In this document: positions 1 to 64,000 of the stretch, piece by piece
Layout of the letters: each line of letters begins with the position of its first letter
Numbering within the stretch: position 1 is the first letter of the stretch
NCBI RefSeq assembly: GCF_018350175.1
Contig: NC_058382.1
Location: 57,662,001-57,726,000, forward strand
Direction: 5' to 3'
Length of the DNA stretch: 64,000 nt
DNA from: Felis catus
Taxonomy: Eukaryota
The notes under the pieces: model-generated
What the model was told of the DNA's origin: nothing
Seen by the model: the letters and a program-made list of their open reading frames with translations, nothing else
The model's database searches: none
Made by a program: the position numbers and the translations under genes

Positions 1-787
1 AATGAAGAAAATAAAACGCCGACGTGCCCCCAGGTAAACACAGCAGGCCAGCTGAGCTTGATTAAGAATTCTGGGAAGCCGGACACACACCGGAGTTGGC
101 TCCTTTTCGGATGGAGCCAGACCACGTCACTCTGGGGAACTTCTTAACCTTCCCTTCCGCTGACCCGGCCCGGTCTTGGGCAGCAGCACTGACTCAGAGA
201 GGTCCGGTTCTAAGGAGGTAGGGCCAGAAATTTCCCCGACTCCGTCATTTTGATGAATCTCAGAAACAGGTCACGGCAGGGGCGGGGGTGGGGGGGCTTG
301 CACAGCTGCAAGGGCTCCATCGGGTTGCCGCTGTTACTGAATAGCTGGCAGCCCGCCTCCCTTTGCCCTGGGGTCGTAATGAGCCCAGAGGGTGCGGCTA
401 GGGGTGCGGACTGTTGGACAGGTAGGTGTCCTTCTGCTGCAAGTTCCCGGGATGCCCTGTCCTGGCAGGTCGCCATCAGCCTACGTTGAACGGTGCCCTG
501 GGGGGGCGGGTTGGGGGGGGGAGCTCCCGGCTTGCACGTGCCACTCTGTCCTCCCTCTGCGGGACGCCCTGCCACCTGCCTCCCTTCGGTCCCTCTGGCC
601 CTTCCTCTCTCCCTTCTTGTTTTTTTCTCCTCTTCCCTCCCACTCATTTTTCTTTCATTTTCCTGTTTTGCACATCTCCCTCTAAAGCAACACATGCCCT
701 CTGTAAGCAATTTTTGTCAGGCATGGAACAGCGGGAAAGAAATGATTCCATAATCTCATTCACATGACCGTGTATTTCTTTTTGGCC

Positions 788-1124
788 TTTTTTTTTTTAA
801 TGTTTTATTTATTTTTGAGGGAGACGGAGAGACAGAGTATGAACAGGGGAGGGGCAGAGAGAGAAGGAGACGCAGAATCCGAATCAGGCTCCAGGCTCCG
901 AGCTGTCAGCCCAGAGCCGGACGTGGGGCTCGAAACCACAAACTGTGAGATCACGACCTGAGCCGAAGTCAGGGGAGGGGCAGAGAGAGAGGGAGACAGA
1001 ATCCGAAGCAGGCTCCGGGCTCCGAGCTGTCAGCACAGAGCCCGATGTGGGGCTCAAACTCGTGAACTGTGAGATCAGGACCCAAGCTGAAGTCAGACGC
1101 TTAACTGAGCCACCCAGGTGCCCC
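788..1124 (-). mobile_element. Composite (dimeric) feline CAN-SINE
   Basis: Poly-T tail, SINE body repeated twice, then head ...CCACCCAGGTGCCCC; one TSD TCTTTTT(G/A)GCCTTT at 777-790 and 1125-1138. Confidence 0.9.
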
Positions 1125-1176
1125 TCTTTTTAGCCTTTTTATGTTCCTTTTATATATTTAGGATTTCGGTATATAG

Positions 1177-1383
1177 TTTTTTTTTTAATTTATTTATTTT
1201 GAGAGAGAGAGAGGGAGAGTGAGCTAGTGGGGGAGGGACAGAGAAAGAGAGAGAGAGAGAATCCCAGTCCACACTGTCCATGCAGAGCCTGACTTGGGGC
1301 TCGAATTCATGAAGCACGAGATCGTGACCTCGAGCCGCAGTCAAAGGCAGGACACTTAACCGATTGGGCCACCCAAGTGCCCC
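1177..1383 (-). mobile_element. CAN-SINE
   Basis: Poly-T, (GA)n, CAN-SINE body and head in reverse orientation. Confidence 0.9.
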
Positions 1384-1695
1384 TGTGTATTTAGGATTAT
1401 ACCCCTGATATGATGTTGTTTTTCTCTACTTTTTGCTTAGTGTATTTCACAAGCTTTTCCCCGGGGCCACGGAAAACACCATCATGGTTCAGGGTGGTTC
1501 TGGGGATTTCACTGTGCATCTTTAATTTCCTGCAGCTGAGTTGAGGTTACTAGTGAATGACTCCAGGAACATGCAGGAACATTGCAACAGTACATTTCCA
1601 TTTATCTCCCCTGCCCCCCTCAACTTTGTGCCCTTGTGGTCCATATACACTGTAAACCCAGCAAGGCAGTATTACAGTATTTACTTTAAAAAAAG

Positions 1696-1908
1696 TTTTT
1701 TTTTTTTTATTATTCTTTATTTATTTTTGAGAGAGAGATCGTGAGCGGGGGAGGAACAGAGAGAGGGAGACCCAGAATCCGAAGCAGGCTCCATCCAGGC
1801 TCCGAGCTGTCAGCCCAGAGCCCGACGTGGGGCTCGAACTCACAGACCGCGAGATCGTGACCTGAGCCGAAGTCGGACGCTCAACCGACTGAGCCCCCCA
1901 GGCGCCCC
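1696..1908 (-). mobile_element. CAN-SINE
   Basis: Typical reverse-strand body GGCTCCGAGCTGTCAGCCCAGAGCCCGACG...CAGGCGCCCC. Confidence 0.9.
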
Positions 1909-2075
1909 TTCATCCCTTTGCTTTAACCTGTCTGGGGCTTTGTATCTCAAGTTGGTTTCTTGCAGACAGCACATCATGCCTTGCCTTTTCATACAATCTG
2001 ATAGCCTCTGCATTTCAATTGGATTGTTTAGACCATTTACGTTTAATGTAAATATTAGCATAGTTGAGGTCAAAC
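1909..2075 (-). mobile_element. Old L1 fragment, N-terminus of ORF2 endonuclease
   Basis: Minus-strand translation IFTLNVNGLNNPIEMQRLSDCMKRQ..CCLQETNLRYK..DRLK matches the L1 ORF2 start (TLNVNGLNxPIKRxRL...CCxQETHL). Confidence 0.88.
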
Positions 2076-3139
2076 CTGCCTTCTTGTTCTTTGTTTTCAG
2101 TTTGTCTCACATCTTTGATACTTTGTTCTCATTTTTCTTCTTTTGGATTAATTGCAGGGCTTGCCTGATTCCAATTTATTATTTGCTTACAGATATTTAC
2201 AAAGTTGAAAGTTCATTAGGGGATGTAGAGAAAGGAGAGGTTTTCCCTAAAATAATGAGACCAAATTCCAAGACGATTGGTTAAGGAAAAGGTCAGTATG
2301 ACAATGCATATTTGGATTTGCCCCTGGTTACCATTAGGAAACAGAATACACTTAACACCAGAAGCATTTTATTCCTTAAGCTCACAGTTGTGGTGTCGAT
2401 GGTTGGAATCCTCAAAGGAACAAAGTGGAGAGTCCTGGAAATTTGGGAGAAACTAGGTAATGGCACAGAAGCTCAGCCAACAGCAATGACGTGCTCACCT
2501 CTCTCCCCTTCCGTGTGGTTCTCCTTCCTTCCCTCATGCTAAGCCTCTGTCTCTCCGGAGCGATGTATTCCATGATCCAAAACTGCCCTGGCCAAAGGCT
2601 ATTTCTCTTAACTAGTGTTTTCCATTCTTACGTTGTGAAGTTCTTGGGGTGGCCTGTACATCTTTCTGACATACCAATTTTGGGGGAGCATTTTGGGCCC
2701 AACAATATGCCAGGTACCATACCCGGAGCTTTACCCGCATTAATTCATCTCCTTCTCCCAACAACACTCTGAGGTTCACATTGTTGTTAGCCCCACTTTG
2801 TGGGGCTCAGGCCCCTAAGAAAGCGGCTGGGCTTTAAGCCTGGGGTGTCCAGTGATCAGAACCCACGGTCTTAACCTCTAAGCTGTCCCAGAGAGGGCCC
2901 GTCCTGCTGGGATCTCCTAGCTCTGTCTTTCCTTCCTCTGGCTGACATGAGTAATACGTAATTTCACGAGGCCTTCTAAAAGGCCTTCCCCTTCAACTGT
3001 GGGCCCTGTGCTCGTGCTGAGGAGGCAGCGGGAGTGAGACGTGGTCTCTGCACCGCGTCCGGTGCGGCCTGGCTAGGGGACACCCGCCGGAGGCGAGCCC
3101 GCTAGTGCGTCGAGTGGGGCCACTAAGAGGATGTATCCA

Positions 3140-3532
3140 AGCGCCAATTCCCAGAACTGGTGAATGTGACCTTGCTTGGGCAGAGCGTCTGCAGATGTGA
3201 GGCCAGCAGCAGAGCTCTCAGGCCAAGATCGTCCTGGATCACCTGGGTGGGCCCCAGAACGCAGTGACGAGTGTCCTTGTAGGAAGAGAAGGCTACAACA
3301 GGACGGAGGCAGAGACGGGGGTGATGTGGCCACAGGGACACCTGGAGCCACCAGCAACTGGAAGAGGCAGGGAGGGTTCTCCCCTAGGTCCTTGGAGGGT
3401 GCGTGGCTCTGCTGACGCCTTGAGTTTGGACTTCGGGCCCCCGGAAGTGGGACAGAGGAAACCCCTGTTGTCTTGAGCGCCTCCCACCCTTGTTTGTGGG
3501 GACTTGTTCCGGCAGAGCCCCAGATTACTAAC
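3140..3532 (+). mobile_element. MaLR solo LTR (MLT1 family)
   Basis: GTGAATGTGACCTT...GCAGATGTGA...GGAGCCACCAGCAACTGGAAGAGGCAGGGAG...GCTGACGCCTTGAGTTTGGACTTC resembles MLT1C/D consensus. Confidence 0.8.
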
Positions 3533-4289
3533 CTTGGCTCCTGTGCCTCAGAGATGGGTCTGGGGTCCTGGGGGTGGGCCGTCCCCCCATCAAAACCGCA
3601 AGGACCCCAACCTCCACCCCCATTAGCATCTCAGGCAGGGGAGAGCTGAGGGAGACCCAGCGGCGGGAGGCTCTCCCCGCACCGCCCCACCCGCCCGTTA
3701 CAGAAGGTACACACATCTCTGAGCGAGCGGCTGCCCCGTCCACGCACCTGAGAGGTGTGTGGAGCTTGGTGGCTCGGGGAGACACCGAGGATGCCCTGGG
3801 CTCTCTGCCCGCGGCCCGGTCGGGGCTCCTGCAGGCGCGTCCAGGCTCCCCAGATGGTGGCAGGGCGTCTGCTGCCCACCGGGACCCTGCAGGCACTCCA
3901 GGGCACGGGGGGTGCCGTGACGGCCACGAGGGCCAAAGCGCCCCCCCCCCCCCGAGTGGCTCACAGGAACCTCCCAGACCACGCAGAGGCTGAGACTGGG
4001 GGGACTGGGCTTGCATCTGGAAAGTGTTACTCGATCGCTGGAAAAATCATAAGGGCAAACCCGGGGCCCTTCTGGTAAAGGGGCGCCTCTCGGAGCCGGA
4101 TGACTCCGGGCCAGGCCGGTGCTGTGTGGTCCGCAAGCTGCCCAGCCTGCACAGCCCTCCGCCTGGAAGCCGCTCTGCGCTGTGCTGCTCCGTGGGGCTT
4201 TCCCACCGACGGGCGGTGCAGGGGCCCCTGGCCCAGCTCTGCAGCCCCCGTGCCCCGTTGGCAGACGTAGCCGATCGTGGGTCTGTGTC

Positions 4290-5104
4290 CGTGTCCTGTA
4301 ACGAGTTCTGCAGGTCACAAGTCCAGGATGGGCCTCGCGGGGCCCAAGTCAAGGTGTGGGCAGGGCTGGCTGTGCTCCTTCCAGAGGCTCCAGGGAGAGT
4401 CCGCTTCCTGGCCTTCACTAACTTCCGGAGGCAGCCCCCCCCGCCCCCAACGTCCCTTGGCTTGTGGCCCCTCCTCCGCCGACAGTGCATATCGCTCCCA
4501 CCTCTGCTGCAATCACGACGTCACCTCCTCTCTGATCTCTGACTCCCCTGCTTCCCCACCTGGTCACCTTGGACCCATGGGGTAGTGCAGGATAATCTCG
4601 TCACTTCAAGATCCTTAATCACATAGGCAAAGTCCCTTTTACGGTGTGTGGTGGAACAGAGCCCCCCCCCCCCCAATGTGACCTTGTTAGGAAACAGGGT
4701 CTGCGAGGTGTGAAAATGGGACCAAGCCGAGGTCGTAGTGGGTCAGGATGGGCCCTGATCCAGGCAGGCACCGGCGTCTTCGGAAGGGAAGGGAAGTCTG
4801 GACCAGGGCGCACAGGGAACACGGCCGCCTGAAGATGCAAACAGAGACCGGGGCCTGAGGAGACAACGCCAGCAACTGTCCACGGCCAGCGGGAGCTGAG
4901 AAAGGAGCACGCTGACACCTTGATTCCGGACTTCTGGCTTCCAGAGCTGGGAGAGCACGAGTTTCTGTTGCTCTGTTGTCCCCGCCCCACCTTTGTGGCT
5001 CTTTGTCACAACAGCCCCAGAAGGCGGCATCCTGTGGCCTAATATTCACGGGGGCCAGGGAGCAGGAAGGGACCTCCTCGGGGGCCATTATTCAGCCAAC
5101 CACA
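4290..5104 (-). mobile_element. MLT1 LTR (minus) interrupted by a second, plus-strand MLT1 LTR at about 4646-5030
   Basis: Outer element breaks after CTTAATCACATAGGCAAAGTCCCTTTT and resumes at AATATTCACGGG...GGGCCATTATTCAGCCAACCACA; the inner segment reads as a forward MLT1. Confidence 0.72.
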
Positions 5105-5654
5105 GAACCTCAGAGGTGAGGAGGAGCACCCGTGTGGGGGGTGGGCCGCAGGCTGGAGGTTCTGGGGCTCACAGCCTCAGCTGTGCACGCATGCGGGATG
5201 AGCAGCCCCTCTGGGCCTCGGGTCCTTCAAGGGAGAAGGGAGAAAACAGCACATGCCCTGCAGTATGTGTGTGGACTGCACAACAGACTGCAAGGGCCGT
5301 ATTGTAAGTAAGCTCTTAGTCCAAGAGGACTGAGTGGGCACCTGAGCGTCAGGCGGGGGCTCGGGGCTGGAGGCCAGCTGGGCCCTCAGGGGGAAGGAAC
5401 AGTTGGTTCCCTGTCGTCTGATGACAAAGCAGGGGTTGAGTCAAGGTCAGTTCAAGTTTCCAGCTCAAAGGTGTGGAGAAGCAGGGAGGTGGGACCGCAG
5501 CCTTGCATGGCTCTGCTTGGGCTCTGTGACAATGTGCCAGACTGGGGCGGGGGGAAGGGGGCTCCGGGGGGCTTCAACAAGAGAAATTGGTTTCACACCA
5601 GTCGTGGGGATGACCTTGTTTTATCTTAATTACCTTTTTTAAAGAAGGCTTTCT

Positions 5655-5969
5655 TATTTATCTTTTTTAATGTTTATTTTTGAGAGAGAGAGACAGAGGG
5701 CAAGTGGGGGGAGGGGCAGAGGGAGAGGGAGACACAGATCCGGAAGCAGGCTCCAGGCTCTGAGCTGTCAGCACAGAGCCCGACGCGGGGCTCGAACGCA
5801 CGGACCGTGAGATCCAGACCCCAGCCCGAGTCGGACACTTAACCGACGGGGCCCCCCAGGCGCCCCTAAGATTTTCCTTTTTAAGTAACCTACACTCCAT
5901 GTGGGGCCCCAACTCACAACCCCAAGATCAAGAATCACACGTCCGCTGGCTGAGCCAGCTGGGCGCCCC
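5655..5969 (-). mobile_element. Two adjacent CAN-SINEs (full copy about 5655-5866, short older copy about 5880-5969)
   Basis: Two SINE heads ending CAGGCGCCCC and GGGCGCCCC. Confidence 0.85.
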
Positions 5970-6004
5970 TCCTTAATGACCTTTTTAAAGCCCTATCTCC
6001 CTGT

Positions 6005-6185
6005 GCCGTGTGGGTGGCTCACTTGGCTAAGCGTCCGGCTCTTGATTTTAGCTCAGATCATGATCTCAAAGCTGTGGGATCAAGCCCCTTCCTCTGAGCG
6101 TGGAGCCTGCTTGGGATTTTCTGTCTCTCTCTGCCCCTCTTCCGCTTGTTCCCCCTTTCACTCAAATAAACGTTAAGAAAGAAAA
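6005..6185 (+). mobile_element. CAN-SINE, forward, diverged
   Basis: GGGTGGCTCACTTGGCTAAGCGTCCGGCTCTTGATTTTAGCTCAG...CAAATAAACGTTAAGAAAGAAAA. Confidence 0.85.
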
Positions 6186-7189
6186 ACCTGTCTCCAAATA
6201 CAGTGCCCTTCTCAGGTCCTGGGGGCTGGGACGTCAACATGTGAATTTGCAGGGGTGGGGGTGCTATATCAGAAGCATGGAATATTCCCCGGGATTTTTT
6301 ACTGGAGCCTTGGCTGTTTGGGGGGGAAACGGATGGCCTTCCGAAGGATCTCTCCTTGACAACGGTGGTCACGCCACGACGTGCTCTCTTCGCGTTCGCT
6401 GCGCGATAAAGCATCCCAAACTGTAGGGGCTTCAAACAACGGCACCGTGTCATTCTCACGTTCTGTAGGGTGGCAGTCTGGCCCTTCCGTGGTCTCGCTG
6501 GGCTCGCGCGAGCAGCTTGAGTAGGGCGGGGGGGCCAAGGTCACTCGTTCGAATGGTGCTGGCTGACAGCTCAGCCCCCTGATCTGCCTCCGTGTGGCCG
6601 CTCCACCTCCAGGAAGCTGGACCGTGCTCCTCCACAGCTGTCCCCGGTCTGAGAGCGCGAGAGCAGAGGCTGCACAGCCCTTCGGTCCCAAGCTTGGAAC
6701 GGGTACCCCTCATTTCACCACGGCCTGTTGGCCAACGTGAATCACGTGGCCAGCCCACGCGCAAGAGAAATCCTCGCCACCTCTGGATGCTCCAAGGGGC
6801 AGGGTCACGCAAGGGACAGGACACGGGGACGCAGGGTTCCCTGGGAGCCATCGTCATAACGATCTCTCAGCGACTTACACGGGCAGTTCTCTTCTGAAGG
6901 GACATCTTCACCTTCCGCCTGGGTTGAGAGCAAGACCTGATGAGCGCCAGACCCCTGTTACGGAACTGAGGACCGTGATCCCGAATACCTGCCCCCAGGA
7001 CGAGGTCGTTCTTACGCTTGTCCCCGGGTCGAAGCACCTGCTGGGACTTGGCACGTCTGCGGGTCCCGGCCTGCCGCCCGCTGTTGGTTCCTCCCCCCCA
7101 GGGCGGCTTGGGCTTCCTGACAGCAATGGTGGGGGGCTTCCGCGAGGGGCACGCGTCGCTTCTGCCACATTCTTGGTCATGTAGTCCAG

Positions 7190-7520
7190 AGTCGAGGGAG
7201 GAGGTTTCCTTCCCAAACTCACGTCTACCCGGAACCGCAGAACGTGGCCATATTTGGAAGAAGGATCTTGGCAGGTGCCGTAAGATGAGATGCCATCAGA
7301 GTTGCCGTGGCTCTAATCGTACGTGGCTGGTGTCCCTCGAAGAAGACAAGATCCGAACAGAACAGAAACCGGGGGAGGCAGGAATCCCCCGCCTTCAGGC
7401 TCCAGAGGGAATACGGTCCTGCCGACACCTGGGTTTCAGACGCGGGGTTCTGGGCGAGGACAAATCCTGGCGCTTACACTCCCCCCCCCCCCCCCCGTCC
7501 GTGGTCATCCGTCACCAGAT
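7190..7520 (+). mobile_element. MLT1 LTR
   Basis: CAGAACGTGGCCATATTTGGA...TAAGATGAG...GGCTGGTGTCCC...CCTGCCGACACCTGGGTTTCAGAC motif order. Confidence 0.7.
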
Positions 7521-10500
7521 GTACTCACGCACCCTGCTTTTCAAACGTTGACCACAGACTTATTTGACTGTTTTCTGGGGTGGGGTGGTGAGGGGGGTCA
7601 TGCTTGGCAGGCACAGCGTTTATAGGAACGGGAGTGTGGACAACTTGGAGAACGAAGATAGAAGGGTTGATACTGTGGATTCTCAACCGTTACTAGCTCA
7701 TTCCCGGCCATGGCACCGTAACGTGTGCTATTCGTATTCCCATCTACAGGTGAGGAGACGGGGGGACAGAGACGTCAAGGCAGGCTTGATGGGGCTTGGA
7801 TTCAAGGCCCCAGGGGGCATCTGGAAGCTCGGGCCGTGAGGAGGTGTGCGAGGGCCCCTCCCCAGCAGGGGGCGTGGTGCTGCCCTCAGGGGCCCAGCTC
7901 CCAGAAGGACCCAGCACAGGCCCTGGGGGACCCGGGAGATGAGCAGCATCCGGAGGCTTGGCTTCCTCCCAGGCTGACAGAAAGGTTTAGAATCTTCCGG
8001 AAACACCACACCCTGGGCGTGACCCTCCGGGCCAAGCCTCCCTGGAAAAGCCTGATCGTGACCCAGGGAGAAAGCAATCACCGTGGCAGCCTTCACCAAA
8101 AGAGCCGGGTTTCCTGAAGAGTTTCCAGTCATGGTCGTGGCGTCCTTTGGCCTTGATGCCTGGAGATCGGAGAGGGAGGGCGCGGAAACCCCGACGGTGG
8201 CGGGAACCCAGGCATGTCTCGGACGCTGGCGTGGGCTGACCACGATTAACGTCAAAGCAGGATGAGCAGGGGGCCTCGTGAAACTACAAAGTGGGGTCCC
8301 CCCTTTCGGAAGGATTGAAGACTCCTCGGGGGCCACCCCCACCAGCCTGGCCATCGGGCCCGTCCCCCCAGCCCGTGGTGCCTGCCGTCGTGGTTGTGTT
8401 GCCTGGGTGTCACTCGACTGACCAGGGTGGACGTCCGCTCCCAAACAGGGCCAGTTAGATTCTGTCTCCGGGATTCACGACTGGGAGGTGCCTGGGCCCA
8501 GCCTGACCCGTCCGTGGAAGTAGGGGTGTGTGGCCGTGCTGGTGTGGTGGTCACGTCCACGGGAGGTGGAGGAGGCCTGGCCGCAGAGGGAGGGCGGAAG
8601 GGCCCCCAAATCGGGGCTGTGAGAAACGCACACGAGGCATCGTCACCTTCCAGGACCGACTCTGGTTCTTTGAGGGTCTTGTCTGTCCTGGGGTTCCACA
8701 CCAAGCTGCCGCCCTCCCAGAAGCCCCTTCTCTGCCTCCGCTGACTTGCGCGCGTTTCCGTTACAACCTCACTCCGTCAGGACCTTGCCCCAGGTCTCCC
8801 CACCGGCGGGGCCTGCACGGCCCCCAGAGAGTTGCCTGCCAACAGCAACTTGTCCTCTGTTAGCAAGCCAAGCAAACCCACCCCTGAGGTCCCAGAGGAC
8901 CACACGATTGTCACCATCGTCGCTCATGACCCTCTGGTTCCTCTTTCAAAGCCATGCCCATCGCAAAATGGCACCCCCTCCACGTCTCCTCGTCGCAAAT
9001 GGTCAGCGGCCTTTCATGCCAGTTGAGGCGCAGTGAGGCTCGATTCTGCAGCTGCTCAACGGGTGTGGCAGGAACAGACCAGAAGCTGGAAGTCCCCTGG
9101 GCTCTTGATGTCCAGCCCAAGAGTTTCTGATGAAAACAGCTGGTGCAGAAGATGTTGGTGTGAGTCCAGACCCACCAGCCCTGTGGCGACCACGTCGAGA
9201 TAGGAAGGAAAGACCAGGCCTCTGCTCCGAATGGTGGAACCTTCGGGACCATCTGGTGCGACCCACTGTTCCGCACTTGTGTGTCCGGCCCTCTGAGCAG
9301 CCCACCTGGGCCCTGAGAGCAAGTGGGCAGAGGGAGGGACCTTCTGGATTTCGGGACAGGCTTGCATACATGCTCCGTCTTCAGGCTATGCTCCATTATA
9401 GCCCGAAAGACGTTCCTCTGTCTCAAATGCTCCATGACTTGACTCCTGCCGGGCTAGCAAAAAGGATCCTTGGCTGGGAGTCCAAGGAGAGAAGTGGCCA
9501 GTCCCTTCCCACGAGGGCTCGGGTACATCTTGGCCCTTTCCCATTCAGGGCCTCTCAGGAACCCACATTCCCCATGACACATCATCTGATTCAAATTCGC
9601 ATATTACTTTGTGGAAATTAGATTCTGAGATTGCACAATGGTGGAAAACTGTTCACCAAAATCACAATTCTCGGTCTCTTGTTTTACTTGGTTGGCTCTG
9701 ATAGCAACGATACTAACTACTTCCTGCTACGGGCCAGATCCGGTTCTAATTATTTTCCCTTAATTAACTTATACCTTGAAACGATTTAACGTTTTAAAGG
9801 CCGCCCACAGGGAGAAGGATGCCATCGTCGTCACCCTCACTTTACAGACGGGGACCTGAGGACAGGCCAGCAGCTGGAAAGCGGAGGCGTTGGGATTGGG
9901 ACCCAGCCTGACCGGTTCCAAACGATGGCGCCAACCAGCGAGTTACGGACTCAGTCTGTCCCCCGGGAGGCAGTTGTCGCCCAGAGAGTTCTAGTGGGTT
10001 CAGCAAAGACACACAGCTGTGCATGGTGGGGTCAGGATTGACACTCATCCATGGAGGTGGAAATATGGTGCCCGTTCCACTGGACCACTTAGCTTAGTCC
10101 CCTAAGAAGAATGGATTCTCTTCTGTTGAGGGTCTGCTCGGGGCCAGGCCATGTGTTGTCACGTATCTCGTCTGCAAACGCTTTGATCTCCGGCTGTTGA
10201 GACGTGTGACTGACATCCTGTCTCCTTGACCCTCGGCAAGCTCTGTGATTCGACTGAGAGTATGGCAGAAGTGACAGCTGAGGGGACGACAACGTGAGTC
10301 CAAACCCCAGTTCCTCCCCTCGGGAGCAGTATGGCCTCTGTGCCTTTCCTGACGACAGCGACACCAGCCTTGGAGAATTGTTGGGGGTCGGGGGAGGCCC
10401 GGTGCCTGAGAAGCATCTCTTCTGCTTGGGGTTTGTCCTTTGTCAAACGGGGCACATGTTCTGGACCTGTCTGCGCACCACTGAGTACCCCACGGTGTTT

Positions 10501-11339
10501 GGAACAGAACCTGGCACACAGTAGGTGCTTGCTTAGTCAGTATTAGGTGAACGTTGAGCTGGCATGATGCTGCAAAAGTGAGAAACGTGAAGGAAACAAA
10601 CGAAGGTAACAGGAGGCCTGTGCCGCTCTTTGTTTGCTTCTGAGCTGCACCAAAACCCTGGGCAAGCGTTGCGGATTTCTGAATCTGTGCCTCACGTGCC
10701 CTGCCAGTCATCGAAGGGCCTTCCCTCGTCCCTGCCCCACTCGCTCTCCATCATTGTACCCCCATATGCTCTGACCTTTCCGCGTGCCCCTGACGCGGGA
10801 GATCCCAGAGGGGCCTGTCCGCCCTGCTGGTGCTTCGGAGCACAGGGGCTGGTGCAGAGTGCTGGACTCCTGGCGGTCTTTGTGCAGGGACGGGCACCAT
10901 GAGGACAGGCTCTTCCTGCCCTGGTCCGCACACAGTCGGTCCACCCCCTCCTCTAGTCCCTTAGCCCCTCTAGCCTTGGTTTCTTCACCTGCTGGCCAGG
11001 GCCTTGGATTTTTGTGTTTCAAAGGCAGTTTCTCCTGGCTCTAAATTGACCAGGTAGTTACCTGCACCGGTTAAGGACGCTAAATGCCTGCGGGCATAAT
11101 GTAGCTAGACCAAGCCTACTGCTGTCCAGCAGCGGGACTCCGGGCACTCTCTTCTCCAGGCCTCAGCTGTCTGATCTGTGAAACGGGACCACTTCCACCA
11201 CACCACTGGATTCCTGTGAACAGTGTTCTGGGATCGTGAAGGTCAAGTGCCCAGTCTGGACCATCGCTTAACTGCCCCCATCCGGGACCATCTCTTGAGG
11301 CTTCCTTCCTTTCTTTATCTGCACGCTGGGAATGTGCTT

Positions 11340-11395
11340 GTGTACGTGTGTGTGCCTGTGGCCGTGTGTGTGCGTGTGTGTGTCTGTGCGTGTGA
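11340..11395. repeat. Imperfect (TG)n microsatellite upstream of the promoter
   Basis: GTGTACGTGTGTGTGCCTGTGGCCGTGTGTGTGCGTGTGTGTGTCTGTGCGTGTG. Confidence 0.85.
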
Positions 11396-11599
11396 TGAGT
11401 GGAGTTTTCTACCACCGTGTGGAGGATGGGAGTAAATTCAGCAAATGTGTATTCTGTGCCACAGTTTACGGAGCCCACACCCTTCCCGGTTTTATTTGCT
11501 GCAAACCCGGGAGGTCACTTCCCTGTTCCCATTTTCCACTTGAACCACAGGGAGATGGGATTTGGTAAGTTTGCAAACTCCTGGTGGAAAGTGCTTGGC

Positions 11600-12300
11600 G
11601 CCTCGCCGGGTGCATAGTAAGCGCTCAGTGGAAACGGTACTTTCATGGTCGCAGTGAAGAAACTGCGCGCGTCCGCGTCCTGTCCTCCTCCAGCCAAGAT
11701 CTCTGGTCGCCTGCTCCGGGGGCCCCCCACCCCGCCCGCCCGGATCGGCGCCTGCGGCTCTCTCCGGGAGGGACGGGCGGGGCCGGGGCGGGGCCTCGGC
11801 TCCACGGCCCTATCAGCGCCGCTGGCCGCCGGGGGGGCGTGGCGCGAGGAGCCTACAAGAGGCGGTGCGCGGGGGCCCTGCGTCCACCACATCCCTCCGC
11901 TGCCCCCGGTGCGCGGCCTCTGCGACCAGCCCGCCGTGCCCGCCGTGTCCGCGCTGCTGCCGCTGCACGACACGGGAGACGCCGGTGATTGGGGAGCCCT
12001 GCGGAGGTAAGTGTGACTTCGCTTCCTCTCCTCTCCAAGCTGCCATCCGTTCCCGCCATCTCCGAGGAGGTGAAGGGGCCCCGGGCAGACCCCGTCTCTT
12101 GGGGCTCACTCTGCGCAGGCACTGTGCTGGGCGCGCTGCCTGCGGCTCGGAACCCGGCTCGGCCGGCCGAGTGGCCTTTCACAGGTGGAGAAACTGAGGC
12201 TCAGCGGGGACAAGACGTTTGCCCCAGACCTCGCAGCCAGGAGGCGAGGGAGTCGGGACTCAAAGCCGGTCTGACGGTCTGACCGCATATTCGTGCTCCG
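11600..12300 (+). promoter_or_regulatory. CRISPLD2: CpG-island promoter of CRISPLD2 with tandem GC boxes
   Basis: Very CpG-dense. GGGCGGGGCCGGGGCGGGG (two Sp1-type boxes) near 11775-11793; weak TATA-like CTACAAGA near 11853; immediately upstream of a strong splice donor at 12007. Confidence 0.8.
11880..12006 (+). other. CRISPLD2: Exon 1, non-coding 5'UTR (5' end approximate)
   Basis: Ends GCGGAG|GTAAGT (consensus donor) and has no ATG. The junction CCCTGCGGAG|AGCTC with exon 2 resembles the human 5'UTR as I recall it. Confidence 0.8.
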
Positions 12301-14646
12301 GGAGCCCCCCGGGTATTTATTTAGTCTTGCCTCCCTTACGCAGTTCGCCAGCATCTGTTGCGTTCCTGTGTACAGTGTGGGCGTCAGTAAACGGAAAGCT
12401 GATGGCGTGGATGCTGCAGGGGTTTGAATGTGTCGACCCACACGTGGATGGCCACGGTCATCCACCCGCCTGTGCGTTCTGCCCCGGTTTACAGGGCCAC
12501 GCCCCTTTACGGTTTTATTTGCAACAAACCTGCCAGGTAGCCTTTCTCTTCCCATATTTCAGATGAGGACACCGAGGGTCAGAGGGGAAGTGGGTCTGTC
12601 CACCTCGAGCCAGGGCTGGATGGAGCCCAGCTCTCCCTGCCTCCAAAGCTCCAGATGGAGGTGTCCAGGCGCGGGGCGCGTCAGAGTGCCTGCGGGTTTG
12701 GGAACGCATGCGGGGGTCTCTTGGCCAGAGTGGGCATCTGCATACACTCCTGCTGGGGGAAGAGGCTCCTGACCTGAGCGCTGAGGGCTCGGCTCTGCGG
12801 CCCTGGGGAGACCCCCAGAGGGACAGTCAGAGCCTACCTTGCCCAGGGCTCGGCTGGTGGACAAGCCAGAAAAGGCTTAGCTGGTGCCCGCCCACTGAAG
12901 TCTAACTTGAACTGGACGTCTTTTGGGCAAAAGGTGAGTTACTGCTCCGGGCGAGAGAAGCGCCTGGGAGCCTGTGCAAATGCCTAGCTTGTCCTGCAAA
13001 GTGGGTTTGTGAACTTCCACCTTGAGCACTTGGGTGCCGTGTTCTGGCAGAATGACGTGACCCTGCCTTACCCCAGTGGGGTCTTCTAGGCTCACAGTTG
13101 GCCAGGTTGAGAGCTGAGGGTCCAGCAGCACGCGGTGAGGGGCACGCCTTCTTCTCCAGATAGACCGAGAGGCCTTCTGAGACTCTTGGTGTTTTGTGCA
13201 CCTGATTTTCTGTTTCTGCCTCTGATCTGGCTGCTTCTACATGGGTGTGGCAGGTGTCAGGCCATGCCACCTCCCTGCATTTTCACCCCTGGCACACACC
13301 TGGGCAGGAGGCCTCTTGGTCCCCAATTCACAGATGAGTAAACCAAGGCTCGGAGAGGTAAAGGTTGTGCCTCAGGACCCTTGGCTGGCTGGCTGGCTGG
13401 TTGGTTGCAGACGCTGTGCTCTTAGCTGCTGGGTCCTGCCTCCTTGAAGACAGTTCTCTGCCCAGCCGCTAACTCTCCCTCTGGACCTGACCCGAGATGT
13501 CGTATTGTCCGAGAGGGTTCCAGGTGAAAACTGTCGGCAGAGTTAAGCCCAAGCCCCAAGTTCCCAGTGACGTGCGCCCTGGGAGGAGAAAGAAGTCGAT
13601 TTTGATTTTTTGGTTTTTTTAACGGAGTCTCTTAAGACGTAGAAGTGGAACAGCAATGATGACATTTATAAGAATACCAGCACCTGGTACCGAAGCTTAG
13701 AATGAGCCAGATGTGCTCAGGGTTTTACATGGATGATCTCACTGCCTTCTTTATGAGGTGGGCACTGTCTTCCTTTTTACAAGAAGGAGACTGAGTCTCG
13801 GATGATTAAGGCATGTATACAACATGACGCAGCCAGGACAGGGGACAGCTGGCCCCCCTCCTCCCCCCCGCCCCCCCCCGGCTGGGCCCCCCTCCAGATC
13901 CTGGAGGAAGGTGTTCATCCAGTGGCTAGCCTGCTTGCTGCGGCTGGTCAGGGCCTCTCGTGCCGTGTGGGGTCGGGATCCCTGCCCGGGTTAAGGATGG
14001 GCCTGGAGAGGGGCTGTCCTGACCCAGGGCTCGGGCTCCACTCTGCTGACAGGTACCGGTGTCGCCATGCGGAGAACCCTGCTCTGGGACCCAGATCCGT
14101 GCTGGCTCCCAGAGCCCCATCTCTGGACTTGGTAACAGAGGGCCTGGGGCCTTGGCTCAAGTCCCACGCTCCGTCCCTCCCTCAAAGACCCCTCGTTGGG
14201 TCTCTGGCCTTTTGTAGGCTGCGTTTGAAAACCGTCTCCCGGAGGCAGGACCCTCAAATGCTGACCTCTTCGGCCTGTGGGAGCTGGAACATTTCTTGTC
14301 TCTGTCACCAGTGTAATTTACTACGTATGGGAGGTGCCTGTGTGTCTGCTTGCTCCAGACCTAGGAAGCTTTTTATTTTTTATTTTTTGTAAAGTCAGTG
14401 GTTTTTGATCAGTCCCAGATGTGCAAGCCCAGCATCACTCAACGGGGCTGATGGCTTGTCAAGCAAGGAAAATACAACACAGGCACCATTTCATTTTATC
14501 TTCCGTTAACGGAGTTGAGTAGATGGTCAGACCTTCACGGGATGGGGATTCCAAGCCTCTCATAAAGTCCTAAATGAAGCACGCTCTGTTCTGGAACAGG
14601 CAGGGTAGGACAGATCTGGGTGGTGGTTGGTAGGACTAGCCGTAAC

Positions 14647-15292
14647 CTTTTTGTTTTTCTTTCTTTCTTTTTTTGAGAGGCAGAGAGAGCACAAGCAGGG
14701 GAGGGGCAGAGAGAGAGAGGGAGACACAGAATCCAAAGCAGGCTCGCGGCTCTGAGCTGTCAGCAAAAAGCCCGACACGGGGCTCGAACCCATGAGCTGT
14801 GAGATCATGACCTGAGCTGAAGTTGGACGCTTAACCAACCGAGCCACCTAAGCACCCCTAAAATTTTTTTAAAACATTTATTTATTTTTGAGAGAGAGAC
14901 AGAGCGTGAGTGGGGGAGGGGCAGAGAGAGAGAGGGAGACACAGAATCGGAAGCAGGTTCCAGGCTCCGAGCTGTCAGCACAGAGCCTGACGCGGAACTT
15001 GAACTCGGGAATGGCGAGATCATGACCTGAGCTGAAATCGGGCGCTTAACCGACTGCGCCACCCAGGCGCCCCTGTTTGTTTGTTTTTTAATGTTTGTTT
15101 ATTTTTGAGACAGAGAGAGACAGAGCATGAACGGGGGAGGGGCAGAGAGAGAGGGAGACACAGAATCGGAAGCAGGCTCCAGGCTCTGGGCCATCAGCCC
15201 AGAGCCCGACGCGGGGCTCGAACTCACGGACCGCGAGATCGTGACCTGAGCTGAAGTCGGACGCTTAACCGACTGCGCCACCCAGGCGCCCC
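14647..15292 (-). mobile_element. Three head-to-tail CAN-SINEs (about 14647-14858, 14864-15073, 15074-15292)
   Basis: Three consecutive tail-body-head units. Confidence 0.92.
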
Positions 15293-15294
15293 AT

Positions 15295-15400
15295 AAAAAG
15301 CTCGTCCATGTTGTAGTGTGTGTCAGGCTCCATTCCTTTCAGTGGCTGAGTAATATTCCACTGCGTGGATGGACCACGTTTCATTTACCCATTCTCCCTT
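15295..15400 (-). mobile_element. Old L1 (L1M-type) 3' UTR fragment
   Basis: TCCATGTTGTAG...TTCCTTTCAGTGGCTGAGTAATATTCCACTG...GACCACGTTTCATTTACCCATTC is typical of L1M 3' ends. Confidence 0.7.
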
Positions 15401-15892
15401 CTTGGCTTCCTTCTTGAAGAAGCATCGACATAGGTCGTCTCGTTCCAGAATAGATCAGTGCCCTCCACGGTGGACACGGGGGAATCTGGCGTCTGGGTGT
15501 TTGGGGGGACGTGTTGACATTCCACCCGGGGTCACAGCAGCAACTGGCAGAGAATCCTGTCTGAGACTTTGTGCCCCAGCCTGTGCAACTGTGGGTGTTT
15601 GTGGACAGACACCCCTTGTCAAGGCTGCAAGGACAGACGGTTTCTTGTGGTTCAGCCCCAAGGAGATTTCTCTTCTCTGATTGTCTCGGGTGCTGTGTCA
15701 GCTTAGACAAAACCACGGGATCCGGGGGAAAAAGAAATTCCTAATGCGCATCGTGCAACCTCTGGACCATCACTTAAAAAATATTATAAATGATGAAATC
15801 CCACATTTTCAATCCAGATTTCTGGACCGCGTCCCGTTGTGAGTGCAGAAAGGCGGTATCCCAGAAGGAAAAAAGAACAGAACTTTCCAGTT

Positions 15893-16115
15893 CTTTTTTT
15901 TTTTTTTTTTTTAATGTTTGTTTATTTTTGAGAGAGACAGAGACAGAATGCAAGTGGGTTAGGGGCAGAGAGAGAGGGAGACACAGAATCGGAAGCAGGC
16001 TCCAGGCTCTGAGCTGTCAGCACAGAGCCCGATGCGGGGCTGGAACTCACGAGCTGTGAGATCGTGACCTGAGCCCAAGTCGGACGCTCTACCGACTGAG
16101 CCCCCCAGGCGCCCC
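15893..16115 (-). mobile_element. CAN-SINE
   Basis: Full element with degenerate TSD AGA(A/C)CTTTCC(A)GTTCT. Confidence 0.92.
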
Positions 16116-19100
16116 TAGACCTTTCCGTTCTGTTTGTAGTCAGGTGGTCCTGGGAGCATTGAGCCTGCTCTCAAGTTCTCCTGGACTGGAAAGAGCCTTC
16201 TCTGATCTCTCTGGGATTGGGACCTTGCTGGCATCTGCTGGGACTGACTTGATCAGAGCCTGAGAGATCCTTCTGGAACAGACACAGGGAAAAGTGACAG
16301 CGCCCCCGGCAGAGGGACCGTGTGTCTGTGCAAAGGCCTGGGGATGGGGAAGGGCCAGGCACCTAGGGAAAATGGTGAGAAGTCTGGTGTGGCTTGGGAA
16401 TCTAAGCATCAGGCCGGGTGGCCCGGTGTCTCCCTGCAGGCGGCCTGAGCTGTACTGAGTTTGAACTTCCTGCTACAGGCTGCAGGGCGTGCAGTTCGGA
16501 GCAGATCACTGTGAAATGGACAGTGTTCCCCAAAGTGGGGGGTGCCGTCCCTACTGGTCCCCAAGGTGACTCAGCCTGTGCACAGACCCAGCAGCCAAGG
16601 CCCCCCCATCCAGGAGCTGTCCTTTGCAGTCAGGGCGAATGTGGGTGATGCTGTCTGCCCCTAACGTCTGCCCAGCACCCTGCTCCCCTTTACGGCAAAC
16701 ACAGAGCACCCCGGGCGTCAGCGCTTGGGGCTGGCGTTCATGCCCAGCTGGGAGGACCTTGTTTTCTGATTTCCACACGTTACGTTTTACTCCTCCCCTC
16801 CAGTCAAGGCAGAATTGATCGTGTTCTTTGTAGGTGGTGGCGACCGAAAATTCCCCTTTACTGGTATGTTGCTGCGAACCCTCCATGCGGGCCATCTCGA
16901 GGAAAAATACAAAATACGGCCCAGCGCGGGTAGCCGGTGGGAAGGTGGGGCAGAGCTGGGGAACGGGGTCTGCCGAGGATTGGAGTCTGGGGAATGCTGA
17001 ATTAGTTTAAGGTGGGGCACGGGATTTGAGACCGTTACAGTCTGGGGCAGCGGCTGGGGGGCGTGGGGCCAGCAATCTGTGTCCTAACGGTGCTCTCTGC
17101 TGCAGGCCTGAACGCGGGACGTCCCGCCCTAGAAAGCGGGTGAAGCCTGGCTCTGGGGCGCCAGCCCAGAGGCCGGGTGGGGATGGCCGGCTAGTGGGGG
17201 TGGGTGGTGTGGAGCCGCGTGGAAGGTTCTGTTTCGGGGCGCCCGGTGCGACCGGAGGGAGCTCACACGGCCAGACGGGAGGAAGAGCCCTTGGGGGCCG
17301 GTGCGGCCACCTCCCTGCAAGGTCCAGAGGCCCCCTTGGCAAGTTCTCGGCAGACTCCTAGCTTTTCTTCCGGAAGAAGGCTCGGCTTGGTGGCACTCAT
17401 TGCTCTGGGGCCGGAGCGAGTGCCCTGGGGATTCTGGCACCTTCCTTCAGGGCACATGTGGGGCCCTGTGTGCCTCGGAGCTTTCGAAGCACGGCTGTGT
17501 GTGAGCCCCACACGCCCCCTCTGAAACAATGAGCCGTTCCCTGGACGGCCCCGAAAACGTGTCTGCGTGTGTGTGTATCGGCCGCTGCCCTTCCCGCCCC
17601 CAGACCGGCTCCGACACAGCCCGTCTGTTCTCCTGGGGGGAAGCGCCTGGCCGCTGAAAACCCTGTTTATTCCCGGGAACCTTCAAGGCTCGGGCGTCAC
17701 TGGCACCAAAGGTATTTTCAGCTTTGGCGTCGCTGGACAAAGTGCCCTCTCAGACTTGGGATGAACTGCGCCCTGTCTGCGAGAGTCTGTGTCTGGTCCA
17801 AGTGGGAGGCCCCAGCCGGCCGCCGGGTTTCATCCGGGCTCCGCTCTGAAGGGCTGTCAGAGGCCAGGCCCTGGAGGGGCCCCTGCCCTGCGACCTCCCC
17901 CCCACCCCCCCACCCCGCCCTGCCCCGGGGGCAGCTGCCGCTCAGGGCTTCCTTGATCCATTCTTCAAACAGAAGCCAGAGCGATTTCAAACTTAAAAAA
18001 AAAAAAAAAGTTTCCTTAAAGTTTCACAAGGCAGAGAGGAATGCACACCCCTTCGTGGGCTGTGCTGGGGGGGGGGACTTTTCCCAGAGTGCTTGGGCTG
18101 GCCGCCCGCCCCAGGGCAGAGCCTGACCAGCCCCAGGCCCCTCCCATGGCCCCGCCCCCAGGGGCCACCGTTTCCAGACCTCTGATGCCTTAGGTTGGTC
18201 TTGCCTGGTTTTGAACTTGACGTGAACAGCACCCCCGTTTCCCCCCAGCTCCGCGGGCTTTGTGCCTGTCCTCGGTCATGCCGAGACGGTGACCGTCCCT
18301 GAGGCTTTGTCCCTGTGGTCCCTGCTGTGTGGCGTTCCCTTGCCTTGAGAGTTCAGCGGGACCTTGCCGTCCACCGCACCAGAGTGGCCCCGTCCCCTCC
18401 TGTGCCGAACGTTACCATCCCCATTCTCCAAGCCGCGTCCTCACGCCTTTCTTAACTGTCTGTCGTGATGTCTCCTCCGGTTCTCGAGGGCAGACTGCCT
18501 TGTGCGCCTCGACTATCCCAAGGACTCTGTGGCCCCCTGAGGGCCTGCCCTGGGACTTTCATCTGCAGGGCAGTGTGGAGATTCCGCAGCCTGGTGCCGT
18601 AAGACTCTCGTGCCCGGTGTCTTTGAGCTTGGTCCAGAGCCGGGGGCTGTGACTCGCCCTCACAGATGTCACCCGACAGCAGTGAATCGTGCATGTCGGG
18701 CAGGAGGCTGGGCAGGTGCCCCGTGGCCTGTAGCAGAAATGATCTGAGATGCCTGAATCCACCCGGGAGGAGAAAGCAAAGACACGGTCGGTCGGTCGGT
18801 CGGTAGATACCCCTGGAGCCACTATTCTTCTCCTCTTCTTACCCTCTATCCTCTCTCCCTGGGAGAAATTCAGGGCCTCATTGTCCCCCTGAGGAATCGA
18901 GACTCAGAGGTTGAGGGACCTTTTGGGCAGCACGGGGCTCCGCAGGGGGGAGTCACCGTTCGAACCCGGGTCTCACCCCACGTCCACACTTTTCCACACT
19001 GCCCTCGGGCGGTCCTTGCCTGCTTGTCCTTGGGGGCCGGAGGCTCCCTGCCATTTATCTGAGGCTTTGCTAAATATTCGCGTGTGTACGAGAAGGCAGA

Positions 19101-20084
19101 CGAGGGGCCCCAGGAGTCAAGGACAGGGGATTTGGAGAATATAGCATTTTATTGTCTACTCGCTTTAAAATGGCTCTTGGTTGACGTTGAACACTCCTGA
19201 TTTTTAGTTTCTTTTTTTGCAAAATGAGTTCTCTCTTTGTCCAGGATTTTGTGTGTTCTCGGCATAGTGTTAAAAAGATTGAATGGGGTTTCTTGTAGGA
19301 TCTTGTCGGCCCCTGGGTTGAGGACAGCCCAGGGCTGGGGGCAGGGTGACTGCAGGGGAGGGCACAGGCCTGTTCCCGCTGTGTCCAGCCCTGATCCTGT
19401 GGAGAAGAGTTTAAGAAACACTGACTGGATCCTGCAGAGGACGAGACCCCCCCCCCCACCCCGCTTTCCCCCCTCCACGGCCCGGGGTGTCTGGTGTTCA
19501 CCCAGACGCTCTTCCCTGGAGGTTCTGGCCCGTTCTGGGATTTGCCCCAGACACGCCGGGGCATCCCTCCTCCCCACTCCCAGCCACCACTCCATTCCTA
19601 GAATTTTGGGTGGTTTGTGGGTATGACTGGGATCTGCCCTTGGCCTTAGTCACATTTTGAGTTCTTTGTGCTTCTGAGAAAGAGCAGGGCCTGGGGCCCC
19701 CCGGGCCTGTCGGGTTAGCTGCTGTCCCGTTGGGCCGGTATGTCACTGAGTGAGTCCGGCTGGCACGGGCCGGGGGCTAGAGGTGCCCTGCCGGGCGGGA
19801 GAGCCGCCCCGACGGCCAGGGTGGGCCAGAGACCAGGGCGCGACGGGCGTTCTGTGTTGACTGCGGAGCAAGTGGCTCGTGTGGGAGCCTCCGGCCCCTC
19901 GCGCATCAGACGGGGCCGACGACCGCGGTGATCCCATCGGCCTGCGGAGTACGGGGAGTGGGGGACCCGCCACCCTGCGCCGCCCCGTGCGCGCTCCCCG
20001 GCTGTTGGCTGTGGTACTTGGGATAACTGTTTGTGGGACAGTTAAGACCCGCTGGGGTGTGAGGGGGAACGAGGCTCAGTGCCA

Positions 20085-20705
20085 GCCGGCATCGTGCTGG
20101 AACCGGCTCGTGACGTTTTGTTAAATTTCCAGAAAGGTCGTGAGCCAGTTAAACACAGCCATCGTCAAACTTCAAATTACATAAACCTACAGTTGAATGA
20201 GTCCTGTTGAAAACGAGGCTAATAAAAACTCAGAACTTCCCTGTTATCTCTGCCCGTGAGGTTCTTAGTGTCTGTCCCGTCTCTTTGATGGAAAGACCAC
20301 GTGCTGCTGTGCTAGCTTGAGACTTTCCAGAAATCCCATGTCCAGTGACCTCACACGGGCTGCTTGAAATTGGCCACAGTGGGAATGTTTATACCAAGGG
20401 AACTGGCAAACAGTACTTATCAGGGTGAATTCTAAGAAAACGTTTTTTGATGTTTATTTTTGAGAAGGGGAAGGGACAGAGCATGAATGGGGGAGGGGCA
20501 GAGAGGGAGGGAGATACAGAATTTGAAGCGGGATCCAGGCTCCGAGCCGTCAGCACAGAGCCCGACGCGGGGCTTGAACCCACAAACCGTGAGATCGTGA
20601 CCTGAGCCGAAGTCGGACGCTCCACCGACGGCGCCCCCCCGCTGAATTTTTTTTTTTTTTTTTTTTTTGAGTGTCGGTTGTTAGACATTTATCCACACAC
20701 GCTGG
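20085..20705 (+). mobile_element. MER63-type hAT DNA transposon relic, interrupted by a minus-strand CAN-SINE at about 20443-20640
   Basis: GTGCTGGAACCGGCTCGTG...GTTAAATTTCCAG...GAGCCAGTTAAACACAGCCAT...GCTTGAAATTGGCCAC; the terminal GGTTGTTAGACATTTATCCACACACGCTG follows the SINE. Confidence 0.72.
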
Positions 20706-20959
20706 TTCCAGCCCTCAAGAAGCACACGGTCCAGCTGGAGAGGCAAATGGTACCAGCAGGCACAACATGACCACACGGGGTGATGAGGTCTAGGGCTTCT
20801 TAACTCAGCCAAGGCTGGGCCCTGGAAGGGGGTGGAGCTTCGTGGCAGTCCGGGCAACGTGACTGGGTCATTGTCAATTGGAATGACCGTGTACCTATGT
20901 ACAGGCAGTTCCCGGCCAGATAGTCAACATTAATGCCCAGACTGGGCTCATTTTAATTT

Positions 20960-21058
20960 TTAAAAGTTTGAAGTAGGCTCCACACCCAGCCTGGGGCCTG
21001 AACTCATGACCCCAGGATCAAGGGTCGTGTGCTCTACCGACTGAGCCAGCCAGGCTCC
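20960..21058 (-). mobile_element. Short older CAN-SINE
   Basis: GTAGGCTCCACACCCAGC...GAACTCATGACCCCAGGATCAAG...CTCTACCGACTGAGCCAGCCAGG. Confidence 0.8.
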
Positions 21059-21729
21059 AGACCTGGCTCGTGATGGCTTGGAACCTGCTTACCCAGAAAG
21101 CCGGGAGAAAGTGGTCACGGCTCAAGGCACGTACTGAGTAAAGTGTGTTTCAAACTCGGGGGAGAGTTTTTGACCCCCACAAGCATCACACACGTAATGC
21201 AATTTTCCAAAATCAGGTTTCGCGCGTCAAGGCAGAGGCGGGGCTTTGAAATAGTGCAGTGAAGTCACAAAGAGAGAACAGTACTCCATTCCCCATTATT
21301 GATCCCATCCTTCTAGAAACTTCCCCAAGCGATGCTCTGTGGCACATTGAGCATCGTCGTCGTCATGATAATAGGGAACGCGTACGAGGCGCTCAGGTTC
21401 GTTGTCTCATTCGTTGCTCAGCACACGGCTCATCCCATGGCCCCAACCAGGCCAGGGGGGTGAAGCCCTGCTCCTCAGCGAGCACTCAGGTGAGAGGCCG
21501 CCGCCTTCTGGAAGCCTCCTGGCGCGTCAGCACGTCCGCAGACCTGTCCGGCTTGCTCACCGCTGACTCGCCAGTGTCAGACAAGCCCCGTCGTTCCCCT
21601 CTGCCCTGTGGACGTGGCCTCTGGGGCCCCGAGAAGCTACATGCCCGGGCTGCGGGGGACGACCGAGAAGCCAGCGCCACACGGAGGCCTTATACGGCTC
21701 TTCTGATCTCGTCGGGAGGAGGAGACCCA

Positions 21730-21960
21730 CACATTCACTCCACAAATATTTATGGAGCACCGACCTGTCTGATGTCGGCGGTTCAGCGGCAAATGAGCCT
21801 GACGGGTCCCGGGGTGTGTGATTCAGCAGTGACCCCGGAGCTGAGTCTTTACCGAAAGAGCAGACGTGAATGTGCCTGGCCTGGGCCGGGCGGGGCGGGG
21901 GGGGGGGCAGGTCGGGGCCTGGGGATGAGCTGTGGGAACAGCATGTGCAGGAGGGAAGAG
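21730..21960. mobile_element. L2 3' fragment
   Basis: CATTCACTCCACAAATATTTATGGAGCACC...GAGCTGAGTCTT...GGGAACAGCATGTGCA are L2 hallmarks. Confidence 0.6.
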
Positions 21961-22271
21961 CTTGGCGCCTCTCGCGGCTGACTGCTGACAAGCCCAGCGC
22001 GGAGATTCATCTTCCTGGCAGGCTTTCCCAAACACGGCGGAGGCAGCCCCCGAGGGTGACGCACGGAATCCGGAGCAAGCCCTCTTTCTCTCACTGGCTC
22101 CCGAGAGGCGGGTTTGGGGGAGGGGGGCGGCCTTGCCCGGGAGGTGACCGTGAGGGCACCCCGTTGCTGGGTCGGGAACACAAGGGTCTGCTGATCCCCT
22201 ACAGGTGCACAGAGCCCTGGCGGGGTGGCGTGTGGGTTTCAGGGCCCCTACCGCGGCCGCAGCCGTGTGTT

Positions 22272-22482
22272 GGGCCTGGGTGGCTCAGTCCGTTAAGCTT
22301 CTGACTTCAGCTCCGGTCATGATCTCGCGGTTCGCGAGTTCAAGCCCCAAGTGGGGCTCTGGGCTGACGGCTCTGAGCCTGGAGCCCGCTTCGGATTCTG
22401 TGTCTCCCTCTCTCTCTCTGCTCCTCCCCCACTCGCCCTCTGTCTCTCTCAAAAATAAATAAAAACATTAAGGGAAAAAAAA
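22272..22482 (+). mobile_element. CAN-SINE, forward
   Basis: GGGCCTGGGTGGCTCAGTCCGTTAAGC...CTCTCAAAAATAAATAAAAACATTAA. Confidence 0.92.
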
Positions 22483-23764
22483 GGAAGTTCCCCCAAGCTT
22501 TCAGAAAGCTGGTTGTCACGGCTTGGCTCCCTCCCTAACTGGCTGCCTCACAGACGCCCGGCAGGGTCTCCCGGACTCGGTTTTACTTTCTGTAAAGGGG
22601 GGTGGGAAACAGCCACCTCCCTGACGGACTCCAGATGCATTTAAGAGCTCCGGGCAGTGTTGTGGGAATTTGATCCCTGCGACTTCCCTCTGCCAGGCTG
22701 GGGTCTTGCCGTCCGTCTCCCTCCCCGCCTCCCCCGCTGGCCTGACATCCGGTATGTTCTCGTGAGACCTCGGTGCCACTCTTACTCGCACCCTCACGGG
22801 CTTGGTTCTGCGACTGCGGCCAGGGAGAGCCGTAGCTTCCGGAGGGTGCTTCTGCTGGGCTGGGCAGCCGTCCCCAACGCGTGGCTCAAGCCGTGGGAAC
22901 AGGCCAGGGATGACAGAATGGAGCAGAACTTTTCTAGAAACAAGGTTTGCCCTTAGCAACCCCGGGAGAATCAGGGGTCCGCATCAGAGAGCATCTGTCC
23001 GTGCCAGGGGGTCGGAGGTCAGCTTGGCATGGGGCCATCAAGGGCACATTGGCAGATGGAGGTTGGCTGGCCACCAGAGCTGGTGATGGAGGTGCATTTT
23101 GGTGAAGGGTCACCGTGATGTAAAGGTTTTAGTCCCCTGGGGGGTGACACATGGGCGCCTTCTCATGGCCAGGAACCACTGTCAGACCCAGAGGCCAGTG
23201 GAAAGAGGGTTGTAAGTTGAGGCTGGGCTGTCGCGGGGCCTGTCCCTGGCAGGGTGGGGCCGGAAACTCCTCCAGGAAGCCCACCCTCGGGGAGGCAGGG
23301 CAGCGCAAGGGAAGGGCTGTGTCCCAAGCCCACGGCGTCTGCTCCCCTGTTGTATGACTTTGGGTACTTCTGAAACCCCAGAGGCCTCAGTCTCCTCCCC
23401 TGTGAAATGGGCGCAGTAGAGCCCAAACCCCTGGCTCATCGGGTGGGTAAGACGAGTCGTCGAGAGGTAGGTCTCATCAGCGTCAGCCTCCTGGGTCGGT
23501 CGGGGAGCGCGCCTGTCACCGGGAAGCCGCAAGCAGCCTTGGACAGCGCACGTGTCTCGTTTGAAAAACCGGTTTAATTTTTTGATTGTGGGTGGGAGAC
23601 TCAGTTGTGATTTGAGCTATCGGGGCCGCAGAGGCCGGATGCCGCGCACGGGCCCCGGGAAGTGGGGCTCGGTCTCCTGATTTCCGTGCCCCCCTTGCCT
23701 CCTTCCGTGCAGCGGCCGGCGGGAAATCAGGAACGCAGTCCCCTTCATCCATTTATTGCCTGGT

Positions 23765-24080
23765 GCACACGTGTGAGGTTGCCACAGCAGCCGTGACCAG
23801 GCCTCACCGGCCAGCGGCTCCAACAACAGTTCTCGCGTTCTGGAGGCTCGGGGTCCGAGGCCCCGGTGTGGGCCGGGTGGGTTTCTCCCGGGGCCTCTCT
23901 CCGTGGCTGTCTGCTTCCTCATTCCTTCTCTTATGATGACAGCAGTCAGATTGGGTCAGGGTCCGCCTAGTGACCTCGTCTGAACTTCATGACCTCTTTA
24001 AAGCCCTGCCTCGAAGCACAGCCACACTCTGAGGTGCCGGGGGTGTCAGCATGTGTATCTGGGGACAGAGCCACAGCTCT
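23765..24080 (-). mobile_element. MLT1 LTR
   Basis: TTCTCGCGTTCTGGAGGCT...CTCTTATGATGACAGCAGTCAGATTGG...CAGCCACACTCTGAGGTGCCGGGGGT. Confidence 0.75.
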
Positions 24081-24344
24081 CCTGTCCCTGTGGTTCCCCT
24101 GCAGCACAGGCTTTGCTGGAGCATCAGGACCCGGGCCTTGCCCCTCCCCAGTGGGGACCCCCAGGCCCCCCGAGCTCCGGCAAGGCCCAAACACCTTCAG
24201 AACCAACAGTGCCCTGGGCATGCTGCCCACGAGGTGCTGTGAGTGGCCCAACCTGGGGCAAGTCTGCATCTCCCGGGCACGGATTCTCATGGGGGCCAGG
24301 CAGAGAAGGACCAGCCTATGAGCCCTGGGCACAGGAGGCCCCAT

Positions 24345-24564
24345 TCTTTTTTTTTTTTTTCTTTTTCTTTAACGTGTATTTATTTTTGAGAGATAGAGTG
24401 TCAGCAGGGGAGGGGCAGAGAGAGAGGGAGACACCGAATGCGAAGCGGGCTCCAGGCTGCGAGCTGTGAGCGCAGAGCCTGATGCAGGGGTTGAGGTCAT
24501 GACCCGTGAGATCCTGACCTGAGCCAAAGTCGGACGCTCCACCCACTGAGCCACCCAGGCTCCC
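24345..24564 (-). mobile_element. CAN-SINE
   Basis: Full reverse element. Confidence 0.92.
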
Positions 24565-25156
24565 CGCTACAACTTACTTATCTAACCCGACGTCGTATTT
24601 GGGATTTGTTTATGCTGACGCTCCCACGGCCATGGGTCGTTCCTTTTGCCCTGCTGTGTGATCCTGGGACCCAGTGCCCCACGGTGTGTTTACCTGTCCC
24701 TGTGGGGGAGTCATTTGAGTGGGGCCCCCAGGTGATTTGACCCTACCCGGGCTTCGGGCGAGTCACGGTTGATTCATACGAGCAATTCACGCCTCGCGCC
24801 TGCGGGGGCGCCCTGGCCCTCGAGCTGCCGGGACGCACAGACCCGGTGCGGTCGTGACGCCCGGTGGCCGCTCTGTGACGTCGGTCTCTGCTCTCAGTCC
24901 GTCCGATGGCAGTCTCCAGGGTCAGCATCTTGGCATCTCTGTCAGCCGGCCTTCTGCAGCTGGGAAATGTTCATATATGGTGACGCCACTAACCCGGGAG
25001 GGAGGTCGGGACCCCGGGGGTCTGCGTTACTGGACTGATGTGCCGTCCGGTCTCCGGGGCTCTGCCCCAGAGGGAACTCCCTGGGAGCGAAAGATCCAGA
25101 GAGAGCCGGGCCTCCCTGCTGGATGGTGGCTATTTTTGTCTGCAGCAAGGCTCGGT

Positions 25157-25198
25157 CAGGACCCTGGAGAGTTTCCAGGACCCTGGAGAGTTTCCAGG
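25157..25198. repeat. 19-bp perfect tandem duplication
   Basis: CAGGACCCTGGAGAGTTTC x2 + CAGG. Confidence 0.95.
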
Positions 25199-25886
25199 GT
25201 CAGAGTGGGAACTGCCCCGTTCCCATGGCTCCTGGGTTCCAGGCTGTGCCTCCCGTCCCTCCCTGCCCGCTGCGTCGTGCCCCTGGCAGACCCAGCCAAC
25301 CCGATGGGTGAGAACTGGTTACTGCTCATGTCGGGGGAGACCAGAGGAGGCTTGAGGCAAAGGTGGAGCCTCTCGGGGTCCGGGGTGGCTCGGCGTCCCT
25401 CACGCTGTCCGCCCCGCCGGGGGCGACTGTGGGTTTCCTCGCCTCTGTCCTCAGCCCGAGTGGGAGCTCCCTGAGGCGACGCACAGTGTCCTCTCCATCT
25501 TTGCGTCCCGGGGTCTGGCGCAGAGATAGATGCCCAGTAAAGGTCCCAGTCACTGACCGACTCTGCCCGGTGAGCAAACACACACCCTCCAGCCCTGCCT
25601 TGTCCCCTCGGACCGGACGACAAGCCAGGACGAGGATCACGGTCTGTGGGGGGGGGCGGGGATCCTTGGTTATTGAGCCTCCGCGAGCCTCGGTTTTCAC
25701 GTCTGCAGGGCGGGGCGAGCGATGGCTGTCCTGCTCTCTGCCCCGTTCGAGCCCGCGCTGTCGCTGGTCTCATACTGACTGATGTCCCTGTTGCCCTCCG
25801 CTTCCCTTCAGAGCTCTCGCGCCCCAGCACCGCCTCGGGAGCCCAGCCCGCCTCGTCGCCCCGGTCCCCGCTGCCTGCCCGGCGCC

Positions 25887-26126
25887 ATGAGCTGCGTCCT
25901 GAACGGCGTCGTGCCCTTGGGGCTGCTGCTGCTGGTCTGCGGGGCCCAGGGCTTCTTCCTGCCCAACGTCACCCAGTTGGAGGAGCTGCTCAGTAAATAC
26001 CAGCAGGACAAGCCCCACTCCCGGGTCCGGAGGGCCATCCCCAGGTCGGACAAGGAGGAGATCCTCATGCTTCACAACAAGCTGCGGGGCCAGGTGCACC
26101 CCCCGGCCTCCAACATGGAGTACATG
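25887..26126 (+). CDS. CRISPLD2: CRISPLD2 exon 2 coding part (exon starts 25812): signal peptide, propeptide with RVRR, start of CAP domain
   Basis: Acceptor cttcccttcag|AGC; Kozak gcc[25 protein letters not shown]...[18 protein letters not shown]; donor ATG|gtgagt; 240 nt. Confidence 0.97.
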
Positions 26127-27585
26127 GTGAGTGCCGCGCTCCCGCCGGGGGGCCTGGGCTGCACCTGCTCTTGTCCCGAGGGCGGGGCGGGGGCAGGCTC
26201 GGGGTCTCCTGGCGAGAGAGCGCCCCCCCCCCCGCCTCCGTCCTTCACACCCAGACAGCGCTTGTGAGTTCCCGTGAAGCAGCCCGGCCCGGGTCCCGCC
26301 CGTGGCTCTCCGCCGGCCCGTCCTCGAGGCCGTCTAAGGGCTGGGCTTTGGGGAGCCCAGTCCCAGCCCCACTGCCTCCTTGCGTGTGGCTGTGATGTGT
26401 CCCCAGCCAGAGGGAGCCTCGGCCTCCACTTCGAGAGTCCCTCCTCTCACGGCTCTGGGACGGTGTGATGACGTCACGTAAAGTGCGGGGCACAGGTGCT
26501 CACCCCTGGGGCCCTGGTCACTGTCGTCACGCCGCAGCTTGGTCCCCGGCCGGTCTCGGGCCACCCTGCTCTGTCGGAGCAGCAGCGGGGGCCGAGTCCG
26601 TGAGAGATGGGGTGTCTGTTGGTGAGGGGGCTGGCAGACGGGGGACAGCGGAGGGTCCCCCGTGACCCTGGGGAAATCCGACACGGAGGAGTAGAAGGTT
26701 AGCCGGCTCTCCCAAGTCCGTGCCCCCAGCCCTGCCTCCCCGCCCGCCTCTCCGTTCCTGCCCGCACCGCTTCCGGTCGCCCCAGCCCCATCAAGTAGCT
26801 GCTGCTGTCCTCCCATTTTACAGAGTAGGAAACTGAGGCCCCAGGTCAGAGCCGGTCGTGGCAGAACCGACTGCGGGACCCAGGCTCAAAGCCACCTCTC
26901 CGCACTCCGTTTAAACCCTGGCACCCGCACGGCCCCCGCCGGCATCCACGGCCTCTCCAGCATTTTCCATCCTCTGTGCCTGTCCCCCGACACCTCAACC
27001 AGCCCTGGGGCTTTTCACCTCCCATGTGGCCCCCGCTGGCCCGTCCTGAACCCTGCTTCCTTTTACCTTCCTGACATTCACGAGGTTTGTCTCCTGCCCA
27101 GAAGCCTCCAGGCCCCTGTGTGCCCAGGGTGGAGCCCGCATGCTCAGGCCTGGCACTCGGGGCCTCTGATCAGGAACTCCTCTGTCTTGAGAGGCCGTTC
27201 GGGGTCCCCCGAAGATGCTGCAGGCCCTCCGTCCCGCAGGAGTCTGGTCCCCACCTCATGCCTTATCCCGACGTAAGCAACCGTCGCTCGGTACCCGGCT
27301 CGTCTCCCTCCCCTGGACTTCACCGTCCCTTTTCATGGTGCTTTGTGCCGTGACGTAGGAGGCCCTCGTGGTCAGGGGTCATCCCACGTGCCTGCAGACC
27401 CCTCATCGTCACCGTCTGTGCCCTCCCGAGGTGGCCCATCCCCGGCTAGAGGGCACGTGAAAGGCTAGCCATGTGGGCAGAGCACCCCCGAGCACGGCTG
27501 TCCTCTGGGAGTTTGTTAGGAAACCATTTCTTTCTTTCCTCAAGAAAACCACCCGGGCATTTACTCGGAAGGGGTTGTGCTAATC

Positions 27586-27776
27586 TTTGTTTTGTTTTGA
27601 GAGAGAGGGAGTGAGCCAGGGAGGGGCAGAGAGAAAGAGGGAGAGAGAGAATCCCAAGCAGACTCCACGCCGTCGGCACAGAGGCCGACACAGGGCTCGC
27701 ACTCACAAACTGAGATCATGACCTGAGCCAAAGCCAACAGTCGGCCACTTGAACGACTGAGCCGCCCGGGCGCCCC
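27586..27776 (-). mobile_element. CAN-SINE
   Basis: TSD TTGTGCTAATCTT on both sides. Confidence 0.92.
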
Positions 27777-28578
27777 GGGGTTTGTGCTAATCTTAGGAGG
27801 AAGAGTGGGCACCCTTTCAAAATGCTGATGTATGAGACAGCTGATGCAGACCTTTTTAGGGTTAAAGCCGTCGAGAATTAGAGCGGATTTCTTTGTGGCT
27901 TTGGGTGTGGACTCTTCCCCCATCCTTCCCAGGACCTGGTGGTTTGGCCTTGGTCCCTGTGGGGAAGGGACACTCTCTACCTCTCTGGACAGGTCAGTCT
28001 TCCTCCCGTGCCCCTCCCCACCCCAAGGCCCTGTGTGGTGCCCGTCAGGGAGCAGAGAATTTTCCTTGGCCTGAAGCTTGACTGAGCCCCAAACCCCCGG
28101 GATCCCGTCTGCTTCCTGCCTCCTTTTGGGAATAGGCTAGGTTTATGCTGGTCTTTTCGTCACTGCCCCGTGCTTGCCCAGGGGCCTTGTGGGAGATTCA
28201 GCGCAAGTGAGCAGGGCTTAGCTACGCAGCAGGGAGGGTCCCAGTGCAGCCTGGAACGGGCCTGCGTGTTTTCGTGTTTGTTTACTCGCATGACTTCAGG
28301 ATTGGAGCTGGGATCTGGGTCCTTGGGTCTACACGGCCTTTCAGGGAAGCTGAGCCTTCACGGGTGTGGTCGGGGCCACCTCTGAGCAGGGCCACGAGGC
28401 AGGGAAGGAGGCACGAGTCCCAGTCTCTCCCCGGTGCTGCCCCTCTGTGCATCCTGCTTCCAGACAAGCAAGTGGCAATAATTCGAGAAAACGTCATGAA
28501 AATCTCGCTTCCGGCTCAGCCCTGCCTGCCGGGGCTTTGAGCTGCGGTCCCTTGAAATAGCCTCAGCATTGAAAGGTG

Positions 28579-28605
28579 GTTTTGTTTTTAAGTTTATTTA
28601 TTTAT

Positions 28606-28668
<63 letters not shown>

Positions 28669-28824
28669 GAGGGGCAGAGATGGGATGGGGGAAGAGAGAA
28701 AAATCCCAAGCAGGCTCCATGCTGTCGGCACACAGCCTGACGCGGGGCTCACGGACTGTGAGATCTTGACCTGAGCCGAGATCCAGAGTCCGATGCTTAA
28801 CCGACTGAGCCAACCAGGTGCCCC
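28579..28824 (-). mobile_element. CAN-SINE with expanded (GA)26 at 28609-28660
   Basis: SINE body and head; degenerate TSD AAGGTGG(T/A)TTT. Confidence 0.92.
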
Positions 28825-28889
28825 GGAAGGTGGATTTTCAATCTCCAAAGAGTTAAGGCACCCTCTTTTGAGGTTTTATAAGCGGACAG

Positions 28890-29540
28890 GCTCCGGAGCC
28901 AGCCTTCCTGGCTTGGTAGCTGTGTGACTTCAGGCAGATTAGTTAGCCTCTCTGTGTTAACGTTTCCTGGCCTGCACTATGGGGATGTAAAAGTCCCTTT
29001 TTCCTAGGGTGGTTGAGAAAAGTCAATGAGACGATGCATGAGGACTAAATATGTGTTAACATATCATTGCTATTATCAATCCCCCCCCCCCCCCATCCCC
29101 AACCTTGGACGCCAGTTAAAGCTGGGTTGGTAAAGTTGTAACTTCCTGCTGTGTGACCTTAGGCAAGTTACCTAACCTCTCTTAGCGTCAAGGTTTTTTG
29201 TTTTTTGTTTTTTGTTTTTTTCTGTCTGCAGCAATGGGAAAATCAGACCTACCCCACGGGCTACTGGTGACAATGACATAAGAAAATGGGGCTGATACTG
29301 TTCCCTGGCAAGTGCACTGCCCCGGGCGGGGGCAGGGTAGGTGCTTGAGAAAGTGAATTTCCTTAATGCTCCTGTAGTGTTTACTGAGAGCCACCTCGCA
29401 CCTCACCTGGGGGCTGGATGCCTGCTCGTTCAGCCTCCCCCCAAATCCTATTCCAGCAGGCACCAGCAGCCCCCCTACGAGATGGGGAAACAGAGGCCCA
29501 GAGAGGTGAAGCCACTCGTCCACGGTCACACAGCCAGCAA
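28890..29540. mobile_element. Cluster of MIR fragments
   Basis: GCTGTGTGACTTCAGGCAGATTAGTTAGCCTCTCTGTG, GCTGTGTGACCTTAGGCAAGTTACCTAACCTCTCT and GATGGGGAAACAGAGGCCCAGAGAGGTGAAG MIR cores. Further MIR cores lie near 2700, 12180, 12550, 13320, 26815, 39145 and 63415. Confidence 0.75.
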
Positions 29541-31380
29541 GGGGCAGCGCGGGGCCCCACACCCAGGTTCACGCAACACGAACACTCTCCCCGGTGCCCT
29601 CACGGCCCTGTTCTTTCCGCCTTTCTTCCACCAGTCACCCCTTTGGGGGGTAAAGAGTATTCACCTGTGTCCTTCCTTCCGCGAGACGTGGACTGGTCGG
29701 CGGGGCTCATCTTCAGCTGGGAAAGCACAGGCTGAGCAGGGGGGGGGGGGTGAGGGGCCAGGTGGGGACTGGAGGGGACCCCTGAGGGCTGGAGTGAGCA
29801 GGGGGCCAGGTCCGCCCTGCCTGCATTCACCCAGGCACGCGTGCGTCATGCCGGGGCGAGAGTCGTGGCCTGCGACACCGCCGTGGCAGGGGGGCACTGA
29901 GCAGTAGAGGGTGTCGCACACAGTCACAGCCTTGACTGCCAGCCCTGCGCCCCTCTGTTCGGGAAGCATCGTTCTGAGGCCCTACTACGTGCCGGGCACG
30001 GTCGGAACCGAGGGGGCGGTTGGGAGGTGAAGGGCAGACCCCGGGAGGAGGCCTCGGATGCAGGGGCGGGGAGGGCTGGGTCCCCGTTTGGCCGCGGCCT
30101 GGTGCAGACCACGTGTGGAGTCTGCCTATCTCCAGCCAGAATTTCAGACGCCTTTGACCTCCGAGATCTGCCAGGCATGACCTCGCCCTCCCCGCGCACC
30201 TCCCCGCTGAGTTGTAGAAGATGTTATGGCCCCGGACCAAAGGCACACAGGGTTCACGCTGCTCAGAATAAACAGTGAGCTTCTGAGAAGCTTCTGAGAA
30301 ACCCCTCAGGGCGGGGTCCTTGCCTGCACAGGCTCCACCCTGCCTCCCTGGGCTCCGGGAAGGACCTTAGCCGGCCGGCCGCTTCCAGAGAGGTCTCGGT
30401 GCGAGCTGCCACCCATCCCCACTGTGTCCCCCCCACCCGGTGCATGGTGTCTATTCCTTCCCGGAGCATTGGGTGGTCCACTGCTTGGAGAAGGAGTCAC
30501 CAAGTTGGTTCCGTAGTGTATTTGGGAGGGGGTGACCCGTAAATCCAGAAGGTGGTGCCACATCATGCTACAATACAGGGGGCGTCTCATGGCGGGAGCG
30601 GGGGCTCAGATCTGCTAAGGAAAGGGCATCAGCAGGCAGGTCACCCGCCCGAAGGCAGGCCCGTCCCCTGTTGACTGCGTGTGGCCTCTGGGATGTCAGC
30701 TCCCGTCCCCCTTCGGGCTGTGCCTGGGCGTTGGAGAAGGACCCCAGGCAGAAGCGGCACAGCGCTCGGTGGGCACTAAAGGCAGGGTGCTGTCGGCAAC
30801 AGAGGAGTCTGACGTCTGAATGCCCCTGGCTGTTCGGGACTCTGTGTCACTGAGGCTGGAAAGAGGTGGCAGGGCAGGAGGCCGGGGAGGCGCTCAGTTT
30901 GGCGGGGGTTCCGTACCGGGGTCCCGCAGCCTCACGTTCCCGGCCACGTCCCGGGGCTCTGGCCGACGGTCTTTCAGTGATCACCTACTGTGTGCCAGGG
31001 GCTGGGGCTCTGCAGAGAGGGGACAGCCCCTGCCTGCCCCGCAGGCCGCTGTATCTGCCCGATGGCGGGGATGAGGCCAATGGCAGTTGGCAGAGGCCGG
31101 GAGGCCGTGCCACGGGCTTGCCCGGGGTCCCCGGTAAGTCCGAGCCCGGGCGGGAGCTGTGAGAACGGCTGGAGGCCCGGCTTCTCTGGGCTCCTGGCTG
31201 ACCTGCTGCTCTCCCCTTGCCGGCTCAGGAACCCGTCCGACGTGTGCACAGAACGCGGTGTCCAAGGGGCTGAGCCCCGGCCCGCGGCTCCACCTGGGGC
31301 CCAAGTGGGGGTGTCGCCGCAGTCTCGGTCCTGACACCCGTGCCTGACTCTGGCCTCCCCCGTGCCCCCTCCCCCTGCAG

Positions 31381-31499
31381 ACCTGGGACGAGGAGCTGGA
31401 GAGGTCGGCCGCGGCGTGGGCTCACGAGTGCATCTGGGAGCACGGGCCCACCGGTCTGCTGGTGTCCCTTGGGCAGAACCTGGCCGTCCACTGGGGCAG
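31381..31499 (+). CDS. CRISPLD2: CRISPLD2 exon 3 (CAP domain)
   Basis: ccctgcag|ACC...CAG|gtaaga; [39 protein letters not shown]; 119 nt. Confidence 0.97.
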
Positions 31500-33551
31500 G
31501 TAAGAGCCGCCGCGGTCCCGCCCTCACTTGTGAACTGGCCACCACGGTCCATTGTCACGTCCAGCCTGCTCGTCGGTCCAGACGCCGATCGCCGGGCTCG
31601 GGCTTTCTGGAGCCGGGCTCTTCCGTTCCGTGTCCTTGAATGGATTCCTCAGGGAGCCGGCTGGGTGAGCTGGGAACACGGGGACGTTGCTTGCAGGGAC
31701 GGGCCAGAGGGTCTTCTCCGCCCTCGGATGTCTGAGTCCTGCTCATTCTCCAGGGCCAGCCAGGCTCCGCCTCGCGAGCGGCTGCCCTCCTCCTCCCCTC
31801 CTTGTCCGGGGCAGGCCGGCTCTCACGGCCAAGGCCCCCTTGCCTGGAGGAGCCTCTTGACGGTGGTCTGTTACATGTCGCCCCCTGGCCTCCCCGGGGT
31901 CAGCTGGGCGCACGGCCGAGCCCCTGCGCGGCTGACGGTGGTTTCCTTAGAGGACGGGGCGGGGGTGGGGGGTGGGGAACGTGTCTTCTGGGCCAGCGCA
32001 GACCCGCTGCCCAGCCGGACGATGCGCTGTGTCCCCAAGTCCTCCAGGCCCGGACCCAGAGCCAGCCAGGGGGCTCAGGGCCCCCTTGGGCTTTGCCTCT
32101 ACCGTTGACAAGTTGGACTGGACTTGAAGCGTCCCCTCGAAGGACGGGTCGGGGTTGGCCTGACTTGGAGCCCAGATGGTTCCCGGCTCTCGCGTTCAGC
32201 GTGGCCACGAGCAGTTCCCTTCCCTTAGGCCACGCGCTCTCCTGGGACAGAATCGGAGCAGGTGTCACGAGGGGCCCAGACACGTGACTTCCCGGAAGCG
32301 AATTCACACTTTTTCTTTTTTTTTTTTTTTTTTTTTGTCCTTGGGTGAATTCTGCTTTTGATAAAATCTGTCCTCCGGTCGCACGAAAAGACAACGTCGA
32401 CAGGGAGGAAGCCCTTCATCCCAGGGCCCCGGCTCAGCCGCCCGCGCTTGACTCTGGCGTAGCATCTGGCTGTGGGCTGGCATATTTTTACACAGTCGAG
32501 GCGGTGGCCAGGACAGCTTTTCATCCTCTATCCTCCCTCCTCAGACGACGTCAGGCAGGTTTTCTCTTCCGTAGCCGTCCCGGCTGTCGTCGGCAAAGGC
32601 TGCCTTCGGGCCGCCCAGCGGACAGGCCCAAAGTGAGCCGCTCCATCCTGGGACCTAGCCTCCGCCGTAGCTGCCTCAGACCCCCCTGGGAGGTGTGACA
32701 GTGCAGAGGGCGCTAAGGTCTCGCCCCTCCTGGGTGCGTCGTGCCCACCTGCCTTCCCAAAGAGCCCCTCGTTCTCCGGGACCCGGCGGCAGCCCGGCCG
32801 TGGCGCTCCGGGGAAACGGGCGGGCCAGAGTGTCCCTTCGCTCTGTGGCTGTGTGGCCGCGAGCGTCTTTTCCTACGTGGGCCCTCAGGAGAGAGGCCGT
32901 TTCCCCGGCCACGTCGCAGACCGCCACCATTCACTGTGGGTTCTGACAGTGTTCCAAGACCTCCAACTGTCCGCTCACCGCAGGGCTCGTGGACACGGCC
33001 AGACCCCTCTCGTCTTTCCTCTTTATCGAATCCGCTTTGTTTAGACTTGCTGGTGACGGTGACTGGGGATTTACATCCAGTTTATTTTCCCTCCTGGTAA
33101 GGAGAAAATGATGCCAACCCAGCGGACGGAGCAGTGGCCGGCAAGGGTGATGACCGGGTGGGGACAGGCGTCCCCTCCCCCTGGGGGCAAGGGAGGGCTC
33201 GGGTGATAAAACCCTAAATAGGAAGTTCCCCAAAGGGTCTGCCCACGTGACCGCAGAGCTCTGCCTGCCGGTTCCTGTGTCTTGAATTCCTTTTCCGCCT
33301 CGTATCTGACTCCTGGGGTCCCCGGCAGGAGTGCGGCCAGCCGTGACCACGTGGAAACAAGAGCCTCCGGGCTCTTGTTTGGGGGTGCCAGGGACCCGCG
33401 CCCCCCCCGTAGCCAGCCATCTCCCAGCTTTCAGACCTTCCCCGCCGCTGTGGATGTCCTATCTGAGCCTTACCTGGACAGTTACTCGCTGTTGTTCTCT
33501 GCACTGACCTTAAACGGACTCAACGCCTGAAATCAACTTGTGTTGTTGCTT

Positions 33552-33777
33552 TGTTTTTTTTATTTTTATTTTTTAAGTTTATTTATTTTTGACAAAGACA
33601 GAGTGCAAGCATGTGCGGGGGAGGGGCAGAGAACGAGGGAGACACCGAACGGGAAGCAGGCTCCAGGCTCCGAGCTGTCAGCCCCAGAGCCCGACGCGGG
33701 GCTCGAACTCACGAACTGTGGGATCATGGCCCGGGCCGAAGTCGGAGGCTTAACCGGCTGAGCCACCCCGGCGCCCC
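33552..33777 (-). mobile_element. CAN-SINE
   Basis: Full reverse element. Confidence 0.92.
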
Positions 33778-34153
33778 GTCAACCTGTGTTTTAAGCGACA
33801 TCTGGGAAATGTGGGGCTCAGGGGCCACGTATATTTTCCCAAATGTGCGCTTGATTGTAACGTAAAGAATGGCTCGCTGCGGGCCGGGCGGACGTTTCCC
33901 GCACACATAGGTGGCATGTGGGCCCCCCAGGGACTCTCCTGGCGCCCAGGGGGACCCCGGGGGTACCCTTGCAAGGGGAGCCCTTGCAAGTCGGGGTTCT
34001 TGGCAGTGATACAGGCGCCGGGCGGCATCTGCGGCCTCTTGCCCGGAGCCTCCCCTCCTCCCGCCTGCCCGTGCGTGGTGGCGCTGGGAGCTGCGGTCTC
34101 TGTCTGCTGGGGGTGCGGGGGCCGGGACGTGACAGGCTGGTCTGCCCCCGCAG

Positions 34154-34286
34154 GTACCGTTCTCCTGGCTTCCATGTGCAGTCCTGGTACGACGAGGTGA
34201 AGCACTACACGTACCCCTACCCCCACGAGTGCGACCCCTGGTGTCCGGAGAGGTGCTCCGGGCCCATGTGCACCCACTACACGCAG
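34154..34286 (+). CDS. CRISPLD2: CRISPLD2 exon 4 (CAP domain)
   Basis: ccgcag|G...CAG|gtaacg; [44 protein letters not shown]; 133 nt. Confidence 0.97.
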
Positions 34287-34613
34287 GTAACGCTCCAGGC
34301 GCCCCCCGAACCCCTTCACTCACCTGGCCGCGCAGGACCGCCACCCAGCCGGGAAACTCTGCACTCTCGCTGCCACAACTGTTTTCTTTGACGTGGCGTT
34401 AACTCCAGGTGTCGCCGGCGGGCCGGGCTGGTGTTTGTGACCCAAGTACGGAAGCTGAGAGTGTAACGTAGGGATCTTCAGGGGGTGAGGGGAAAAAAAA
34501 ACCTGGTCGTTCCCCGCTTCACATCATACCCCTTTAGCACCAGCAGCCTGTAGATCGAGGTCACGTCGTGTTGGCTCGTCCTTAACTCTGACACACGGGT
34601 GTCCTCTTTTCAG

Positions 34614-34729
34614 ATAGTCTGGGCCGCCACCAACAAGGTCGGCTGTGCTGTGAACACCTGCCAGAGGATGAACGTGTGGGGAGATGTCTGGGAGAACGCG
34701 GTCTACCTCGTGTGCAATTACTCTCCAAA
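34614..34729 (+). CDS. CRISPLD2: CRISPLD2 exon 5 (CAP domain)
   Basis: ttttcag|ATA...AAA|gtaaga; [38 protein letters not shown]; 116 nt. Confidence 0.97.
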
Positions 34730-34759
34730 GTAAGAACACGTGACGTGGCTGGAAGGGCT

Positions 34760-35100
34760 GGGATGCGCTCGCCGGCCATGGAGGACCCAACTAAAATCGG
34801 CTTGAGTGGTGAAGTCTCTTCACGAGTTCACATAACGACACACCTAGCGATGGGTGCATCCGGTGTAGCTGAAAAGCGCCGCAGTATCGGCGAAGACTCA
34901 AGCTCTTTCTCTTTCCCGGCTGTGCTATCCTAGCCTCTTGCTCCCAAGATGGCTGCAGAGCACCAGCCATCACATCCCCCCAAACTAAAGGGAAGAGAAT
35001 GGTAGAAAAGAGCTTTCTCTCAGGCCTTCCTCACCCCCGGCCCACTTTCTCACATCATTGGCCAGAACCAGGCCACTCACAGACGAGGGGGGCACAAGAT
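34760..35100 (-). mobile_element. Old MLT1 (J/K-like) LTR just downstream of exon 5
   Basis: CCCAAGATGGCTGCAGAGCACCAGCCATCACATCC...TCTCACATCATTGGCCAGAACC. Confidence 0.62.
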
Positions 35101-36164
35101 TTCCCCAGTTGGCTTTAACCAATGAAATTGCCCTAACTGGCTTTGCCGGTCATCTGGGACCGTCCGAGCAAATCGGAAGTGGGAATAGCTGTTGACCGGC
35201 CAACCAGTGGGGTGTGCCATGGCAATACCCTGGTCTTTTTCTTCTCTAAAAATACGCAGCGGACAGCATTCTAGCAAACAAAGTCATGCTAGACCTGGTT
35301 TTCGCATTTTTACGCTTCCCCCGCTGGGAAGGCCCGTGTGGCACCTCTGTGTGGCAGCCCCCTTCTTCCTCACGCCATGCTGATACCGTCGGCGTGCCAC
35401 TGGTCCCTTCACTCATTCACCCCCTTTGCCCCTCAAATACGTGCCGATTCTCAGAGCACGATCTTCCCAGCGGGCAGCCCGCGGTTTGCACGCTGGCCAC
35501 AGGGCTGGCCGCCACCCTCGCCCCGAGCCGCGCACACGGTGTGCCCTTGGCGCGTGCTTGCTCCGTGACCGAATGCAATACAAATGACCTCACTTATTTG
35601 GTTTGGGCCGGGAGTGGCCGCGAGGAGGCGGCAGGGGGCGGGGGGTGGGGGGCAGCATCGCTAAGGTCGGGAAGAAAATAGCCACTCTGGGTGAAAGCAT
35701 CTGGCCGCGTCTCGGCAGCCCGCAGGCCTGAGGGCCGGCCGATTATGTCATCGCTGGGGGGAGGCCCAGGCCTGACAAAGACCAGTGATGGGCCCACGAT
35801 GGTGGGACCCCCCCCCCCCCACAACCCCGGCCCGGTGGCAGGTGGCGGGTGAGGGATAATTCCATTTGACTGTTGATGTAAAAAAAAAAAGTCCACCAGA
35901 AGAACCTAGCAGAAAAAAGTGCTGCCTGTTTTTGGTTCCGGCTGGTTTTTTTTCTGTTGTTCTTTCCCCAAAAGGAATAACGTCTGTATGGTACACGCTA
36001 GTCTTTTTTTTTTTTTTTTTTTTTAATGATTGACAGACCTTTATTTTTAATATTCCGTGTTCATGATCTGTCCCATTAGGAAACCGATTTGCGGTCCTCG
36101 GTGCCCACTAGTCTTAAGTGTGCGGCTCGATAAATCCCACCCGTGTCTGCATGGACCAGCCCGT

Positions 36165-36470
36165 GCGGGCGGCCGTGACCCAGTGCCAGGGGCTGGGGGC
36201 TCACATTCTAGGGGTTGTGCGCCCCGGGTCGAGGCCGGGTTCTGGTGATTCTCTTCCTCCCTGTGCCCTCATGTGGCGTCTCAGTGCGTGCATGGGGGGC
36301 AAGGGGGGGCCCTAGTGTCTCCTCTTATAAAGACTCGAGTCCTGGTGGCTCAGGGCCCCCCATCCTTGTGGCCTCGTTGAACCCCACTTCCCTCCTGGGA
36401 AGCCCCGTTTCCACACTGGGGGTGAGGGCCTCAATTAGCGGCCGGCGGGAAGACAAACGTTCAGTCCGTA
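36165..36470 (-). mobile_element. MLT1 LTR
   Basis: CTCACATTCTAGGGG...GTGTCTCCTCTTATAAAGACTCGAGTCCT...CAGGGCCCCCATCCTTGTGGCCTCGTTGAACC. Confidence 0.65.
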
Positions 36471-37399
36471 TGATACGTCTACACCCATGGAACTAGCACC
36501 CAGCCCAGGACGGAGAGTGTTTTCAGGGGCCCAGGGTGTTGCCCAGAGGGCCCACCGTTCCGACATCTCTCCCCGTCGGTCAGTCTGTCTGGTTGGGACC
36601 CACACGGCAACGGGCCAGGCAGATGGGCTCTTTCGCGCCTGGTGTCTTCTGCTCAACACCGGGTGTTCGAGATTAATCCACAGTGTTGGCTGTTCGGCGG
36701 GCCTTTTTGATTGCCGCCTCGCACCCCGCGGCGTCCGCGGCCTCTTTCCTAAGAGTCCGAGCCGCTGGCTATTCAGGACGCCGCCCCGGGGGGCCAGACC
36801 CGGGGGGTGGCCGACAGGGTGGGCTCGGGGGTGGTGTTTGGGCAGAAGCGGGGGATCCCGAAGCCTGATGGCCTCGTGTGTCAGGGGGGACGCTTACTCC
36901 AAGGACCATTGTCCTCTCGCAGGACGGTGGCCTAGGACCTGGCACCCAGCCATCAGGCCATAAACGTTAGTGGTTCGTCTTTGAGGAAATGTGGAACCCT
37001 AGATGGGGGGCAGACTTGGCTGGTGGGGAGGGACGAGCCCATCTGGGGGCCAAAGACTGCGATGAAACCTCTGCCAACTTTTGAGAAGTGGCTTCAGAGG
37101 GGGATCTCAGAAGCTTCCCAGCACCAAGGTGTTGGGGCCTGGGTAGGGGGTGGCCCGCGGCGTTCAGAGTCGCGTAGGCCAGGACACGGGCAGGTGTGGG
37201 GCCGAAGGGGTATGTAGACACGCACACTGATGTGACAGAACACGACTGGGATTCTTCTAGAATTTTCTAGACTCTTTGCAGTTGCCCAGAAACCTATGCC
37301 CTCCTTCCTCCCCCAGACAGCCTGGGAGAGGGGAGAGGGGGGCGCCCCAGGCCCTGGGGTGGCGGCCCCCCCCCGATGGTGTTTCTGGTCTGTCCGCAG

Positions 37400-37500
37400 G
37401 GGGAACTGGATTGGAGAAGCCCCCTACAAAACCGGCCGGCCCTGCTCCGAGTGCCCGCCCAGCTACGGAGGCGGCTGCAGGAACAACTTGTGTTACCGAG
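37400..37500 (+). CDS. CRISPLD2: CRISPLD2 exon 6 (Cys-rich hinge)
   Basis: ccgcag|G...GAG|gtaggt; [33 protein letters not shown]; 101 nt. Confidence 0.97.
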
Positions 37501-40500
37501 GTAGGTCGTGACCCCCGGGAGCGCCTTTCTGCTCCCATCCGGGGTACGACATGCAGACCTGACGGGACAGAGGTCCAGCGGGGTCATTGCCACGAGCAGT
37601 GATGTGTGTCTTCCCAGGGGAATAGCTGATGCCACGGGGCTTACCGCGGGGGCATTGACTGTCATCCGGCGGGGCTGGGGATGACAGCCTCCTGAGCAGG
37701 TGGCCCCTGGGGAGGGAGATGCAGCCTCGGGGCGAGAGCAGGAAGCGGAGCACACACTTGTGTCTGGAGCTGTGAGGACCGTGTGGTCATGAGCCCGGGA
37801 GAGAGAAAGGCTGCGAACTGCGGTTTCTCCCGCTGGCCCGTCCCTCTTCTCTGTCTTTGGGGCTCCACACCCTTGTCTTTAGGGAAACCCCCCTGGGTGT
37901 CCCCGCTCGGAGTCCTGCACTCATGAGCCCCACACACCGGCTTTGAGAATAGCCCGCCCGCCGCATTCCAGCAGTGGGACCCTGGGCAGGCTGCCTCCCC
38001 TCCCTGACCCTCAGTCTCCCTGCCTGAAAGTGGGGGTCACGGAGGTACGAGAAAGCGGGCGGGGGCTGGCACTCGGGCCTGACCGGCCTTCCCCGTGTCC
38101 CTGGCAGGCAGGGCCTCTGGCCGCACTCCAGTGACCCCAGCAGGGGTGAGTCCCCCGTCGGATCCCGAGGGCTGATTTGGGGAGCGTGAGGGAGGGACGC
38201 TCTTGGCCTCTTGGCTCTCCCGCTGTTCTTTGCGGAAACCTGATCTCACCACAGGGCTGTTCTCAGAGCACTGTTCTCGGAGCCCCTCCGTGAGGGGCGC
38301 CAGGGGCCCAAGCCACAGCCGCCTGGGCTGGGGGGGCATCTGTGTTGTCACTGGCGGTGCGCGCTCTGGCATACCGCTGGCTTGCTTTGTGCCTCCGTTT
38401 CCCCAGCTGTAACAGCGACAGACTCCTTCTGTGGCGGTTTGCTGGGAGGAAGCAGAGAGAGGGACGGGAGCTCCTTCCCGCCAGCCGCCGGCACATGATG
38501 CTCGGTGAACGGGCCCTTTACCCCTCGGAGAAGTAGTGGGCAGGTGTGGTGGCACTCCCTCCCTTGCGTGGGGTCCGACCTTCTTCCTGGAGACACAGCT
38601 CTGGCGTCCCACCTCCTCCAGGGAGGCTTCCCTGATGACACAGGCAGTGCACCTGCTTCTGCAGTCTTACTGTACGGAGACCCCTCGTGAACCCTGGTCA
38701 CCTGTTGTTACAGCTGCCCGCTCACCCTGGGGCCTCCAGGGTCCTGTAGCAGATGTGTTCTGAATACATATGTCCCCGGTACCCCCAGAGGGTCATTTTC
38801 AAAGAGCAAACGCACACAAAGGCACCTTAGATGCTCAGTTACCCACCCAATGAAGCCTTTGTACTCGTTTCTTTATTTTTGGTGGAAGACGCCCAACTTC
38901 CCTTGGCAGGACTCCCCGTTTCCACAGCCAACCACGCAGAAAGTCTCCTCTAAAGCAGCTTATCTGCGTAAGCTACTTAATAAGCGTTTATTGAGGGTGC
39001 CTGGCAAGGCCTTGACCTATAATGGTAGATGGAGCGGGGATACAGATAGACTGTGAGAGAAGTTTCCGCCCCTCCAGCCTGAAACCGGGACCCTGTGTGG
39101 CGACCAAGGACATGGGCTTCACGGAAGGACAGTGTGACCCTCAGCTGTGTGAGCTTGGGCGGGTAGCTTAGCCTCTCTGAGCCTCGGTTTTCCTGTCTGT
39201 GAAATGGGGCTGATCATGCCTCCTGGGGAGACGGGACCGCACACCGAGGAAGGGCCGAGCCGGCGGGCGGTCACACGGTTTGTGTTCAGAAGACGTTAGC
39301 CGTGAGCTCTGTCCCTACCTACGGAGGAAGCCGCAGGAGGACGTAGGCCCAGCCGTGTGCCCTGAACCCCCAGGGCTGGACAGCGTGCACCGTAACCTTG
39401 TAGTGAACTTGGGCACGGAATTTCCCCAGTCCTGTGCTGCTGTACGCGGGGCACCTTAATTAGGATGTGCTCAAATACAGCCTGTCCTCTGGGTAAGCAC
39501 ACCTCTTTTCATGTGTGCGTCTGAGGGCGAGGACTGTCTGCCCATTTGCTTAAATAGTGAGGCCTCAAATGCTTCGAATGCTCTAGCAAACTATATTCGG
39601 CTGAATAAAGCCACGATTATGAGGTATAAAAATCCTACAGGCCAGTGGAAGAAACCCCGGCTCATTCCCGAGATAGCTCTGGCTTTCGGTTGAAGGGCCA
39701 ACCTGAATGGCGACATTGACAGGAACAGCGGCCAGACGCAGAGGCAAACCCGGGGTCTTTGTAAAAAGCCGTCACCGATAGCTTTTGGCTACAAGTGGCG
39801 AATGCCAGAATTCCCATCTTGAATGCCTCTGAACTCAGCCGGGACTTTCTTTCTTTCTTTTTTTTTTTTTGTTTTTTTTTTCCTCTTTTTCCCCCCAAGA
39901 ACTCAAAGACACACTTCTTTTTAAGACTTAGCTCATCCTTCATTCAGCAGATTTATTTGGGCAAAATTGTGCCGAGCCGGATGTCCGTTGGGGGGGGGGG
40001 GGGACAGAAACAGGCTGGCTCGCTCCTGGCCCCAGGGGGTTTCCAGGTGGTGGTGACATCGCACCTGTGAACAGAGCTCTGATTAGGATAGCACCCCGGC
40101 TCTGGACCTAAATCCGCACCCCCCCCCCTTAAATCCCACCCGCTCTCCTCGCCTGAGGGACCGGCCAGGGACACAGGTGCAGAGCGCCCCAGCCTTGAAA
40201 AGCAGGGGACACTTGGCCCCTCGTTTGTATGCTTGTTTTGCTTAGCTCCGAGACACTTGGTTCCCCCTTTGGAGAACAGAGGTCGCTGTTCCTCAGGAAC
40301 GAGGCGAGGGGGTTCGTGAGCGCTCGCCAGGACTTGGATTTCAATCTGGTGCCACAGAGAGGCCGGGGAGGCCCCGAATGTCATCGTCACTGGGCGGCGG
40401 GGGGCGGGGGGTGGCTCTAAGGCAGCAGTTTCCAGCTCTGGTCCACGGACGCCCCTGGGGGACGGGTGTGCACGCCGTGAAGGTGGGAGGGCTTCCCCGG

Positions 40501-41478
40501 CAAAGGCACGCACGCATCAGTCGGCCCTCGACAAGGCCTCAAGGAAATAAAACCGGCAACACTTTTCTGCGCCTCGGCTGGAGTTCACCCTTTGGGACCG
40601 TGGCACCGTGGCGGCCTGAGGGTGGTTCCGAGGAGTGGCTCGCAGTTGTCTTTCAGGATGCAAACTCGAAGGTGCACCTGATCCTTAGGAGAAATGGAAT
40701 TTGTGCGGCCACTGAGCGTGTTTGAAAACTCGGGGGTCGTGGTCGAGGTTGGAGAAGCGACGGCAGCGGGGTGACGTAACTCTGCGTTTAACCCGGAGAT
40801 GGGTTAACTCAACCCAGCTTCGGCTCTGAATGTGGAAAAGCTGGCCGTGAGCGCCGGGCAGGGAAGCTTCGGTGCCCGAAAGCCCGAAAGCCGCGGTTGA
40901 GCAGGGACTCACAGGCGCGCGGAAGGGAGCAGACCCTGCCGGTGGCCGGGCACAGCGCGGTCCCAGGACAGCGACGCGGGGCCCCGTGCGCCACGGTGGG
41001 CGCACAGACGAGGAAGGCCCCTCCCCCAGGGAGAGCCCCGGGGGCCAGAGGGAGCTCAGGGGAGACCGTGCCAGCTTGGGCTCGGACGGGGAGGCGGCCC
41101 CCCGAAGCCGCGCCCTCGGGCAGGTGGTGGCGAGCGGGAGGAGGTAGGACAAGGAGCCAGTGTGACCACCCGGGTGCGGGCACTGGGGTTCGCACCTCTG
41201 GTCGCGGCTGCCCCCGGGTCCAAAGCAAACACGACGAGCAGAGAGCCGGCCGCCTCGCCTGGGCGGGTGGGATGCCCCCTGGCCGGCTGGGTGCTGCCGT
41301 GGAACTTTCTCTCTGCTGCTGAAACGAGTCTTTGTGAAAGCGAACCGCAAGCAAGTTCGGTTTCCCGGTCGCCGTTTCCGTGCGCCCCCCCCGCCCCCCC
41401 CCGCCCCTGCCACCCCGCAAAGTGCATTTTTGTGGCATCCTTCGTGTTGTCTGTCTCGCCCCCGCCCCCGCCGTGAAG

Positions 41479-41622
41479 AAGAGACTTTCGTCTCCAAACC
41501 CGAAACGGACGAGATGAACGAGGTGGAGGTGGCTCCCGTCCCGGAAGAGAAGCACGTCTGGGTCCAGCCGAGGGTGACCAGACCCACGAAGCCCAAGAAA
41601 GCGGCCGCGGTGAACTACATGA
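41479..41622 (+). CDS. CRISPLD2: CRISPLD2 exon 7 (linker)
   Basis: cgtgaag|AAGAG...ATGA|gtgagt; [48 protein letters not shown]; 144 nt. The acceptor is a tandem AAG-AAG. Confidence 0.92.
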
Positions 41623-42386
41623 GTGAGTGGGGGCCGCCTCTGCGGGGGGGGGGCCAGGAGGGGCGCTGCGGGGTGGGGAGGGCTCCGAGCGGGCAGACAG
41701 TGGGGACACAGGGCGGGTCTGGGTACAAACGCGCCGCCCCGAGGTGTTTTCCAAAAAGGATACTTTTAAGTCATTTCCAAAGCAAGCGTTATGGGAGTGG
41801 TGCTTGGGGGGCCTTTCCCGCCAGGCAGGTATTTCGAGGTGAGGCCTTGCCCTTTCATCGGGGGGCCTGGGCTGAAACTGGGTCCCCCTGGAGGTGCCGG
41901 CAGGGCGGGCATCCGGGCCCGGCTCTGGTGCCTCGGACCCTCGCTGGCCCCTTCGAGACTTGGTTTGCTCATCCATAAAAGGGGACAGTAAGGCCCATGT
42001 GGCGTTGCTTTGAGCATCCTTTGCAGTAATGGGGGCCACCCAGTGTCAGCTCTGAGGTCATCACCGCAGTGCCACCCGCGCTCCCCCCCAAGGCTCCTGG
42101 AAGTCCCCAAATGCAGGGTATTGTCAGGCTTTCCCCTCTCCTGCCCCTCAATGCCCTCACCTGCCCTGGCTGGAGCTCAGTGCTCCGTTTCCCCAAGGTA
42201 GCGCCTTTCCTGAAGGTTCGGGGCTCTGGAGGGGTGTTTTCTCACGAGCACAACACAGGCCTGGGCCGTCCACTCATGGTTCTCTGCTTCCCCCTAAGCC
42301 GGTTCCATTAAGAAAATGATAATTTAACATTACAAAATAAATGTCTTTCTTTCTTTTAAATAAGAGAGACAAATCAACAAGCAAGA

Positions 42387-42607
42387 TTTTTTTAAATGTT
42401 TATCCGCTTTTGAGAGAGAGAGAGAGAGAGAGAGAGAGCGTGAGACCAGGAGAGGGGCAGAAAGAAAGGGAGAGACAGAATCCCAAGCAGGCTCCACGCT
42501 GCCAGCGCAGGGCCTGACGTGGGGCTCGAAACTCACAAACCGTGAGATCGTGACCTGAGCCGAAATCAAGAGTCAGATGCTTAACCGACTGAGCCACCCG
42601 GGCGCCC
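42387..42607 (-). mobile_element. CAN-SINE (older type) in intron 7
   Basis: Full reverse element with (GA)n. Confidence 0.92.
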
Positions 42608-42928
42608 AAATAATAAGTCTTTTTGACAAACTCTGACCCCACGCCAGGATTCTGACGTGTCCCTGTAAGACAGACAAGAAAGTAATGCTCGACAGCAGTG
42701 GTCTTGGCTGGAGAAGGCCTGTAAGTCCCACCCTCCGGAACCTTCTGGGGCTTCAGGGCACTTGGTGCGTATCAGGCCCCCCCTCCAAAGCCACATGCAC
42801 GTTCTCAGTTAACGCTGACAGAAACAGCACCCAAGGTCCTATCCCTACTCTCCGTATGCGGACACACCCTCACGGAGGGGAAGGAACATATCCAAGGTCA
42901 CACTGCTTCTCTAAAGGGGCAGGTCGTT

Positions 42929-43143
42929 GGGGCGCCTGGGTGGCGCAGTCGGTTAAGCGTCCGACTTCGGCCAGGTCACGATCTCGCGGTCGGTGAGTTC
43001 GAGCCCCGCATCGGGCTCTGGGCTGACGGCTCGGAGCCTGGAGCCTGTTTTCGATTCTGTGTCTCCCTCTCTCTCTGCCTCTCCCCCGTTCATGCTCTGT
43101 CTCTCTCTGTCCCAAAAATAAATAAACGTTGAAAAAAAAAAAT
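42929..43143 (+). mobile_element. Young feline CAN-SINE, forward, with perfect 15-bp TSD
   Basis: TSD TAAAGGGGCAGGTCG at 42912-42926 and 43144-43158; CpG-rich, intact body. Confidence 0.96.
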
Positions 43144-43329
43144 TAAAGGGGCAGGTCGGGGATTGGAACCTCACAGCTGAAGCATGCAGCCAGTGGGCAC
43201 TGCTCCTGCTCAGGTTGTGGCACGGATTCCGGAGTGTTCCAGAAAGTTCTTCGGAGTGGGGGGTGGTGTCTGTTAACTCAGACCGATCCCCCTGCTTCTG
43301 TGACGTGTATTTCCGCACTTCTCTCCTAG

Positions 43330-43390
43330 CCCAAGTTGTCAGCTGTGACACCAAGATGAAGGACAAGTGCAAAGGGTCCACGTGCAACAG
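43330..43390 (+). CDS. CRISPLD2: CRISPLD2 exon 8 (LCCL1)
   Basis: ctcctag|CC...CAG|gtaagg; QVVSCDTKMKDKCKGSTCN; 61 nt. Confidence 0.96.
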
Positions 43391-43656
43391 GTAAGGCCCG
43401 GCTGCACCCCTCTCTGGCCGACGCCTGCACCCCCTTCGAAGCGCGTGCCGCGGTCACGGGCCACGTCGTGATCAGTGCGTTGCCGGCCAGCCGGGCCGAG
43501 CTGGGTAGAGACTCGGGGGAAAATGCCCTCCTCTACTCTTAGCACAACGGTTGTGCCGGGTCGAGCGGGATGCTAGGCAGGCTCCTTCCCTGACATAGGC
43601 TAGACCGGCCGTGGCGTCTCAGAGCTCCCTCCGACTGCCACCGTTTAGTGCCTAGA

Positions 43657-43870
43657 CCCGAGCTTCTCGGCCTCGGCACTCCTGACGTTTAGGGCCAGAT
43701 CATTCTCTGGGGCGGGGCTGTTCTGTGCACTGGAGGGCGTCGAGCAGCATCCTGGCCTCACCCCCCTGGATGCCAGGAGCACCCCCACCCCCAACTGGGA
43801 TGCCTAAAAATGGCCCCAGAAACTGCCCCACCTTCCCTGAGGGCTAAAATCAGTCCCGGTTGATAGCCTT
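43657..43870. mobile_element. MER20 DNA transposon relic in intron 8
   Basis: CCTCGGCACTCCTGACGTTTAGGGCCAGATCATTCT...GGGCTGTTCTGTGCACTG...AGCAGCATCCTGGCCTC...GATGCCAGGAGCACCCC...AAAATCAGTCCCGGTTGA follows the MER20 consensus end to end. Confidence 0.85.
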
Positions 43871-45803
43871 TGACCAGGGAGCTGGCCCAGGCTCCCACCG
43901 GGTGTCCCCTCACCTGGACGAATATTCCAGTGAAGCGTTTCACGTCTCGTGGGGAGGACGGGCCCGAGTGACGGACGCTCTGGGTCCTTGGTCCAAAGAG
44001 AATCCCCAGGCAGATGCGCTGTAGACACGGAGCTCGTGCATGGCCGGGGCCCCGTTCCACCTGCTGCGCGAAGGGGGTCGCGGGGTGGCCCGGGTCCCGT
44101 GCAGAGCAGGGGAGGGCGGGGGCCGTGGGAGGACACGTGTGAGCCGGCGCTGTTGGCCGCGGGCAGATCCGGCTGCACGGCTGTGAAACCCGCGTCCCCA
44201 CTGGAGTCAGAGCCACCAGGATGTTGTTCCCCGGCAGTTGAATGAATCCGTCCGGCTGATGGGCTCGCTTCGTGTTGCCCACTCAGCCGCTGAGGAGCGA
44301 TTGCCAGGAAGGCCGGGCTTGGGTCTGGCGAGGCGGCCGCTGGGCCGCTCTTTCGGGCAGCAAGCGGCCACCACGTGCCGCGGGGTCACGCGCAACCCCA
44401 GGCTCGTGGCTGGCAGCCCGTGTCGGTGGTGGAGCCCGGCCGCCTCGTCCGCCTGTGGCTCCCGGCGACCGTTCCCCTGAACGCGAATCGTGCTGTTTAG
44501 TGCGCACACCAGAATGAGAAGGCAGCAGATCCTGCTTTGAACCCGGGCGACTCGGAATTCGGTGTGCCAGGGGGAGGCTTTGCTCGGACTCTGGCAGGAA
44601 CGTTATTAGCAAGTGGCCCCGGGGCATCCCAGGGCGAGGTGGCTCGAGGGCCAGCAGGTGCCGAAGACGTCAAAGCAGTCGGGTTGTCGACAGACGAGCA
44701 AATGCGGCAACCACGGGCGCCGGAATGACCCGGGCACGGCGCGAGGGCACATTTGCGTGGCCCTGGGGCCCAGTTGTCCCTCCGCGGTGACGTGCTTTTC
44801 TGTACCGCGAGCTCGTGAGGAGAACATCACGCCAGAGTCGTCAGTGGGAAAAAAATGACGAGGTTGGAGAACATCCGTCAGATAGCCTCGAGAACGTTCC
44901 GGAGCCGGGGGTCGATGGGACCCTCTGCAAGCAGGGAGAAGGCAGGGGTCCGGCCACACGAAGGCCACTAGAGGCCTCTGATCAGGAGCTACGACTCCCC
45001 CCACCTGCAAACACAGGAGTGTCCACGGTTCGCCTCCTGGAAGTCAGCCCATCCCCTGGCTCATCAGTTTTCTGTCCACGGTGCTTTTACAGTTATAGTA
45101 TTGACCGGGCCTCCCCCCCCTCCCCCGACTTTAAAAAGTATTCACGGGTATCGTCAGTAATTCAGGAAAACACCACCAGCACCAGAGTGTAGAGAAAAAA
45201 CTAAAGATGCCCCGCCCTTCCGCGATATCCGTAGAGATTTGATGTAGCTTCCCTTCCGGTCTTTTTTCTGGGCACCGGGGAGGCTCCCACAGCTAACGCC
45301 CCTCACGTGCTACTGTTTTCATTTAAGATTTTCCGAAGTCGCATGTTTTCCAAAACCCTCATTTCTCGCGGATGCATCATACCCTAACGTACGACCGCAC
45401 AAAAATGTGTTAGGCCGTCCCTCCGACGGTGCCGGCTTCTTCCGGGTCTTTCAACGATTCCAGACCTTTGGTGCAGTGCGTGGGCCTGACTTTCCGGCTT
45501 CTGGCCTGGGCTACGCGCTTACAAGGAAAACTTAAGAATTGAAGGATAGGCATTTTTAAGGCTTTCTGGAAAGGTGCCTTTTCCTGGGCAAGAGCACCAT
45601 CGTTGCATTTTATCCTATCTAAAAAGAAAAAAAAAAAAAACAAAACCCCTTGGAATCTGACACCTAGAAAGAGGCTTGTCCTTTCCATCTGCACCTTCTG
45701 TGATGACTGATGTTTGAGGATTTTTGTTCTGGTGCCTTTGAAACCACTTGGTTTTCTTCCGTGAATTGTCCATCGGTCGGTGTCTCTGCCTTTGACATGA
45801 ATC

Positions 45804-46020
45804 TTTTTATTATTTTTTTTAATGTTTATTTTTGAGAGAGAGAGAGACAGAGTGTGAGCGGGGCAGGGGCAGAGAGAGAGGGAGACACAGAATGGGAAGC
45901 AGGCTCCAGGCTCCGCGCCGTCGGCACAGAGCCCGACGCGGGGCTCGAACCCACGGACTGTGAGATCCCGACCTGAGCTGAAGTCGGACGCTTCATCGAC
46001 GGAGCCACCCAGGCGCCCCC
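45804..46020 (-). mobile_element. CAN-SINE in intron 8
   Basis: Full reverse element. Confidence 0.92.
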
Positions 46021-46258
46021 CTCCCTATAACATGAATGTTAAACACATGAAAACGAGGTCCAATTGAATCCACGATGGTGTTCCCGTGACTATGAACTTC
46101 ACCTGGGCCTGTCGTGACTCCCTTGAAAACTTTCGGAGCCTGCTTCTCCCTGGTGTCCGTAGTAGAAGTTCCAGAGGAGAAGGACCCCAATGAATTCCTG
46201 GTGGGATTTCATCCACACACGTTCACCTGTGGGAATCATTTGCTTTCTTCTCCATCAG

Positions 46259-46325
46259 GTACCAGTGCCCAGCGGGCTGCCTGAGCAGCAAGGCGCAGGT
46301 GTTCGGAACTCTCTTTTACGAAAGC
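46259..46325 (+). CDS. CRISPLD2: CRISPLD2 exon 9 (LCCL1)
   Basis: ccatcag|G...AGC|gtaagt; [22 protein letters not shown]; 67 nt. Confidence 0.96.
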
Positions 46326-46778
46326 GTAAGTGGCCCGTGTGGACTCCCAGCGCGTTTGGAACGGAGGTGGCTGGTTTGGGCCCAAGGAGGTTTTTTTCCT
46401 TCCACCCCCTCCGTCCCAGAGCTGATGTGCGCCTGTCTCTGGGCGCACAGACTAGTAAAGCCACTTTTGGGACCCGGGGCGGACCCTCGTGAAGGTCAGT
46501 CTCCATGTTAGGCCGAGCGTTAATATGCCTCGCTGCGTGGGGAGAAAGGGCCATTTGTCACCGTTCTTAGTTCGTAAAGCGCCTCGGATGGGTTTTCTCA
46601 GATAAGCAACCCCAGGAGCAAAGACATGTTCTGGGGAAAGGCGGGAGTTAGAAGCGGGGTGAGCGTTGGCCCGACGTTTTGGCTTTTTGTGGCTTGGGGA
46701 CAAAACCTCGGGCATCTCCAAAGCAGACTGGACAAAGGTGAATTCAGACGTACTTACCGTCTCCCTTCCCGCCCCCAG

Positions 46779-46909
46779 TCGTCCAGCATATGCCGGGCCG
46801 CCATTCACTACGGGATCCTGGACGCCAAAGGTGGCCTGGTGGACGTCACCAGGAACGGGAAGGTCCCCTTCTTCGTCAGGTCTGAGAGAAACGGCGTGGA
46901 GTCTTTGAG
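46779..46909 (+). CDS. CRISPLD2: CRISPLD2 exon 10 (LCCL1)
   Basis: cccccag|TCG...GAG|gtaact; [43 protein letters not shown]; 131 nt. Confidence 0.97.
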
Positions 46910-48148
46910 GTAACTGTCCCGTGCTCAGGATTCCTTAACACTTTTCTTTTTTTTTTTTTTTTTTCCTGGTTATGAAAGTATTGTCGAAATTTTGAAAAGT
47001 ACCGAACGATATCAAGACGCAGGGAAACAAACTGCCACGGTGAACTTGAACGCCGTAGCTCAGACATCACCCCGTAGGCGTTTCACCGCCTCTCACCCGC
47101 GTGGGTTTTTCTGGGCGTGCGTTTAAGTGTTTAATTCGGCCGAGTTTCAACTCCTGCTTTTTCCTCCCATCCTTGGGTTTGGAGGCTGATTCTTGACAGA
47201 CCTGGTGCCCCCGCCCCTGCTCTGTGACCTTGGGCGGGTGTCTTCATCCCTTCCGGGTGACGGCGTCTCGCTGGGGAAAGAGGGCCATGGTAGGACCCGG
47301 CTGGTCCACACGGGTGCAGGCAGCCAGTGTTTTAAACGATGCAGCTCTCCCACAGTCGCTGGGAAAGATCTGTCGCCCCTGGAAAGGCCCCTCGCGCCCG
47401 GGAGTCCCCTCCCCCCATCCAGGACACCTAGAGCCTGGCCTAGCAGGGACACCGAGGCCCCTGCCCCAGCTCCCTGCGTCCCTGGGCCACGGTGCCTCGC
47501 ATCAAGAGAGCCTCCCTGCGTCAGGGCCCGTCCCGCCTCTGCAGCCAGGGTCACGGCGGCCAAAGCGCCTGTGTGTGTTCCAGGGGGTTCCACGCAGAAC
47601 GTTTCAAAAACCGCATGAGTCATTCCCCCTTGAAAGGTCTGGTTCTACAAGAGGGCTCGCAAGATTCCCTCTTCGCCTTAGCTGGGGTCTCAGGGGCCAC
47701 GTCACCACGAGAGTGAGGATGTCTAAACAGAAGCAGAGAGTGCGTTCGCGGAGGCCCGGTGACCTAACGCCGGCCACCGCGCCAGGCTCAGCGGGGGCAC
47801 CGAGGGCGCCGTGGGCCGGCCGGGTCCGGGCCCCGCGTGGCCCGCACAGCTTGTCCCGGAGCCGCGTCGGGGCCCTCCCGGCGGCCAGCTTTGCGTCTGG
47901 AGGGCAGTTCTTTGCGTCCCAGGGAGTCTGCCAACCTCGACACAAAGCGAACGGAAGCTTTATTTTCTCCAACCTCTAATTGAAACATAGTTATTTCTTG
48001 CTGGCGGAGTGTTGGTCCCCAACGGGAGTAGGGGTGAGGCGTCTGCAAACGTCTGCCATCAGGACCCTGGAAAGACAGTGGTTGGAAGACAGTTTCTGCT
48101 TCGAGTGCATTTGCAAGGAAGCACAGCTCTTACCCAAAGGCAGATTCC

Positions 48149-48348
48149 TTTTTTTCCCATGTTTATTCATTTTTGAGGGAGAGCGTGAGCAGGGGAGGGG
48201 CAGAGAGAGAGAGTGGGGGACAGAGGATCCCACGCGGGCTTCCTGCTGACCGCAAGCGAGCCAGATGCAGGGGTTGAACCCACAGACCCCGAGATCATGA
48301 CCTGAACTGAAGTCGAGGCTCAGCCGGCCGAGCCACCCAGGGGCCCCA
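48149..48348 (-). mobile_element. CAN-SINE in intron 10
   Basis: TSD CA(G/C)ATTCCTTTT. Confidence 0.88.
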
Positions 48349-48646
48349 CACATTCCTTTTGATGCTTTGGTAGTGATCCCACCAATAACTGATTTCCCGT
48401 TAACCTTTTAAGTTTATGGTCTGCATCTTAAAGTCACTATTCTGAGCGGGACACCAGCCTGCCCGAGGGGCTCTTGGCACAAAGTAGGTTGACACCCCCC
48501 CCCCGAGAATGGTCTAAGGGCTTTCAAGCTGATGGGAAACGAGTAGGGAAACACAAAGTTGAGTCCGAAATAAAACAAACATGGGAGAAACCCTGCACTT
48601 TTAGAAACAATTCTGTCTGCATTGAGCCTCCTGTTTTCTTCTCCAG

Positions 48647-48690
48647 CAAGTACAAGCCTTCCAGCTCGTTCATGGTGTCCAAAGTAAAAG
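48647..48690 (+). CDS. CRISPLD2: CRISPLD2 exon 11 (end of LCCL1)
   Basis: ctccag|C...AAG|gtaagc; KYKPSSSFMVSKVK; 44 nt. Confidence 0.95.
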
Positions 48691-48705
48691 GTAAGCTGGC
48701 CGGTC

Positions 48706-48956
48706 TTTTTTATTTTATTTTACTTTTTTTTTTTTTTTTACTTTTTTTTTCAACGTTTATTTATTTTTTTTGGGACAGAGAGAGACAGAGCATGAACGGG
48801 GGAGGGGCAGAGAGAGAGGGAGACACAGAATCGGAAACAGGCTCCAGGCTCCGAGCCATCAGCCCAGAGCCCGACGCGGGGCTCGAACTCACGGACCGCG
48901 AGATCGTGACCTGGCTGAAGTCGGACGCTTAACTGACTGCGCCACCCAGGCGCCCC
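48706..48956 (-). mobile_element. Young feline CAN-SINE, reverse, starting 15 nt after the exon 11 donor
   Basis: Long T-rich tail, CpG-rich body, same diagnostic positions as the 42929 copy. Confidence 0.96.
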
Positions 48957-49904
48957 TCGTAAAGGGTTTTTAAAGAGGTTCCTGACAATGCTGATTCTTT
49001 AACTAGTTTCTAAACGTATCTGCACCTGGCATCGGCCCTAAATCGCTAAACGGGCGACACAGGCCCCGGGGGTTCCCAGCTGAATGTCCCAGAAGTCCTA
49101 ATGCCTGGGTCTGGAGCAGCCAATAGGTTGTAGACGGAGAGTCTGTTTCTGTTGGTTGGCGATGGTGGGTGGAGTATTGAGTAGGATTCTGCAGCCTTGT
49201 TCTGGGCTCCTCAGAAAACAGGTCTCGATAGATTAGTAATGTCTGCCCTGAACGACAGAGGGGAAACTTGAGGAAGCACGCGGCCCGTCCGTGCCCTCCC
49301 CGGCCTCGCTGTATAATCCTGTCTACGGTGCGTTCACTTGGCGGGGGAGGGCGTACCCCTGGGGGGCGTCCTGCGGACACAAGCGGAGCCTTGGGTTCTG
49401 GTCGTGCAGAAAGAGCGCTTGACTGGGACGGTCTCAGGGGAGCCGAGATGTAGGGGCGCCCCGCCCGGCACCTTCCTCGGGAAGCTGGCCCGACAACCCC
49501 TTCCTTTGGGAAAGCAGTTCTTGGCTTGTCACAGGCCCTGGATGCAAGAATATCTCATTAGATGTCTTTATAAGAACACATAGCGGCTTTTCTCCTTATT
49601 ACAAAATAATGCCTATTCATTGCAGATAATTTAAAAATACAAAGGTGCCTTAAAAAAAAAAAAAAAAGGATTTGACCAGACTCCGCCACTTACAGATAAC
49701 ATTGTGAACGTTTTGGTGGATACTTCTGAAGGTGTTTTCCCTCTGATTACGAGTATATGCCCTGGTAACACACTGATACACTTTCAAAACTTGAAACAGA
49801 ATTACATAAGTTTGGTAACCTGATTTTTCTCTTCAAATAATACTGTATCAGGAAGCTACTTCTGTGCCTTTAAGTGGTGTTCTAAACCCAATTAAAAAAA
49901 AATA

Positions 49905-50343
49905 TTTTAATTATTTTTTTAATGCTTTTATTTATTTTTGAGACAGAGAGAGACAGAGCATGAGCAGGGGAGGGGCAGAGAGAGAGGGAGACACAGAATC
50001 TGAAACAGGCTCCAGGCTCTGAGCTGTCAGCACAGAGCCCGACGCAGGGCTTGAACTCATGGACTGTGAGATCATGACCTGAGCCGAAGTCGGACGCTCA
50101 ACCGACCAAGCCACCCAGGCGCCCCAAGAAGCCACTTTTTTAAAGCTTATTTACTTATTTTGAGAGGGAGAGAGAGCACGAGTGGGGGAGAGGGGCAGAG
50201 AGAGGGAGACAGAGAATCCCAAGCAGGCTCCAGGCTATGAGTTGTCGGCACAGAGCCTGACGCGGGGCTCGAATTCACAGACTGTGAGATCATGACCTGA
50301 GCCGAAGTCGGACGCTTAACCGACTGAGCCACGCAGGCGGCCC
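49905..50343 (-). mobile_element. Two tandem CAN-SINEs (about 49905-50125, 50136-50343)
   Basis: Two tail-body-head units. Confidence 0.92.
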
Positions 50344-50466
50344 ATGAACCCAGTGTTAATGACCTCATCTGCCTGCCACGATACGGCGGCCCCTGGTGTA
50401 GTGAACCAGTCCCCTTTGTTGGATTGCTACATCGATCCCCGACCCACCCAAATGATAGGCGGGACC

Positions 50467-50696
50467 ACGGGTTGGCGATCTGCCACCCTCAGGGGCGAAT
50501 CCTGCCTGCCCTCTGTCTTTGTAAATAAAGTTTTATTGGCACACAGCCATGCCCATTCGTTTACACGTCCTCTGTCGCTGGTTTCTGCCCTAACAGCAGA
50601 GTTGAGTGGTTGCCACGTAGTCCGTAGGGCCCCCAAAGCCAGAAATATTTAAATATTTGCCCTCTGGCCCTTTCGGAAGAGTTAGCCGAGCCCCAG
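50467..50696. mobile_element. MER58A DNA transposon relic
   Basis: TTTGTAAATAAAGTTTTATTGGCACACAGCCATGCCCATTCGTTTAC...GCAGAGTTGAGTGGTTGC...CTGGCCCTTT; TIR-like ends GGGTTGGC / GCCGAGCCCC. Confidence 0.88.
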
Positions 50697-51220
50697 ACTA
50701 GCTGAAGACACGCGGAGACTACAGGTGGGCAGTATTAGAGCCCCTTTTTACCTCTGTTGTTCAAACCCACGTGACCTTGAAGATCGCTAGACTGGGAATC
50801 AGAAGCCTGGCCTCCCACCGTGTCCTGGGCAGACCCAGGGTTGTCTCTTGGCCTTTGGGCCTCTGTTTCCAACTCTATAATTGGAATAATACCTACCGTG
50901 AAGAGAAGGAAGGTGAACAGCTTCAAAATAGAAAAGCAAATGAAAGGTATCGTGGGTCCGACGGAGGAACGATCGAGGGTGGTGACACCTTTGTGCTGTA
51001 GCCACGCTCAGGCCACGGGGCTTCTCACCCCTTGAGGGGCCCGAGGTGAGGTGCCAGCATTGCTGGGGCCGGGCACCTGTGGGCTTCCCATCCCACCTCT
51101 GTCCGAAGGCCCAGTGAGCCTCTTGGACCCGGCTGTCCAGCAGCCCATTTCATAGGCGGGTAGCCCGAGACCCCGGCTTGCGAGCGACCTGACCGTTTCC
51201 CATCGCGTTCCTGTCCCCAG

Positions 51221-51293
51221 TGCAAGACTTGGACTGTTACACCACCGTTGCTCAGCTCTGCCCGTTCGAGAAGCCGGGGACCCACTGCCCAAG
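51221..51293 (+). CDS. CRISPLD2: CRISPLD2 exon 12 (LCCL2)
   Basis: tccccag|TG...AAG|gtgaga; [23 protein letters not shown]; 73 nt. Confidence 0.96.
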
Positions 51294-52863
51294 GTGAGAC
51301 TGCCTAGCGTCTGGTTTTGCCAACACAGGGGCCGAGAGAAGGCGGCGTCATGTTGCGTCGGGGGTCATCGCGTGGGGCTTCTTTCACTCTGCGTAATGCT
51401 TTCGAGACTCACCTGTGCTGCTGAGCACGTCGGTGGTTCCTTCTTCACGGTGGTTTCCATTCTGTGCCTGGACCACACTTAGGTTTTACGTGCGCTGCCT
51501 AAACCTTCTCCGGCTGATTTTTGGAGGGTGATGCTTCGTGACAAAACAATAGGTTCCCGGTGACACTTCCTTCTGAGGCGCCTGTTAGGTCCTCTCGGGA
51601 GCTGTGAACCCTTCTCCCTCCATGAGACGGACCTTAAAACTAACATGTGGAGACCCCCAAGGTGTGAGCAGGGAAGAGCCCCAGGAGGCTGCTGGTGAGG
51701 GGCACACCCTGGACGGGGACCCCCCCACTCCTCCCCTCTGCTGTTCACACTCCCCTCGGGGCCCTCTCACTGGCCCCCACTGGCCCTCCGCCGCGAAGCT
51801 GATCCCCTTTGAATGTTCCAAGGATCACATCCTTTTATTAACTATTCAATAGTAAACCCAAATATTAAAGAGAAGCACAAGGAAGTTATTTTGGAAAGAA
51901 CAAATGAACAAAAACAAGAGCTTGACACGGTACAAGTATAGAAAACAGAGGTTTCTGGCCTGCCGTTCTAGAGAAAGTCAGAAAGAGTTTTCGTTCCCAC
52001 ATTCTGTTTTCTTTCTTAAAATCTCACACGCATATTCTCTCGGTCCACTCCTGTCCCCTCCCTCCCGCAGGACTGTTTTAACTTCCCAGTCCCTTTGTCT
52101 GCCTTTCTTGCCTCCCAAGATCCTGCCTGCCTTGGGGCCAGATGGCTTGCGGACGCCATGTTGGTTTCCTGGTCCCTGGGTTGGGTTCCAGCAACATGGC
52201 AAACCGTTGTAGATAAAGGCAAAAAAAAAAAAAAAAAACCTTTTCTTAGGTGGGGCTCATGCTTTTCCCTGGTCTGAATCTCTCACACCAGCTGGGGCCC
52301 ACCCATTTCCAGTTTGAGGTGCTCTCCTAATCCTCTAGGCCCACAGCAGGGATGTGGTTGACTGACGCAGTGGTGATCTAACCTCTTCCGCCTCAGGTTA
52401 TCAGCGCCCCCTCTCTGTACTAGTCTGACTCATTGAGGTGAGGGCCCTCCGCCCTTTCCGCCCTCATGCAGGGAACCGGCCTTTAAAAAAGTCTTTTGAG
52501 TATAATCTCCGTGATGTACTCCCGGTATGAGTTGGCCAACCCCCGAGAGTGGGAGGTATGACCTCCGACAAGCCCATATTCCCATCTCTCACATATTTAT
52601 TTTCTTTCACCTCGTTTCTGCGTGCCTCTTTTGGTACGGACTTTTAAAATTCCGTGTGCACGATTTAAGAAGAGGGAAGATATCTTTACCACCGCTAGGG
52701 TGCGAGAGGTATATGTTTTTTTCCTCAGAGAGTACACGCTGTGGTAGTTTCCTTTCCCATCCAAGTCGTTAAACCTTGACGCTCCAAGAGGGAGGGCCAG
52801 CCGCTTCTCGGGACCTGTTTTCTGCTGGCCGTGACCATCGCACAAACGTGTCTTGTTTTCCAG

Positions 52864-52939
52864 AGTTCACTGTCCGGCACACTGCAAAGACGAGCCGTCC
52901 TACTGGGCTCCCGTGTTTGGAACTAACATCTACGCAGAC
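52864..52939 (+). CDS. CRISPLD2: CRISPLD2 exon 13 (LCCL2)
   Basis: tttccag|A...GAC|gtgagt; [25 protein letters not shown]; 76 nt. Confidence 0.96.
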
Positions 52940-53979
52940 GTGAGTATGCTGGTGTTTTCCGGGACCACCTCTCGAAGCACGCTAAGCCCTCAGAAATCAC
53001 GTTCCAAAGTCTGGGTGCCAGAAACCCGAGATCTCACTCCTGTGTCTCTAGCTGACTTTAGACCACAGCATTTCTTTCTGCAACCGTTGCCCCCGTTTCC
53101 CGGTTCATAGCGACTACTTCCGCTCGTGTATGTTCACGAATACAGATGCAGGCGTACCTCGTCTCACGCACATGTTCTCATAGTTCGGTCGATTGACTCC
53201 CGCTTCCCCATTGAGGTGCATTTGTAATGTGCCGGCTTTCCTGTATCACGAACTTCATTTCCGGATATTTAACACCTTTCCGGCTCTCCTGATGCATTAA
53301 TAGAACTGGTCCACTCTCCTCACGGTATTTCTCTTTGGCTACGTGCCCGCCTAGCTAAAAACACCGGAGGAAATACAAATGACACTAATTTACTACTTGC
53401 TGATGACCACTCTTATCACACCGGAGTCTGTTCGTCTGTATTTCCTTACTGACTTTAGCAAGGAAGCTTCAGCCTGAGTTTTCTTAGCGAATCCTCCAGA
53501 ACGTAGTCTGTTCCCTCCAGTTGCCCGGGGTGGCGGGACGTGGCGTCCCGAGAGATGGGAATGTGGTCACAGCCTTGCCCAACAGGCTGTGTGATTTCTT
53601 GCCAAGTTGCTTACCTCTCTGTGGAAGGAGCCAGCTGGGATTTTTCTAGTCCAGGGAATCTTCGAGATCTAAAAAATCTCATGATTAGATCAGCGTTGCT
53701 TATCCCCGGCTAACGGCTAACGTTTTTACTCAACTTTTTTCCATTTTCATTTTAATTGTTCTCTCCCGCCCACGACCATTGTCTTTGCCTCCACCTGCTG
53801 ATTTGTTCCAGATTCCTGTAAGTGTGAGGTCACTAAGTCCTGTAAAGTCAAACCAACCTTCATGGCTCACCCTTTTTTTTCCCTTTTTGTCCTTTCCTCT
53901 TCAAATGAGTTTTTTTTTTCTTCTCAGAAGCCATTAAGCCCAAACTGAGTTTTGAAAGTTTAATGAAGGAGTAAAATAA

Positions 53980-54335
53980 TGTATATCAATTGTTACAGTG
54001 AATGTTTGAGCCAAAGTCTGCTATTAAAAGACAGAGACTTTGGTTTTAAAATGATTGAAAAGTAAAGGGATAGGGCCAAGTGATTCCAGCCAAATGCAGA
54101 GAAACAATGAAGCAGGAGTGACAATATTGCTGTCTGATACAGTGGAATTTAAGGTTAAACGTACTGAGTGGGACACCACAATTCATTGCACGGTGGCACA
54201 AAAGGTATAATTTATGAAGATCAGATTTATGAGATCAAATCTGTATGCGCCAAACAACATAGCAGCTGAACATATAAAGTTGTTTCTTGAAGGTTAGAAC
54301 TGCAAGGAGAACTTGATGGAAATTAACACTATAAA
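53980..54335 (+). mobile_element. Degenerate L1 ORF2 endonuclease fragment in intron 13
   Basis: Frameshifted segments ISIVTVNV, SAIKRQR, EAGVTILLSDTVEFK, NLYAPNNIAAEHIK and LQGELD match L1 EN motifs in order. Confidence 0.85.
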
Positions 54336-54384
54336 GCTATCTTTTGTTGTTTTAGGTGCTTTAAAAACACCATTTCTAAGTATT

Positions 54385-54434
54385 GGTGTCCCCATCTTAC
54401 AGGTTTACAGGCTTAGGTGTCCCCATCTTACAGG
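54385..54434. repeat. 19-bp direct repeat, period 31
   Basis: GGTGTCCCCATCTTACAGG at 54385-54403 and 54416-54434 (MIR-like sequence). Confidence 0.9.
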
Positions 54435-55194
54435 GCAGCTTTAGGCTGTCCCTAAATCACACAGCTGACACAGGCCAAGGTGAGGTGCCAGGAAGGTCTT
54501 GCTCCAGGCTCTGTCCTTTCCCCACTCTCTTGTGCCTTGCTTGAATGCACCTGCACTCATAATTACACTGATGTGAACAGGCACGTGGGTGAAGAGCCCT
54601 ATGGAGTGTTTACCTTGTTCACTAGGTTTTTGAGCTTTTGGAACAACCACAGTGCTCCAAACGGAGCTCGGCACATAAATGATTGTTCGGTGAATGTTTG
54701 TTGAAGGAATAAATAAGTGACGGTGTGGCGTTAGTCGATGTTTAAATGTTAAGCTGTTCAGAAACTAAAAGAAGGAAAGAAAAAAGGGGAAAAGAGAGGA
54801 ACAGGGTGGGGAGACGGGGAGAGGAGGTTGGCCGAGTAAGGAGAGAAGGAAGCAAGCTCCATCCCATTTTAGAGGTTCTTTGTTGGCCTCGGTTTCTAGG
54901 TCACTCTGTATTCTGGGAAATGATGATGCCTTTTTGGAAAATGTCTGTTTAGCTAAGAGATTTATTTTGGGAGAGTTGTCTCCAGATCTTCGAAGGGCCT
55001 CATAGTGCCGCCGTTTCCGCCTGCTCGCCTCACTTTGTGGTGAGCTGCAGGCAGGAGAGACATCGGGGTGCAGCCCAAAGAGCACAGTCCGGGTCAAGGT
55101 GCGAGTTTACGACTCAGGTGTGAGATGGCGGGCAAGCCTTTCCCCCACCCTGGACCTCAGTTTCTTACCTCTTCTCCCCATCTCCCTCGGTGGC

Positions 55195-55390
55195 TGGATA
55201 TGTCCTCACGCTTGGGCCCCGCACGCATCAGAATTCCCCGGAGGGCTTGTGCAAACAGACTTCCGGGCCCTACCCCAGCGTTTCTGACTCCGAATCTGGC
55301 GGGGAGCCAGAGAGTCTGCATTTTGAGTAAGTTCCCAGATGATGCTGATGCTTCTGGCCCGCATTCAACCCCGGAGCCCGTAGTAGCTCC
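55195..55390. mobile_element. MER5A DNA transposon relic
   Basis: GCATCAGAATTCCCCGGAGGGCTTGT...GGGCCCTACCCCAGCGTTTCTGA...TGCATTTTGAGTAAGTTCCCAGATGATGCTGATGCT. Confidence 0.85.
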
Positions 55391-57344
55391 ACGATAGCCC
55401 TTGCAGGCTCTTATACTCCCGTGAAAAGTAGCGTCCCGCTTGCCGGCTCCGAGTGGGTCCCCGCTCTGCTGTTGGCCAGCTGCGGGCTGCTGGGCAAATC
55501 GTTTAACCTCCCGGGGCCTCTCGCTGTGAAGAGAGAGTAACCCCTCCCACGGAGGATAATTGAGAGACGTCTCCGTTTCTGCGTGTGAAACACAACGGGG
55601 CCCGTGTGGTGCACGCTCCCAAATGTTACCCACGATGACCCCCACTCGGCTGTCGAGAAGGATCGGGCTGGCGGTGTGAGGTTCTCACAATCCCGGCCGA
55701 GGGCTCGATGTTGTCACAACTGGTGTCCAGAAATCAGGGCCCGGGAGGCAAAGGGCCGTCACGGAGGGCACAAAAGCAGCGTGCACGGCCTCTTGGGAGC
55801 GTTGAGCCTGGGGGACGTGCCTCCGCGGGCTGGGACTGCGGGAGGCGGGATCGGGGCCTCACATCTGGCAACTCGGTCAGCGTAGCGAGCGGCGGGCCCG
55901 CTCTGCCCGGCGGTCAGAACGGTAAGCGTGTTGGTACTCACTCGCCGAGCTCGCCTCCACTGACCGTGCGTTTAGGGGGGCTCTAAGCTGATCGTTGCGT
56001 TTTGGAAGTCCCCTCCCCCCCCCCCGTCTCTCTCGGAGACAGAGGCAGGCGCACTGGTTCAGAATCCTGGCGGGGCACAAACCCTTCCTGGGAACTGGAG
56101 GCTGACGGATCCTTTCCCCAGGACGGGCATTAAGAAGGCTTCCTTGTGCAGACGGGGCGACCAGCTGTCCTGGTCTCCCTGAGCCCGAGGGGTCTCCCCG
56201 CACGGGGCGCTAGAATCAGGGAAGTTCTTGCTGACCCCAGAGGCCCCCAGAGTTCTGCCCGACCCTCTGGGGCCTCACAGGTCCCCTGGAGGCCACCTCG
56301 CCCAGCTTGCCTCTTGACGGAGGAAAGATGGGGCCGCGCAGGACCGCAACTGCCTTTCAGTAACTCAAGCGACTGAGTCACAGCCCGCACGCGGTCCTGT
56401 CCTCCGGGCCTTAGTGCGGGTGTGCGCTCTGGCTCTGGGACCCTCCCCCTTTCGGCCGCGGTATTAGCTTCCCAGGGCGCCGGGCGGCCTCTGCCACTGG
56501 GAAGCGACTTTCTTCTGCAAAGCCAGCGGCCTCTCTGGAAGGGCCTGGGGTTGGAGGCCGGGGCCCACAGCCTGGAGGGGGCTCGGCAGGTTCGGAACAG
56601 GACCGGGTGGCGGCCCCGCGTGGGATTTCGAACGAACGGGGGTTTTCCAAACAGCCCCTTTCGATCTGCCCACTCACGTCTGGGGTCAGGAACCCGCTGG
56701 ATGGCGGATTGCTTGTCCCAGGCCAGGGGCACCTCAGCAGACGCTTCCTTTGCCCGTGCTGTGTCTGTGGACTTGACCCCTGCTGACGCGTCACATAAAG
56801 GAGGACCGTGCAGGATTCTTCTTGGCCGCCCTGCCTCTTCCCGGAGGAGGTGCCGGCCCGGTTGGCCAGCGGTCGGGACCCGAGTCGCTTCACGGGTGAT
56901 TGCTGGGTCCCAGGCACCGTGCAGACAGGGGGCCCTGGGAGGCAGCAAAGGCCAGACCCACCTTCCCGCCGGGTGACAGGCACCTGGCGGTGTTTGCGGA
57001 GCTGGGACACGGTCGGCAGCAGCCTCGCCTCCGCTCCCTGCACCGCACGCGATCGCACAACGCACCGGCCCCCTGGCGGCTCTCAACACGCACGGGGTCT
57101 GCCGGCTAAGCCCCCGTGACGGCCACGGCCACAGGTCACTAGGTCATGAGCGAAGGCAGCACCGGAGTCAGCTCCCTGACCCGTGGGCATGGTTTGACTT
57201 TCTGTCTCTGAGCGGCTCCGTCAGCCTGGCCTAACATTCTCAGACGTCCCTGGGGCCGATCTCCCGCTGACTCTCTTTTCTGAAGGCTTGCAGATCCTCA
57301 CACTTCAGGGGCCTCATCAGTGGAAGCTTTTTTGTTATCAGGGG

Positions 57345-57730
57345 ACGATTAGAAGCTGCATAAGTTCGTGGCCTAAAAGCAACACATGCTTACGGGCTGG
57401 AGGTCAGGAGCCCGATACTGGTCTCTCCAGGGTCAAGCCACCAGCAGAAATTCGTTCCTTCCGGAAGCTCCAGGGCCGCCTGTGGTTCTCTTGCCTTTCC
57501 CACTTTCTAGAGGCCGCCCACGGCCCCTGCTTGGGCCGCCGCCTCCTGGCTCTGTCCCTCCTGCCTCCCCTCTCGTGAGGACCCTTGTGATGACTGTGGA
57601 CCCATCGGTAACACAGGCTCATCTCCGCACAGGGCCCTTAAGTTAGTCACCTCTGCGGGGGCCTTCGGCCACGCGTGAGTCCACGTCCTCACGGGCCCTG
57701 GGGGTGGGGGTGTGGGCGTCTCTGGAGGCT
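57345..57730 (-). mobile_element. MLT1 LTR
   Basis: GTGGCCTAAAAGCAACAC...CTGGAGGTCAGGAG...TTGCCTTTCCCACTTTCTAGAGGCCGCCCAC...GGACCCTTGTGATGAC. Confidence 0.75.
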
Positions 57731-58627
57731 GTGACCCCGCGGACCCCAGAAGCACAGACTTCGTGCTCCACCAGGCCTCAGCTGGAATCTCTGCGGAGCC
57801 ACTAGCTGCCCGCGTGGCCCTGGCCCAGTTCTCGGACCTCCCCAAACCCACACTTCCCGGCCTGTGAAACGGGGATAGCAGCAGTTACGCGTCTCACTGG
57901 AAGTGTAAACGAGATAAGAGCCAAAGGTGGTCGGCCAGGGCCTGGGGCACGGTCAGCCCAGAGTCCGTGTTCGCCCTGCTGATCACGGGGGGGGGGGGGG
58001 GGGCTGTGCGCCCCACAGACGGATCTGGGTACAGGTGGGTGAGGCCCCGGCCACACGTGCGAGCCACCTGACCGGTGTGGAAGATGCTGGGTCTGGGCCT
58101 CCCCGGCCCTCTTTCTGTTTCTTGGACATGACGAGGTCACGCAAAGGCCCCAGGGCCTTTGCACAAGCTGCTCCCTCTGCCTGGGTGGCTCTGCCCAGAG
58201 TTGTTCCCGGGCTGTGGCCGACTCCTTTTTGCCGTCCAAATCTGAGCTCAAGTACCACACCGAGAGCAGTCGAACCCCTGATTGACTCTCCTAAAAGAGC
58301 CCTTCCAAACCCAGCCACTCTGTCTCCCGATCTGGCTTTATTTCCTTCGGAGGCAGAGTTGCTATTTTGCGTATTTGTTACTTGTCGGTCTCCCTCAACT
58401 CCCTGAAGGCAGAGTCTTTATTTTCCCTGCGGAACTTTTCTGCATCTAGCTCAGTGCCTGGCACACCCCCGGGGGAATCAAGGAGGCGATGGTTGTTTCT
58501 TAGCCGTAACTTGATCAGCGCCCTCCCCCACCCCCAACCAGGCCACCAAGTGCTGGCCGATGGCATTAGGGCCTCACCCACGAGCACAACACTCTCGATG
58601 TTGATCGCGGCTCTTCTGTGCTTCCAG

Positions 58628-58761
58628 ACTTCAAGCATCTGTAAGACGGCCGTGCACGCGGGAGTCATCGGGCACGAGAGCGGGGGTTACGTGGATGTGA
58701 TGCCCGTGGACAAAAAGAAGGCCTACGTGGGCTCGCTCAGGAACGGAGTGCAGTCTGAAAG
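58628..58761 (+). CDS. CRISPLD2: CRISPLD2 exon 14 (LCCL2)
   Basis: cttccag|ACT...AAG|gtaggg; [44 protein letters not shown]; 134 nt. Confidence 0.97.
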
Positions 58762-59689
58762 GTAGGGGTGCGTCTTCTGGCTCTCGACACCCAAGGCCAG
58801 CCAAGGGCATTCCCACCGGAATTCTCTGCCTTTCTGTTTTAAAAACAAGAACTTCTTTCTCTGACGAAAGCTCAGAAGCACCCGGGAGACGCGGTGGGAC
58901 TTTTTCTGGGCACGGAGGAGCGTGCGTCGTCCCCTGCGGAGCAAGCAGGGGCAGATCGTGGTGACGCGGTGGTCCTCTATAGCGAGGTGACAGTATAGTT
59001 ACTTACGGAAGGAGGAGCCCAGGGTCTGGCATCCAATAGACTAGGCTCTGCCGCTCGCCAGCTCTGTGACCGTGAGCCGCCACCCCATTTCCTGGTGCCT
59101 CAGTTTCCTCACCCGTGATGGGGGACCAAACTGGTCCTGGCCTCGCACGGTTGCTGGAGGATGAATCCAGTGCCCGTCTGAGAGCGACGAGCCCTCAGTA
59201 GGTCACGGAGGCCGCTCCCAAACCCGCTCCCAGTGTCGCTGTGGGCGAGGCCACACGACTGCGTCCGGTGAGCGCACCGTGCCCCCCTTCCCGGTTGGAC
59301 AGTTCAGCGCTTTGCCCAGGGGCTGATCGTCACCGTGGTAAGCAGCCTTGCAGGGGACGTTTGCACCTGCCACAATCGTTTGCTTCAGTTGCTGGAGCAA
59401 ACGTCAAAGGCTTTGGGTACGCCTTTCCAGAACATTCTTCACGAGGGGTCCCAGCGCCGCTTCGGGCTGCCAGACCGGTTTCTGGCCCATGCCGCTCATT
59501 CTCACCTGTGCCCTGCTGTCCGTGGAAGCAAGTCCCAGGCCTCACAGCCCGGGGACCCAGGCCCCAGTCCTGGGGCCTCCTCCTGAGAGCCCCGTGAGCT
59601 CACACAAGGCACCAGCCTTTCTCAGACCACCCAGGGGCAGATCCCTGTCGGGGGTGTATTTCTTCTTAGTGCTGCAGGGGGGTCTCAGA

Positions 59690-60010
59690 GCACAGACATT
59701 TCTATCCTCAAAGTTCAGGAGGCTGGAGGTCCGCGAGCCACATGTGGGTGGGGGGCTTTTCTGGGGCCTCTCTCCTGTTGTGTAGACGGCCAACTCTGTG
59801 TCCTCACGCGGCCCCCCCTCTTTGCGAATCTGCGTCCTAATCTCTTCTAAGGACGGTCTGATTGGGTCAGGGTCCACCCTCGTGAGCTCACTTTTACTTT
59901 AGTTGTCCCTTTGAAGACCCTCTTTCCAAATACGGTCACCTTCTGAGACGTTGGGGGTTGGGACTTAAACATAGGAATTGGGGCGGGGGACACAATTGAG
60001 CCCATAACAG
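59690..60010 (-). mobile_element. MLT1 LTR
   Basis: GTCCTAATCTCTTCTAAGGAC...GAAGACCCTCTTTCCAAATACGGTCACCTTCTGAG...ACACAATTGAGCCCATAACA. Confidence 0.8.
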
Positions 60011-60060
60011 AGGGGAATGCTGACATTTTATATTTGAGGGGGCCTTCTTTATAAAAAAAA

Positions 60061-60265
60061 ATTTTTTTTAATGTTTATTTTTGAGAGAGAGACAGACAGC
60101 GCAAGCAGGGGAGGGACAGAGAGAGAGGGAGACACAGAATCCGAAGCCGGCTCCAGGCTCCGAGCTGTCGGCACAGAGCCCGACACGGGGCTCGACCCCA
60201 CAGACCGCGAGATCGTGACCTGAGCCAGAGTCGGATGCTTAACTGACTGAGCCACCCAGGCGCCC
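60061..60265 (-). mobile_element. CAN-SINE with perfect 15-bp TSD
   Basis: GAGGGGGCCTTCTTT at 60036-60050 and 60267-60281. Confidence 0.95.
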
Positions 60266-61124
60266 AGAGGGGGCCTTCTTTTGAAAAAGAGTATAAAATC
60301 TAGAACGTAAAAGTTGCCGGGAACCTTGAAGCCTGGGCTTTCGTGGCTCCAAGGAGCTCGGTGCCCGTGCCGGCCTCCCGGCCTCCCAGCCTGCTGGGGA
60401 GTCTCAGCTGTACGTGGAGACGCGGCAGAATCACATCCAGACCCCCAGGGGCCCCGCGGTAACCCTGCCCTTAGCCCGGAACCGCCAGAGCTAACAGCCT
60501 TGGCATATTCTTTAGCCTGGGCCACCTTTTTTGGAAAAAGCCTAATGAAGGGAAATTCCATTGGTTTTAATGGGAGGGAAACAAGGCAGTGATTAGGTGG
60601 AATTTCCTGGGCAGGCGGGAAAGAAATCCCGGGACACCGCTCTGCTGAGCCCTGTTCCCCTCAAAGAGGACACGGTCTTGCTGAGAAGTGTGGTGACCGG
60701 CCCGCGTGCCCTCTGCCCGGCTCACCCCCGAGCAGCTCAGCGGCCCCCCGAGGGCGGCCGCAACGGCTTCACGTGCGGCCCCCACAGGTGGGTGTCCGGG
60801 GACGGCAGGGGACCGGGACGGGTCCCCAAAGTGGCTTCTTCCCTGCTGTAACCAACCCCACCCCGGGAAACCCGTCATTTTTTCTCTCTTCCTGAGGGAC
60901 CCCCCAGGGTGGCTGCCGTCATTATAAATACCTTCCAGGCAGCCCTTCCCAGGCCCCGAAGTGCCTGATGGCCGCTGGGCTGTTCAGAAGGTTCTAGTGA
61001 GTTTCTAGGCAAATGCAGAGTTGAGATCCTGCTCCCCTTCCTCCTCGGATGCGCTCTTGTGACTCAGTTTCCCCACCTGTAAAGGGGAAGGTGATAGTAC
61101 CTGCCCCCTGGGGTAGTGGTAAGG

Positions 61125-61300
61125 CGGGGGGTCTCAGACCGGCCCCCCAGACCAGCAGGATCTAAATCAGCAGGGAGCTTGCTGGAAAGGAGGATTCTCG
61201 AGCCTGCCCCCCCCCCCCCCCCCGCCAGGCCTGCTGAGTCCAAAGCTCCGGGAATGGGCTGGGCACTCTGTGTGGACACGGCCTCCAGGGGCCCTGGCGC
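61125..61300. mobile_element. MER5-family relic, opposite orientation to the 55195 copy
   Basis: CCAGCAGGATC...GGGAGCTTGCTGGAAAGGAGGATTCTC...CCAGGCCTGCTGAGTC...GCCTCCAGG. Confidence 0.6.
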
Positions 61301-64000
61301 ACGCGGGACGGTGACGTGAGGCGGCCTGTCGTGTCCCTGGCACACGCCGTGCGGGATTCCGATCGTTTGTGGTTAAACTTCATTCTTTCGCTGCGTTTTC
61401 ATGGGGTGCCAGGACCAGGGCTGGGTCCCGGCGTCCCGGGGCCCCGGGGCAGCGAGATGACAGGGTCCACCCTGCACGCAGGCAAGAGGCGAGGCCAGGA
61501 GGGCACGCGGGGCCCGATGGCGTTTGGGACCCTGCTCCCCCCGCCCGCCAGCTGGGCGTCCTCGGGTGGGCGTCTCCCTGGGCTTCGGTCCCTCCTGTGT
61601 CACGCGGTTGTGGGGAGGTTGTGTGTGCCAAGCACTTCCCGGTGGCTCACCGTGAGTGCCCGGTGAAGCCGGTGGCCCTCGTCGCCACAGCAACTTACAA
61701 GGTCATTGCGCACCTCGAGGCGCTGTGGTTCTCACACGCACGCGAGAGCCTCTGTGGACTATCTTTCAGGACTGGAGGGAGAGCACCGCCCAGGAGCCCC
61801 TCCTTACCACCATCTTTCCGGTGTGCCCTCCCCTGTCACTTGGCGAGCCCGCACCGTGTCCCAGGCACCGGGACCCAGCAGGGAGCACACGGCCTGATCT
61901 CTGCCCCTGTGGGACTTGTCATCTAGAGGGGGCACAGATGACCAGAAAAATGACAACAGAAGTAGGGCCCCGGGCATCACTATGACGGAGGGAGGCTCGG
62001 GGGGCTGAGCACATCCAGCAGGGGCCCGTCTCACTATCTGGAGGCCCCTCCTCGGAGGCATGGCTCCTTCCAGGCCCCCCCCCCCCCCCCCGCTGCCCTT
62101 GTCTCGATGGGACCTCAGCAACCTTCTGCACAGAGCCAGGACTGAGAAGTCTCCGCGGAGCCTGTTCCCATTAGGGACCGTGGGAACCAAGCCTGGGCCG
62201 GGAGGGTGGCTCTGTCCCAAACGCCTGCTGGGACCCCAGAGCGGTCACAGTGGGTCCCCAAGGGAGTTGTGGCTGCTGGACCCTCGGGGACCTGTTCACA
62301 GCAAACTTCCTTGTAAACGTAGGGAATCCTCCAGAAAAACAAACAAAAGCCTCCTGAACAGAATTCTCAGCACACGGGCCAAAGGTGGTTCTGCTGTAAA
62401 GTGAAGTGACTTGGGTTTTAGTGGTGGGTTTTTTTCTTGTTTGTTTTTTTTTTCTAAAAGAGGATTTCCTGAAAGTTTTGAAAGAGGTGTCTGTAGAACT
62501 GGGGCATCGTAAGAGGACAGGCATCTTCGGTCCTGACACACGTGTCCGGGAAGGATAGCGGAGGAAAGGAAAGGTTATCAGGAAGAGCTTTTGACGTTAG
62601 AACTGGACTTTGCCCGAATATTCTCAGAAAGAAGCTGGACATCTGGGTGAATGTCCGTTCAGGAGTTTTTCCTAGACCGGGACCATTTTGAAAAGGCAGG
62701 TTTCACAAGGAGAGATTGGGAAATGCACCAACAATGACAGATAATGTTCTTGGTCACTTGTTGTCAACAGACACGACCCGTGGGTCTCTGTGGCATCTGT
62801 GCGGACGGACCTGCATCCAAAGGTGGACAGTCCATGTAGCAGCTTTTGTGGGCCCGGCACTGTCCTCCCGGGGCCCGTCTGGCACGCTCTTCAGGCCACA
62901 CGGGTTCTAAAGTTTCTAGTAGACGCAGTAAAAAGGAATGGGAGGAGATATTTAGGATATGTGGGATTTTAGCTGGGATGTCAAAATATTAGCGTGTATA
63001 ATAGGAAGTTACGAAAGAATATGCATTCTCCTTTTCAAATAAGACCTTGGGGTCCACTGCGTATTGCACACATAGAGCACCCCCCCAGTTCGGGCGAGCC
63101 ACAGGTGCTCCGTGGCCACCGTGACTGGCGGCTGCCATATTGGGCACCCCGGCTCTGGACTCTCAAGGGTTGGGCGTCTGAAAATCTCTCCGTGCGCCCA
63201 GAAGCTGAGCCGGCACCACGAAGCTGTTGCTTCCAGATGAGATGAGCTCTGCCCTCTCCCCCACGCCAGCTTGGGCCAAGGCCGGGCGCCGGGCTCCCTC
63301 TGCTCGCAAACCGGTGGGTTTTCCCCTCCCACCTTCTAAGGTCTATACACACGTTGGCACACCTGATTCCCCCAAGAGCCCCATGATGGGGGGACCCCAG
63401 GAATCCTCACTTTATCAGTAAAGAAAGGGAGGCACAGAGAGGTTAAGTGGTTCGTGTGAGGTGAGCCGGAACCACGACTCGAACCCAGGCCGCCTGCCCC
63501 AGCGCCCACGCTCTCCACCAGTACGCGTGACGCCCCACTGTAGACAGGAGGGGTCGAGTGAGCCTTTAGTGCCCGGGTACGCTTGTTTGTAACTTTAAAA
63601 GTATTTATTAGAAAAGAAGTACGTACTTATTTAAATAAGAAGTCTAGGGAGTAGAAAATAAGGGTTCCCTACAGGTGCCCAACGGTTAACCTCCGTGAAT
63701 TGCCCCTTCATAGCCTTTCAGGGCATCCTGCCCCTCCCCCAGCCTCCGCCCCCATACAGACAACGCACATGAAAATCAAAATGAAGCTCGTATCACGCCG
63801 AAATATTTTTACATTTCACGGAAGACGGTTCCCCGGAGTCGATGCTTTCGTGCGGCTAACGCGTTCATCACCGTGCGTGTACCCGCCAGGTGCCAGGCGC
63901 TGATGGGGAAACCCCTCCCCTGGTGGGAGAACGGGGTTTAAACTCAGGAGGAAGGACAGTATTTGCAGCTCGGGGCCATCGAGCTCCTGCTGGGTGCGCG

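Follow-up and report, generated by a model that had tools for sequence, protein, structure and literature searches.

A young inverted CanSINE pair around the first LCCL module of cat CRISPLD2 is probably incidental, with by-product circles or in-frame skipping at most

We analyzed a window of 64,000 nucleotides of Felis catus DNA (assembly GCF_018350175.1, contig NC_058382.1, positions 57,662,001 to 57,726,000 of the forward strand), in which two young felid CanSINEs, here termed SINE1 and SINE2, bracket exons 8 to 11 of CRISPLD2 in opposite orientation (Table 1). The locus raises the question of whether this pair drives the bracketed exons into a circular RNA. A sequence-only reading of the same DNA had proposed that two recent insertions may have created a felid-specific circRNA with an endless open reading frame that encodes tandem LCCL repeats. 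Our analysis points elsewhere: the SINE pair is probably incidental and gives rise at most to by-product circles or in-frame skipping.

Table 1. Features of the CRISPLD2 locus, in window coordinates (position 1 is the first letter of the window).
Feature	Position	Strand	Remarks
SINE1, young felid CanSINE	42929-43143	+	Intron 7, sense to CRISPLD2; features of subtype IIB / SINEC_Fc1
SINE1 target-site duplication	5' copy 42912-42926; 3' copy 43144-43158	+ (5' copy)	15 nt
SINE2, young felid CanSINE	48706-48956	-	Intron 11, antisense to CRISPLD2; same subfamily as SINE1
CRISPLD2 exon 7	41479-41622	+	144 nt, phase 1-1; upstream partner for an in-frame 7-to-12 skip
CRISPLD2 exon 8	43330-43390	+	61 nt, phase 1 to 2; candidate back-splice acceptor 43330
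CRISPLD2 exon 9	46259-46325	+	67 nt, phase 2 to 0; LCCL profile positions 23-44
CRISPLD2 exon 10	46779-46909	+	131 nt, phase 0 to 2; LCCL profile positions 45-86
CRISPLD2 exon 11	48647-48690	+	44 nt, phase 2 to 1; candidate back-splice donor 48690
CRISPLD2 exon 12	51221-51293	+	Second LCCL module starts here
Older antisense CanSINE	42387-42607	-	Intron 7, about 320 nt upstream; 74-78% to SINE1; -307 kcal/mol; same-intron competitor
Older antisense CanSINE	45805-46019	-	Intron 8; 84-86% to SINE1; -379 kcal/mol; competing partner
Older antisense CanSINE	48149-48348	-	Intron 10; 71-74% to SINE1; -269 kcal/mol; weak competitor
Two antisense CanSINEs	49906-50344	-	Intron 11; 87-89% / 82-84% to SINE1; -393 / -342 kcal/mol

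The gene was identified as CRISPLD2 from its exon 10 peptide, which was 100% identical to that of lynx, jaguar and tiger CRISPLD2. Exons 2 to 14, when joined, gave a stop-free frame of 479 codons, and 474 residues were identical to the lynx protein. Exons 8 to 11 are bounded by AG and GT at all ends and sum to 303 nt (61 + 67 + 131 + 44) with the phase series 1-2-0-2-1, introns 7 and 11 both being phase 1; these sizes and phases agree with those of the sequence-only reading. The three introns inside the block measure 2,868, 453 and 1,737 nt. We found that the boundaries of the first LCCL domain (LCCL1) coincide with the phase-1 introns, as exons 9 and 10 together cover LCCL positions 23-86 and the second LCCL begins with exon 12. 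This second LCCL (exons 12 to 14) showed the same 1-2-0-2 phase pattern. The length of the exon 8-11 block was the same as in cat in 35 of 36 homologues, counted among those in which the pattern matched. The phase 1-1 symmetry is a property of the old LCCL module, to which the SINEs made no contribution. According to the available part of PMC8001218, class 1-1 symmetry is the rule among shuffled extracellular modules; CRISPLD2 resembles these in having a domain block between phase-1 introns, and it has two such blocks in tandem. LCCL itself has 0 occurrences in the text of PMC8001218, and its assignment to class 1-1 rests on the phases measured in CRISPLD2.

The exon 8 acceptor (43330) lies 187 nt beyond the end of SINE1, and the T-tail of SINE2 begins at 48706, 15 nt past the exon 11 donor (48690), with the head end of SINE2 at 48956; both distances, re-measured here, were as previously described. 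A repeat search revealed inverted arms at 42929-43121 and 48764-48956, with a length of 193 nt, 96% complementarity and a spacing of 5,642 nt. Upon alignment, the two SINEs showed 96% identity with 7 substitutions across the 185-nt body and a 3-nt length difference in the A-run after GTCCC, which exactly matches the earlier manual count of seven substitutions and one A-run difference. The alignments also revealed, in both copies, the features of the feliform CanSINE subtype IIB (SINEC_Fc1) as given in the accessible portion of PMC4084570, namely the GGCTCGG motif, an A-box T-to-G change and a 1-nt indel near position 51, and the shared subfamily diagnostics claimed before were thereby borne out. 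A clear target-site duplication is lacking at SINE2, where only a 6-nt T-rich match was found; the duplication at SINE1 is a perfect 15 nt.

Local duplication or gene conversion was considered as an origin for the 96% identity and was rejected, because at least 39 other genomic copies were 97-98% identical to SINE1, that is, closer to it than SINE2. Relative to a consensus built from 19 young local copies, 7 differences were present in SINE1 and 2 in SINE2. One of these differences was common to both, and the same change was present in two unrelated copies, so that it does not point to local duplication or conversion. As judged from these comparisons, SINE1 and SINE2 were shown to be independent copies from a large young felid subfamily. 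The earlier label of felid-specific holds for the SINE type only. CRISPLD2 appears among the circRNA host genes of cattle (in the part of PMC12817609 available) and of a human array (the retracted PMC6954096), in both cases with the exon coordinates unspecified.

SINE1 was the only young sense CanSINE copy in the window, and intron 11 contained no competing sense copy. The predicted SINE1-SINE2 duplex comprised 209 pairs at -456 kcal/mol and was the most stable among the seven SINE1 partners computed, with a margin of at least 63 kcal/mol over the six others. The distance between the predicted stem and the exon 8 acceptor is approximately 181 nt, and that between the stem and the exon 11 donor 45 nt. 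Reverse-complementary repeats are thus present in both flanking introns, with a canonical acceptor upstream (16 of 20 pyrimidines) and a canonical donor downstream (7 of 9 consensus matches), as in repeat-driven circRNAs. The geometry is at the favorable end, with the repeats less than 200 nt from the splice sites, 96% identity and SINE2 as the strongest partner of SINE1. The antisense CanSINE in intron 8 is transcribed approximately 2.7 kb ahead of SINE2. We also observed that pairing of SINE1 with either of the two antisense copies farther along intron 11 would loop out the same exons 8 to 11.

This arrangement shares with the SINE-dimer circRNAs of Alu, B1, ID and opossum SINE1, as described in the available text of PMC8516420, the young inverted lineage-specific copies flanking exons and the long stem; in contrast, the carnivore CanSINE is outside the five species of that paper, and the CRISPLD2 circle is only a candidate. 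The earlier idea of repeat-driven back-splicing keeps the young pair, the predicted duplex of approximately 210 bp and the matching geometry on its side, but the endless reading frame is no independent evidence for it. Driven by the pair, exons 8-11 (or 7-11) might form a robust circRNA that is not translated and clearly exceeds background in cat cells that express CRISPLD2, and the tight, high-identity predicted stem, the ordinary splice sites at both block ends and the cattle and human-array records of CRISPLD2 as a host gene argue for it. However, three of the antisense copies precede SINE2 in transcription and can occupy SINE1 first (those in introns 7, 8 and 10), and the three internal introns also have to be removed. 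Our literature search found no report of circCRISPLD2, circRNA_101891 appeared there in a retracted paper only, further papers named CRISPLD2 just in gene lists or references, and the supplements searched contained no CRISPLD2 row. We regard a robust circle as unlikely. As a counterpoint to the by-product view, a fairly abundant circle is possible given the favorable geometry, namely the identity of 96%, the distances below 200 nt, the margin of at least 63 kcal/mol and the lack of a sense competitor in intron 11.

The same loop could also lead to in-frame skipping of LCCL1, an outcome that the sequence-only reading omitted. Joining exon 7 to exon 12 forms the codon ATG and, with phase 1 on both sides, preserves the reading frame. 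If loop-out skipping of exons 8 to 11 were the main effect of the stem, the in-frame 7-to-12 mRNA would encode a secreted CRISPLD2 without LCCL1, and a cytosolic concatemer is less plausible than this product, in which the frame and the N-terminus are kept. A primate precedent is TBXT, where an Alu pair reportedly causes exon skipping. The available part of PMC13019027 reports an enrichment of inverted Alu pairs around exons that can be skipped and the validation of 11 of 11 hominoid candidates; as in cat CRISPLD2, an inverted SINE pair lies near exons and the loop preserves the frame. In that part of the paper, however, the precedent is of single exons, whereas here a CanSINE pair would skip four exons together over 5.4 kb.

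The peptide of the 7-to-12 skip was present in 0 of the 151 fetched proteins, as was that of the back-splice junction; this check is weak, as the proteins came from single-exon queries whose matches are representatives of 90%-identity clusters, with no domestic-cat isoform among the matches listed. All five felid sequences with exon 7 and a locatable junction (four lynx and one puma) joined exon 7 to exon 8, in a comparison of 38 rows, 12 of which could not be placed. Lynx and puma may be without the SINE insertions. Taken with these proteins, skipping as the main effect of the stem appears quite unlikely.

SINE2 might also act alone. Its antisense U-rich tail is followed by a CAG at 48776-48778, 88 nt past the exon 11 donor, and the two together might serve as a cryptic acceptor, or SINE2 might alter the use of the exon 11 donor. 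Tail and CAG are visible in the sequence, and antisense SINEC_Cf copies near exons disrupt splicing in several dog diseases, according to the available text of 10.1101/2020.10.27.358119. In the same text, however, the SINEs of the dog cases are on the upstream side of exons, and the density of polymorphic SINEs shows no drop just downstream of exons, which suggests little effect there. The intron that would result at CRISPLD2 is, moreover, very short, and we hold an effect of SINE2 alone to be very improbable.

The exon 11-to-8 junction of the candidate circle forms the codon GCC. One frame of the 303-nt circle contained 0 stops and 2 Met, and the remaining frames contained 4 and 2 stops; the stop-free circle, the GCC junction and the two in-frame ATGs described earlier were reproduced from the exon sequences. 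One ATG has a purine at -3 and the other a G at +4, while neither has both. The exon 8-11 circle, if formed, is an rcORF by definition (3n, stop-free, with an in-frame AUG). Among the 78 exon blocks of CRISPLD2, 24 were 3n; all 24 of these were stop-free and 22 contained a Met, and the endless reading frame therefore follows from phase symmetry. We rejected it as independent evidence for the circle, as 24 of the 78 blocks of the same gene share the property.

A functional tandem-LCCL protein, the other part of that proposal, is unlikely, because the product would lack the N-terminus encoded by exon 2, which we take to be the signal peptide, and would be cytosolic with six cysteines in every turn. 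The full model, in which a felid-specific circRNA undergoes rolling-circle translation into functional tandem LCCL repeats, has in its favor the formal rcORF with two in-frame ATGs. In the available text of 10.1101/473207, rcORFs accounted for about half of the human circRNA junction peptides detected by mass spectrometry, and translation from reporters was obtained for three. The circRNAs circPSAP, circPFAS and circABHD12 described there are likewise 3n and stop-free, with an in-frame AUG in the host frame; unlike the CRISPLD2 case, which is known from sequence alone, they have junction spectra and reporter data. The same text gives rcORF products as low in abundance, with two of three tested rapidly degraded by the proteasome, and CRISPLD2 is absent from the readable supplements of that study (PMC9242994). 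With the stop-free property common to 24 blocks of the gene, we give the full model almost no credence.

To place the arrangement against a background, inverted SINE pairs were counted in two 100-kb blocks of the same contig and the window, a small sample of 264 kb that is partly SINE-rich. Five pairs of at least 94% identity within 6 kb were present: none among the 12 inverted pairs of one block, 4 among 72 of the second and 1 among 7 of the window, the last being SINE1-SINE2. Pairs with both copies this near to splice sites are rarer, and approximately 39 such tight arrangements are expected genome-wide under rough assumptions. The layout therefore exceeds chance only in part, as it is expected many times by chance in the genome. 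In dog, the depletion of inverted pairs is limited to spacers below approximately 100 bp in the part of 10.1101/2020.10.27.358119 available.

In the reading that we prefer, that of an incidental pair, two separate recent retrotranspositions of an active felid CanSINE subfamily placed copies in introns 7 and 11 by chance and in opposite orientation. The copies enclose the first LCCL domain, and its four exons formed a phase 1-1 module before the insertions. Within the nascent transcript, SINE1 can pair with several antisense copies, and best with SINE2, which would result in a closed loop around exons 8 to 11. By the precedent of Alu and other SINEs, the stem probably raises back-splicing, skipping or both of these exons slightly. 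Any exon 8-11 circle would then be a low-level splicing by-product that owes its stop-free frame to the symmetry of the module, and a stable functional tandem-LCCL protein would not be expected. Young SINE dimers typically flank mammalian circRNAs in the available text of PMC8516420, which gives no indication that dimers at shared loci are under additional selection.

The layout is already established for Alu, B1 and ID, and CRISPLD2 is one well-shaped example of it, of little significance as it stands. The pair is also a clean test locus, being close to the splice sites, with few equal competitors and with exactly one domain bracketed. Our literature search found no paper on whether CanSINE pairs remodel cat splicing, and this locus could show whether young CanSINE pairs have such an effect, comparable to that of Alus in primates. 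Should either insertion be polymorphic, cats that carry it and cats that lack it would provide the control. The most far-reaching view, that the CanSINE pair is a cat-lineage splicing switch over one domain, yielding both a secreted CRISPLD2 without LCCL1 and an abundant, translated 303-nt circle that encodes LCCL concatemers, seems to us very improbable. If it were true, the pair would parallel, in a carnivore, the Alu pair of TBXT and, should either insertion segregate among cats, offer a natural on/off experiment.

The peptide of exon 10 retrieved CRISPLD2 in 110 proteins and was 100% identical to the lynx, jaguar and tiger sequences. Exons 2-14 were located using the lynx and chimpanzee proteins; when joined, they gave 479 codons with no stops, and 474 residues were the same as in the lynx protein. 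This mapping with the two proteins did not place the terminal exon, and the exon numbers assume one non-coding first exon. The Pfam LCCL domain was matched by exons 9, 10 and 14, exon 9 by itself falling under the curated cut-off. Several gene models from carnivores (hyena P0001, jaguar P0003, meerkat P0012, tiger P0008 and P0016) lack exon 7 or leave it unaligned. Its donor was the weakest among exons 3-14 (5/9 consensus) and its acceptor was U-poor; it could be either an alternatively spliced cassette or an artefact of annotation.

Features of the CRISPLD2 locus and antisense partners of SINE1 (window positions; energies are computed duplex energies with SINE1)
Feature	Position	Strand	Remarks
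Exon 7	41479-41622	+	144 nt, phase 1-1
SINE1, young CanSINE, intron 7	42929-43143	+ (sense to CRISPLD2)	perfect 15-nt target-site duplication
Exon 8	43330-43390	+	block of exons 8-11 totals 303 nt
Exon 9	46259-46325	+	LCCL match below curated cut-off alone
Exon 10	46779-46909	+	LCCL match; identical in lynx, jaguar, tiger
Exon 11	48647-48690	+	donor side of candidate back-splice
SINE2, young CanSINE, intron 11	48706-48956	- (antisense to CRISPLD2)	intron 11
Other intron 11 partners		-	-393 and -342 kcal/mol
Intron 8 partner		-	-379 kcal/mol
Partner at 33558	33558	-	-365 kcal/mol
Intron 7 partner		-	-307 kcal/mol
Intron 10 partner		-	-269 kcal/mol

The repeat search identified SINE1/SINE2 as the best inverted repeat of 40000-52000 (193 nt, 96% identity, 5,642 nt apart). 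Upon realignment, the 185-nt body showed 7 substitutions and the A-run differed in length by 3 nt, in agreement with the sequence-only reading (7 substitutions and one A-run difference, about 96% identity), which was also correct in placing SINE1 187 nt before the exon 8 acceptor and SINE2 15 nt after the exon 11 donor. Both copies carried the diagnostics of subtype IIB (SINEC_Fc1) as given in part of PMC4084570, where this subtype is dated to approximately the last 5 million years. In a genome search in which 40 of 3,003 candidates were scored, at least 39 other copies were 97-98% identical to SINE1 and thus nearer to it than SINE2 is. Compared with a consensus built from 19 young copies, SINE1 had 7 differences and SINE2 had 2; the one difference common to both was also present in two unrelated copies. 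Because closer copies lie elsewhere and the sole shared difference is not private to the pair, SINE1 and SINE2 are independent insertions whose 96% identity reflects common subfamily ancestry. Local copying as its source was ruled out by the closer genomic copies and the consensus comparison. A TT/AAAA motif, which we take to be an endonuclease-type site, lies 15 nt before the head of SINE2, and the tail has no matching duplication behind it (48691-48975). The tail's present distance of 15 nt from the exon 11 donor could result from a deletion at or after insertion of SINE2.

Circularised exons 8-11, the block for the first LCCL domain (LCCL1), had one frame with no stops and two methionines, reproducing the 303-nt length, GCC junction codon, lack of an in-frame stop and two in-frame ATGs reported previously. 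Because the block has the same phase at its two ends, the host frame is kept on circularising and a stop is possible only at the junction codon. Among exons 3-14, 24 of the 78 contiguous blocks were multiples of three, all 24 stop-free and 22 containing a methionine; the endless reading frame therefore carries no independent weight. The phase symmetry of exons 8-11 is old, since the phases 1-2-0-2 are repeated by exons 12-14 of the second LCCL domain and the block length was the same in 35 of the 36 homologues where the pattern matched. Shuffled extracellular modules are as a rule phase 1-1 symmetric, according to a passage of PMC8001218.

The capacity of the two copies to pair is, like their sequence and the frame, a plain property of the locus: among the 7 antisense copies tested, SINE2 formed the strongest computed duplex with SINE1 (-456 kcal/mol), and the computed stem, ending at 43149 and starting at 48735, left both splice sites free. 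In vivo, SINE1 and SINE2 may form this duplex, and the stem could then promote either back-splicing of exons 8-11 or their skipping. Looping is favored by the rank of SINE2 as top partner and by intron 11, which contains no competing sense CanSINE; however, the polymerase reaches the copies in introns 7, 8 and 10 sooner, and these could pair first. Sections of PMC8516420 state that mammalian circRNAs are usually flanked by young lineage-specific SINE dimers and that dimers at shared loci show no extra selection, a picture that fits a by-product circle. We consider it probable that the pair is incidental and yields by-product circles at most.

A robust untranslated circle is unlikely in our judgment. 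Neither the 11-to-8 back-splice nor the 7-to-12 junction left by skipping was found in any of 151 proteins, an indirect and weak check given that these were mostly cluster representatives and that no domestic-cat isoform was seen among them. Exon 7 was present in 38 rows, continuing into exon 8 in 16, otherwise in 10 (3 visibly exon 8 variants and 7 reading into the intron) and with the junction not located in 12. PMC12817609, whose supplements yielded no coordinates for such a circle, counts CRISPLD2 among the genes that host circRNAs in cattle, and one table row of PMC6954096 (retracted) gives it as the host gene for a human array probe; CRISPLD2 circles therefore need not depend on CanSINEs, although the exons of those circles are not given. 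In open-licence PMC and bioRxiv, 'circCRISPLD2' had no match, and no cat circRNA study appeared by title among the matches listed.

Skipping as the main effect, giving an in-frame 7-to-12 mRNA, seems quite improbable, although this product retains the N-terminus and is a more plausible functional outcome than the rolling-circle product of tandem LCCL repeats. That product would lack exon 2, presumably the signal peptide, and would have six cysteines per turn. In human cells, rolling-circle products were scarce and, in 2 of the 3 cases, degraded by the proteasome (10.1101/473207, in part), and we give almost no credence to a translated, functional circle. Skipping from the same loop has a precedent in inverted Alus (PMC13019027, in part). 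Antisense SINE2 also offers a U-rich tract and CAG at 48755-48778, 88 nt past the exon 11 donor, as a possible cryptic acceptor, whose use we regard as very unlikely.

Inverted pairs of at least 94% identity within 6 kb numbered 0/12 and 4/72 in two 100-kb background blocks of the same contig (A and B) and 1/7 in the window. Copies at least 92% identical to SINE1 numbered 12 in the combined 264 kb. At that density, and supposing there to be 600,000 short exon blocks, roughly 39 inverted young pairs would be expected within 250 nt of both block ends, 13 of them in-phase, and about 2,500 within 2 kb, figures of order-of-magnitude value whose density comes from one contig and which ignore depletion near acceptors. 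The CRISPLD2 pair is among the tighter cases, yet within chance expectation. In dog, 10.1101/2020.10.27.358119 describes no drop in SINE density downstream of exons and inverted-pair depletion only under about 100 bp; 15 nt from the donor is therefore unremarkable by itself. The same source notes a known antisense SINE bias in dog introns. CanSINEs of at least 120 nt in the window were strongly biased (21 minus, antisense to CRISPLD2, versus 2 plus; binomial p ~7e-5), SINE1 being the sole young sense copy left; the background blocks had 15 plus/9 minus and 26/23. Four young CanSINEs of alternating orientation lie within 11 kb at L019-L020 (G000:C39:57370416-57381400), forming three inverted pairs of 96-98% identity, denser than the CRISPLD2 pair. 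Three-CanSINE head-to-tail runs of mixed ages, all minus, were observed at 14650-15292 and 789-1383; the copy at 15080-15292 (minus) is young (93-95% to SINE1).

The coordinates, identity and frame in the sequence-only reading thus stand, but such a layout is expected by chance. At best, the locus resembles SINE-dimer-assisted circRNA loci, in which an inverted young SINE pair flanks exons, or inverted-Alu loop-out skipping, in which the loop could yield an in-frame mRNA without LCCL1. It is another instance of an already known layout. The SINE pair around the LCCL1 exons is nevertheless an attractive candidate for back-splicing or skipping assisted by repeats.
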